Assembly (NCBI GenBank): GCA_035221665.1
Contig: CM069145.1
Span: forward strand, 24,118,001 to 24,182,000
Direction of reading: 5' to 3'
DNA: 64,000 nt
From: Okamejei kenojei
Taxonomy: Eukaryota
A program made the position numbers and the translations under genes. The notes under the pieces were generated by a model. That model was not told where the DNA came from, did not search any database, and was given only the letters and a program-made list of their open reading frames with translations. The first letter of the stretch is position 1. Each line of letters starts with the position of its first letter. Shown piece after piece: positions 1-64,000 of this stretch.

Positions 1-358
1 CTTGCTGTCTCCTCCCCTTCCCACCTCTCCCTCAGCCCTTGGGCCCTGGCATTCCCTCTCTCTCCATCTCCCTCCCCCCACCCTAGTCGCACTAGCTTCT
101 CATTTTCACACCACAAACAGCTTACAATGGCTTGTTCCCTTTATCATCGATACTTTTTTGCATATCTTTCATTCATTGTTCTTTATCTCTCCACATCACC
201 GTTTCCCTGATCCCTGACCAGTCTGAAGAAGAGTCTCGACCCGATACGTCGCCTATCTCCTTCGCTCCTTAGATGCTGCTGCACCCGCTGAGTTTCTCCA
301 GCTTTTTGTGTAACCCTCGATTCTCCAGCATCTGCAGTTCCTTCTTTAACACCTACAC
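1..358 (+). mobile_element. Penelope-like 3' UTR/pLTR fragment
   Basis: Same UTR and terminal repeat as 11170-11520; mutated hammerhead core at 223-250. Confidence 0.7.
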
Positions 359-856
359 AGCACCTGCTGTGTTCCAATGTTCACAGCCCCCCCCCCCCCC
401 CACACACAGACAGACACGATAATCATTAATTTCTGCACTTTCCTGTCTGTTAACCAATCCTCAATCTTATGTGCTTTTTTTGTATCATAATACTTTGCAT
501 TGTTATGATTGTTCTCCTACATCCACTGGTTCCCATTTATTTATTCTGTAGGTACAACAGAAACCTCTAAAGGTTTGTCAAACTTGACAAAAAACATGCT
601 CAATCTGTCATTAATAATTTTTAACCATACACAAAATGTGAGCATTGCTGGCAAAATCAATGTTTACTGCATACCCAACAGCCTTTGAGAAGAGAATGGA
701 TCTTCAAAATTCTCTTTCCAAGACACATGAGGCTGAGTTGCTGAATATATTCAGGACAGAAATTGGTAGGATTTATTCAAAGGTATCTAGCCCATCCCTG
801 CTTATGGTTGTTATATCTAGAGCTAACTGGTCCCCATTGAACATTGGGGGAATAAG

Positions 857-951
857 GGGTACACAAAAAGCTGGAGAAACTCAGCGGGTGCAGCAGCATC
901 TAAGGAGCGAAGGAGATAGGCGACGTTTCGGGTCGAGACCCTTCTTCAGAC
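857..951 (-). mobile_element. Penelope pLTR-derived mini-insert with intact minimal hammerhead core and 11-bp TSD
   Basis: Flanked by GGGGGAATAAG at 846-856 and 952-962. Minus strand reads GTCTGAAGAAGGGTCTCGACCCGAAACGTC. Confidence 0.8.
922..949 (-). ncRNA. Minimal type I hammerhead ribozyme motif (PLE-type), activity untested
   Basis: CUGAAGA-A-GGGU(CUCG)ACCC-GAAAC-GUC; palindromic ACGU stem III; stem I only about 2 bp. Confidence 0.6.
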
Positions 952-1724
952 GGGGGAATAAGTGCTGCTTGATAGTGCTGCTAATCGTGAATCTGCTTGG
1001 GCGAAAAAAAATCTGATCTAACCATATCCAGTTCGATTTCAACTTAATGCCTTAATTTTTTTTTTAATACATGGCCACCTATGGCCAGGTTCTATCAGGT
1101 TTGGGTCAGGTAGCAAGGTTCCAGTGAAAGGACTGTCCATTGTGTGGTTGGTGAAGAACAGATGGAATGATTATTAGTCACACTGCTGAAATGTGTTAAT
1201 TGCAACAGGCCACAGACTCAGTTTTACATATTTCTTTGAGGACTCAACTGCTTAGTGAATGATGACACTGCCAATTTATTTTAAGCAATGACCACAGTAA
1301 TTTATCTGTCCCTGCAGCCTTCAGTGACAGTTCAAAGTGACCCTCAATAAATAAAGAAGGGCTGTAAGTTTGTGCCATGAGACTTGATAGAATCCAGATA
1401 CAATTGCACGAATTGCAGGCTCTGTGGGACTTGACCCTCGATGGTGATGAAGGTGTCAGAGTTATTGGCTGGGGGTCTGTAATTATCCTAGATTATTGCT
1501 TTGCTAGTCTGTGGGATAGTTCCCCCACTCTTCATGTATCCAGATGTTACTGAGAAGGACTTTTCTTGGTTGGCTTGGCTGATTATCATATTCAAATCTA
1601 GTGCCAAAGATGATACCAGGTGGTATGCTTAATTCTACTCTTGAAGATTTTGCATTGCATTTGTACAGCTCGGTTGCTTTTAGTTTACAGCCCAAAGGTA
1701 TGGACATTGAATGAATTTTCCAAT

Positions 1725-2110
1725 TGTAGGTAACTAACCTACAAACACCCCCACCCATTATATCCCCCCCCCTCTCTTCCCTGCACCTCACCTGGATGCA
1801 TAATCAGTTCTCCCCCATTCCCTTCCACCAATATTCCTTCCACTGGCTTCACATTTCATGTCCCTTATATCACATCCTTTTGTCTTTTAATCTCTGGCTT
1901 TTGTCCAGTTATCTGCCATGCAACCCCCCTCACTTGTACCCCACATCACTTGCCTGGCTTTGTCCTGCCCCCACCTTTCTTCTAGCTTTCTCTCTGATAC
2001 TATATTGAGCCTGAAGACCGTCTGAGTCCTCCAAAAGTGCTACCTGACCCAATGAGTTATTCTAGCACTTTGTGCCTTACTTTGCAAACCAGCATCTACA
2101 GTCCCTTTCT
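1725..2110 (+). mobile_element. Old Penelope-like 3' UTR/pLTR fragment
   Basis: Degenerate match to 11170-11520, ending ccagcatctacagtccc. Confidence 0.55.
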
Positions 2111-2847
2111 TTAAAATATGACAGCATTGCTTATATCTTGCTAATTATTAATATATTTAATGCCGTATTTAAATATTTAAAGGAAATAAAAATCAATAAG
2201 TGCCAATTCTCTGCAGAATCTTTTATATTTGGAAATTCATGTTTGAGTTCAGAGTAGTAGCATACAGTTATAATGGCGTATTCATAACTACCCAATCCCA
2301 TTGCTCTGCTTATTTTTTTTAAATGTGAAGAAAGAGTGCAGTATTCTTATTTCCATATAATTTTCAAATAGTTTCTCTGCAGGAGAATTGTGATTTGATG
2401 CTGCACGTTTGAAGGGTTTTAAACAAATTTAATTATTTAATAAGCAGTTTGACTGGAAAATAGTGGTAAACATACTTTCCTCAGAAAACGGAGAAAATTA
2501 AAAGTGGCATAATGGCAACAGGAAAACATTTAGAATGTTTAGAGTAAAACTCCTTGACTTAAAGTTCAACATCTAAGATTTGAATGTGAGAATGAGAACA
2601 TTTGATTGATTGTACCATGCTTTAAATGAGCTAATTGTGGCCTTAGAATAGGGCAAGGTTCCCCCATGAATTAATTCCCAATAGATGCCAGCATCCAGCC
2701 AAATATGTTTGACTCTATCAAAGGTCTTATTGTTAACCAGAGGCACCGTGTCTTTGCATTGCACTCAAAATATTTGCTTGTGAGGGAATCTTTTGGCAAA
2801 TTCAAAACACTCCTTTAGAAATGCTGGCAAGATAATAATATAATATA

Positions 2848-5077
2848 CAGTGCCCGCCATAATGTTTGGGACAAAGACCAATCATGTATTTAGTTGCCTC
2901 TGTACTCCACAATTTGAAATTTGCAATAGAAAAATATCACATGTGGTTAAAGTGCACATTGTCAGATTTTATTAAAGGGTATTTTTATACATTTTGGTTT
3001 CACCATGTAGAAATTACAGCTGTGTTTATACATAGCTCCCCCTTCTCAGGGCACCATAATGTTTGGGACACATGGCTTCACAGGTCTTTGTAATTGCTCA
3101 GGTGTGTTTAATTGCCTCCTTCATGCAGGTATAGGAGAGCTCTCAACACCTAGTCTTTCCTCCAGTCTTTCCATCACCTTTGGACATTTGTATTATTGTT
3201 TATCAACATGTGGACTAAAGTTGTGCGAATGAAAGTCATAGAAGCTATTATGAGACTGTGAAACAAGAATAAAACTGTTAGAGAGATCAGCCAAACCTTA
3301 GGCTTACCAAAATCAACTGTTTGGAACATCATTAAGAAGAAAGAGAGCACTGGTGAGCTTACTAATCGCAAAGGGACTGGCAGGCCAAGGAAGACCTCCA
3401 CAGCTGATGACAGAAGACTTCTCTCTATAATAAGGAAAAAAAAACAAACACCTGTCCGACAGATCAGAAACACTCTTGTTTGGATTTGTCAATGACCACT
3501 GTCTGCAAAGACTTCATGAACAGATATATAGAGGCTGCACTGTAAGATGCAAACCACTGGTTAGCCACAAAAATGGGATGGCCAGGTTACAGTTTGCCAA
3601 GAAGTACTTAATAGAGCAACCACAGTTCTGGAAAAAGGTCTTGTGGACTGATGAGACGAAGATTAAAGGGCCTGACCCACCAGCATGCGACTCCATGCGG
3701 TGAGCGTGACCAAACTGGAAGCGGGGGCCGCGCGGATGTCGGGTGATCCCCGTACAGGGCCCGTCCCACCAGCATGCACCTGCATGCGGCAAGCGCGACC
3801 AAACCAGCCGCGGAGGTCGGGTGAGTTGCGCGATGTGGTGCGAAGTTGGAGCGATGTCCGCGGTAAGTTCGCAAGCACAGAAAGGGAGACACGGAGGCAC
3901 ACAGAGAGGGGCACGGAGGCATACAGAGGGAGGGCCATGGAGGCACACACAGAGAGGGTCACGGAGGCCCATATAGAGAGGGTCACGGCGGCACGAAGTC
4001 GAGGCGGTGCGTAAATGTGTCGCGGCGGTTATGGGCCGATAGGTTATGGGCCGATAGGCCGTTGCCGCGCTGAATTTTTGAACACGGTCAGTTTTTCGGA
4101 GCCCCGCGTGATGCCGGGACCAGCTCCGCACAACTCCATACGGCTCCAGCGATCGAAGTTGGACCGGCCTCGCGAGGCCGGACGGCTCAAGCGACCACGT
4201 TAGGACGCGCTCACCGCATGGAGTCGCAGGCTGATGGGACAGGCCCTTAACTTACAATCAGCGTGAGTGCTAGAGCAAAGTATGGAGGAGAGAAGGAACT
4301 GCCCAAGTTCCAAAGCATACCACCTCATCAGTGAAACACGGTGGTGGGGGTGTTATAGGCTGGGCATGTATGGCTGCAGAAAGTGCTGGCTCACTTATCT
4401 TCATTGATGATACAAGTGCTGATGGTAGTAGCTTAATGAATTCTGAAGTGTATGGACACATCCTATCTGCTCAATTGCAAACAAATGCCTCAAAACTCAT
4501 TGGCCATCGGTTCATTCTACAGCAAAACAATGATCCCAAACATCCCGCTAAAGCAACAAGGCAATTTTTCAAAGCTAAAAAATTGTCAAATCTTGAGTGA
4601 CCAAGTCAATCGCCCGATCTGAACCCAATTGAGCATGCCTTTTATATGCTGAAGAGAAAACTGAAGGGGACAAGCCCCCAAAACAAGCTTAAGGTAAAGA
4701 TGGCTGCAATACAGGCCTGGCAGAGCATCACCAGAGAAGACACCCAACAACTGCCGATGTCCATGAATCGCAGACTTCAAGTAGCCATTGCATGCAAAGG
4801 ATATGCAACAAAAATACTAAACATGACTACTTTTATTTACATGACATTGCTGTGTCCCAAATATTATGGTGCCCTGAAATGGGGGGACTATGTATAAACA
4901 TTGCTGTATTTTCTACATGGTGAAACCAAAATGTATAAAAAATACCCTTTAATAAAATCTGACAATGCACTTTAACCACGTGATTTTGTCTATTGCATGT
5001 CTCAAATTGTGGAGTACAGAGGCAAATAAATAAATGATGGACACATTGCTGTGTCCCAAACATTATGGAGTGCATAG
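2848..5077 (+). mobile_element. Decayed Tc1-family (IR/DR type) DNA transposon
   Basis: TA|CAGTGCCCGCCATAATGTTTGGGACA...TGTCCCAAACATTATGGAGTGCATAG|TA, with ~225 bp TIRs and inner direct repeats. Transposase fragments WKKVLWTDETK, VKHGGGGVIGWAC, FILQQNNDPKH and SPDLNPIE; frameshifts and stops present. Confidence 0.93.
3667..4247. mobile_element. PIF/Harbinger-type non-autonomous element nested in the Tc1 transposase
   Basis: TAA|AGGGCCTGACCCACCAGCATGCGACTCCATGCGGTGAGCG...CGCTCACCGCATGGAGTCGCAGGCTGATGGGACAGGCCCT|TAA. Removing it restores the Tc1 frame TDETKINL. Confidence 0.85.
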
Positions 5078-5830
5078 TATATGGTCTTGTTGGTTCTCAT
5101 ATGAATTTCTAAGCATACGCTCTTAAAAGCATTCCAATGTTTTCTTTGGGGGGTCTGTAGCTGTTCTGTGGTCTCCTTCCAAAGTTTAAAGACATTTCAG
5201 AGGTTTTTTAAACTGGATACCTTTTACAAGCCTCATAGCTATTAAAGCAGGATGTTGCTTCATACATAATGAAAAAACAACAGAGAACAACCTTATGAAA
5301 ACCCATGCACTTCAGAACCACCTATATTTAAAATTCTATTTCCATGAGCTAGAATATAATTTTAAACTGTGCTCCAAATAATAGCTGAAGCAGCATTTCA
5401 TAAAATTGGTAGCCTTTTATGCTCCTTTATATGAAAAAAGGTTGATGTAATTTTAATTTTATTTTGTAGGCATTTTGAATTGGTTAATATTTCTCATTTG
5501 TAATAAATTTGTAAGACTTGATTCTTGATTCAATAGAATTTATTGTCATGTGTTCCAGATAGGGCAATGAAATTCTTGCTTTGCTTATATCTCCCTTTCA
5601 AATTTCCTTACTTGCTTTTTTGCTTTTGCAAAGGGGGGGGGGGGGGGTTAGGGAATCAAAGGGAAACTTCTGAACTAACTTAATTTAATCAAGCGTGCAA
5701 TAGTTTCCTGTTAACTGTGTTAATGGAATAAAAAATCTAATGAAAGTTAAATGTGAAAAATTATGTATGGATTCACTCAGTGTTTCATGTATCAGTACAA
5801 CGTATGCTTGTTTTCTCGAATTTGTTTCAG

Positions 5831-6021
5831 AGCGGTCACCCCACAGGCCCATTCTTCAAGCAGGATTGCCTGCAAATAGAACAGCATTGGTGGGAAGTGA
5901 TGTGGAGTTTGTATGTAAAGTATTCAGTGATGCCCAACCCCATATACAGTGGCTGAAGCATGTTGAAAAGAATGGCAGTAAATATGGTCCAGATGGAGCT
6001 CCTTACTTCAATATTTTAAAG
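5831..6021 (+). CDS. fgfr2: FGFR2 exon IIIa (IgII-IgIII linker and first half of IgIII)
   Basis: ttcag|AGCGG...TTAAAG|gtttga, 191 bp. Encodes (E)[63 protein letters not shown], the FGFR2-type sequence. Confidence 0.97.
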
Positions 6022-7085
6022 GTTTGAAAATTCAAAGGCTTTCAGGATGTGATGTTTTTGAGGAGTGATGTTTGTTATCAATAATGAAAAAATATCCATA
6101 TTTTAATTATCTGCAGACATCCATTTTGTTTTACATTATTCCTAATTCTAGTTAAATCCCAATCATTTCTCGTGAAATTGAATTATTTTTCTTCTCAAGT
6201 TCCATTGCTAAAAATACCTCTACATTTCAAATAACTTAAAAACATTGTGCAGAACAGATGGCTCCTGGATCTAATTGGTCTGTCAAGTAAGATAGTCCAT
6301 CTGAATCATTCCACTTCCTACTCCACTCTTTGTTCATAAGTAAGCAGCATATTCTGATTCTGAGTTTAATTCTGATCAGAGATCCTATGAAGAACAAAAG
6401 TGAAGATGGCAAGCTCCACCCATAGTCTTTGACAGCTGGGTGAGCCACACCATCAGGTTTAATCTGGTGTCAAAACTGTTAACAGCCAATGAATGTCTCT
6501 GACATTCACAAGCAAATGAAATATTTTTATCTTCAAATATATTATAAACATTTAAAATAATTTATACTTAAAAACTGGTGCATTATGTAATTTATAAGTT
6601 GCTTCATTCAATTACCCAAAACTTGACTATCTCTCTCAGAGCCATTTATCTCCAATGCAATAAAGGGAGACGCTGATCTTGTTCAGGTTTAATCAATAGA
6701 CTCCCAACTTAACCACTGGAACACTGAAGGAATTGGATCTCTGCCTGGTGGACTCCAAGTGTTATCAGTGGCAGAACAAAGTTGGAAAGATAGTGATCAA
6801 ATTTCAGAAAGATTGACCCTTGCTGAAAGAAAGATACTCCACTGGTTTAAAACATGCCAACTAAACTGGTATGACCTATTCCTGCAGAATCGTTCATTTA
6901 ATGATTTTTCACAGTCCTTTCTTCTCCTTCATGACAAAGATTGTGGGCCGTTTTCGTGAATAAAATAATTTTCTTTATTTCAAAAAGTTATTTCATGTGG
7001 AGATTAATGCTGGTGGTGGGATATGAGCTCTGTTCATGCCAGAATGGCAATTATATTGTTATCTTCTGTTATTGGTTTGTTCTAG

Positions 7086-7236
7086 CACTCGGGGATAAAT
7101 AGTTCCAATGCAGAAGTTCTGAATCTAAACAATGTGACTGAGGCGGACAGTGGCGAATATATATGTAAGGTCTCCAATTATATTGGAGCTGTCAATCAGT
7201 CTGCTTGGCTCACTGTTGCTCAATTCTCCCCAAAAG
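7086..7236 (+). CDS. fgfr2: FGFR2 alternative exon IIIb (epithelial/KGFR isoform)
   Basis: tctag|CACTCGGGG...CCAAAAG|gtaaca, 151 bp. Encodes [50 protein letters not shown]; [11 protein letters not shown] is characteristic of FGFR2 IIIb. Absent from the ORF track. Confidence 0.96.
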
Positions 7237-7416
7237 GTAACACAATTACAAAAACAAAAATCACAAAGCTCTGCCCATGGTAAATGAATTTGGGAAACAG
7301 CTGATTCATGCTGGGAGATGCTTGGAAGATTGAAAGCAACTTGCGGAATCTTTGGGCTTTGGGTTATTCATAGTTTCTTAACTTCCTTTCCAAGATGCAA
7401 CTTTATGCACGGTAGA

Positions 7417-7436
7417 CATGGAAAAATATCCACAAT
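7417..7436 (+). promoter_or_regulatory. ISE-2/IAS2 intronic splicing element (5' arm of IIIb-activating stem)
   Basis: CATGGAAAAATATCCACAAT resembles the mammalian IAS2 element and is complementary to 7632-7653. Confidence 0.85.
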
Positions 7437-7631
7437 GTGCGACTAAATTCTCTGTAACAATACAGTTCGACTTGTTTTTCAGTTTGTCTTTACCTTTTTC
7501 ATCACTATACAGTTCTTTATTGTTTTGTGAATTTTCTTCTTTAATTTTCAGCATTTTCATTTCCTTCTGTTTCATGTCCTCTTTCATTTCACCCCTTTTA
7601 TTCGAAGACAAAAATTATGAAGAAAATAATT

Positions 7632-7698
7632 ATTGTGGCTCTATTTTTCCATGAGTTCAATTGCATGTCTAGAAGGGTGAGTTAAGATGGTGATGGGT
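7632..7698 (+). promoter_or_regulatory. ISAR/IAS3 core followed by RBFOX TGCATG and a UGG-rich ISE/ISS-3-like (ESRP) element
   Basis: ATTGTGGCTCTATTTTTCCATG, then TGCATG (7662-7667), then GGGTGAGTTAAGATGGTGATGGG. Confidence 0.8.
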
Positions 7699-7895
7699 AT
7701 CTGATTATTCCAGACAACAAGCTTGGGTGCAAGCTGTGGATGAAGGGTTGTGGATAGGTACAACACTCTATTAGGTTGCTGCACCTCTACTGTTACGCAG
7801 CAATCCCTTGGTTTGTTGTTCCTGTCCACAAATATCTCATGATGTCTTGCTTGTATATTTTTTTTTTTTGTTTTTGCTTCCCTTTTATCTTCTAG

Positions 7896-8132
<237 letters not shown>

Positions 8133-9849
8133 TAAAATTGTACCAACATAGATGGATAATTGTATATAATTATATATAATGTATTTGTTTAAATAATTAA
8201 GGGGAGAGTCACACTGACAATTGTTTTTTTTACCGTTGCAATGCCAGTTTCTCTTCTATAATAGAGCAGTGTTATTTCTTGGGAATTCACTCAATGAATT
8301 AACTTTATTTCTTCATTGATTGCATGCATTCAGAATGAGGTTCTGATTCATTTGCAGCAGAGGGCATGGAAAGTCTTACTGAGCATGTTGAAACTGATGC
8401 TGTTTCTCTTTCTTAAGAAATAGTCATCAGTGATATTTTTTTAACTGATAATTGGCAGGAAGAAAGTTGGCATGACACAACTAAGTTCAGGCGAAACTTC
8501 CACAATTATCACTCTTCAATGAACTGCACCTGCTCGGCAATTCCCTTGTGAAAGTTCAATTCTGTTGAACAGTGATGGTTATCAGATTTGCAGGATGCAA
8601 TAACAACTAATCTTTTCTCCTTGGAGAAAAGGACCTGCTAACCACACTGTTTGATCTGAATGAAGTATTGAGGTTTTTCACCAAATACCATGATTGTCTT
8701 TTTTAAGAATGCAACAAACCTTTGCTGTAGTCTTTAATTTCACAGACAATCAGGTAAAAACCTTCCTGCAGCTTTGCTTTCACTAGAAATCTGGGACTGT
8801 TCCTGGTTTTATTTGCTTCTTGTTTCACCTTAAAGCTTTCAGAGGGCATGTTATGCTTGGTAGCTTTTGGCATTACTACTTGTTATGGATGGCAGAAGCT
8901 TGAATAGCATTCATTATGCTAAATATGTTGTGCTGTAGATGTACGTTAATGATAAAATTTAAGGCACTGCCTAACACACTGAGTGTTGTTTTGCTTATGT
9001 AATATACATGAAGCTGTATAACTGAATATTTATCACTTTAACAAAAGCTGGTTCAGTTTAACCTTTTAGCTCTATGAGTCTTGGACTTTGCACCAGAGCA
9101 TGTACAGTTTTAAATTTAACATCAATATAATTTTTAACTGAACATAACAATTGTAGTGAAATAACTGCCAGTATGATAAAGCTGGGCAGAAATATAATTC
9201 ATTTATTAGTTCTGTACTTGAATTTTATTTTTTGTTTGGTTTTTATTGTCATTATTAGTATCCCTCAACGGCTTAAAGAGCAGGAAGCCGTTTCCCCCCC
9301 CAGTTTTGCTGTAATAACTTTTTAAAAATTACAAAAACAAGACAAAGTCACCTTGCTCCTTGTCTTCCTAATTCTTTGCAAAATGTCACTCTTGAATCTA
9401 ATGCAAAGGTACACCAGTACTACATCAGTCCCTGGTTTCCTCCCTCTTGTGACTGCAGACATCCAATATCTCAGTTTAATGGCTTTGTAGGCCTGATCAT
9501 TCTGTCACAGCATTACTGCAACCACAAGGTTTGTTCAGTTGGTGCCACTGGTGTAATGAGCAGAAAGAGGACCTTTTCCTTTGGTATCATAAGATGCTGA
9601 GGCCACTTCCAACAAGACTGGTATTGTACCAGTATAACAGAGGCTTTGTAGTAAAGGCAAATAACTCGGTATCACAATGGTATAGACGAGATCTTTGAAA
9701 CAAAAGGCACTCACTTTGTTTATTATTATGGAAAATGTTCTGAAAGAATATGAATGTTGCTGTTAGTAATATTTCACTTCTATTTCAGTCACCTTATGTG
9801 TAAATCTATACGCTAACATCTGACAATTATTTCTTCACGTGCAATCCAG

Positions 9850-10052
9850 TGCCCGAAGACAAACAAAAAGGGTTGACCTCTCCTGACTATCTGGAAATAG
9901 TTATCTATTGCATTGGTGTTTTTGTAATCGTTTGCATGGTGCTGACGGTTATTATTTGCCGCATGAGGAGCTCTGCCAAGAAGCCAGATTTCAACGCCCA
10001 GCCAACGGTGCACAAGCTGACCAAAAGCATTCCTCTGCGCAGACAGGTAACA
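9850..10052 (+). CDS. fgfr2: FGFR2 transmembrane exon (ends 10046 for VT-, 10052 for VT+)
   Basis: tccag|TGCCC. Encodes [65 protein letters not shown](VT). Donors read CAG|gtaaca|gaaagt. Confidence 0.95.
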
Positions 10053-10310
10053 GAAAGTAGATAAGAGAGTTCAAGAATCTTTACTTAACATAACATACAT
10101 TTATTTTTTCCATATTAGTGGACACCCCAGAAGTGATCAATCAACTTCCCCTCTTTCTGTAACATTAACCAAAACATTGTCTTTACTCTAAATAGACTAC
10201 TGTCGAATTGCCAGTGCTGAGCTGTTTATCCACTCGCTAAGCTTATTAAATAACTATCCATTGTATTAGTCATCAATTACATGCTATAGAAGTTGTTTCA
10301 ATTAGGAAAT

Positions 10311-11520
10311 GTCGGAAAGAACTGCCAAGGGGGATAGGATGAAATAAAGGTATTTAATGTCGGAAGGGACTTTCTCCGTCTCCGCCGTATTAGCTCCCCA
10401 GATGGGGCTTTCCATTCCAGGACATTCGAGATGTCCACAGGTTGACACAAAATGCTGGAGTAACTCGGTGGGACAGGCAGCATCTCTGGAGAGAAGGAAT
10501 GGGTGATGTTTTGGATCGAGACCCTTCAGACTGATGTCACTCCATTCAAGATGTCCTTTCTTTAGTAAGCGTGGTTTTCCCCCTGCTCTCAGATAGATCC
10601 CTCACCTTTGTCTCCACTGTGACTCATTGTCCTGCTCTCGCTCGCTCCCCCCCTCCCCGACGAAACAGAAATATAGTGATCCAACATTTCAGTCACATCT
10701 TCCGATCCCCCACCCTTTTCTGCCTTCCGCAGAGACCACTCACTCAGCAACTCATTGGTACATTCATCCCTTCCCACCCAAATCAACCCCTCACCTGGTA
10801 CCTTCCCCTGCAACTGCGGGAGATGTAATGTCTGTCCCTATACCTTTTCCCCCACATCCATCCAGGGACCCCAGCAGTCCTCCCAGGTGAGACAAAGGTT
10901 CATGTACAACTCCTCTAACATTCAACTACTGAATCTGGTGTTCCCGACGTGGCCTTATGACATCTGCGAGAGTAAGCATAGATTCAGCGACTGTTTTGCT
11001 GAAAACATGCTCAGACCACAAAGGCTTACGAGATCTCCTGGCTGCTAACCATTGTAACTCCTCTTCCCATTCCCTTTCTGTCCTGGGCCGCCTCCACTGC
11101 CAGAGCGAGGCAACACACAAACTGGAGGAACAGCGTCTCATGTTGTTAATTAATTCATGTTGTTAAGTAGCTAACATACACCTCCCCCCTCTCTTCCCTG
11201 TGCCCCACCTGGACCTGCATCCATTTCACCCCTCCCACCTGTGTTCCTTCCTCTGTCTTCGCAATTTATATTTTTTCCATCATCTCATTTTTTTGTCTCT
11301 TCATCTCTGACCTTTGTCCAACCATCTGCCTATCAAAACCCCCCTCACCTATATCTGCCTATCACCTGCCAGCCTTAGTACTGCTCTCCTCTCTTCCAGC
11401 TTTCTTCCCACCCCCACCACTATCAGGCTGAAGAACGGTCACAACCCTAAATGTCACCTATCAATGTTCTCCAGAGATGCTGCCTGACCCGCTAAGTTAC
11501 TCCAGCACTTTGTGTCTTTT
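10311..11520 (+). mobile_element. Penelope-like retroelement 3' part (RT C-terminus, GIY-YIG endonuclease, pLTR)
   Basis: Degraded peptides FLRLRRI, PGTFPCNCGRCNVCPY, QVRQRF, ESKHRFSDCFAE and LHCQSEATHKLEEQ, followed by a pyrimidine-rich UTR and the ctgaaga...gatgctgcctgacccgct terminal repeat. Confidence 0.8.
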
Positions 11521-12857
11521 ATAAGGAAAATGTGTTTTTACTTTTGTTCTGGAATTCTTTCTGCTAATACATAAGATGTTCCTATTTTATTAATAATTTT
11601 TTATTCGTACTTTAGACAATCAGTAATGAAAATTCAAAGAACATTTCTTATCACTCAGGCAGAGTATTTGTATGTTACCATTAATCTCAATTGTTGATGT
11701 ACAATAGTGTACTCCACATGTTACATTCCATGTAAGGAAAATAATCTAAATACTGGGAGATGGACTTCCTGCTCCACCACTGCTATTGCCCTTGTGAGAT
11801 CATTAAAACATTCAGCGTTGGAGAAGGGTCTTCAGATTTGGAGTTGCCTCTCGCTGCTTGTAGGAATAGCACAAAATAGTTGTAGCTGTAACATTGGCAA
11901 ATCACTTGCCTCCAACTCTTCCACTATACCACGTGCCTAATTTGCATAAGAATCATATTTATTCCCTTCAGAGGCATTTCAAATTTAAACTTGTGCCAAC
12001 ATGCTCCATCAATGTGTAATTCAGTGAATGCATGTTGATAAGGCATTTAAGCAAGCTGCCTTTAGCATAGTTTTCACTGACCTCCAATTAACAACATTGG
12101 GTCAGTTGTGTTCATGGGGGTCTGCTCCAGCAGACTTTCAGCAGCAAAAGACAAGATCTTGAATGTTGCATGGTCATGTTCACTAAGTCGTTAGCACAGA
12201 GTATATCAGATGGGTTTGTTGCATTTACTGTGTTGGTTTTGAGTCAGGAATTCTGGATTGGGTAATATAGTGTGGACCACCAATCTGGCATGAAACTGAA
12301 ATGACTGGATCTGTCATTCTTTGATTGAGATTTTAGATCAGAGTGCATTTTACTGATCGCGTGACTCTGCTGGATCTTAAACATCCCAATGTGTATTAAA
12401 AAGGCATTGATTTTCAGAAGATTTTTCCTTCAATCGATTTCACACAGATTTGATGTTATTTGTTTCAGTCCCTTTCGTAGCTGACCTTATGTTAATAGAA
12501 TCAGATATGTCATTACAAAATGTTTGGATGAAGGTGTTTTTGTTATTTTTATGCTAGTTGATTGGGTGTAGACCGTGGGTGCCGACAGTCAGTTCAAAGG
12601 AATTATCAGGAAGTTAGAGGTAGAGTTGCAGAGTGAAAATGTTAAAACAATAAGTGACAGACCTGATTTGCATTTTCAAATCTTTCCAGCTTCCACATCC
12701 TGGAATTAATGTGCAATGTAGTTCTTTGAACATAACTCTAGGCTTCACACATATTGATAATTAAAAACCTGTTAAAATGTGACCAACATGCAGCATTTGT
12801 CTACTTCCCTGGATTTCTCTCAGCTGGGGATCTCTCTTCCAAACTAGAGCTTCAACC

Positions 12858-13632
12858 CAAGAGAGTTTATTGTCATGTGTCCCAGATAGGACAGTGGAAC
12901 TCTTGCTTGCTGCAGCACAACAGAGTATTGTAAGCATAAATACAGAACAGTTCAGTGCGTCTATATAGCACAGACCATATATATACACACATAAATAAAC
13001 AGATAAAGTGCAATAGGCTGTTATAGTTCAGAGTTTGTTTGATGGCGTGTTTAATAGCCGGATGGCTGTGGGGAAGAAGCTGTTCCTGAACCTGGATATA
13101 CCAGATTTCAGGCTCCTGTACCTTCTACCTGATGGCAGCAGAGAGATGAGTGTGTGGCCAGGGTGGTGTGGGTCCTTGATGATGTTGGCAGCCTTTTTGA
13201 GGCAACGACTGCGATAGATTCCTTCGATGGTGGGGAGGTCAGAGCCGATGATGGACTGGGCAGTGGTCATAACTTTCTGCATTCTTTTACGCTCCTGGAC
13301 GCTCAAGTTGCCGAACCAAGCCACAATGCAACCAGTCAGTATGCTCTCTACTGTGCACCTGTAGAAGTTCGAGAGACTCCTCTTTGACATACCGACTCTC
13401 CGTAATCTTCTCAGGAAGTAGAGGCGCTGATGTGCTTTCTCTGTAATTGCATCAGTGTGCTGGGACCAGGATAAATCTTCGGAAATATGCACGCCCAGGA
13501 ATTTGAAGTTCTTGACCCTTTCCACCATCGTCCCATTGATATAAATGGGATTGTGGGTCCCTATCCTACCCCTTCCAAAGTCCACAATCAATTCCTTGGT
13601 TTTTCTGGTGATGAGAGCCAGGTTATTGTGTT
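12858..13632 (-). mobile_element. Rex1/Babar-like LINE, 5'-truncated (RT C-terminal region plus 3' UTR)
   Basis: ORF 13028-13591 reads IVDFGR...VERVKNFKFLGVHISEDLSWSQHT...AHQRLYFLRRLR...FYRCTVESILTGCI...LLPSGRRYRS...RFRNSFFPTAIRLLN. The UTR ends gacacatgacaataaactctc. Confidence 0.85.
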
Positions 13633-16600
13633 AGCATTATCATCTTTTCCTGATAATGCAGATAAATGTAGTGATTCCAAAGAAGGGATATAATCAGAAA
13701 CATAATTGTAAATATTAGTTCAAATCCACCAATTTTGTTTTGCACCTAGACTAAAAATTGTGCCTCTGGGCTGCCTGATCTCTGTCTTTAATGAATGATA
13801 TAACCATGATAATGTTGTGGGATCTCTTTAAGCAGCTGTTTCCTAAAGAGTGCTTTTAAATGGGGTCCATGTTGCTTAACCATAGATTCCAAATATCTGC
13901 CAAATCTCTTTAAAACCTCTTTTTAGCTTCCTGTTTTCCAGTTAAACATTGAAATTCATGTTTGAAAATTATTTATGGAAAATCTGCTGTCAGACTATGG
14001 CTTTCATTTTTAATATTGATGTGGTCCTAGAGTCCATAAGTAGTTAAGTCTTAATCCCTACTTGCTGCACATGGTGCAACCCTGGTGACAGGATGTGATA
14101 ATACCGAAGGAATTCCATGTATGCACGCATGACCCCATTCTGCCACCTCCAACTGCCAGATGTCACCCCAAATTACATATCATTAGCTTTTCTTTCAGTT
14201 TTAAGAGTGTAAATTAATACCTGTTTTTAAAAGTAAGGTTAATTAGGGTGTGTATTAAGGATTTTTAGGGTGATTCTATTTTAATAAGTTAGTACAATAA
14301 ACCACTTTAATATTTCCAGTGGTATTTGAGGGAAAGGATAGGTTGTTAACAGCAATGTTGATTGGTGCAAACAATTTACGCTGACGTTATATTTGATAGT
14401 TTTAACTTCTTGTTTTCCATTGAAATCTGTGCTGGGCAGGGAATTTGCTGATGATATTTAGAAACTTTATATGCCAAAAACTCCAAGTTATGTTCTTACT
14501 GGATTGGTCAATGTACTTAGTTTGTAGTAATTTTCTTGAAAATTGATTTGTTCATCAGTGAAAGTCCTCAGTATATTCCAAAAATATACATTTTTGGAGA
14601 CATTTACATTGTTTCTTTTAACTTTTAATAGATAGGCTGTAGCAACTTTAAGGGAAATGTTGTGATTTCAAATGTTTATAAATATTAACCTAGAAAACTG
14701 GACTGTGATGGTGTATTTTTACAGTGTTCTGCTTCGCCAAATTGAATTTTTATTTAAATGATAAACTGAGGAAAAAGTCATTTGATCCATAGCAACCCCA
14801 GAAAAATACACACGCAGAGAGCAGCACGTGGAAATGATTTGTTACCATTATCTTCATAATTTTTAATGTTCATTTGGTGCCCCGTGAGTAATCAACTTTT
14901 TTGCATTCATTAGTTAAAACAGGAGACCCTACACAAAGTGCATGATTGCTTTGTAATTGTATATATGAATATAATTCACACCGCACATTCAGAGGAAAAG
15001 AAAACATAATGTAAGGTGAAGTTGTGGAAAAAATTCTTGTCTGGATAACCTCCAGGAGTTTCAAGTACTCGATTACAAACATTCACAGCATGTGTGTTCC
15101 AAGAGCTGCAGTCAATGGTTTGGGTTAAAACATCTGATAGAAATTACAACCAAATGTGGCATAGGTGGTTGTAACACTGCCAGTGAACTGGTGTAATGGA
15201 CTGGAAAAAGAAAAATAACCAAACATGACATAAATGTGGATTCAAACTATACTTCTTTCCCTAAAAGTTTGGCATATACTGTATTTTATGTTGAAAACTA
15301 AAACAATATAGTTCCTGTTTCAGTGCTATTTAAGTATGGTCCCTCGTTTCTTTTTCTGTTGAAATGATGACTATATTTGTGCCACCTCGTGTTCTCATAG
15401 GGAATTCAGAAGTTTTAGAACATTTGATAACTTCTATCCTGCCCTCACTTTCACCGGGTCTTACTCTGTCCTTCCTTATCACTGATAATTCAACACCGCG
15501 GAAGAGCCGAAATTCAGAGATAAATTAAGTCAATCAGTGAAAGAACGGCAAAGAAAATCCAAATATATTTTAGAATTACATAACAGTGAAGAACGATGTA
15601 GGGAGTAAAAGGGGTAATTTGTTTGCTGATGCAGTGGATGTATGTAAGTTAACCATTCTTGGCCGTTTTCTCAAGTGGGCCATTTCCAACATCATTGTTA
15701 AGCAGGATGAGTGAGAGAAGAAAAATTAATAAATTGGGCAACTTTGAGAGTAACTAAATCACTAAACCTAGGTGAAATATATCCTGAAGTGCTAAATGAA
15801 GCAAGGGAGCAAATGTTTGCTCATCTCCCCTTGCTTTAAGAGTGGTGCCAAAGTATTTGGGGACTGCTGGCATTGTACCATTAAATACGCAGGAAGGCAT
15901 AAACCTAGTAATCACAGACCAATTAGTTTAACTTGAGAAATTGGCAACATATTCGTCTCTTCCAAGGTACAGTATTAGCCTTTCTTTTTGAAGATACTGT
16001 TAACCAAGGACAATTAGCATGATGTATTAACAGAGCAATGCATCTGAATAACTTGGTTGAATATTTTGAGAAGAGGTCAATGATGGGCAGTGTGTTTGAT
16101 GTAGTCTCTAGGTTTTTGGCAAGACTTTTGAGAATGGCTTGCATGACAGGCTGATCAAAAAGGCATCAAACGAATATATGGAGAAATGTACCATTCTATT
16201 AACACTTGGCAGAAGAATTGGTTGGGTGGGGGGGGGGGGGGGGGATGAGAAAAATGTTTTAAATTTGATGGTACTGGGGTCTTGAAGTCATTTCTTGAAA
16301 GTAGTAGAAGCAGAAACCTTCATCATATTTAAACAATTTTTGGATATGTACACAAAGAACCAAAACTTACAGAGCTACAGACGAAGTGTTGGGATAAGAC
16401 TAAGTAGCTCTTTTTTACAGGCAAGTACACAATGGGCAAAATGACCTTTTTGTTATAAATTGTCAATGATCATAATACTATTTTGGTGTGAATTCTATGT
16501 CTGTTAATATCTATAAACAAATTAATATTGTAAGCAGTCTGTAAAAACAAAATTCCTCACTATTATGATTAAATGTGTAATTTTCTATAGTAATTTTGGC

Positions 16601-16893
16601 TGAGTTAGTGGCTGCAATGTTTGTAAAGTGTACTGACTGCTACGGTTCAACTGTGTAATGACCTGTTGAGATAAGATCTCCAGACAAATGTATATTGTAG
16701 ACTACTGAAAACCAGAGACTAGCAAAATAGGACCAAATAAATTAGGTAAATTTGAGTAAGGTTATTGATTTACTTCCCAAAATTTGGAATTTTCCAAAAT
16801 GAAAAGCTTTTTCTTCACTTACTGAACAACAAACACAATAATCCTATGTAAATGCTAACTGGCTGATTTAAGCACTTGAGAGAGCATGGATGT

Positions 16894-17525
16894 AGGGCCT
16901 GTCCCACTGACGCGACCTTTCAGCGACTGTCTTCGAACTTCAAGCTCGAGGGCACTTGCCTGAAAAACGAGCTGGATCGACCATCGGCGATGAAGCCACG
17001 AGCTGGACCGACGACACAGACAGACACACAGACACACACACACACACACACACACAGCAGGGGCCAGGGAAAGTGGGGGAGCGCTGTCTGAAATTCACAC
17101 CCGAAATGAACAGGAAGGTAAAAGACTACTGCACTGTGTATAGTAAGTCCTTTAGAGAGCGCGGAGGGGGCTCTCTAAAGCCTATGGCTGCCCTCAACTG
17201 CCTAGAACTACATATCGACCCCACTCCACTGCACTACGAGTTCAAAAGCACCATGCCGACCAAGTTTTACTCGCTGAAAATCTTTCAACATGCAGAAAAT
17301 GTTTCCTCGACCAAACTGAGGCCGCGGGTATGTGGGACCTTCCCTTGAGCATGAAGGAGAGTTCCAGTGACCTCATAGGACCTCCTACGACCACGTGTTG
17401 ACCGTGCTGCGAGTTTGAGTCGAGGGCAAACTCGTCTAAACTCGCAGATTAGGTCGCCGCAGTGGGACAGCCCCAAACTCTTCTAAACTCGCAGATTAGG
17501 CCGCTGCAGTGAGACTGCAGGCCCT
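16894..17525. mobile_element. Harbinger-type MITE with duplicated right end
   Basis: Left end AGGGCCTGTCCCACTG. Right ends AGTGGGACAGCCCC (17461-17474) and a second degenerate copy ending GGCCCT at 17525. Internal (AC)n; TSD not clear. Confidence 0.65.
17013..17056. repeat. (AC)n/(ACAG) microsatellite
   Basis: gacacagacagacacacagacacacacacacacacacacacacag. Confidence 0.9.
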
Positions 17526-17886
17526 TTTGTGAGATGTTTCTCAGTCCAGGTGCAGCGGTTTGGAGACCTGGCCTATTTTTCTAAAAGAAACTAAAGAATG
17601 GTCACGCACACCAGAATAGATGTTCAATATGGGGATCTAGGAACAATTGCCAACAAAGGACGGAAGCCCAAGATTTACCTCTAAGGTCAAATGGACCTAT
17701 GCAGCCAGCAGCATGATAGGTTGTGAATTGTAATGGTTCTGACCTGTTTTTTTTACTGTCCGCGCACACAAAAGTAAATTTTGCACCCAATTCACCCCTA
17801 TAGTCTTCATTTAATTCTTCTGAATATATGATTGCACTAATAGGTGTAGATATCAAACCAACAGACGGGTGTATAAATGTAATTGA

Positions 17887-18099
<213 letters not shown>

Positions 18100-18114
18100 T
18101 AAGTACCTATTGGG

Positions 18115-18265
18115 GGTAGACACAAAATGCTGGCGTAACTCAGCGGGACAGGCAGCATCTCATGGGCAAAGGGCAAAATCAGAGATGCTGCTTGTCCCGC
18201 TGAGTTACTCCAGCACTTTGTGTCTACCTTCGATTTAAACCAGCATCTGCAGTTATTTCCTACAT
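18115..18265. mobile_element. Fold-back pLTR-derived insert with 13-bp TSD
   Basis: AGTACCTATTGGG (18102-18114) / AGTACGTATTGGG (18266-18278). Inverted arms ggtagacacaaaatgctgg...gcatctc / gagatgc...ccagcactttgtgtctacc. Confidence 0.8.
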
Positions 18266-20416
18266 AGTACGTATTGGGCCATTTCTTCCTAATTGTTAAC
18301 CCCAAGCCATCAAAGGTATCAGAACTTTAAACTTGGATTGTTTGCGACTCATTGGGTCAGTATTCAGATGCTTAGTGTATGCGTAAATAAAGAAACTGCT
18401 AGAAATAATAGTGGAAATACTGGAAGAACTCGGCTAATCAAGCAACATCTGTGGAAAAATAAAACAGTTAACATTTCTTTTCAGAGAGCTTTTGTCAATT
18501 TTTGTTTCAGATTCCTGTATTTTTGTTTTATTTGTTTCACAGATTGCTAGAAATGTTGAGCAAGCTAAGTTGAAATCTCTAGGAGATTTCTCTTTGCATT
18601 CTGGCATTGGATATCTATCTGAAAGGGGAGGCTGATTCTGCTTTAGAGTATCATGCCAAAAATGGCATGTCTGACAGTGCATTGTTAGAAATTGTGTCAG
18701 CCGGTTGTATTTAAATTCCAGATTGGGCTGAAGGCAAGGATTTTCTAATCTATATTACAAATATTGTGTATCAATTCTTCGGAATATATAAATTTTCAAC
18801 CTTATTACACAGCAAGGAACTGCAACCATAAGAAATGTAGTTTTGTTTGCATTCAGAAATCAGTATGTGCGATCACATACAAAATTAGATGCAAGTCCTC
18901 CATATTGTATGTTTGAGCAGTGCTGCAGCAGTGGTGAAGGTTGCATTGGTGTTTATGGCCAGGGGGTATGGACCACTTGTCCAAGAGCCAGTTTTGGAAG
19001 CCGACAATTTGATATTTAGATTCTTACCTATCTATTCTGAGGTCCTTTTGAGGAATGTTTCCCATTGGCATAGGGTGACAATTTCTTTACTGCAAACATT
19101 TGCCTAATGGGAATTGCATTGATTGTTTAAAATACTAATAATAAATAAAGATTGAAAAATTGGGGACTGGATTTATCTCTTGGGATCAACTAGTATTTGA
19201 GTTACCTGATCTACCATTAAGTTTTATACATCATCTACAAAGTAAAGGGAATAAAATAAATATCAATGTTAAATAAAGGTGGACTTTGCTGAAAAGCAAT
19301 TTTTCATAATTTTAATCAAAGTGGCAGGTAATAACTAACCCGCATTAAGCAGAATATGTGCTCCAAAGTGTTTTACCTGGTACGCTTAGGATTCATTACC
19401 CCATATTCTCACTATATTCATTACCAAATTCATTACCCCATATTCTCACTATATATTCATTAGACTGCCAAAGGAGAATAGCACCCTTGATCTCACTGGG
19501 GCCAAAATTAAGGACTGGGTATATTCTTAAGCCTGTATTTCTAGCTGACACCAAGGGTGATTATGCACAATGGACATTTGTAACTGGATGTAAAGATGTA
19601 ATGGGGGATGGTTGAATGTGACTGGTTATGGGACTGACCTCTTAAACAGTATTCATTAAGGCATCAGGTGAAAATGGCATTTATTTTACTTGTCTAAGTG
19701 GTAGCTTTGGTGAGAGAACGATCTCGCTGGGAAAGAAAGTATACAGCATAATCTTTTTGTTCTACTTGTACCCAGCAAGTATTTCAATTAAATGAATGCC
19801 TCTAAAAAGCTATGTACTTTAAGTAATGCCTGCATTATTCTGGTCGCTACTGCAATCTGTGAACCTACATATTGCTTGCAAGCCTCAGGGGACATACTAA
19901 ACTTGGAAAATTCTAGTGCATCACATTTATGAAAACAGTGTAGGTGGTGCAGGTTTGCTGTGAAAGAGAGCTTTGAGAGTCGACTATTAGATCTTAAATA
20001 CATTTCCAGCACAATGAAAGGATTGTAGAATTCTGTGGAACTCACTATCTGGAGGAATTTAAATTGACTTACCTGCAAATGTCAATGTTTTTTTAACATC
20101 ACTGTTTCAAAATACAAGTCGGATAGAGATCTTAACTGATATTTATTCAATAAGAGTGAAGTTTTCACAAATATAAAGAGTTCATGCTTTACAGGAACAC
20201 AGTTGTTCATTAAAAAAATCTTTAAAAGTCCTTTTCAGCACAGACTCCAGTTACGCTCGCAATTTTTTTTATTCAAATAGTTCTCTAAATTTAGTAGATG
20301 TTATGGTTTACAAATTTGTCCTTGTCGGTTGTTACTTATCTTGTATTACATTTTCAGCAGCATGTGGGAATGGTGTTTCAATCCAACTATTGGTGGGATC
20401 ATTATCTTTCTTACCT

Positions 20417-20718
20417 AGTTTAGTTTCATTTAGAGATGCAGTGCGGAAACAGGAAACAGGCCAACCGAGTCTGCGTCAACCAGCGAACCCCGCACATTAA
20501 CACTATCCTACACTTGGGACAATTTACACATACACCAAGCCAATTAACCTACAAACCTGTATGTATTTGGAGTGTGGGAGGAAACTGAACATCTCAGAGA
20601 AAACCCACGTGGTCACGGGGAGAATGTACAAACTGCACAGACAGCACCCATAGTCGGGATTGAACTGGGTCTCCGGCGCTGCAAGCGCTGTAAGGCAGCA
20701 CTGTGCCATCGTGCCCCC
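20417..20718 (-). mobile_element. tRNA-derived V-SINE (HE1-like)
   Basis: tRNA-like head with A and B boxes, V-domain (ttctccccgtg...cctcccacactccaaa), tail (ctaaa)n. Confidence 0.8.
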
Positions 20719-20797
20719 CTGGTTCTAGTTAGAACACTAAATCTTCTACTTCAACAAAATTAAAAGCAAGATGAGGGTTGAAGTCCATCAGTGTTAA

Positions 20798-20983
<186 letters not shown>

Positions 20984-21351
20984 TGAAACCTGACTGTTGA
21001 AAGGTTAAAGGCTCAGTATTTGACCTCTGCATTTATTTGGTCATCTGAAAATATTTTGAGTAATTAAGTTAATCCTTGTAAGGAATTCCGTAGAATTAAA
21101 TCTAATGATCTTAGGTATTTCTTCACAAGCTAAATGATGAAAGGACACCTGATTTTAGTAGGAATCATGATAAACAATACATCATAATGTGCAATACATC
21201 ATGAAAGCTATCAAACTGATGGAAGAACTGTTAATATCATTAAATATTTCATAAAACCACAACGAATTTGAGAAGTAGTTTTTTTTTTAATTCTCCACAT
21301 TAATTCTGATATATCTGTCTGATTAACTGTTTAAAGTAGTGTGAAATGTAA

Positions 21352-21537
<186 letters not shown>

Positions 21538-22719
21538 TAAACTTTAGTACGGATGGATTACAAAAAAAGAGCTCTTGGCAATGACTGCAGATTTTGGCAG
21601 ATCCAAATAGTGCTACTAAATAGAGGCTTGAATCTTTAGTTATTGGACGGGAGAAAATGCAAATATCACACTCGGCAATTGTAGTTTCTCTTGGATAAGG
21701 GCTGGCATTGACGGCGAGCTAATACCGACTTTCTCAGTTCTCACAAAGCATGTGGTATGAAGGAAGCAAAAAAAAATCATTTATTTTTGAACGCATGATG
21801 AAAAATATGATTGGTCACTTATTTGTAATGCTAAAAATCACCCAGTCACAGAAAACAGCATCATGGTGAATTCACGAACAGTTTAACATGGATGATTTGC
21901 TTAATTGTTCAAGTTAAAAAATAATTCAAACATGCTTACATTTTTGCTCTGTATCCTTTTTATGCTGCTGGTGAAAGACTAAATTTCACTCCATAATCTT
22001 TTGTTGCTTTCAACCACTCTGCAGGAGCCATTTTTTCCACAGCTTTAAAGTAAAATGAGACAACCTGTGACACGAATCGCAGAGAAAATAACTAAAAGGC
22101 AGGACCAAACTAAAAGAGTGGAATTTTATTTATTTTCAAATGTGAAAGTTATCTTTATGTCTGAAACTTATATCCAACTGCTTCAAAGTATATACACTGA
22201 GATAGGGAAATGTGTCTGAAATCTGAACCAATTACTTTCTAGTACAAAACAGATGCCAAACATTTTGCAGTAATTTTTTTTTTTCCTTTTTGATGTGTCT
22301 CATTGAGATGAGATCATATTTGAATAAAAACACAAGAAGATTAATTATCACAGTTTCTTCAAACATGTTTTGACATTTTTGCAAGTTCACTTTGGGCCCT
22401 CAGAACTCGCTGCCGACTGCTTCATCCCCATATAGTAATCAAAATAGTGTGTACCTCTACAGTTGGAATGAGAAATAAATAAAAACATCATCTGGCTGCC
22501 CATGGTGAATTTTATCTCACTAGACAAAAATGTAATACAGTGATTTTGGAGGAATTGGTGAGGAGAGTTTAATACATTGCATTTTGCCAGTTTTTTGTCA
22601 ATTAGTGTTCAGGTCTTTACTAGTTTGGATTCTTACACTGGAAAGTGAGATCTGTATTAAGCATAAGTGTGTCTTTATTGCCAATGTGCTTACCCACCCC
22701 AATTTTTGTTTTTATCCAG

Positions 22720-22910
22720 GCCCATTGTATGTAATTGTTGAATTCACAGCCAAGGGAAATCTGCGTGAATATTTGCGTGCACGGCGACCCCCTGGAATGG
22801 AATATACATTTGACATAAACCGTGTATCTAATGAACAGTTAACATTCAAGGACCTGGTATCGTGTACCTATCAAGTGGCGAGGGGCATGGAGTACTTGGC
22901 TTCACAAAAG
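22720..22910 (+). CDS. fgfr2: FGFR2 kinase exon (hinge, kinase insert)
   Basis: tccag|GCCCA...CAAAAG|gtatgc, 191 bp. Encodes (G)[63 protein letters not shown]. Confidence 0.97.
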
Positions 22911-23554
22911 GTATGCAACCTTGAAGTGGACAAATTCCATTGAAATTCAAAAAGTCTTGTAAATATTTGATAAACTGATACAAATTTACAAAGGTAGCTT
23001 TTCAGGTGCAATCTAGATTGTAACAACATTATCTCTATTAGGACAGCAAACATCTGCTTATCAAACTACTCCATGTATTGCTGGTAAAAAGTTAAATATT
23101 TATACAAAGGCATACAATCTTGTACAATCTGGCAGTATTCACTGTTCAGTTTCATACTGGAATTTCTATCCATTGGAGAGAGTGGGAGGTAAATGCTAAT
23201 TTGACCTTTGTGCTAGTATTTTTAAATCTGCTTAATCCAGGAAAGGATGTCTATTTACAACACAATGCTAGTCATTACCCTAAACCTGTGAGATTAAGAT
23301 TTAAAATTAGTCAGACAAAGAGGGACCATTTGTGTTGCTGGCATGAGCACTGGCTTTAGCTTCCTTCCCATTTTCAGTCAATACTTTGACAATTGATCCT
23401 AATTTTACCCACTGCTTTTTAGTGCCTTTTTGAAAAATGTAAGATTGTGCGAGTAGAGAAAAGAATCATTAAAGTAGGACAAGGAGCTGTTACATACCTT
23501 TTGTTATACAGGCTACTTCACCTCGTTATACAGGCTACTCCCCCTCTACTCTTT

Positions 23555-24215
23555 CAGTCATAGTCATAGAGCCATACAGCATTGAAACAGGCTCTTTGAC
23601 CTAACTTGGCCCTGCCCACAAAGATGCCCCATCTACGCTCGTCCCACCTGCCCACGTTTGGCCCATATCCTTCTAAACCTTTCCTATCCATGTACCTGTC
23701 GAAATGTCTTTTAAATGTTGTTATAGTACCTGCTTTAACTACTTCCTCTGGCAGCTTCTTACATATACCCACCGCCTGTCATGTGGAGAAAGTTGTCCCT
23801 CGGGATTCTATTAAATCTTTCCCCTTTTCCCCTTAAACCTATGTCCTCTTGTTCTTAATTCCCCTAGTCTGGATAAAAGACTGCATTTATCCTATCTATT
23901 CCCTTTATGATCATGAACACCTCTATAAGATTACAGGTCAAACATCTAAGGGATAAAGTCATAGCCTGTCCAACCTCTCCATATAGCTTAGACCCTCAAA
24001 TCCAGGCAGCATCCTCGTAAGTCCTCTCTGCACTCTTTCCAGATTAATAACATCCATCCAATAGCTGGGTAACCAAAACTGATCACAATTCTCCGATTGC
24101 AGCCTCACCAATGTCATGTACAACTGTAACATAACATCACAACTTTTATACGCGATACTCTGACTAAGGAAGGCCAATGTACCAAAAGCCATCTTGACCA
24201 CCCTATCCCAGGGAC
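23555..24215 (-). mobile_element. CR1 (HER1-like) LINE 3' fragment
   Basis: Peptides MLQLYMTLVRLQSENCDQFW, LERVQRGLTRMLPG and FKRHFDRYM; tail (ctatga)n. Confidence 0.85.
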
Positions 24216-24224
24216 CACCCATCC

Positions 24225-24868
24225 CAGGGCCCTCAGGGTGGTGACTCTAGAAATAGTGGACGCATTGGTGATCATTTTCCAATGTTCAATAGATTCAGGA
24301 TCAGTTCCTGTGGATTGGAGGATAGCTAATTTTTGTCCCACTTTTCAAGAAAGGAGCGAGAGAGAAAACGGGGAATTATAGACGGTGATGGGAAAGATGC
24401 TGGAGTCAATTATTAAAGAGGTAATAATGGGGCATTTGGATAGCAGTAAAAGGATTAGTCCAAGTCAGCATGGATTTACAAAAGGGAAATCATGCTTGAG
24501 TAATCTTCTGGAATTTTTTGAAGATGTGACAAGTAAAATGGATGAAGGGCTGAAGTGTATCTAGACTTTCAGAAAGGGGCCACAGTCTTAGAATAAAGGG
24601 GAGGCCATTTAAGACTGAGGTGAAAAAAAACTTTTTCACCCAGAGAGTTGTGAATTTGTGGAATTCCCTGCTACAGAGGGCAGTGGAGGCCAAGTCACTG
24701 GATGGATTTAAGAGAGAGTTAGATATAGCTCTGGGGACTAGTGGAATCAAGGGATGTGGGGAGAAGGCAGGCACTGGTTATTGATTGGAGACGATCAGCC
24801 ATGATCACAATCAATGGCGGTGCTGGCTCGAAGGGCCGAATGGCCTCCTCCTGCACCTATTTTCTATA
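24225..24868 (+). mobile_element. CR1 LINE fragment with internal deletion
   Basis: Peptides VPVDWRIAN and QHGFTKGKSCLSNLLEFFEDVT, then a 3' end gggccgaatggcctcctcctgcacc. Confidence 0.8.
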
Positions 24869-25238
24869 TGTTTACCTGTGACCAGTCTAGATGAAGGGCC
24901 TCAACCTGAACGGTAGACTGTCCATTTCTCTCCACAGATGCTGCTGAGTTCCTCCAGCTGCTCTGCTTTTTTTTAAAAAACAGATTCCTGTCTTTACTGC
25001 CTCCAGAATACCACAAGGTGTTTTGTTGAAGAATTAAACCTTTTTCTTGCTCAGTTCCCACCACCAAATATAGCAAGTCTATCTTATTGCAAACAGGGAT
25101 CGGGGAATCCTCTGTCCGCATATAATCGCATTCTTTCTCGTAAAACGCACCGAGTTTTCGAACCTTAATATTCAGTCCTCAGTGTGTGTACCTGAAATAC
25201 ACCCACAGGGCTGGAAAGTTTCTCGACCTTGCTTGTAA

Positions 25239-25424
<186 letters not shown>

Positions 25425-26009
25425 TAAATATTACCTTATTTTCCTTGGCTGTGATTAAAGCCTTGTTTTTGTAACAAACATAGCAAGGTTTATTCTCTGC
25501 TATTTTCTGCAAGCTAACTTCCTCTTCTGAGTTTTCCTATTTAGTCATTGTGAATTTTCCACTAAAATGATTAAAAGGTGATTCTGCAATTAGAGGGAGA
25601 ATACGGGCCTTAGTTAGTATCTTACTTCCTGGCAGCCGCAAAAATACCCAGCTTCTGCCCTGCTGTAGTAGCTTAGATAACTTTGCGGTTAGTTCTGCTT
25701 GTGGGTGGTGATTCCCCAGAATATTGCAGGCAGGAGGATTAGGACTGGGAATAGATGGGTACTGGAAGTGTAATTGTGTCACAGTTTCCCTCATTTTATA
25801 TGTCGGGGATTAGGTCAGGGCTCACAACTGAATCAGAAATCAGCTGGAGACTGCAGTGAATCATGCTGCAAGATGGTCAAATAATCATCATTATAAAACT
25901 GAAGCAAATTGATTTTATCTGATTCAATATATTGGTCCTGGCTTGGATATATGAATTTGTGACAGGTGGATAGCTGAGAAGAGAGCCAAATACGGCTGTC
26001 CCTCTTCTC

Positions 26010-26310
26010 GAGACGCTTCTTCAGACTGAAAGACGGGAAAGGGAAACGAGAGAGATAAGCAGTGATGTCGAGAGATTTAAAACAAATGAATGAAAGATAT
26101 GCAAAAAAGTAATGATGATAAAGGAAACGGGTAATTGTTAGCTGTGTGTTAGGTAAAAATGAGTACAGACAATGAGAGTCAACAAGACAACTTTGAAGCT
26201 GGTACGACTTGGGTGGGGGAGGGATGGTAAGAGAGGGGATGCAGGGGTTACTGGAAGTCATCAAAAGTCATACCACTGGGTTGTAAGCTGCCCAAGCGAA
26301 ATATGCAGGG
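26010..26310 (-). mobile_element. Penelope-like 3' fragment
   Basis: Reverse complement of the ORF end (ttcgcttgggcagcttacaaccc) plus UTR up to ctgaagaag. Confidence 0.6.
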
Positions 26311-27571
26311 ATATCCATATCCAGGGATATTGTTGGTGAGATTAGGATATTGACTGAATCATTACGTCCATCCCAAACTATTGCTCACTAGTCTATGCAG
26401 CTGCCCTCCTGATATTGGCTTATCCCAACATTATACGGTCACCAGATAGTTGTGTCTTTATTCTGTCCTTCCCTAAATCAATCTTGGATGACCAACCACT
26501 TATTCTGATTTGATGCAACTGAACAGAATGTTATACAATTTCAGACGATTCAATAGTGGTCAAATTGAGTTCTAGTATCACTTTGGAAACTTGTCCATGA
26601 TATTCATCTTAGCACATCCTTGCATTACTTAGGGAATGGTCGCCATCTCGCCATTACATCTGGCCTTTCTGAATGGTATCAAAGACCTTAAGGTACCATA
26701 TGAAGGCCAATAGAAGACCTACAATAAGGTTATGGAAAATATTTATCCATTAACAGGTCACTAAAGCAAATTGCATTGTTATACCCAAACTGAATCCTTA
26801 GTTCCTTGCTATGGCCGATAGTTCAAAGTAAGTGATGGGACTGCCCTTATGGAGGAAGCTGCGTCTGGTAGCAGAAAATTGCAGAAAGTATAAAAATATT
26901 TATAATAGTTTAAGTTCCGGAATTTAATATCTGTAGTTAGTTTGTAATTGCTGATGTGAACGAATGAGTGGGCTTCTATAAGCTGTTTAGCCTGACCATG
27001 ACCCTGTCACAATCTGCAAGGTCAGTTTCATCAGAATAATTGGGACAGCTGACCCATGTCTATTGAAGCACAACGCAGGCAGCCAGCCTGTGGTGCTGTT
27101 GGAATCCGAGGCCACGGCTCTCTGGGTCCTGCTGTTCCTGAACAGAAAATCAAAGTCAGAAAGTAAAATTTCTCTGCAGGGGACATATTTGATTAACTGT
27201 GCACATTTTCATCTATGGGTTATGGGTTTTGCAGAATCACAAGGCCCCACGTCTGCTCTCAGTTGAATATCCGCCGCAACTATTTCTGAAAGCCATATTT
27301 AGAAGCTGAAGCCAATTGAATGACTACAGCTAAGATTGAAACTTAGGAACTCGAGTTAAACAACCAACCCTGTCTTTTTATGGTCTTCAGTTAATTTAAT
27401 TCATTCCTGCACCAACAAACATACCATTTATCCACTATTGCCCCAACTGCTTTGACACCTTTGCATGTATCTATTCACCCGGCCTTTCAATGGTTTGGTT
27501 GATCTATCATTCAGTCTTGTGGGGGGAAATCTGTTGCATATTTCTACTGTACTTTGTTTTTTTTTCCAATT

Positions 27572-27978
27572 GAAAGCATGGAAAAGGGCCCATCAGCCCA
27601 CCGAGTCGGCGCTGCCCATCAATCACCCAATTACACTAGTTCTATGTAGAAACAAAGAACAGCAGATGCTGGTTAATGCAAAAAAGGGCACACAGTGCTG
27701 GAGTAACTAAGTGAGACTTGCTGGTTATCTAGAACTTAGTGTCCTTTTGCACTCTAGTTCTATGTTGTCAGACTTTCACATTGACTCCCTACACACAATT
27801 GGCCCACAGAGGCCAATTAACCTACAAACTGACACGTCTTTGAGATGTGGGGTTAAACCAGGACACCCGGAGGAAGCCCACAGAGAGAACGTGCGTACTC
27901 CACACAGACAGCACCCAAGGTCAGGATCAAACATGGGTATTTGTTGTTGTGAGGCAGCAGCTCTACCAGCCACTGTGC
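27572..27978 (-). mobile_element. HE1-like V-SINE interrupted by a pLTR fragment
   Basis: Reverse-complement V-domain and head; pLTR piece at ~27645-27750. Confidence 0.7.
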
Positions 27979-28005
27979 ATCCTTGCTTTTGTAAACTGCT
28001 ATTGA

Positions 28006-28119
<114 letters not shown>

Positions 28120-29339
28120 TAAGTATTGATGATATCACCAACAGGAAATATGGTAATCCGTTTAGTATAGTCACCTCATTTGTTCTGCCAGGCAAGAGTG
28201 CAGCTGACACAAATACTACAGATTTATGCCCACACAGTTTTGTGCGTACAGGTTTCCCCTATTAATGAAGAGGTTACGTTCCTAAAGAACCCTTTGTTGT
28301 GTGAACATTTGTGCAGTGGGAGGTAAAAAATTATCTGGAAAATATTCAAGTTGGTAGGTAGCATAAGATTTCAATAATCTGCTATTTAAAAAATAAAAAA
28401 AAAACATTTAGAAGGCAAAGAGAGGCCAGAAAGGTAAATGTTGTGGCACAAAAAAATGGTGTGAGGTGGGCACAATCTGTGTTTCAGGTAGTGGAAGTGA
28501 CAGAGACAGATGAGTTTATCAAATGGATGGATGTTGTTGGTATCGGTTTGGTGGGGACAAAAGTTAACTGTTCAAGCAGTTTAGAGGGATGAGGGGGGAC
28601 CGAATAGTGAAAGGCCTCGATAGAGTTGATGTGGAGAGGATGTTTCCACTTGTGAGAGAGTCTTGAATCTGAGGGCATAGCCTCAGAATAAAAGGATGTA
28701 CCTTTAGAAAGGAGATGGGCAGGAATTTCTTTAATCAGAGGATGGAGAATCGGTGGATCTGTGCTGAGTAATGGGACAGACATCAGGAAACCAATCATAT
28801 TTACATTGGCTATCAGGAATTGGCCGAATTGCTACTAATACAATTTTCCCATTTCTCAATAATATCAAATCACAATTTTACTTTAGAAAATGTGGTCTTG
28901 TGTTACATTTCCTTCCTTCCTTCCAAAGCAAGCACAATTTGGCACCTTTAAGTTTATTAAACAGCAAATGGACCTCAATTTTAACATCTGTGGTTTTAAT
29001 TAAATTTTATATTTTTATGATTGAACTTGATGTTCCACTTCTTTAGCAAAAGTAGGCGAAAGGTTAAGAAGGTGAATGCGTGCTGAGGAATCAAGGGATA
29101 TGGGGAGAAGACAGGAACAGGGTACAGGTTGGGGATGATCAGCCATGATCACATTGAATGGCGGTGCGGGCTCGAAGGGCAGAATGGCCTATTCCAGCAC
29201 CTATTGTCTGTTGTCTATTGAATTTGTGCAAGGGGCAGGGATTCAGATTTTTGGACCAGTGGGATCTCTCCTGGACACTTGATTGCCAGAGGGCAGGTCA
29301 ATGTTCCAGTGTTCCAATGATCGAGTGGTAAAGTTGGTA

Positions 29340-29940
29340 TAGTGTAATCTTGCCTTCATTAATCAGGGCATTGAGTGTCAGAGTCATGTTGCAGCTTTAT
29401 AGGCTTTGGTTAGACCAAGTATCGTGTACAGTTCTGGTAGCTCCATTACAGGAAGGATGTGGAAGCTTTGCAGAGGGTGCAGAAGAGGTTTACTAGAATG
29501 AAGCCTGGTTTTGAGGTTATTAGCGATAAGGAGAGGCTAAACAAACTTGGATTGTTTTCTCTGGAGTGTGAGAGGCTGAGGGAAGACCTAATAGATGTAC
29601 ATGAAATTATGAGCGGACATAAGGTAGATGGCTAGAACCTTTTCCCAGGATGGAAATGTCAAAAACTAGAAGGCGTAGCTTTAAGGTGAGAGAGGTAAAG
29701 AGATGTGCATGGCTCTTTATTTTACAGTGGTGGGTGCATGGAACATGTTGCAGAGCTGGCAGAGGCAGATACAATAGTGACATTTGAGAGGCTTTTGGAT
29801 AAACACATGAATATGTGTGGTATCGAGGGATATGGATCATGTGCAGGCAGAGGGGATTAGTTTATTTTGGCATCATGTTCAGCATAGACATTATGGGCCG
29901 AAGAGCCTGTTCTTTGTGCTATACTGCTCTATGTTCTATT
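29340..29940 (+). mobile_element. CR1 LINE 3' fragment
   Basis: gagggtgcagaagaggtttactagaatg (RVQKRFTRM); ends gggccgaagagcctgttc. Confidence 0.75.
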
Positions 29941-31619
29941 ATGTGGATCTCATATTTTTTAAATTACGAATTTTACCAACAGTCCAGATCAGATAGACAC
30001 AAAATGCTGGAGTAACTCAGCAGGACAGGCAGCATCTCTGAAGAGAAGGAATGGATGATGTTTTGGGTCGAGACCCTTCTTCTCTACTTTAAACAGCTCT
30101 ACGTCCAGATTAGGTGTTTAGAAACAAAGAACTGCAGACGCTGGTTAATACACAAAAGGACACAAGATGCTGGAGTAACTCAGCGAGTCAGGCATCATCT
30201 CTTCTGAACATGGATAGGTGAGGTTTCAGCACAAGACCCACCTGAAAGGTCACCTATCCACGTTCTCCAGGGATGCTGCGCAAACCCGCTGTGTTACTCC
30301 AGCACTTTGTGTACTTCAGGACAAATCAGATACTTTCTTCAATGCTGAACTTCAAGTCAGTAAGTTTAGTTTGCTGATAGGATGAAGAATGTGCTTCACA
30401 AACAAAATCAAAATCTTCAGTTCTGCATCTGTAATCTTCACTAAAACCTTCCACTGCAATGTCACAGTAACTAAGAACTTAAATGGATTAGAAACGTGGG
30501 TTATCACTTTACCATAAAATCATTACTTTTGATGTCTACATTTCTTTTATCCTAATGACTGATCATGCTGCAAGCATCTGAGAATTGATTGTTGGTCGCC
30601 AAAGCAAAAAGTGAGAATCATTTCGCGATTGAGTGCAAAAGGCATCATGCACATACATAGTGCAAAAAATCCAGAAAAATATAGAATAGTTCAATACAGG
30701 TTTGAGTTCAGCAATTTTCAGTGCTTAACAAGTACATCTCAGAACTGTCATTTCTGATGCTTTTAACCCCACGTTAGAATGAGATGGTACAAAAAAAATA
30801 ATGTTTTTTTAATTGCAGCTTTTATTGTCCACCCTACTCTTCAACGCATATCTGGTTCGTGGACATGATCCTCAAGGACTTTAGACTGCACTATGACTGA
30901 TAAACTAACTCTTGCACTAACTCTTGTTCATCTAATATTCAAAACCAATGTAATTAAATTAATTCTCATTATTTAAATTGGTAAATCTATCCCCTTTATC
31001 CCAATGAGAGAATCACAGTTCCAGAGAATTCTGGGTGGACATATTTAGTGCTTGGACAAGGGCTCCAGGAGCAAGTATGGGGAGATGTGAAAATAGATTT
31101 AATATTTACAGTATCTGCAGTTTTTTTTAAATTTTATTTCAAAGACTATCTTTGAGAGACAGCCAAATAATAGGTCTCCAAATAAACCAAACTAAGTAAG
31201 CACCATCATGTTTTAAGTCTAAACATTATGGCCTTTTACAGATCTGCACAAAGACATTTGCCATGACTAAAATTAGGAAACCAATAGGATGATGAGCTCT
31301 CTTTGAAGTATAACAAATAGAACTGTTGTGTTAAAATCATTTTGAAATACTGAAGGAGGGGATGGGGTGTGGAAGTTCAGTGAAAATTACAAATATTTGA
31401 AAATATTCTTCCTTTCCAGTTCAGTTGCTTACCAAATATTTGCTATGACAAAGGGTTATATTTGATATGTCATAAATCTATTGTTTTTTACTACAGCAAA
31501 GATTAGAGAATACATTTCCCATCTTGCACCAAAATCTCAGTTAACACCATTCCTATATTTAAGGTAGCCCCAGGACAATTTAACTGTTCTTCCCATGGGC
31601 AAGTGGTGATTTTAAGTTT

Positions 31620-32068
31620 AAATGGCCTCATCAAAGCATGGTCAATAAAGAACACCAACTTCTCTACTTCCTTAGAAGTTCAAAATGTCCCCAACAACTC
31701 TCACCAACTTCTACAGATGCTCCAATGAAAGTATTTCATCAGAATGCATCACGGCATGGTTTGGGAACAGCTCCACGCAAGAAATTGCAGAGAGTTGTGG
31801 ACGCAGTCCAGTCCATCGCGCAAACAACCTCCTTTCCATTAACTTCGTCTACACTTCACGCTGCCTTGGCAAGGCCACCAGCATCATCAAGGACCAGTCA
31901 CTCCCTCGTCTCCTCTTTCCCATCCGACTAGAGGCACAGATGTTTGAAAATGTATACCACCGTATTCACGGACTGTTTCTTCGCAGCTGTTATTAGGCAA
32001 CTGAACCATCCTCTCACCAACTAGAGAGTGGTCCTGATCTACCTTATTGTGGACCTTCAAACTATCTT
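31620..32068 (+). mobile_element. Degenerate Rex1/Babar-like LINE fragment
   Basis: Frameshifted peptides HQLLYFLR, TLTNFYRCSNESISSECITAWFGN and YTSRCLGKATSIIKD. Confidence 0.7.
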
Positions 32069-32442
32069 TAAATCTGTGGAAGCCAATGTAAATACGATTG
32101 GTTCCCTGATGTCTGTTCCACTACTCTTGCTCTAAATTGTGTATGAATGGGCTTCAGGTGAATATAAGTGCAGGCGTCACTGTGGTGTCTTGTAACACAG
32201 AACTTCTTAAACTGGTGAATGAAATTATTTTGGTGTGAATTCGTTAATTTATGTTTTTTGCTCATGTGACAAAATATATATAAAATTATACACAAGGGCG
32301 AATAAGACAAAAAATGTTTGTACACCAATGCAGAATGATCTCAGTGACATGCCAATAAATAACAACAGAATATTTCCATTGCCTGAGGCATTGTGGTGAT
32401 GGCGTTTCACAAGGCAGGATGAGAGAAGCTAGAGGGAAGTAA

Positions 32443-32661
<219 letters not shown>

Positions 32662-32711
32662 TAAGTCTCATAACTCTAGTATGTTGTAAGACAGAACAAT
32701 TAAAGTAATGT

Positions 32712-32798
32712 GGGGGTTACACAAAATGCTGGAGAAACTCAGCGGGTGCAGCAGCATCTAAGGAGCGAAGGAGATAGGCGACGTTTCGTTTCTTCGTT
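32712..32798 (-). mobile_element. pLTR-derived mini-insert with 17-bp TSD
   Basis: AACAATTAAAGTAATGT at 32695-32711 and 32799-32815. Confidence 0.8.
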
Positions 32799-33537
32799 AA
32801 CAATTAAAGTAATGTATCTGGGTGAACCAAACTCTGCAAGCTCTGTCTCTCCCTGTACCAGTGGGTACACTTGTGGTTGCTACTTTAAGGTCCTATTCTC
32901 ATTTAACAATTATTCTAATATTTAATTGCTGCTTGTGAAATTACTAGCCACTCCTAGTGCTGAATTGAGATTACTCATTATGGACGTGGCCAACCTACAC
33001 CCATGAATCAGACATTCAGACTCTTGCAGTATTCACCAGGGAAAAACAATCCTTTCTTTTTCTTGATGCAGTTAGCCTGCCAAAAAGCTGAGCACATTCT
33101 GGAGAATGCTCCAAGGTCCTGGTGATCTTTGTTTATGTTCTAGATAACAATGTATTTGTATGTCTAAACAATGGCTTTGCTGTTGTATCATTAATAGGTT
33201 TTGGTCCTTATTATATTTTAGAAATGGCATTTCATGAAAAATAGAAAGCTATTGACAGAATTTCTGAGAATAAGTTATTGGGTCTGTCCAAGCAGGCTAC
33301 AGTCTTTAGGCTACTTGCCAATAATACAATAATCTGAAAACTGTCTTGAACTTTATATTGATTGCATAACTGAATATTTTTGAACTCTGAAAGTTGTTGA
33401 TAGATTAGAATGAAACAGAGCTATAGTCACTATTCTTTACACCGAGCTCAAATAATGTGTAACTTCAGCACTGAAAGTTACTAAGAAAATACTGTTTGTA
33501 TTATAATTTGCACCAATTTAAATGCAAGCTGGAGTGA

Positions 33538-33750
<213 letters not shown>

Positions 33751-34767
33751 TAAGGAATATAAATTAAGCAAACACTGGTTCTCTTTCGCCTCAGGATGAA
33801 GTTATGTATGCTTATACATTCAAAATGTTTTAATTAATGCAGTTTAGACTGCAGGGTACATCATAATCTTGATTCAGTGAGTACTCATTGTTTTGAAGAA
33901 AAAATGTTTCACTGTTGCCAGTTAATTAGCATCAACGATTCCTAATCCTTTAAGAAAGAGATCAAAGTACAATAAAATGAGATGACTTCCTGCTGATGGT
34001 CACAATCCACAATTGTGGTTATGGTCTGTTCCAGATCGATGAAAGGGTTTATATGACATTTCGCACAGTACTGGTATGCTAGCAAAATGGGTTTTAGAGA
34101 GTACCCATTGCTTGTTATAAGAAAAGTACAACATGTTTTAGTATTTCAGTCTTTGTTTGTATAATTACAAATATTAACTAGTGTTCAGACTATAAAGTTG
34201 CTTTAAGAATTATTGTTTGCTCAAGGGCTCTATACTTTTAGTATTAACTATTCAAAATATGATTGTACTCATCAACCAGTCACCACTTACAGCACATGCC
34301 GATAGCAATTCAGACCTGTAGAAAGTATGTTTGCAACATGGTTTATGGCTAAAACACGACCTATTGAAATTTGTGGCAAGTATATCAGTTTATGAAATAT
34401 AGAATGAACTGGATGTTAATGTTTCAACCCTGTTTGCTGGTAAAGTATTACTTTTTGGAATATCGTAGAATTTGAGCAGGTAACATCTCCAACATCTAAT
34501 ATTACGCTTTTGACTTTGTACAATACTATTTCAAAATAAAACTGAAATAGGCAATTAAATCTGCTTAATAAGATGTTTTCTCACAATACTTTAACATATT
34601 AATGATTTGTGTTAGGGATTTAATTTAATTGCTGTTACTGTATATTTTTAAAATAATTCATTTGGCTTAATATAATTAACCCAAAGACGTATAAATGTTA
34701 ACAAGAATATAGATGATGAAAGCAGCAATCCTTAATTTCTTTAATAATTGTTCTTTTCTACTGGCAG

Positions 34768-34932
34768 GAATATTTGGACCTCTCTGCACCATTAGAACAG
34801 TATTCGCCTAGTTACCCTGGCATTAGGAGTTCCTGCTCATCAGGAGATGACTCTGTATTCTCTGACCCCATGTCCAATGATCCATGTCTTTCAAAGTATC
34901 AACAGCACATGAATGGTACAATTAAAACATGA
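34768..34932 (+). CDS. fgfr2: FGFR2 terminal coding exon (C1-type tail with PLCgamma-docking EYLDL)
   Basis: ggcag|GAATAT...ACATGA. Encodes [54 protein letters not shown]. Confidence 0.96.
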
Positions 34933-37900
34933 ATGAAAAAAGCTGACTCTTGCAAAACTGACTTTAAACACAGTCTTCCCTGTTTCACATATCTTCACGG
35001 AACTTGGATACGATACAGAATGTTGGTTGGATCGGATTAAAAAGAAAACAAGGATTGCAATAAGCTGTTCATGAAGAAATGTTCAGCTGTATATATTTTG
35101 TTGCAACGAAGACTGAATAAGTATTATGAGTGAGATTTTGTTTTTGGTGACTTGGCCAATTCATATTCCATCAAAAGCTGACTGTTGGACTTTGGCAAGA
35201 CTTAAAGTAGGAAGTTCTGCCTAGATTGTTAATTTTGTAATTTTGGAAAAGTTATTCAGCATAAAACTTAAGTGCTGGCTATATTTGTAAATATGCCCAA
35301 ATATGTATAAATATATTTTATATATATATATAATTATATATATATATTTACAGTGAACTATTTTTTTGTATGGATAAAAACGTGATTCTATTGCAACCAG
35401 AAAATGAAAACAACTTTTGTCAGATAACTAAATGCGCTTGAAAACTGTTTCTGCAGTAATTCCTAGCACTTCAGTTATGCAACATTTTCAAGACACTGAG
35501 TTATTCTTTTTCAGGGAATAATTTATTTAACTGGTATTTAGCAACAAAACAATTAATCTTAATTTCTTGTATAATGTGTGGCTTTTGCAAGATGGGAAAT
35601 GGATTGAACTTTAAAACATATTGGAATGGGTGTTTATAACAGTTCTGTCTAAGCTCAGGTGTTTGGCCAGAAAATTACCATTCGATTTGAAGCAGCAAAT
35701 AGATTTTCACTTGAAGTTTTGCTCAGTAAGAATGTGTGAATTCATCCTCTTAAATCTGGCCATCCACTAGGTTTCAATGTTTGCTGATGGAAAATAATTA
35801 GAGATCCATCAAGACAATAAATTTGCAATGACATGGTTTTGGACACAATGGCTTGGTTTACCTCAGCTGTGATGATGTAAGAAGAGATGGTGAGGAGTAT
35901 AAAAATGGCCATTTCCTTGTCCAATCTTCCACTCGCAATACTAATTCGACAAGATCAGATTTCATGCTCATTTTCTTCTCTAACTTTCTCCATCTTGGCC
36001 AGGAACCTTTGGATAACTGTTTGGTAGGCCTTGGCAGGTTAATTACAGATTGCCAACCTTCTTCAGTGGAGGAGGAAGGCAAAATAAAGCTTCCCACATT
36101 CCATTATTGTTCCGAAGACTTCACGAATATATCCCCTTCAGCACAACTATTCTGTTTTCTAGCGTTCTGGAATGCTGTGGTGCATGCCCTGCAGGAGCAC
36201 TGTCGGGATTGTTCCTCCATGGGCCTCAGTCCTCTGCCTTGCAATGGCAATGAACCTGGCAGGTCAACGCTGAATTAGATGGGACTATGATCCTGATAAA
36301 TGGGTTAAGGCTAATGGCAGAGGTGTAGGAGCTTAAAAAAAACCCTGCTCTAATTCTGTTAGACACTTTAGGCGAGGTTAATCTCAAAAAGGTTGATGCT
36401 GTATTCTTTACAACTGTAAAATAGCTCATAGAAATATGTGAATTCATTACAAATTATTAACATTTTCCACAATTAATAGAAATTGATTGTATCCTTAATC
36501 ACGCTAAAGTTTCTTCTATAAATATAGGTGACCTAACCTTCACTAAAGTCATTTATTTCTACCAGTGTTTACTCATGATTCCAGCATCTGCCATCTCTTG
36601 TGTCACCATTAATTTCTGTCATATATATTTCTAAATGTTAATTGTAAGTTATTGTGAGTTTGGTTTTGAAGATCAGATACCAATTTGTCAATCTACATGA
36701 TCAGAAGAGTTTAACTATTTGTGAACTGAAATACCTTTGAAAGTCTTAAATGCTATTTGAAAGTCCACAAGTACTAATTTATTTGGCTGCTGGACATAGG
36801 TATTTAGTTGTGAAATTAAAATTGACAATATTTTCCATGAGGTAGAATAGTTTCCGAAGTTGCTGTTGCTTTGACATTGCCTCGCAGTAAGTTTAATCTC
36901 TTACTCTTGAACAAGATTGTGTTCTGGTTTGCTAGTTATCATCATACGGTGTTTTAATGAAATAAGATGTAGTATAATAGACACAAATGTTTAAGGGACC
37001 ATTTAAGTGCTCTGAACAATTATCTTCACTGTTTTTCAGTATTATAATTTCCCATAAACTTGTTTTAACATGTCACAAGTTCACTCTCATGTTGTTACCT
37101 CTATCAATGAGCTTTCCAATCAGTGCCAAAATGACCAGTGAAACGATGGTATCTTTACAGGTCATTGCTAGATTATATAGAACATAGTTGATGTGACCTC
37201 AGAAGGCTCAACACACTTTTCTTTGAGTTCTTTTTTTAGGATTCCTGATAACTGGGTTAAGGCTAATGGCATAATAAACCCTAGTAGGACTGATCCAACA
37301 ACAAACCCTATTCTAACTGAAATAATATCAAAGCAATTACATTTCTGATCTTCCTTTTTAGTAAAAATGACATTATCTTCAATTAAGAATAATTGGTTAA
37401 TTGTGTGAAGCAATATAGACCAGAGATCTGAAGTTGAAAACTTGTTTGTGATTCAATGCTGACTTCATTCATTGGATCTGTTATACGTGTGCTCCAGGAA
37501 AATATGTTTATCCTGTTCTGGCATTGAAATTGATCTGAAGCTAATGGCATTGTATTTGTTCATGCTTCACATAGCTTAGTCATTTTCCTTTGCTTTTCAA
37601 TACCTAAAGTAGTACAGCATTAGGCCTGAATAACCCTGTATTTAGATCAATAATTTAAAGTGCACTCTAGCAAAGAAAACCAAACAGCTACCCAACATTA
37701 GATTACCAAAGCTAGAAGGGCTTTAAGTGATACGTATGTTGCTTGAAATGATAGGTATGGTCATTTCGATCTGAAAATAATCAGGATGTTACATATTTAG
37801 TTTAGCTATAAAAGCACACTACTACAGAAATGTAACCAATTCAAAATTATGATGAATATTACTTAGCAAGCCCTTTAAAATGCAATGTCAGAATAGGAAA

Positions 37901-38480
37901 AATAAATGACACTATAAGATGTGTTTGCCCAATGTAACATAAATGAAGTAATTAGAGGATATATACTATGTTGGCAGGAAAACATGCAAGACCAAAATTT
38001 AGCCTGTTGCTTTGCTTTGGTGAGAGGGTGTGTAGTTCATTCTTATCTACATTCCACTACTTTGTATATTTTTATAAAGCATTTGTCATCCTCTGTGTTG
38101 TAATGTTCAAATTTGTGCATGGATTTCATAACACAATGTACAACTAATTTATTGATTTTTTTTTTTTACAAAAAAAGTTTTATTTTGTTGTTACAAATTT
38201 TCAAATAGCTAAAAGCCGAGTTAAGGCTATAAATGATTTGTTTATATGAAATATTTGCTTCTATATTATGCTATTTGTTCTGGTTAAATACTGCTGGACA
38301 CATTATTAAGCAAACAAAATGTAACCAAAACTTAGTTTACTTGTCCTTTAAATGCCTAAAGGATTTAAATCCCTTTTTAATTTAAATGTTATTCTTTTTC
38401 CCTGACATGACCTGTAAAATTGTTGACCAACACAATGTTGATATTGATTATTTGAGAGATAATAAAATATTCAAAGCCCA
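34933..38480 (+). other. fgfr2: Probable FGFR2 3' UTR (3' end uncertain)
   Basis: AT-rich and poor in young repeats after the stop codon. AATAAA candidates at 37901, 38461 and 38531; the true cleavage site cannot be fixed from sequence. Confidence 0.45.
35320..35348. repeat. (TA)n microsatellite in the 3' UTR
   Basis: tatatatatatataattatatatatata. Confidence 0.85.
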
Positions 38481-38789
38481 CTATAAATTGTCAGCTGTTG
38501 CATAAACTGCATTTTGCCACCAGTAGAAACAATAAATCGAGGCTCTAGCTTTAGTCATGCAGTGTTTGTGTTGTGATCGCAGGACAAATTTTGTTTAAAT
38601 ACAGCAACATGCAACATGTGTATTTTCAAGGTTTATTTACAATGTGCTCAACACTAATAGCGGTGATGGACATGTAAATCGGTTGAGGGATATTAGATAC
38701 AAGTGCAGACAAAAATGAGCTCAGCTAAAGGATTATTACACACTCCATTTTGTTACATCTTTATGATATCACCAGTTAGCTGTTGCATT

Positions 38790-39125
38790 CATGGCATAGG
38801 AGCAGAATTAGGCCATTCAGCCAGTCTAGGCCGTCATTCGATTGTGGCTGATCTATCTTTCCCTCTCAACCCCATTCTCATGCCTTCTCCCCATAACACC
38901 CTTAACTAATCAAGAACCTGTCAATCTCTACCTTAAAAATACCCAATGATTTGGTCCCCAGAACCGTTTCTGGCAATGATTCACAGATTCACCAGCATAA
39001 ACTTATTCCTCCTCATACCCTGTCTAAAGGTATGCCTTTTGTCCTAGATTTGCCTACTAGTGGAAACATGCTCTCCACATCCACCCAACGAGGCCTTTCA
39101 CTATTCGATAACTTTCAATGAGGTC
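38790..39125 (-). mobile_element. CR1 LINE 3' fragment
   Basis: aggagcagaattaggccattcagcc is the reverse of a CR1 3' end. Confidence 0.65.
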
Positions 39126-40726
39126 CCGTTGTCCCCACTACTGAAAGAGCAAACTATGTAAAAACGTTTGCCATGAAATTAAGTGCATATCACATATATT
39201 TTCAAATGAATTTAAATTTATTTTTCCGTAAAAACAAAATGAGATAATGAATATTGGGCACTTTTGGATGAAGGTCTTTTTTATGCCCCTGAGGTCTTTT
39301 CAGCTTTGGTGGTACATGGATTGTAGGTATTGTGGGGAAATGTGTCCAGACACAGCTGTTAGTAGGCACTGCCAAGGCTATCTGAACTTCCCTACGCACA
39401 GGAGCACCTACAATACAAAATTGCTCTCCACCCCTTAGGAGGTTCCTCGAAGTGGCAGTGTGCAGTAAATAACATGGACAAGCACCATTCTGAATTCATG
39501 CTCTTAGGACTCAAACATATAATTGTAATGTGGTAACATGAGACAATGCCATCATCATATTGGTGGCCTGAAAGACTTCAAATGAACATTTGATGCCACC
39601 TGTCATCAATTTACATTGAGTTAACAGTATAAAACATCTATCCCAATTTTTCAGATTCCCTGAGGTGGGTGTATGCGAGTTAGTGCTTGTTACACTGCTG
39701 TCCACTTACTCTGTTGGGGAAATAACAGTGAAGGCAGCCTCAGCACGATGAGAAAGGAATGATTACTGAGAATGGAGTATGCCAATAAAGGTGGCACTCG
39801 GTGCAGCACAATGCTGCTGTTCAATACCTTTATTCGTGGATGTGTGAGAAAATGTAAGGACCTATTAAACAATAATATTGATATCTTAATGATATATGAA
39901 AACAATTCAAGTCATAGACTGCAAAACGGTAGCAATACAGATATGACCTACCCTCCATAGATTAATGTAATCTATGAAGGGTAGTCCCATCTGCATTGTT
40001 ACCATTTTGCACAGTTTATGATCTCTGAATGGCAATGAGATAACCAACCTGATATGCTATTTTAATGGTGTTTAGGGTAAATATTTCCCAGAATGCCATG
40101 AGGAATGACCTGTGTTTCCACCCTCCATTCCTGTCTTGCCCCGCTTCTCCTTACATGCACAGAATTGCTTTCGTTTTCCATTTAAAAAAAAGGTTATTCT
40201 CAAGATTTCTTCCATCCTTCCTCATGGAATGTTATGGGTGTGGTGGCAATTTACGTAACAATAGCGCGATTGTTATGTAGCAGTTACATGGATCTATGTA
40301 AATAGACCATTTACATAACCATGTAAATTGTCTTTTTGTATCCTGCTGAGAGGACAGACCAGATCTCAATTTAATATTTAATCCAAGTGACTTGGACAAA
40401 ACCAGCAACAAACTCGATGTTGAAGAAAACATGTGGTTGAGATAACATAAGTCCACCATTGTCCGTTTTAATATGCTTTGGCCACCCTTTGCTATCCTGC
40501 CCCCTCGACATGGTTGGTTGGCAGACTTCTTAGTTGGTGTCTTGATTGCCCCCTGCTGAGGTTTCTGAAAGGCCATAAGCCTTTCTCACCAACAAGCTGA
40601 TACTTTCAGTGGATCAATGTCACACAAGTTGTTTTTTTTTACAATGCATCTCTTGCATTTCCTTTTACAAGCATGTGAGGTACCTTATGGAACTGCTGCC
40701 AAAACATAAAATTATGGGCCAACTAA

Positions 40727-40951
40727 AGGGCCTGTCCCACGTGGTGATTTTTACGGCGACTGCCGGCATCAATTGACTGACATATCAGGTCACCAAAAGA
40801 TATGCGGCATGACGCGGTATGATGATGTATTGACGCGTGGTGTCTTTTCAAGTGTCTCAACATTTTATTTCAAAATGTTCAAAATCTTTTGGTGACCCTG
40901 ATATGACCGCCGGCAGTCGCCGAAAAAAAATCGGCAAGTGGGACTGGCCCT
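40727..40951. mobile_element. Harbinger-type MITE, 225 bp
   Basis: TAA|AGGGCCTGTCCCAC...GTGGGACTGGCCCT|TAA, with a subterminal inverted repeat GGCGACTGCCGGC / GCCGGCAGTCGCC. Confidence 0.85.
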
Positions 40952-41807
40952 TAAAGATCTTCCCTTCCATTGCCATCAAGTTGCTGATCTATAGAAGTAG
41001 TCTGGAGTGAGAATATGAGGAATTGAGATAGTACTTTTCAAATGTTGGACCATGATACTGCCCAGTGTGTGGTGAACATGCACTAAAGGCTTACTCATCT
41101 TATTTGAGTTGGCAAACTCATCTATCACCACAGAACTGTTTTCCTGATCTACTCGCTTGACCATTAGATGTAGGAGCGGGCACTGGCTATGGATTAAGTG
41201 GAAGTTTTCCCTTTGCAATAAACCTTCTCCATTGCACCTCAAAGAACAAGTCCTTAGTTTCTTCATCAAATGGGACTGTAACCACATTTGACCCATGACT
41301 TCATTATCCTTAAGCTGGTCAGGTACAACAGGTAGCTATAAGCAAATAAAATCTCAGTTCTTCATGACTAATAGATAATAACTTCCTACCACCTCTCTAT
41401 TTATCTTGCCCCCACTCCCCCACCCTGAATCTCACCCATTACTACCATCTTCTCCCACCCTTCAGTCACCATGTTCCTCTCTCTTACTTCGTACATTAAT
41501 CTTCCATGTCTGAGTTACCCATTTATCTCCCCCCTCCCCCTCACCACCCTCTTTCAATTATAGCATTGCTCTCTTTATTTGATACCCTGTTGTCTCCAAT
41601 TCACCTCTAGTCTTTGTCACTAACTGCACCTATCTGCTCACTAGTACTGGGCTTGCAAAACTGCTCTACCAGAATCGGGATTAAAACGACTAACATTTCA
41701 ATTTCTGGATGTTAATTGACATAGTTCAGGCATGTGTAATGTTTTCCAGGTCATTCGTCATGTCAGAAATGGATTCAAATGTTGTGCTGTTTGGGCATGA
41801 AGTATTT

Positions 41808-42060
41808 ATTTAGTTTAGACTTTTAGTTTAGAAATACAGCATGGAAACCCGCCCATCGACCCGTCAAATCCACACTGACAATCAATCACCTGTTCTCACT
41901 AGTTCTATGTTATCCCATGTTCCCATCCACTCTGTACACACTAGGGGCAATTTTACAGAGGCCAATTAACTTACAAACCCGCGCCTCTTTGTGATGTAGG
42001 ATGAAACTGGAGCTCCAGGGGTAAACGCATGCGGTCACGGGGAGAATGTGCAACACACAC
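41808..42060 (-). mobile_element. HE1-like V-SINE, partial
   Basis: Reverse-complement tail and V-domain. Confidence 0.7.
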
Positions 42061-43304
42061 ACTTCAGGCGCTCTATCCAAAGGTATTAGAGTTGTTGGTA
42101 TTCACAAACCATTCTCTTCAAAAGTACACATCAGCAGAATATGATGCAAAACAAAGATTCTTCTAATTTATTTACCACCTCTACAGTCTTCAACATCTAC
42201 AATCTCTTGTATCTCCATTCCTAAAGTCTTTGACAGATTTCATCAAAACCCTTAAATGATGGCTAAATAATTTATTTAATGAAAGAAGATGTTGTCCAAA
42301 ATTTGACTCCTGGTACTCGTGGTTTCCCATTTACATTGTGAACATTCATTGAACTTATTGGGACAGGCAAATTCACCCGTCCCGACACAACATACATGCA
42401 GACTGTAGCACACAAATACATACTGAGCAGCTAAAATAACAATCGGTGTTTTATCTGCTCTTAAACATCTTGACGTAGTTTCACACAATACACCAGGCCT
42501 TTAGCGTGAATATACCCAACAACATGATTCAAGAGATTAATAGGGATGAGTACAGTATGCAAGAAATAACTTGAAACAAAACCATTCTGATCTTTACCAG
42601 TTATTATCTGTATTAGTCTGTATTGCTTACTGCCAATTTTTATCGAGGTAGATGGTTTTCAGATATCTCTGGCACACATCTTTCTTGATCTACTAAATGA
42701 CCTGTTTTTATAGCTATGACTGGGATTGTTTCTTCACCAATGTATCAAGAATGCCCAAGTTGGGTGTTTGAAGGAAGAAAGCCTGAATATATGACTAAAG
42801 GAAGATAAATAATAGTAGAACACAAGGCTGTGTAAGTTACCGCAAACATTTTAATTTAGATAATCTTACACACAGGAATCATGACATAGAAACAATATTT
42901 CAACTTATGAAATAAGAAGAAAAGTCTTTATTGAAATTGGATCAACAATGGAAACACCTCTTTAAATGTTTGTCCTTGAGAAAGCTCAGTGAAGAAATGC
43001 TCCTTCAGGATTTCTTATTCTTTCTTTCACTTTGGAAATCAGCATACACCCTCTGTAGTACGTAAGGAAGCTATAAACAATGGCACCCAACCTTTTACAT
43101 GCATGTCCAAAAATTGATCAAACATTTGGGACTCTCGGCCCATATTTTAAGATAGCATGATAAATTAATTGATAATTCTGTCAAAGGGATGAGAGTTGTA
43201 AAAACATGTTCTTTTGGCTTTGCAGGTTATTAAATCAAAATGAAAGCAGGAACTAAAATCTTATTAAACAAAATGAAAGCAGGAACTAAAAGTCTGATTA
43301 AGTT

Positions 43305-43607
43305 AGGGTGACAGTGATGCAATTGGTAGAGCCGGTGTCAAACAGTGCTAGAGACCCAGGTTCGATTCTGACCTTGGGTGCTGTCTGTGTAGAGTTTGCA
43401 TATTCTCCCTGTGACTGTGTGGGTTTCCTCACACATCTCAACGACTTGCAGGTTTATAGGTTAATAGGCTGCTGTAAATGTATCCATACTTGTCGGAAGT
43501 GGACGAGAAACTGGCAGAACATAGAACCGGGGTGAACGAGATCAATGGTCAGGGTGGACTCGGACAGAAGGGCCTGTTTCTACGCGATATCTCTAAAACT
43601 AAACTAA
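43305..43607 (+). mobile_element. HE1-like V-SINE
   Basis: ggtagagc...gagacccaggttcgattc head, V-domain, gggcctgtttc...ctaaaactaaactaa tail. Confidence 0.8.
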
Positions 43608-45299
43608 GTTGCTGAATGCACAATTAAAGCATCAAATAAAAATCGGATTAAATCGTTGAAACATAATTAAAGCATCAAACACGATCATGTTAAACTTAAT
43701 TAAAGCATTCAATACAGAATAAAATGTAAAAATAATGGAATTTTTTTTAAAAAGCTAATGAGCAATTGTGGGCTCTACCCTAACTAAAGTTTTTCCAAGA
43801 GGAAATAATTCTGTCCATGGGCTGAGAAAATCCTGGATGGAATCAATTAAGTCACTCAGTCACTGATATGCTCGATGAATATTGCAATGACATTGAATGC
43901 TCCTGTGATCTGCACGCCTGCCTCTAGCGTGCTCGAACTTGCATTACAGCTGCAAAGTTCCACACCAGCCATTTCAATAACTCTTGCTGGAATTTTCCAT
44001 CAACTTTTGCTGCACATTTTAATAATTAAAAAAAAATTATTTGGTTCCTCACATGGCCCAGCGTCAATCCTTCATGGCCCAATTTTGGGCTGAGATCAGA
44101 TGTTGGGAATCTGTGACGTAGAAGCAGTAGGACCAGTACAATCTCCCAAAATCATATTATTTTTGTTCATTGTGTTCAAACCATCAAACATCTATCCTTC
44201 AGAATTTTGTGCACTTTTTTATTTTAATCATAAGAGTATACCACAGCTAAGTCTAATCCCCTCCTTAGAATAAGATGGGACAAAAGGAGGCATTCACCTC
44301 ACCGAATCTGCATTCACTCAATCAAAGACCCATCTACTTACTCCCCATTCCCTTCAACTCTTTCTTTTTGCCATAGAATCTTTCCAGCAGCATGTTCCAA
44401 ATCCTGTCGACATAGTAAATGGTAGGACCCTGGGAGTGTTGTAGAACGTTATGATAGTACCTGCATCAACTACCTCCTCCAGCAGCCCGTTCCATATACT
44501 CACGACCCTCTGTGTAAAAAAGTTACCCATCAGATTCCTATAAAATTTGAACCCTCACCCCCCACCCTCCCTTACCTTTAACCTATGTCCGCTGGTTCTC
44601 GATTCTCGTACTCTGTGCAAATAACTCTGCGCATTTACCTGATCTATTCCTCTCATGATCCTGTATACTTCTATAAGATCGCCCTTCATCTTCCTGCTCT
44701 CCAAGAAATAGTGTCCTAGCTGCTCAGCCTGTCCCTATAGCTCAGGTCCTTGATGGTGATGACATAAAATTGTCCAACTGCAGACAAGAGAAATTGCCAA
44801 TGTACTGCAAGATATCAAATGGTCATGGAACAGATCTCCTCTTGGGAACAGTAGCACGGAACGTGTTAGAATCTATCATTAGGCACTGATAATATTGTAC
44901 ATAGAAACACATTGTGCTGGGGCAGAGTACATTTGGATTATGAAAGATACATTTTATTTGAGAATGTTATTGGTTTTTTGAAGTTCTTTAAGGCAATTGG
45001 GGATGTTGTGGGAAGATGCAATCCAAGCAGAAGAGAAGAGTGAAGCACAGTCACCAGTCTGAATACCCTTGTATGGACTTAAGTCAGAGGTGACGGGTAG
45101 AAAGATAACATGATAAATATTGATAAGGGTGACATACATCTCCCCTCCTGAGGTCATCTGTTGCCAGCCCTGATTTGCTCTGGCCTTTTCTCACCTCCAG
45201 TTTATTCTCCCCCCCCCCCCACCTCGGTTTTCGTCTGAAGAAGGGTTCCGACCCGAAACATCTCCCATTATTGAGATTGCAGATACTGGACTCGCTGAA

Positions 45300-46100
45300 T
45301 TCAAGGCATGACTCCCTGAGTTAAGAATCAGTGATCAGTGTTGATTCTGATACAGTGTTGTCTATGAATTTGTGTGTTCTCCCAGTGACTAGTTTCGCAT
45401 GTCGGATGGGCATAGCAGTAAGGGAGAAAATCTTCGACATAGCCTTGATCGGTGGAATGTCTTTCTATGTCATTGGCAAATCTTAAATTTAGAACAGTGT
45501 CAGTTCTCTGTAACAAATGTAATAATCCAATACAAGAAGTATTCAGGCCACGTCGCTCCAGGGCACTGCCGATGATTTGGCATGGCAACGCACCCAGAGG
45601 TAGAGACCTGTCACTGGAGCTGGAATTTGTTTTTACTCGGCTTTAGATATTCCTGCAGTCTTGCGGACAGCGAGGCCCCAGCTGGACAATCAACAGGAAC
45701 GCTCATCATTTGTCTGCAGTACAAACTGGAGAGTTTCAGCCATTTCTGCATAAACCTCTTGGGATTCCTGAGTTTTGGCAGCGTTAACCTGGGCCTTGGG
45801 CATCACATTGACATCAATTAACTGCAGTCTCCGCATACGCTCTGCGGGGTTGTTGTCTGCGTCATGGTATAGATGTTTTTACTGGCATTGTATTTGCAGC
45901 AGCTCAGATTGGAGAATGTTAAACACATTGTTGAATTGTCCCACACTCAGGCAATCAGCTGATCAGAGTAAATCTACACATTGGGTGTGAAGCATCAGAA
46001 GTGAGTGAACGCATAATGTTTAGTTGTGGAGACACCCTAGTCAGAGCTATCCAGCAGACTTCTAAACTTTTGCAAAAAGTGGTTACTGAACAGCAAACAG
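45300..46100 (-). mobile_element. Ancient RTE-clade LINE RT remnant
   Basis: Minus-strand NLRFANDI resembles the RTE LRFADDI catalytic motif; degenerate GVRQG-like segment near 46030-46050. Confidence 0.4.
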
Positions 46101-47509
46101 AACTCAAAGCTATTGAGAGTAATAGCAAATGCCTAATTTGGTCCCCGCTTGAGATTAGCTGCCACAATGCAGATCAGCGGATTAAACCAAAGAACCTTTT
46201 GTTCCCACGACATTCAATACCAGGTTTAAACTCTAATGGAGACAATTTGCCTTAAGCCTTAAAGGAGACAATTTGTACAGGTGGGTGCAGTGAACCACAA
46301 AATAGGGCAGGAATCAAACTCTGCCTGATTTCCACTCTGTTTACAGGTCTTGTGGCAGACTGCAACAGATGGGATCTTCAAGAATTTATAAAACGATGCA
46401 AAAAGGCATTGCCTCCATCTGCAGGCACTAAATGTTCTATATCAAGTCCACTCCTCAACCAGGAAACTTTTCATTTAATGGGCATTAAAAATATAAAATA
46501 TATATTAAAAGGCTATTTGAGGAGGCATTTAATTCCCTTTATGGATTTGTTTTTCTTTCTTTCCACTTGATTCTTTGTATTTGACGAATTGCTGTGCAAA
46601 TTGGTAAAATCTAAAATGATGCGGTTGGTAGAACTGTGAGAATTAAAAGACTATTCCGTACAGGCAACCACTCGGGTAATGAAAATTGATCCTTACAGAT
46701 TTCACAAAATTTGAGACACTGAATAAAGTTCACTCTATGTGGGGGAAAAGTTGATAAATTAACATAATTTTGTATTGCTTGAATACACTGTTGATGTGGC
46801 TTCGCCTGTTGAAGGTAGATAAATTGCATTACATACCATTTTCTGTAAAAGCAACATCCCCTAACATGGTGGTTGCCTGATGGTGTTTAAACTAATGAAT
46901 GGATGGGATGATATAGATAGAAATGCAGGTTCAGTGATTGCTGGACATAGAACAAAGTAAAAAATTCAAAACAAAAATAGAGAATGCTGGAAATAATCAT
47001 CAGGTCTGGCAGAATGTCAAGAACATCGAGGGTGCTTTATCGTTATGTGTCCTGAAACAGAACAATGGAATTCTTACTTGCAGCAACACAACAGATATGT
47101 AAACACCACATGCTGGAATAACTGAGACACGCAGCATCCCTGGAGAGAAGGAATGGGCGACGTTTCAGGTCGAGACCCTTCTTAGACTGAGAGACGGGAG
47201 AGGGAGAGGGATATGGAAGAGTAGGTGTGAAGATGACAGTTCAAAGCAGATGGCGTTATGTAAATGTAGAATGGTTCATTGGTAGCTGAGGGGAAGGTGG
47301 CAACGTGGCAAACGATCGAATATTTAACGAGGAGGAGTACCAGTGATGAGGAAATGTTATGACTAATTCTCGCGGACTGAGTGCTGGAATGGAAGTCTAT
47401 AAAACAATTGCAGTTTAAGGCTCAGGCCAAGGCCCGGGAATATTCAGTACTCTGGTGTTGAAGAATGAGTTGTAGTCACTGTATCACTGACACTGATTTT
47501 CTTATTATC

Positions 47510-48125
47510 ATGGAGTCATACAGCATGGAAACAGGTCCTTCAGTCCAACTTTCCCACATCGACCAACATGTCCCATCTACACTAGACTCACCTGCCTTTG
47601 TTTGGTCCACATCCCTCTAAACCTGTCCTATCCATGTACCTGTCTAGGGTACACAAAATGCTAGAGAAACTCAGCGGATGCATCAGCATCTATGGAGCGA
47701 AGGAGATAGGCAACGTTTTGGGCCGAAACCCTTCGTCAGGGTTTCGGCCCAAAACGTTGCCTATCTCCTTCACTCCATAGATGCTGCTGCACCCGCTGAG
47801 TTTCTCCAGCATTTTGTGTACCCTCGATTTTCCAGCATCTGCATGTACCTGTCTAATCGTTTCTCAAACATTGCAATAGTCCCAGCCTCAACGTCCTCCA
47901 CTGGCAGCTCATTCCATACACCCACCACCCTTTCTGTGAACAAGGTACCCCTCAAATTCCAATTAAATCTTTTCTCCTTCATCTTAAACCTACATATGTC
48001 CTCTGGTTCTCGATTCCGTTACTATAGGCAAGAGATTCTGTATCTACCCGATCTATTCCTCGCATGTTTTTATACACCTCTATAAAATCACCACTCACCC
48101 TCCTGTGCTCCAAGGAATAGAGCCC
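47510..48125 (-). mobile_element. CR1 LINE 3' fragment (host of the fold-back insert)
   Basis: Peptides LYSLEHRRVSGDFIEVYK and FTERVVGVWNELP...FEKRLDRYM. Confidence 0.8.
47647..47841. mobile_element. Near-perfect fold-back pLTR insert with 14-bp TSD inside a CR1 3' end
   Basis: CATGTACCTGTCTA at 47633-47646 and 47842-47855; ~85 bp inverted arms around a 7-nt loop. Confidence 0.85.
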
Positions 48126-48692
48126 CACCTCTATTCCAGAGTCCCAGCCTCTCCTTGTCAAGGAGATCCATAGCAGAATGTAGTGCAAGGGAGACAGCAT
48201 GGTCATAGATCGATTTTTCCTGATTGCATATTTGCACACAATATCTTCCAGCCTCATTTTCTAATGTTCTGGATACATGAAATCCCACCACTGATTGTTC
48301 CACTATGAAAAATAGTCTAGTTACGCCATGCACTTCAGAGCTACCTACTGCAAACTCTGACACTATGATCACCCCACACCTTGTGGTGATGCGAGTCTCC
48401 TACTGGCAAGGGACAAAATCATATTGGGCAGTTGCTCCTGTATGTTCCCACACATAGAGAAGATCCCATGTCTCCCTCTTGCCTCACTTCACCTGCTCTA
48501 TATGGTTATTTTTATGCAGTTTTTCCACAGTCTTCCTTGGGGAGACTTCCCTTGAAGTCTGACAGTCTTCCCAGTGATCTGCTCAGCAAGGTCACAGCAG
48601 GAGGGAGCTTATCATGCAGTTCCTGAGAAGATTTTGCATTAGGATGTGATTCTGCCTACAGCCAGGACTGAATTTTAATACATGTTGCCAGC

Positions 48693-48877
48693 CCATGTCC
48701 TCCAGAGATGCTGCCTGACCCGCTGAGCTACTCCAGCACTCTGTGAAACGTCACCTATCCATGTCCTCCAGAGATGCTGCCTGACCCGCTGAGTTACTCC
48801 AGCACTCTGTGAAACGTCACCTATCCATGTCCTCCAGAGATGCTGCCTGACCCGCTGAGTTACTCCAGCAGTCTGTG
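48693..48877 (+). repeat. Tandem 66-bp repeat (~2.8 copies) of a pLTR segment
   Basis: ccatgtcctccagagatgctg recurs at 48693, 48759 and 48825. Confidence 0.9.
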
Positions 48878-51800
48878 TTCTATGCAAGATTTCAGCATCT
48901 TCAGTTCCTAGTATCTCTGTCTCTCTGATTTAATTATACCTTTGGTTAGTTTTATGATTTTAACTGGGGGGGGGGGGGGGGGGGCAATTGCAACTGAGAA
49001 TTAGCACCCTGCAGATCACACGCAGCAAAGGAGGATGAAATCCCACTTCCAGGTAAAGGCATTTTACCAGAGCTACACGTCATGGAGATGCTCCTCCCCT
49101 CCATTCAGTGCTGTGATCAATCCCGGCCAACCTGTCGGCCATAGGATTAGCCTGCAAAGTTATACTGTCTGTATTTCAAAGTCTGTGTTAAGACATAGCT
49201 ATCATTAAAAACTGTGTTATGTTACCAGACTAATATAAAAAAAAGATCAGTCTTTTAGCCTTGTAATTTTCAGTGTTTAACATTAAACACATAGAACAAA
49301 TCAGTACCCAGTCTTAACATACGTGATCAGAGACGTTAATATTGCAAACATAATTCTCCTGCAAACTTTATGGGAGTTGGGAAAGAACAAGAAGGAATTT
49401 AATGTTCCACTAAAGCCGCAAGTGTTGAGAGATATACGCTGTTTTCTAAATTATTTCAACCACTTTAAAGTATAATTTAAGCCTTACATAAATATTTACA
49501 CTAGAGAGAACCCTTCATATAAGTGCTTCTTTGAGGCATGCTAACTGCATTAGAATAGTGCTGAATGAATACTTTCAGCTTTCATTGAAACCAACTTGTT
49601 TTCAAATAACTCTTTCTGTACCTGTCTGGAATGTGTGTTACAGGGTAAATTTGCTGAAATATTCCAGTGCATGTTTTTTTTCCCCTGAACCAGAAATGTG
49701 TTTTTGAGGGGGGGAATGTGGGGGGCAGCAGGGGGGAGGGAGGTGGAGAGGAATGAACTTTGATCTCTAAAAGCCCTCTGAGAAAGATCAATGTTTCATG
49801 CTTTCCCCATTTCCCTTTAAGCTGAAAACAGCAAAGCATTTCATTACCACTGTACCAATGTTTTAATGTCCCCCTGGCTTGCCTCTCAGATTTAGTGTGA
49901 GCATTTTCTTTTTGTTTTCACACATCAGGCAGTACTACGAGCAGACTAGTAATGGTTCCATTTTGAAAGGAGCTCTGTGCTGTAAAAGCAGTGCTATCCA
50001 TCAGAAGTGTCATTTCAGGAATGTGGCCAGATGTATTGACTTTCTGGCAATGGCATTGGTGCCATCTGGCCTACTGGAGGCCGATGCTGACAGAGATGAA
50101 AACTCAACTCAAACTCACAGAATTGTGTCATGTATTGGCTCTTAAATGCAACGCTGTCTATACTGTGTTTATTTTAATAGTTCCTTCGAGTTTCCAGCAA
50201 ATTTAAAAGAGATTGCCGAGTTCATTTTGCAAGATAATTGAAGTTAGGGGGGGGATCCTTTTGTGTTGACATTTAATTCATGCTGCCAGCAGATGATTTT
50301 CCAACAATGATATAATGTGGCCACGTATAAAATTATAGATCACATGGGAAGCAAAAGTGTGTCCCGCAATTAACAGAGCTGATAAGAAGCGAATAAACTG
50401 CCTGGGAAGAGGCACAAAGTCAGCTCAGTAGCACGAGCTGCAGAACTTGACTCGTTTGCAAGGGGGTCAGGAGTTCAAGTACACGAGCTGCCTTACTCTC
50501 TTGAATCAGTTTACCTGAACTTCCTTGGTTGCAAATAATACTTGGGCTTGGAGTGTCTTCCGAAGGAGGAAAAGGAATGTTAGCAATATAATATCCAATT
50601 CATCCTTCTTGAATTTCACAAGGTGCCTCGGCACTGTGGAGCATATCTGACGGGGTTATGTGTGTACAAAACAGATCTCTCCTTCACAGGATGAATGCCT
50701 CTGCCAAGCAAAGAGGGACAAGGAGACAAAGGTGTTAAAAAAAAAAGAAACTCCAAATGCACACAAAGCATTTTGTCCCCACCCCCACATTAAGTAGTTT
50801 CAATATAACATTGTTCGAAAAACTAAAACTCAGTCAACTCAAGGTCTTAACCCCAAAACATCGGCCATTCCTTCTCTCCAGAGATGCTGCCTGTCCCGCT
50901 GAGTTACTCCAGTTTTTTGCGTCTATCTTCGGTTTTAACCAGCATCTGCAGTTCCTTCCTACACATACTGGATTTTATTACCCACACAGCTTAGAACACC
51001 CCTGACATTATCCAGTAAAGGTGATAAAACAGCCCTCATATTTGTCATTGCTAGTGCCAGCAGATCAGGTATCTAAAAAAAATAAATGTTTATTAAAAAG
51101 AAAGCTAGCCACTAAAAGATACTGACAGATGTTGCAGCAGGAGACTGGTTCACTGAATCATAGGTACTGAAGTTGGCCTTTCAGCCCATCACATCCATGC
51201 TAACCTAAAATGGGTTTTACATTAATCTCATTTAACAACTCTTGTAGTTTATGTTCTGTTGTGCTGAAGCAAAGCAAGAATGTCATTGTCCTATCAGGGA
51301 CACATGACAATAAACTCTCTTGAATCTTGAATCTTGACTTTATGGCTCTTCTGGGTCAACTAGGGTTGGTCACTTAATTATTATGGGCCTAAGGGCTCAG
51401 AATTAATCTGCATTTTAAACGTAAACTTGCTCGCTGAATCTCCACCACACAGAGAGTACGCCTACGGAGTTCCCAGTTCACGAAACTCACCCCCTACAGT
51501 TGAGCAGATGCATTGCTGAACAGTCAGTAGCAGCAAACAATCTGCTGGAGGAATTCAGCGTGCCAGGCAACATCTGTGGAGGGAAATAGATGGTCGACCT
51601 TCCTCCTCCATCGATGCTGCCTGACCAGCTGAGTTCCTCCAGCAGCTAATTTGAGGCTCCAGATTCCAATCTCTCGTTGCTCTAGAGTCAAGAGTGTCTA
51701 AATATTGTGTATGCTGGCGATGGAAAAATTAAATTCTTACTTGCTGCAGTGTGACAGGCCCATCACTGCAATAATATACAAATAAACATGAAACAATCAA

Positions 51801-51954
51801 TGATACAATAAATTAATGAGCAGTAATATTTGTTAAACCAGTGCTGTAAGCATGCTGGCAACTTGCTTACAGCACTGTGCTGAGCATTTGGCAGGTCGAA
51901 GCTTGAAAGCGCATCTTGATTGTCTGCTGCTGTTGCTGCTGTTATATGTTTCCC

Positions 51955-52460
51955 CAGAGCAGGGAGATGGGAATGGAGCACTGGAGAGGATTGGAAATCA
52001 GTGGTGGATGAGAGGTGTTGGAGCTATGAAATTGCACTGGGATCATAAAGGGGAACAGTAATGAACAGAGTGGGAAGAAGACAAGGTTTAAGAGGGCAGC
52101 AGAAGACGTTGGTCAGGGAGAGCACAGAAAACCAGAAATGCGGAAGAGAGTTGGGAGTTGTAGGGGAAAGGACAGAGGATAAGGGAGGTGGTAAGGGAAC
52201 TGGGAATTGGAGGAGGGGGGAGAACTGGGAGTTGTTGGAAAGGAGAGTATTGAGGATTGGAAAGGGGAAAAGGATTAAGAATTTGAGGTGGGAAGAATAT
52301 AGAGAATCCGAGTGGGGGGGGGGGGGATAAACTGGGAATAGATGAGAGGAGGGGGCTCAATGATTAGAGAGGGGAAAATAACTGGAAATTAGAGGAGGGG
52401 AGACTATAGAGGATTAGAGTTGGGGGGAAGAATTGAGAATTGGAAGAGGGGTGAGGTTTA
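51955..52460 (+). repeat. G/A-rich low-complexity tract
   Basis: About 500 bp, purine-skewed on the + strand, with many GGG runs and a G13 run. Confidence 0.75.
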
Positions 52461-52781
52461 GAAAGTTGTTAAGATGTAGTCTGTGAAACCTTGATTTTAT
52501 GAGCTGACTACTTTGCTGTGCCCTCGCCCTGTGTGATCCCAGATTCCGTTTATAAAACATGGTGATCCTGCTTTTAAAGCCAAATTGCTGCTTGGTCTTG
52601 TCATTTATACACCATCTCCAAATGCACATGTGTTGAGAAATGGAGCAGAGGGTTATCCTAATACTTCAATGAGGAGTTGATTCAATCCAGACTCTGCTCT
52701 CTATCCAAGATGTGAAGGTCCTTGCCAATTTCTACAAAACAGAACAATGGAAGTATGTCACATTATCCTGAACAGTGGATT

Positions 52782-53095
52782 GTTTAGCTTAGTTTAGTTT
52801 AGTTTAGAGATACAGCGCCGAAACAGACCCTTTGGCCCACTGAGTCCGTTGCCGACCAGCGATCATCGCAAACCAACACTATCCTACACACACTAGGGAC
52901 AATTTATAATTTTAGCGAAGCCCATTAACTAACAAATCTCTATGTCTTTGGAGTGTGGGAGGAAACTGGAGCACCCAGAGAAATCCTGCGCAGGTCGTGG
53001 GGAGAACATACAAACTCTGTACAGACAGCACCCGTGGTTAGGATCGAACCCGGGTCTCTGGCGCTGTAAGGCAGCAACTCCCGCTGCGCTACCGG
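52782..53095 (-). mobile_element. HE1-like V-SINE
   Basis: (tttag)n tail, V-domain and ggatcgaacccggg (reverse B box). Confidence 0.8.
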
Positions 53096-53610
53096 GTCAC
53101 CTTCCAGACAAAAACAAATTTAATAACAAATTTGCTATCAGCTTTGAAACCTAAATAAATCAATCACTGATTTGCAAAGTAGGAATAAAGTTTACATTTG
53201 CAACTTTAAAAAGCTAGTTGAAAAAAAAACTTGCACATGTTAACTGTCACAGTGTAGAAAGCTCATCTGAAGTTACTTAAACACATCTTCAGTCAGTGGA
53301 CAGTCTCTCTTGCTGGCATGTTGGATGATGATGTGGCAACTGTTGCAGGCCATATGTGTGTTGCATACAGTTTGACAGTGACTTACACTTAACTTAGCTT
53401 GCGACTTTTAACTTCAAAAGCCCCCTTGTAAATAAAAACAAATATACTGGCAGAAGATTAAAGTAATAATGATCCTTCACTATTCAACCACCTCACATGA
53501 TAGTTTTGTTAACTCACTTCATGAGTAAACTCACAGCACTTAATGCAATTAGTTCACTTCAACCAATACAGAATTCCTCTGCTGGTAGACTAAACTTTAT
53601 TATCAGGTCT

Positions 53611-53741
53611 TAAAGAAGGAACTGCAGATGCTGAAAAATCGAGGGTACACAAAAGGCTGGAGAAACTCAGCGGGTGCAGCAGCATCTAAGGAGCGAAGGA
53701 GATAGGCGACGTTTCGGGTTGAGACCCTTCTTCAGACTCTA
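53611..53741 (-). mobile_element. pLTR-derived mini-insert with hammerhead core and 15-bp TSD
   Basis: TTTATTATCAGGTCT at 53596-53610 and 53742-53756. Minus strand reads CTGAAGAAGGGTCTCAACCCGAAACGTC. Confidence 0.82.
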
Positions 53742-55199
53742 TTTATTATCAGGTCTATTGTTCTTGTCATGCATACTTTTTACTATGTGGTCTATACTAG
53801 CTTTCTAATTCATGTGTGAACTCTCTTTGCTTATTGCTAATATTTGCCACACCAAAATTAATATTTGCCATTGTAACATTTTCTCATCGATAGCATTTGG
53901 TAATCAGATTCAGATTACAATTCACTTTGGGTTTTTTTTAAAGTGGGAGCTATTATAGTGCAGCGGTGGAATTCCGACAGCTGCTTTTATTTTATTTTGC
54001 ATTCATAGACCCTTTGTGTCGAATCCCATGACCTAACCTATGGTGTTCACTTTCCTTGGCATGTTGATTGATTGCAAGGTTGATAAAATCATATTAAAAA
54101 CTTGATTAAAGCAACATTTCATTTGGCACTGTAGAAATTCAGACCTTTGGTTCAATGTTTTACCATTCGTTACCCTTATTCAGCATTGATCAATTAAAAA
54201 CAAATAGCATTCAAAGAAAAATGGAAATAATTAATTTTAAACATATTAATAGTTGGAAGCACACAGCATCTCATTAATGTTAAAATGTTGATGCAAAACA
54301 ACAGCAAGCAAATTCTCCCTTTGATATATAATGCAAATGTTCTAGAATGAAAGAAAATAAGTGAAGGTAGGAAAGGCCAAAAAATACAAATGTGGGAATT
54401 TTAAAATAAAACCTGAAAACATGGGAAAGTCGCAGCAGGTCAATGGCATCTGACCCCAAGGTGAGGGAAGATTTACTAGTCCACATTTTCAAAGCCACCA
54501 AAAATGACAAAACGTTTCTGGACATTAACAATCATGACCAAGACTGTAATATGAATAGGAACTATAGAATCCACAGCTGGAGATGCTTGCAATTATAGTG
54601 GCTGCAGGTCAAAATGTACTCTGTGGAAAATCCCAACAGACTCTGAAAATTGTTTAGAAAACTACGTTATAAAATAGATTTATGTGATGTCACTGGAAGT
54701 TGCAAAATAGTTTGTTGTCAATATGTCAATTATTTAATCAACGGAGACAATTTTTTAGACTATGTTACAGCCTGGCTGCACCGCACATTATGAAGGTTGG
54801 GCAGGGCTGATTTTCCAGACATTGGGAACCAGAAATGAATCAATTATTTTAAGCAATGTTAAGACAGCACAACCATATAGAATTTGTCATTTATTTTCAC
54901 AAATCTGAAATGAATTCCATGAAGTTACTATTAAAAGAAAAATCAAAGGAGCACTGTTATTATCACAATTATCTCAGCTCTGGACTGTTCCATTCTCACT
55001 TCCTGAGATAATGAAGATGATCACTTCTGTATGCAGAATGGTATGGGCTATATATTGGCATGAGGTAATGTGGGGTGCTCAGGGTACCTGGCAATAGTTA
55101 TGACAAGAGGCACACAAAGTCCCCGGACACAAAAACAGGTCAGAGCCTGACTATCCCACAGCAAGCAACCGGCTGAATGGGATAACCATCATCTGCAAG

Positions 55200-55625
55200 T
55201 CATAGCATCATACAGTGTGGAAGCTGGCCCTTTACCCAGCATACCCATGCCAACATAGATGCCTCATCTACGCTCATCTCATCTGCCCGTGTTTGGCCCA
55301 TATCCTACTAAACCTTTCCTATCCATGTACTCTCCAAATGACTTTTACATGTTGTTATATTACCTGTTAATAACCTGTTCTTGATTCCTATACTCTGGGT
55401 AAAAGACTTTGTACATGCACCCTATTTATCTCCCACATGATCGTGTACAACACTGTAAGATCGCCCCTCAGCCTCCTCCACTCCAAGGAATAAATTCCTG
55501 GCCTATTCAACCGTTCCGTATATGTCAGGCCCTCAAGTCCTGGTAACATCTTTGTAAATCTTCTCTGCACTAGTTCAAGCTTGACCATATCTTTCCTTCC
55601 TACAGCAGGGTAAACTGTTGACAAT
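55200..55625 (-). mobile_element. CR1 LINE 3' fragment
   Basis: Peptide LELVQRRFTKMLPGLEGLTYTERLNRPGIYSLEWRRLRGDL. Confidence 0.8.
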
Positions 55626-56314
55626 ACTTCAAAGAAGTACCCATTCTTGAGTTAGAAATAAATATATTGCCATTCCTTCATTGTTGTTGCGCCTAAAATC
55701 TGGGATTTTCTACTGACTGGTTTGCGGAATATCGTCACATTGATGAGTATTAAACTGCAACAAATTAGCACCATTTTACCAGGGGCGATTAGGGGGAAAG
55801 GAAAAGTACTTTAAAAAAGCAGGTTGAGTCATAATTTGGGATCACTGAGAGTTCCGCAATGCTGCGGAGCGGGGTACAAGGATCAGGCCTGGAGTTAGGG
55901 GAGAGCAGCTCATGAACATTTGAGGAATTAGCTATCAAGTAAAATGATTTACAGTTTTTTAAATTAAATGTATTACTTTTTAGCTTTTAAGTTTTTTTCT
56001 AAGTGGTAATTAGCTTGTAATATTCTTGAATGTTTTAGAATATTTGCTCATTCTTGGATAGTTTTAACATGTAATAAGCCTTTGGGTATAACTGGCTGTC
56101 AAACTTCCTCTGTGGTCTGGGGAACCTCGAACCCCTAGAAGGTCATGTTTCATCATTCAGAAGAGAGCTAGCTTTATTTTTTTTTAATTGTGTGAGATTG
56201 AAAGGTGTTGCTGTTTAGGGGACCTGGATCTCATACATGAATCAATGAAAGTTAACATGCACGACCTGCAAACAATGAAGAAGGCAAATGGTATTTTGAA
56301 ATTTGTAGAACCAA

Positions 56315-56562
56315 GGAACTGCAGATGCTGGTTTACCAAAGAAAAACATAAAATGCTGGAGTAACTCAGTTGGTCGGGCAGCACCACAAGAGAACGTGGA
56401 TAGGTGACGTTTTGGGTTGGGACCCTTCTTCAGACCGATGGAGTCTGATATGGATGGATAAACTCATCAGTCTGAAGAAGGATTCCGATCTGAAACGTCA
56501 CCTATCCATGTTCTCCGGGCATACTGCCATACCCGCTAAGCATACCAGCATTTTGTGTCTTT
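56315..56562. mobile_element. Inverted pair of pLTR fragments
   Basis: Minus-strand copy at 56315-56436 and plus-strand copy at 56468-56562. Confidence 0.7.
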
Positions 56563-56792
56563 AAATAGTAAGTTGGCATTATTGCAAAAGGATGTCAGCA
56601 TAAGGGAAGTCTTGCTTCAATTACATGGGGCCCTGCTGAGATCACATCTGTACAAATCCGGTATCCTCACATAAGGAAGGATGTATGAGATAGAGGGAAT
56701 ACAACAAAAGATCCACAGAATGATTCCTGGGATGGTGAGCTGCCAGATGTGGAGAGGTTATGAAGACTGAGGGTATTAGCTCCCATGTTTGG

Positions 56793-57108
56793 AGTTTTAG
56801 TTTAGAGATATGGCATGAACGCAGGCCCTTTGGCCTACCAAGTCCACGCCGACCATCGATCCCTGTACACTAGTTCTATGTTGTCACATTTTGACAATCC
56901 TACACATTAGGGGCAATTTACAGAAGTCAATTAACCTACAAACCTGCACTTCTTTGGGATGTGGGAGGAAACCAGAACACCCGAAGAAAACCCATGCGGT
57001 CACAGGGAGAACGTACTAACTCCGCACAGACAGCACCCGTAGTTAGCATCGAACCCGGGTCTCTGGCGCTCTGAGGTAACAGCTCCATCACTGCATCACT
57101 GTGCCACC
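56793..57108 (-). mobile_element. HE1-like V-SINE inserted in an older CR1 fragment
   Basis: Near full-length reverse-complement copy; CR1-like sequence at 56580-56790 and 57110-57400. Confidence 0.78.
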
Positions 57109-57579
57109 AACATTTTTACAATAAGTGATAATAGGGATGTCGATACCCGCTGGATTCACAGTCTCAAAGTAAGGGGTCAGCCATTCACAAAGGGGACAGG
57201 GAGAGATTTATTCAGAGAGAGGATGGTGAACAATGGACTTCTCTACCCAATACGCCTTTGGGGGAGGCTCAGTAACTGAGAATATACAAGGCAGAGATTG
57301 TTAGATTTTAAATATAGAATGTTAAAAATATTAAATATTTTTAAATGGAATTGAGGAATATGGGTTTAGGAAAAGCTATGATCTTATTCAGTGGTGGAGC
57401 AGCAATGAACGTTAAAACAAGTACTTTTGTACATCTGATTTTGGGAACATTTCTACAGCCTGGATTGATGAAAGTAATTTAAAATATATCCTTTAAAATG
57501 CTTCCAAAAGCAAAGGATGACAGGGTGACACTGCAGCTCCAGTGATGCTGATCTCAGTGCAGTCTGTGTGCAGTGCACA

Positions 57580-58010
57580 CCTTTAACTCCCATTCCCACA
57601 CAGACCTTTCTGTCCTGGGCCTCCTCCACTGTCAGAATGAGGCCATGTGCAAATTGGATGACCAGCACCTCATTTTTCGCTTGGGAAGCTTTCAACCCAG
57701 CGGTATGAATATTGATTTCTCTAATTACTGTTAACCCTTGCATTCACCCTCTCTCTCCATCCCTCCCCCATCCTAGTCATCCTGCCAGGTTCACTGTTGG
57801 TATCCCTTCATTAACACCTCCTCCACAGCCAACAATGGACCATTGTGGGCTCTTTGGTCATCGGTGCCGACTCTGATTTGGTCTGTATATTTTCACACTA
57901 GTTTCCCCTTCCCCTGACTCACAGTCTGAAAAAGGGTCTCGACCCGAAATGTCACCTGTTCCTTTTCTCCAGAGATGCTGCCTGACCTGCTGCATTTTGC
58001 ATCTATCTTC
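57580..58010 (+). mobile_element. Penelope-like 3' fragment (GIY-YIG C-terminus plus pLTR)
   Basis: Encodes LSVLGLLHCQNEAMCKLDDQHLIFRLGSFQPSGMNIDFSN, then the UTR and ctgaaaaagggtctcgacccgaaatgtc. Confidence 0.75.
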
Positions 58011-59428
58011 ACTATGTGACTGCCCAGGCTTTCCCCACATGCTCTGGGTTCCTCCCCTATCCCAATGACCGGCTAATTACTAGGTTGATCGGCCACTGGT
58101 GCCAATGCTCGCAACAGATCTAGAGGATGATAACATAGAAACATAGAAAGTAGGTGCAGGAGCAGGCCATTCGGCCCTTTGAGCCAGCACCGCCATTCAA
58201 TATGATCATGGCTGATCATCCAGAATCGGTACCCTGTTCCTGCTTTTTCCCCATTTCCCTGCTTCAACCAGGAGATAACCGGCTTGTGAGGCAGAAAACT
58301 TCACCGCAAAATAAGTGGGTGATTGGAGCTGATGGGTTGCTCTGAAAGCCAACATCGACTCGATGGGCCAAATGGCCACTTTCTATGTTGTTTAAAAACG
58401 TATCAAATGTACTGTACAAAGTTAATCAAATGCTGTAAATGGTATCACACGATAAGGCGTGCTTTATAAACTGGTTCTTCTGCTGCAGAATGTGTACGAA
58501 GGAACAGCAGATTCTGGTTATACACCGAAGATAGACACAAAATGCAGGATTAATTCAGCGGGGCAGGCAGCATCTCTGGAGAGAGCGAATGGGTGATGTT
58601 TCAGGTCGAGACCCTTCTTCAAATTAAGAGTCAGGGTCTTAACCCATTCTCTCGCTCCTGAGATGCTGCCTTACTGGGTTACTGCAGCCTTATGTATCTA
58701 TCTCCTGCTGCAGAACATGTGTGCTCATTGGGAATTTAGATGAGCTATGATTCAGGCCTGAGGGATCTTTCATTAAAGCAGCAGCATCACTATAATTAAA
58801 ATTCCGACTCTTTATTGCTCTGATCCTGAATTTCTGCACATGCATGAGATGTTGGGAGCTTTGTGACGGGCGCAGCTTCATAAAGACTCTCCTTAGGTTC
58901 TTCCCCGTACACAAGTATACATCTCACCAGAGTCAAGTCTCCCAAAATGTTCTCTGCTCAGTCGGGCTTTCAGCTTCTCTCACAACTCCAGGTTGTTTCC
59001 GAAAGTGCTCCTCTGGGTATATTTTTCACACACAAAATCCATCAGATAACTTGTAGCCTTCTGGCAAGCACCGCTCTGCGTTGGTGCCATTACCAATGGA
59101 TTACATGGATGTTTCCATGCTTAAGGGTAGGAATTGAAGCTCGTTGCATTTGCTAATGGATGCAGGATGAGGGGAATGAGTTCCAGTTTTTGGAGCCAAT
59201 GTCTTTGGAAGCCAGTAAGTCGGTGATTTGATTTTGTTGTGCCCTCAGCTTCTACACTCTCACTCTCCGCCTTTCTTGGGACATATCCTCAGCGTGCTGC
59301 GAGTGAAGCAGATGGCCCAGTATTAATCTGTGTCAAATTATCAGAGACCTATGCAAGATATAGATGTGATCCTGAGTCATATTTACTTTGGCTGTGGATT
59401 GCCCAGTTCATACCTACTGCTGTCCACA

Positions 59429-59757
59429 GGGGTGGCACAATAGCGCTGCTGGTAGAGTTGTTGCCTCATAGCGTCAGAAACCCGGGTTCGACCCTGACCT
59501 CGGGTGCTGTCTTTGTGGGGTTTGCATGTACTCCCTGTAACCGCGTGGCGTTCCTCTCAGTGCTCCAGCTTCCTCCCACATCCCAAAGACGTGTGGGTTT
59601 GTGGGTTAAATGGCCTCTGTAAATTGCCCCTGGTGTGTAGGGAGTGAATGCGACAGTGGGATGACATCGAACTACTGTGAGCGGCTGATCAATGGTTGGC
59701 ATGGGCTCTGTGGGCCGAAGGGCCTGATTCAATGCTGAATCTTTCAATCGATCAATC
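59429..59757 (+). mobile_element. HE1-like V-SINE
   Basis: ggtggcac...ggtagagttgttgcctca...cccgggttcgaccc head, V-domain and CR1-like tail. Confidence 0.82.
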
Positions 59758-60174
59758 CAACATTGCTATTTTTGTTGCACACATCCGAGATGCTGCCTGA
59801 CCCACTGCTCCGGCATTCTATGTCTGTCTACGGTTTAAACCAGCATCTGCAATTCTTTTTTATTGCTATATTTGTGTTTGAAATTAACAGCTGACACATT
59901 ATCACCCCAAATTTCAGCTATGGTGGTATATGCAACTGCAGACAAAATTATAGGTTCATACGCCACTGCTACAGTAACCCAGGTTCAATCCTGACCTTGG
60001 GCGTTAACTGTATGAAGGTTCGATATCCTTGTGTTCTTCCCATGTGGGTTCCCATGGGAGATCCATCTTCTTCTCACACTTCTCACAGTGCATTGATCAC
60101 CCACTGACAATGACCCCTCTGGACGAGTGATTGAGACGTAGGAGGGGAGATGATTGGCTTGATTGCTCTTGACA

Positions 60175-60572
60175 TAGAATAAAGAACAGTACAGCACAAA
60201 CACTCTCCCTCTGGGCCACAGTGATGCCAAGTTAAGCTGATCTCATCTGCCACCACTTGATCCATAACTCTCTATTCCCGACACTTCCCTGTGCCTATCT
60301 AAAATAACTCTCTATTCCCGACACTTCCATGTGCCTATCTAAAATCCCAAAGACCACTATCGTATCTGCCTCCATCATCACCCATGGCAATGCGCTCCAG
60401 GCCCCCACCACTCTCTGAAGATAACTTGTCCCGCACATCTCCATGAAACTTTCCCCCTCTCACCTTGCACATATGTCCTCTAGTGTTGGACATTCCCGCC
60501 CTGGGAAAAAGGTTCTGACTGTCCATACCTCTCACAATTTTATAGTGTTTTATCAAGTCTCCCTCAACCTCT
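60175..60572 (-). mobile_element. CR1 LINE 3' fragment
   Basis: Peptide YKIVRGMDSQNLFPRAGMSNTRGH; contains a 40-bp tandem duplication near 60264-60343. Confidence 0.7.
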
Positions 60573-60855
60573 TTAGGTAAGTTAAAGCCAGTTACAGCTG
60601 TGGTTTGTGCTACGTACGATGACTATGGCCAGCTTGCTTTCATTTCATGTTCCTGCGCAAGCCTTCCATTGGATACATGCTCCCATGTTGCTTGTGTTCT
60701 GTATTCAAGTGACTGTGGGTGAAGATAGACACAAAGTGCTGGAGTTACTCCACGGGTCAGGCAGCCATCTCTGGAGAAAAAGGATGGGTGACGTTTTGGG
60801 TTGAGACCCTTCTTCAGACTGATAATAGATGGGAGGGAACTGGAGGTATGAAAAG

Positions 60856-61141
60856 TGTGGCATGGTGGTGCAGTGGTAGAGTTGCTGCCCTCCAGCGCCA
60901 GAGACCCGGGTTCGATCCTGACTAAAGGTGCTGTCTGTACGGAGTCACCCGGGTTTTCTCCGGGTATCTGGTTTCCTCCCACACTCCAAAGACATACAGG
61001 TCTGTAGAATTAATTAGCTTTGGAAAAGATTATATAAATTATCCCGAGTGTGTAGGATAGCGCTAATGTACGGGGATCGCTGGTTGGACTTGGTGGGCTG
61101 AGTTTGCGCTCTGTATCTCTAAACTAAACTGAACTAAACTG
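60856..61141 (+). mobile_element. HE1-like V-SINE splitting a minus-strand Penelope UTR
   Basis: Head tggcatggtggtgcagtggtagag...cccgggttcgatcc; Penelope sequence at 60725-60850 resumes at 61142-61250. Confidence 0.8.
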
Positions 61142-62710
61142 AAAGGCTAGAGCAAAGCAGGGCCGGCAACAGATGACCAAGGAATGGTGGAGCCCATAAT
61201 AACTCATTGTTGGCTGGGGAAGAGACGATAATGAAGGAACGATATGGGGATAAAGATGTCCTGACTGTGGGCAGGGTAGGAGCTATGGGGTCCCTGGAGA
61301 TGCCAGCAATCTCAGGGCAGAAGTGTTTTGGGGAAACATTGCGACTTACTTCTGATTCTGTTAAAGCTGGTCGCTTAACTGGCAATCCATACAACATATT
61401 AACCATTCACTTACTCAATCACTGACCAGAAATTCAACTGATGCAGCCACATAAATACTGCGGCTGCAGGAGAAGGTCAAAGGCTGGATATCCTGTGGCA
61501 AATAATTCTCCTCCTGACACCCCACAGCCGTTCCACCATCTGCAAGTCATTGAAATCAGGAGTGTGTGGATTCCCTCCTTGCCTGGGTTCAAGTGCAGCT
61601 CCAACAAGCCTGTGATGCTGCTGCCAGACACGACAAAGCAGCCGGCTTGATTACTCGCCTGGGCTACTCTGACAGCTTCTGTCAAACCTGTGGCCTCTGC
61701 AACCATGAATGCAGCACTGTGACGCAGCTGTGAGAGCTGCTGCCTTGGAGCTCCACAGATCAGGGTTCAATCCTGACCTCCGGTGCTGTATGTGTGGAGT
61801 TCACATGTCTTCCTCTGCTCATGTGGATTTCCTTCAGGTATTCTGTTTACCTCCCACATACTAAACATAATCAGGTCTCTACTCTAACCTTTTCGCGCCT
61901 CCAGTTTACTCCCCCATCTCTACTTTCAGTCTGACGAAGGGTTCCAACCCAAAACATCACCTATTCTTTTTCTCCAGAGATGCTGCCTGACCCACTCAGT
62001 TACTCCAGCATTTTGTGTCTATCTGCGGAATAAACCAGCATCTGCAGTTCCTTCCTACTATTTGGTCAATGTAAATTGCATCTTGTTTCTAGGTGAATGT
62101 AACTGTAGCATCTGGGATGAATTGGTGGGAATGCGAGGGAAATAAAATGGATTAGTGCAGATAGGTGTCTGTTAGTTGACATGGATTCAGTGGGATGAGT
62201 TGCTGACTCTATGATTCCAAGCAAAAGGGCAGCAAGTACATTGAACATCACCACTTGGAAATCACACAGCATCCTAACTTGGAAATGATCCATCTTTGAT
62301 GCTGGGCCGTAATCCTGGAACTCCCTAATGAACGAGGCCAATTCAATGGATATTTCTAAGGCAGATATTGACAGATTCCTGATTAGTGTGGGTGTCAGGG
62401 GTTATGGGGAGAATTGGTCAAGAGGGAAAGATAGATCAGCCATGATTGAATGGCGGAGTAGACTTGATGGGCCGAATGGCCCAATCCTGCTGCTATCCCT
62501 TATAAACGTATGACCTTGGTGCACCTTCAGCAGAAGGACTGAATCAATTCAGAAAGGGAGCTCATAGCTGTGATTTGTGACTCAGAGAAGTTGCAGATAT
62601 AAAGGTCTTTATTCATCAGAAGAAGCAAACATTCTCTTGGGCAACCTCTCAGTAGAATCTCCAAACAAACTACATTGAGTCTTTAAGTTTCAAAACACCA
62701 AGACAACAAT

Positions 62711-63745
62711 GGCACAGTTGGTAGAGACATTGCCTAAAGCTCCTGTTCCACTTAGGCGATTTTTCGGCGACTATAGGCGACTAGGTTGTCACCACATGGT
62801 CGGGGGGTGATGCCTGTATGGTCGTGAGTAGGCTCCTCAAGTCGCCTAAAGAGTCGTAACGTTTTTCTGGTTGCCGCTGGATTTTGAAATGTTCAAAATC
62901 GGCGACTGTGGGCTTGTCGCAGCTTGTCTTCTCCTGTCGTAGGTACTGTCGCCGGTTGTCGCCAGTTGTTGTTGGTTGTTGTCGGGTGCTGACTTTGGTG
63001 AATTCCATTGGTGACTACCTACGTCAACCTACGTCAACCGGCGACAGGTACCGGTGACTGAATTGTCTTCAGCTGTTGCCGACAGGGTCGTTGCTTGTCG
63101 TAGCTTGTCGTGGGTGGACGTAGGTTGACTTTGGTTGTCGCCTGTGCGGTCGTAGGTGAATGTCCTGATGGGTCGGCGGTTGTCGGTAGCTTGATGTTGA
63201 CTAGATGGTAGGTTGTTGTAGCTTGTCGTAGACATTGTCGTTGGGGGGGGTCCAGTCGCCGCTTTTTCGGCGACCTACTACGACTGTGACAGTCTCCTAA
63301 GTGGGACAGGCTCTTCACAGTGACAGAGACTTTAGTTTGATCGTGACCTCGCGTGCTGTCTGTGTGTGGAGTTCGCACCTTCTCCCTGTGACCGCATGGA
63401 TTTAACCCAGGCACTCCTGTTTCCTCCTACATCCCAAAGACGTGCAGTTTTGTAAGTCAATTGACTTCTCTAAAATTGACTCTACTGGGTACTGAGTGGA
63501 TGAGAAAATGGGATAACATAGAAGTTTGCACATTCTCCCCAAGATCGCATGGGTTTCCTCTGGGTGCTCTGGTTTCCTCCCACATCCCAAAGACAAGGGA
63601 GTTTACAGGTTAATTGACCTCCTTAAAATGCCCTTAGTGTGTAGGGAGTGGATACAAAAATAGGATAATGAGTGATCGATGATTAATGGTCGGCATGGAC
63701 TCGGTGGGCTGAAGGGCCTGTTTCCATTCAATATCACTTAATCAA
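62711..63745 (+). mobile_element. HE1-like V-SINE interrupted by a MITE, with duplicated V-domain
   Basis: Head split at tgcc|tcacag; V-domain present at ~63360-63460 and again at ~63525-63620. Confidence 0.7.
62738..63314. mobile_element. Harbinger-type MITE inserted in a SINE head
   Basis: TAA|AGCTCCTGTTCCACTTAGG...CCTAAGTGGGACAGGCTCT|TCA. GTCG-rich interior; the SINE sequence resumes on both sides. Confidence 0.75.
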
Positions 63746-64000
63746 TCAAATAGCAATAAATGATCAGCTACAGTTTCGATGGCGATAATAACGTACTTCA
63801 CTATTTTGAGTGTAGACAGATAGACTCCCTTACAAATGGCGAAAGGTCTTCCCCATGTTAAAACAGAGTTCATTTCTAAGAACTGTTTGTAACCCAAACA
63901 GTTCGTAAGTCAGGAATACAGTCACCTAGCAACACTTTAAAACAAAATCCTTGGCAATCCACGAGCAAGCATGTTAAATTAGGGTGTTTAACTCCACTGT

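Follow-up and report, generated by a model that had tools for sequence, protein, structure and literature searches.

A 95-bp insert on the minus strand at positions 857-951 of the 64,000-nucleotide stretch of Okamejei kenojei DNA analysed here (the window) is, judged by its sequence, the solo pseudo-LTR (pLTR) of a 4.0-kb Penelope-like element (PLE) encoding a reverse transcriptase (RT) and a GIY-YIG endonuclease (EN), rather than a retrozyme in its own right, and as such an ordinary, dead stub belonging to a known class. An earlier note on this DNA had placed the insert between perfect 11-bp repeats at 846-856 and 952-962, read here as the two copies of a target-site duplication, and had read its minus strand as GU-CUGAAGA-A-GGGU(CUCG)ACCC-GAAAC-GUC; both were borne out on re-reading. 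Model positions are numbered in the RNA sense with the C of CUGAAGA as 7, so that window position equals 956 minus model position for the 95-bp insert, which covers model 5-99 and has the short type of 3' end. A minimal type I hammerhead motif is predicted at 920-951 (minus strand), with a helix I of 2 bp (951-950 paired to 921-920), CUGAAGA at 949-943, an additional A, helix II at 941-930, GAAAC at 929-925 and the palindrome ACGU at 926-923. The predicted cut falls between model 34 and 35, which is between 922 and 921 in the insert. The hammerhead-bearing family is not due to chance, since a 31-nt hammerhead word had 31,731 exact matches in the genome compared with 0 for its reversed control, and a reversed-sequence HMM control gave 0 matches (664 kb).

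The family accounted for 486 matches and 3.4% of bases in 1.34 Mb of DNA (134 arbitrary 10-kb stretches, five of them adjoining the window), which extrapolates to about 1 million matches in the 2.76-Gb genome. Copies extended in the 5' direction contain a pyrimidine-rich UTR, a GIY-YIG endonuclease and a reverse transcriptase; the Pfam matches to RVT_1 (E 9e-5) and GIY-YIG (E 0.014) were both weaker than the Pfam cut-off, and the motifs were read directly. RT followed by a C-terminal GIY-YIG domain with a CCHH motif, linked to the unit, is the arrangement of EN+ Penelope-like elements. The unit followed the EN stop in 12/12 copies selected for EN and lay at 30 of 42 EN C-termini in arbitrary DNA, with 3 more at stretch edges; it also stood ahead of ORF1 in 33 of 40 ORF1-start copies (16/20 and 17/20). 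Its presence both after EN and before ORF1 identifies the unit as a pseudo-LTR. Units at both element ends together with partial tandems are likewise found in EN+ Penelope elements, and the unit-to-unit period was 4,001 nt at locus L279. The CX4CxxC linker between RT and EN has the CX2-5CxxC form of the Neptune/Nematis clade, and this motif points to Neptune or Nematis as the putative clade. ORF1 starts at model 169, and a stop ahead of the RT region is common to several copies (L107, L113, L119, L130, L131; L279), suggesting two ORFs instead of the single ORF canonical for PLEs. Two sister subfamilies (L092, L095 and other A2 copies) have the ORF and the pLTR in common and differ in 3' UTR length, and their helix II loop is either CUCG with U-A or UUCG with U-G.

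Across 90 columns, no difference separated the insert from the ends of five copies linked to ORFs. In a comparison of low power (86 alignment rows, 90 columns), the solo label required 15 changes versus 16.3 when shuffled, and solos formed no clade and had no private variants. No position split 12 solos from 35 long copies of the subfamily of the insert, again with few columns and low power. The separate non-coding element mobilised in trans that had been proposed earlier is thus replaced by the pLTR of a coding element, and the proposed insertion by a Penelope RT/GIY-YIG protein is supported.

The window holds 34 family matches and not the six independent insertions previously counted, and both core boxes are intact in only 2 of those six inserts. 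The sister copy at 53611-53741 (minus strand) is a solo pLTR whose 3' end is of the long (tail) type, and the 15-bp duplication claimed for it is perfect (53596-53610/53742-53756). The duplications claimed for four other relatives stood for two of them. At 32712-32798 (minus strand), a solo pLTR that begins at model 26, carries about 10 untemplated nt and lacks CUGAAGA lies inside a 17-bp duplication, and at 47647-47841 a head-to-head inverted pair with one short and one longer arm lies inside a duplication of 14 bp. At 10436 and 18115 only 8 and 7 bp were exact, or about 13-14 bp by eye if one mismatch is allowed; the former (10436-10542, minus strand) is an older solo pLTR with a 3-nt deletion in the 5' core box (CUGAAGA) and an imperfect duplication, and the latter (18115-18265) is a head-to-head inverted pair of another subfamily without any part of the hammerhead. 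The 3' UTR and 3' pLTR (from 219) of a Penelope-like copy of the same subfamily as the 95-bp insert occupy 1-354 (plus strand); this copy is at least 3.2 kb long and begins upstream of the window.

Older relatives were also seen at 24889-24959, 51514-51647 and 18415-18458. The first of these, one decayed copy, could pair as a 5-bp helix I (CAGUC/GACUG), a hint that this helix may have become shorter in younger families. At 48693-48910 (plus strand) pLTR positions 27-93 are repeated in tandem with a 66-nt unit and a fixed junction, an arrangement that also occurs at L004, L024, L029 and L212. The junction had 16,112 exact matches in the genome, 88 of the first 100 being at C1 188.6-192 Mb. The repeats keep the substrate half of the hammerhead and have lost the 5' core box, and they are possibly a separate derived family. 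Elsewhere in the window, plus-strand exon-like pieces with immunoglobulin and tyrosine-kinase matches were observed at 5704-6024 and 22536-22940; by these matches the window probably lies within a receptor tyrosine kinase gene, with the 95-bp insert antisense to it. Fragments of a Tc1-type transposase (3434-3700) and of LINE type (13031-13630) were also present (Pfam PF01498, PF09004).

The short copies have two fixed types of 3' end and a sharp 5' boundary. The 3' ends fall at model 94-105 or 129-136, and in 67 of 86 head-to-head inverted pairs one arm is long and the other short (p 8e-8). The long and short ends correspond to the tail already known and fit a pair of internal priming sites, as in PMC11167929, and inverted 5' copies with a one-sided 30-40-bp tail are features of EN+ Penelope elements. 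Folding places the two 3' ends on either side of a predicted two-tier stem-loop, located in the insert at 858-897 (minus strand), with the short end at its base and the long end at the base of its extension; these two bases are likely the two priming sites. For the 5' ends, the subfamily group of the insert (A) was tallied by hand in 1.40 Mb, where 61 alignment rows gave 52 events after one stretch-edge row was dropped and 19 inverted arms were counted as 11. Of these events, 41 ended at -1 to +39, none at -92 to -2 and 11 beyond -92. The 5' boundaries are therefore non-random, with 41/52 events ending at the hammerhead. Ten of 30 non-inverted short copies in subfamily A had no duplication, and these could be UTRs lacking a reference. 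With duplications as the sole guide, 31 of 55 non-inverted copies started at -4 to 37, 29 of them at -4 to 21, compared with about 0.7 in a swapped-flank control. Target duplications of solos measured 10-17 bp, and duplications were 69% AT versus 57%; long-range duplication matches were at chance level and were excluded from analysis. No duplication-bounded solo started at the predicted cut (35), save one decayed copy near 37.

The hammerhead itself has the core boxes, the additional nucleotide, the G10.1-C11.1 pair and the palindromic 15.2-16.2 positions of the PLE minimal type I class, and these core features bear out its earlier assignment as a Penelope-type minimal hammerhead. Seven cluster consensuses (312 near-complete units) varied at 3 of 32 positions in model 5-36 compared with 20 of 62 in 37-98, making the hammerhead region more conserved than the remainder; the three variable positions were a loop base, a CpG, and U-A versus U-G in helix I. 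This helix has only 2 bp (U-A 151, U-G 44; G-C 164), and two-sided covariation was absent. The Rfam scan returned no hammerhead at E<=10; its matches were confined to hairpin look-alikes from miRNA families that scored below the gathering thresholds. The insert folded no better than shuffles (z = 0.32), and the hammerhead was absent from its minimum-energy fold. The decay of single copies like dead DNA, together with the Anolis element in which the ribozyme needs protein and is dispensable for insertion (PMC11167929), implies that selection acts in master elements.

An independent non-autonomous retrozyme or SINE-like family, spreading via hammerhead-cut or circular RNA, would fit the huge excess of short copies (EN lay within 700 nt of only 30 of 234 non-inverted full units) and the conservation of the hammerhead region across subfamilies, and excerpts of bioRxiv 2026.07.22.740005 describe monomer derivatives of retrozymes. 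This explanation is nevertheless largely refuted and highly improbable. Retrozymes consist of tandem units that each carry a complete hammerhead, whereas the solos are single or inverted, many copies lack part of the core, and the motif was intact in only 42 of 216 gap-free copies. Retrozyme units are bounded or permuted at the cut, but the 5' ends seen here (-4 to 21) are not at 34/35, and the copies had no non-autonomous lineage of their own within the 90 columns of low power. The hammerhead dimer fold (-6.3 kcal/mol) was also far from the cofold minimum of -41.6, or -19.7 for the motif alone. The suggestion of a retrozyme-like unit spread via processed or circular RNA is thus not upheld, the 5' ends being at the 5' edge of the ribozyme and not at the cut after GUC.

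Long copies behave differently at this edge. Of 40 ORF1-start copies, 7 had no 5' pLTR, 4 ended within it and 29 reached the hammerhead, where 7 stopped and 22 extended far upstream (end offsets in this count read 3-4 too low). A stop in 7/29 long copies compares with 41/52 subfamily A events (p 3e-6). Copies with an uninterrupted body passed the edge in 16/16 cases and composite copies (described below) stopped in 4/4, a split that is post hoc and omits nine copies with other breaks, of which 3 stopped and 6 passed; L183-L202 provided only 1.8 kb of body. Such a split is not expected from a structural stall. Full-length copies, which would also be expected to stop at the edge had every RNA begun there, seldom do so, which means that a second template must be assumed. 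Plain 5' truncation of copies begun at the 3' pLTR, the enzyme having stalled either on the hammerhead fold or on the near-palindrome TCAG-T-CTGA, is therefore unlikely. It would account for the one-sided spread of 5' ends to about +26 and for the roughly 5 of 40 measured inverted joints that lie on the palindrome, and palindromes at inverted junctions are reported in the accessible part of PMC3846280. However, the ends fall past the fold, once it has already been copied, the other 35 joints lie elsewhere, and a stall would not account for A-tract and G junctions at this very edge. As a common joint of inverted pairs the palindrome was rejected (46 of the 86 pairs were not anchorable). Recombination between the two pLTRs of full-length copies, like that producing solo LTRs, is hardly conceivable as the source of the solos. 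Duplications would survive it, and the part of PMC3846280 that was seen ascribes duplication-free solo pLTRs to recombination or deletion, but the 5' pLTRs of 22/29 long copies extend far upstream and solos do not, solos are vastly more numerous than ORF1 starts, and inverted pairs have the same edge.

New here are copies with ORF1/A-tract/pLTR junctions at the fixed 5' edge. These composites run from pLTR position 2-9 through the leader and ORF1 to about 580, followed by a few additional bases and a second pLTR from 3-9 to a normal 3' end, and each sits inside a single duplication (13 bp at L270 and L275; 12 bp at L201). Composites of about 680 nt were seen at L264, L270, L275, L201 and L283-L302 (e.g. 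L275:3841-4516). Twenty loci from a junction-bearing query, 27 of whose 40 scored matches cross the junction, were analysed with five others; that query, the source of 20 of the 25 loci, favours ORF1 ends near 585, and at the unbiased loci 4 of 5 jumps to the edge ended at ORF1 576-586. In 26 junctions ORF1 ended at 576-594 (25 at 576-586), with one further at 1206. At least two A were present in 19/26 junctions, A-tracts of 27-35 nt in two, and a poly(A) signal was absent at 500-640. Tandem composites of two or three copies (L284, L287, L293) had a period of about 580 (583-589), and successive junctions inside one tandem were unlike one another (L284, L287).

Fifteen junctions resumed at position 9, and all 15 had an additional G where the template has T; they have seven different ORF1 ends and so do not represent one event. 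Outer 5' ends at 9 were also preceded by G in 6 of 7 cases, with the bases further upstream varying. Among the first 100 of 2,877 genome matches, a hand tally found G before position 9 in 44 compared with about 30 expected (p 0.002). G excess was absent at position 4 (29/100 vs 27, first 100 matches) and in the arbitrary sample (4/16 vs 4.6 expected). Position-4 starts were preceded by A in 57/100, often as GA (C1, among the matches listed), perhaps from a slip on the repeated GAAG or as another subfamily. At the 5' inverted joints of L285 and L288 an arm ending at 9 is followed by an additional C and G, as expected if each of two run-off cDNAs had gained a C. With other reverse transcriptases an additional G is readable as a copied cap. 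The G could also come from the source locus or be an untemplated addition, and the literature search found no paper on cap copying as an additional nucleotide. A depth step at the unit in contigs of four sequencing runs (three possibly DNA) is a hint only.

RNA processing was considered as a source of the edge, through a 3' splice site or exonuclease trimming, with composites arising from ligated circles of about 580 nt. An acceptor-like pyrimidine tract with CAG at model 3-5, the Drosophila virilis intron that ends at helix I (PMC4209133) and the period of the tandem composites (583-589) would agree with this, and a donor-like AAG/GTATGC was observed at the ORF1 start (L187:1490-1510), for which a spliced copy was not found. 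But many solos retain CAG, CCAG or GACCAG, a common 5' exon is absent, there were zero donor-acceptor junctions in the DNA analysed, and junctions within one tandem differ, unlike rolling-circle copies of a single circle. Processing is decidedly improbable on this evidence.

The explanation we favour, and consider probable, is that solos are run-off cDNA primed internally on uncut element RNA, likely capped, that starts at or inside the hammerhead. The RT and GIY-YIG protein would prime reverse transcription at a site some 95 or 130 nt away from where the RNA begins, and the cDNA would run off this 5' end, giving the cluster of starts at about 0-5 and 9. Staggered nicks may generate the target duplication. 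The run-off cDNA would yield a solo when inserted by itself, an inverted pair when it is joined head-to-head to another cDNA primed from the other site, and a composite when it first jumps to the oligo(A) tail of a short (about 575-nt) transcript. If the A-tract is the tail of an RNA and the G a copied cap, as we infer, the edge would be a real RNA 5' end. The hammerhead would be a passenger in solos, inverted pairs and composites, and an RNA starting at 9, being without core C3-U4, would be unable to cut itself. Long copies do not stop at the edge and so need another template. They and the partial-tandem copies may derive from an effectively endless one, such as a read-through tandem, a circular RNA or scar-free homologous transfer; circular templates for PLEs were proposed in PMC4209133.

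More tentatively, and with well under even probability, a two-template life cycle may be kept in the genome, in which a short RNA feeds the stubs and an endless template the long copies. Capped RNAs would start at or inside the hammerhead, so that the 5' copy could not cut itself, and a prematurely A-tailed transcript of about 575 nt would feed solo and inverted stubs. Cap-to-tail jumps between RNAs might then seed 580-nt hammerhead tandems, as nascent retrozymes, and the endless template of long copies would possibly be a ribozyme-made circle.

In the accessible portions of PMC8557442 and PMC3846280, EN+ PLEs of Neptune/Nematis type share with this family an RT followed by GIY-YIG with an internal CxxC, the CX4CxxC linker, partial-tandem pLTRs, inverted 5' copies, a one-sided tail of about 33 nt, variable long duplications and heavy 5' truncation. 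Compared with what is described there, this family differs in its short copies with a sharp common 5' edge, its many solos with their own duplications, and an upstream ORF1 seemingly apart from RT-EN. The hammerheads agree with the minimal motifs of metazoan PLEs (Cervera and de la Pena 2014, PMC4209133) in the core boxes, the additional nucleotide after position 9, the G10.1-C11.1 pair, the palindromic 15.2-16.2 positions and the absence of helix III, and in both cases most motifs lie singly and dispersed, or in close pairs on opposite strands. Minimal hammerheads left by truncated PLEs, both solo and on opposite strands, were already published in 2014 (PMC4209133). Helix I has 2 bp here, as in D. 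virilis, versus the typical 4-5, with a helix II of 4-5 bp (PMC4209133). Unlike in those hammerheads, one main RNA start (position 9) would fall within a core box. The D. virilis start lies 46 nt plus a 75-nt intron upstream, according to the parts consulted of PMC2377424 and PMC4209133, and is therefore no direct precedent.

The Anolis Poseidon element PAc studied in vitro (Frangieh et al. 2024, PMC11167929) likewise has, downstream of the hammerhead, one internal priming site on each side of the tail, as well as extension of both strands, AT-rich targets and uncut RNA as substrate. PAc belongs to another clade. In the present family the pLTR comes first and ORF1 begins behind it, at model 169, and the RNA 5' end and jumps are deduced from genomic copies. 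Non-LTR retrozymes, in the sections seen of PMC7229834 and bioRxiv 10.64898/2026.07.22.740005, are similar in their type I hammerhead, relation to pLTRs, long duplications and non-coding nature, and the latter derives retrozymes from pLTRs, one cartilaginous fish included. As described there, they are tandem with a hammerhead per unit and yield cut monomers and circles, whereas the inserts here are single or inverted and identical to the ends of a coding element; by that description the members of this family closest to a retrozyme are its rare tandem composites of 580 nt. End-to-end jumping by the R2 reverse transcriptase (PMC8857657, seen in part) similarly adds untemplated nucleotides and then continues on the 3' end of a second RNA, but was observed in vitro with a non-LTR enzyme, whereas here it would be deduced from PLE genomic junctions. 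A-tract junctions and template jumps were not found for PLEs in the literature searched, although Repbase/Dfam, subscription papers and supplements may hold the family; PMC3846280, in the part available, does explain inserts in rotifer ORFs by template jumps and inverted ends by self-priming.

The insert is of moderate interest because its relatives fix testable start, end and priming positions of the copied RNA. At about 3% of sampled DNA, the family is relevant to repeat annotation. The junction copies point to exact positions at which the copied RNA would start (model 0-9), end (576-594) and be primed (two sites), and touch on the open questions of how PLE RNA is defined, how pseudo-LTRs and partial tandems originate and what role the hammerhead has. 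They also offer a concrete route by which a coding element may give rise to a hammerhead tandem repeat.
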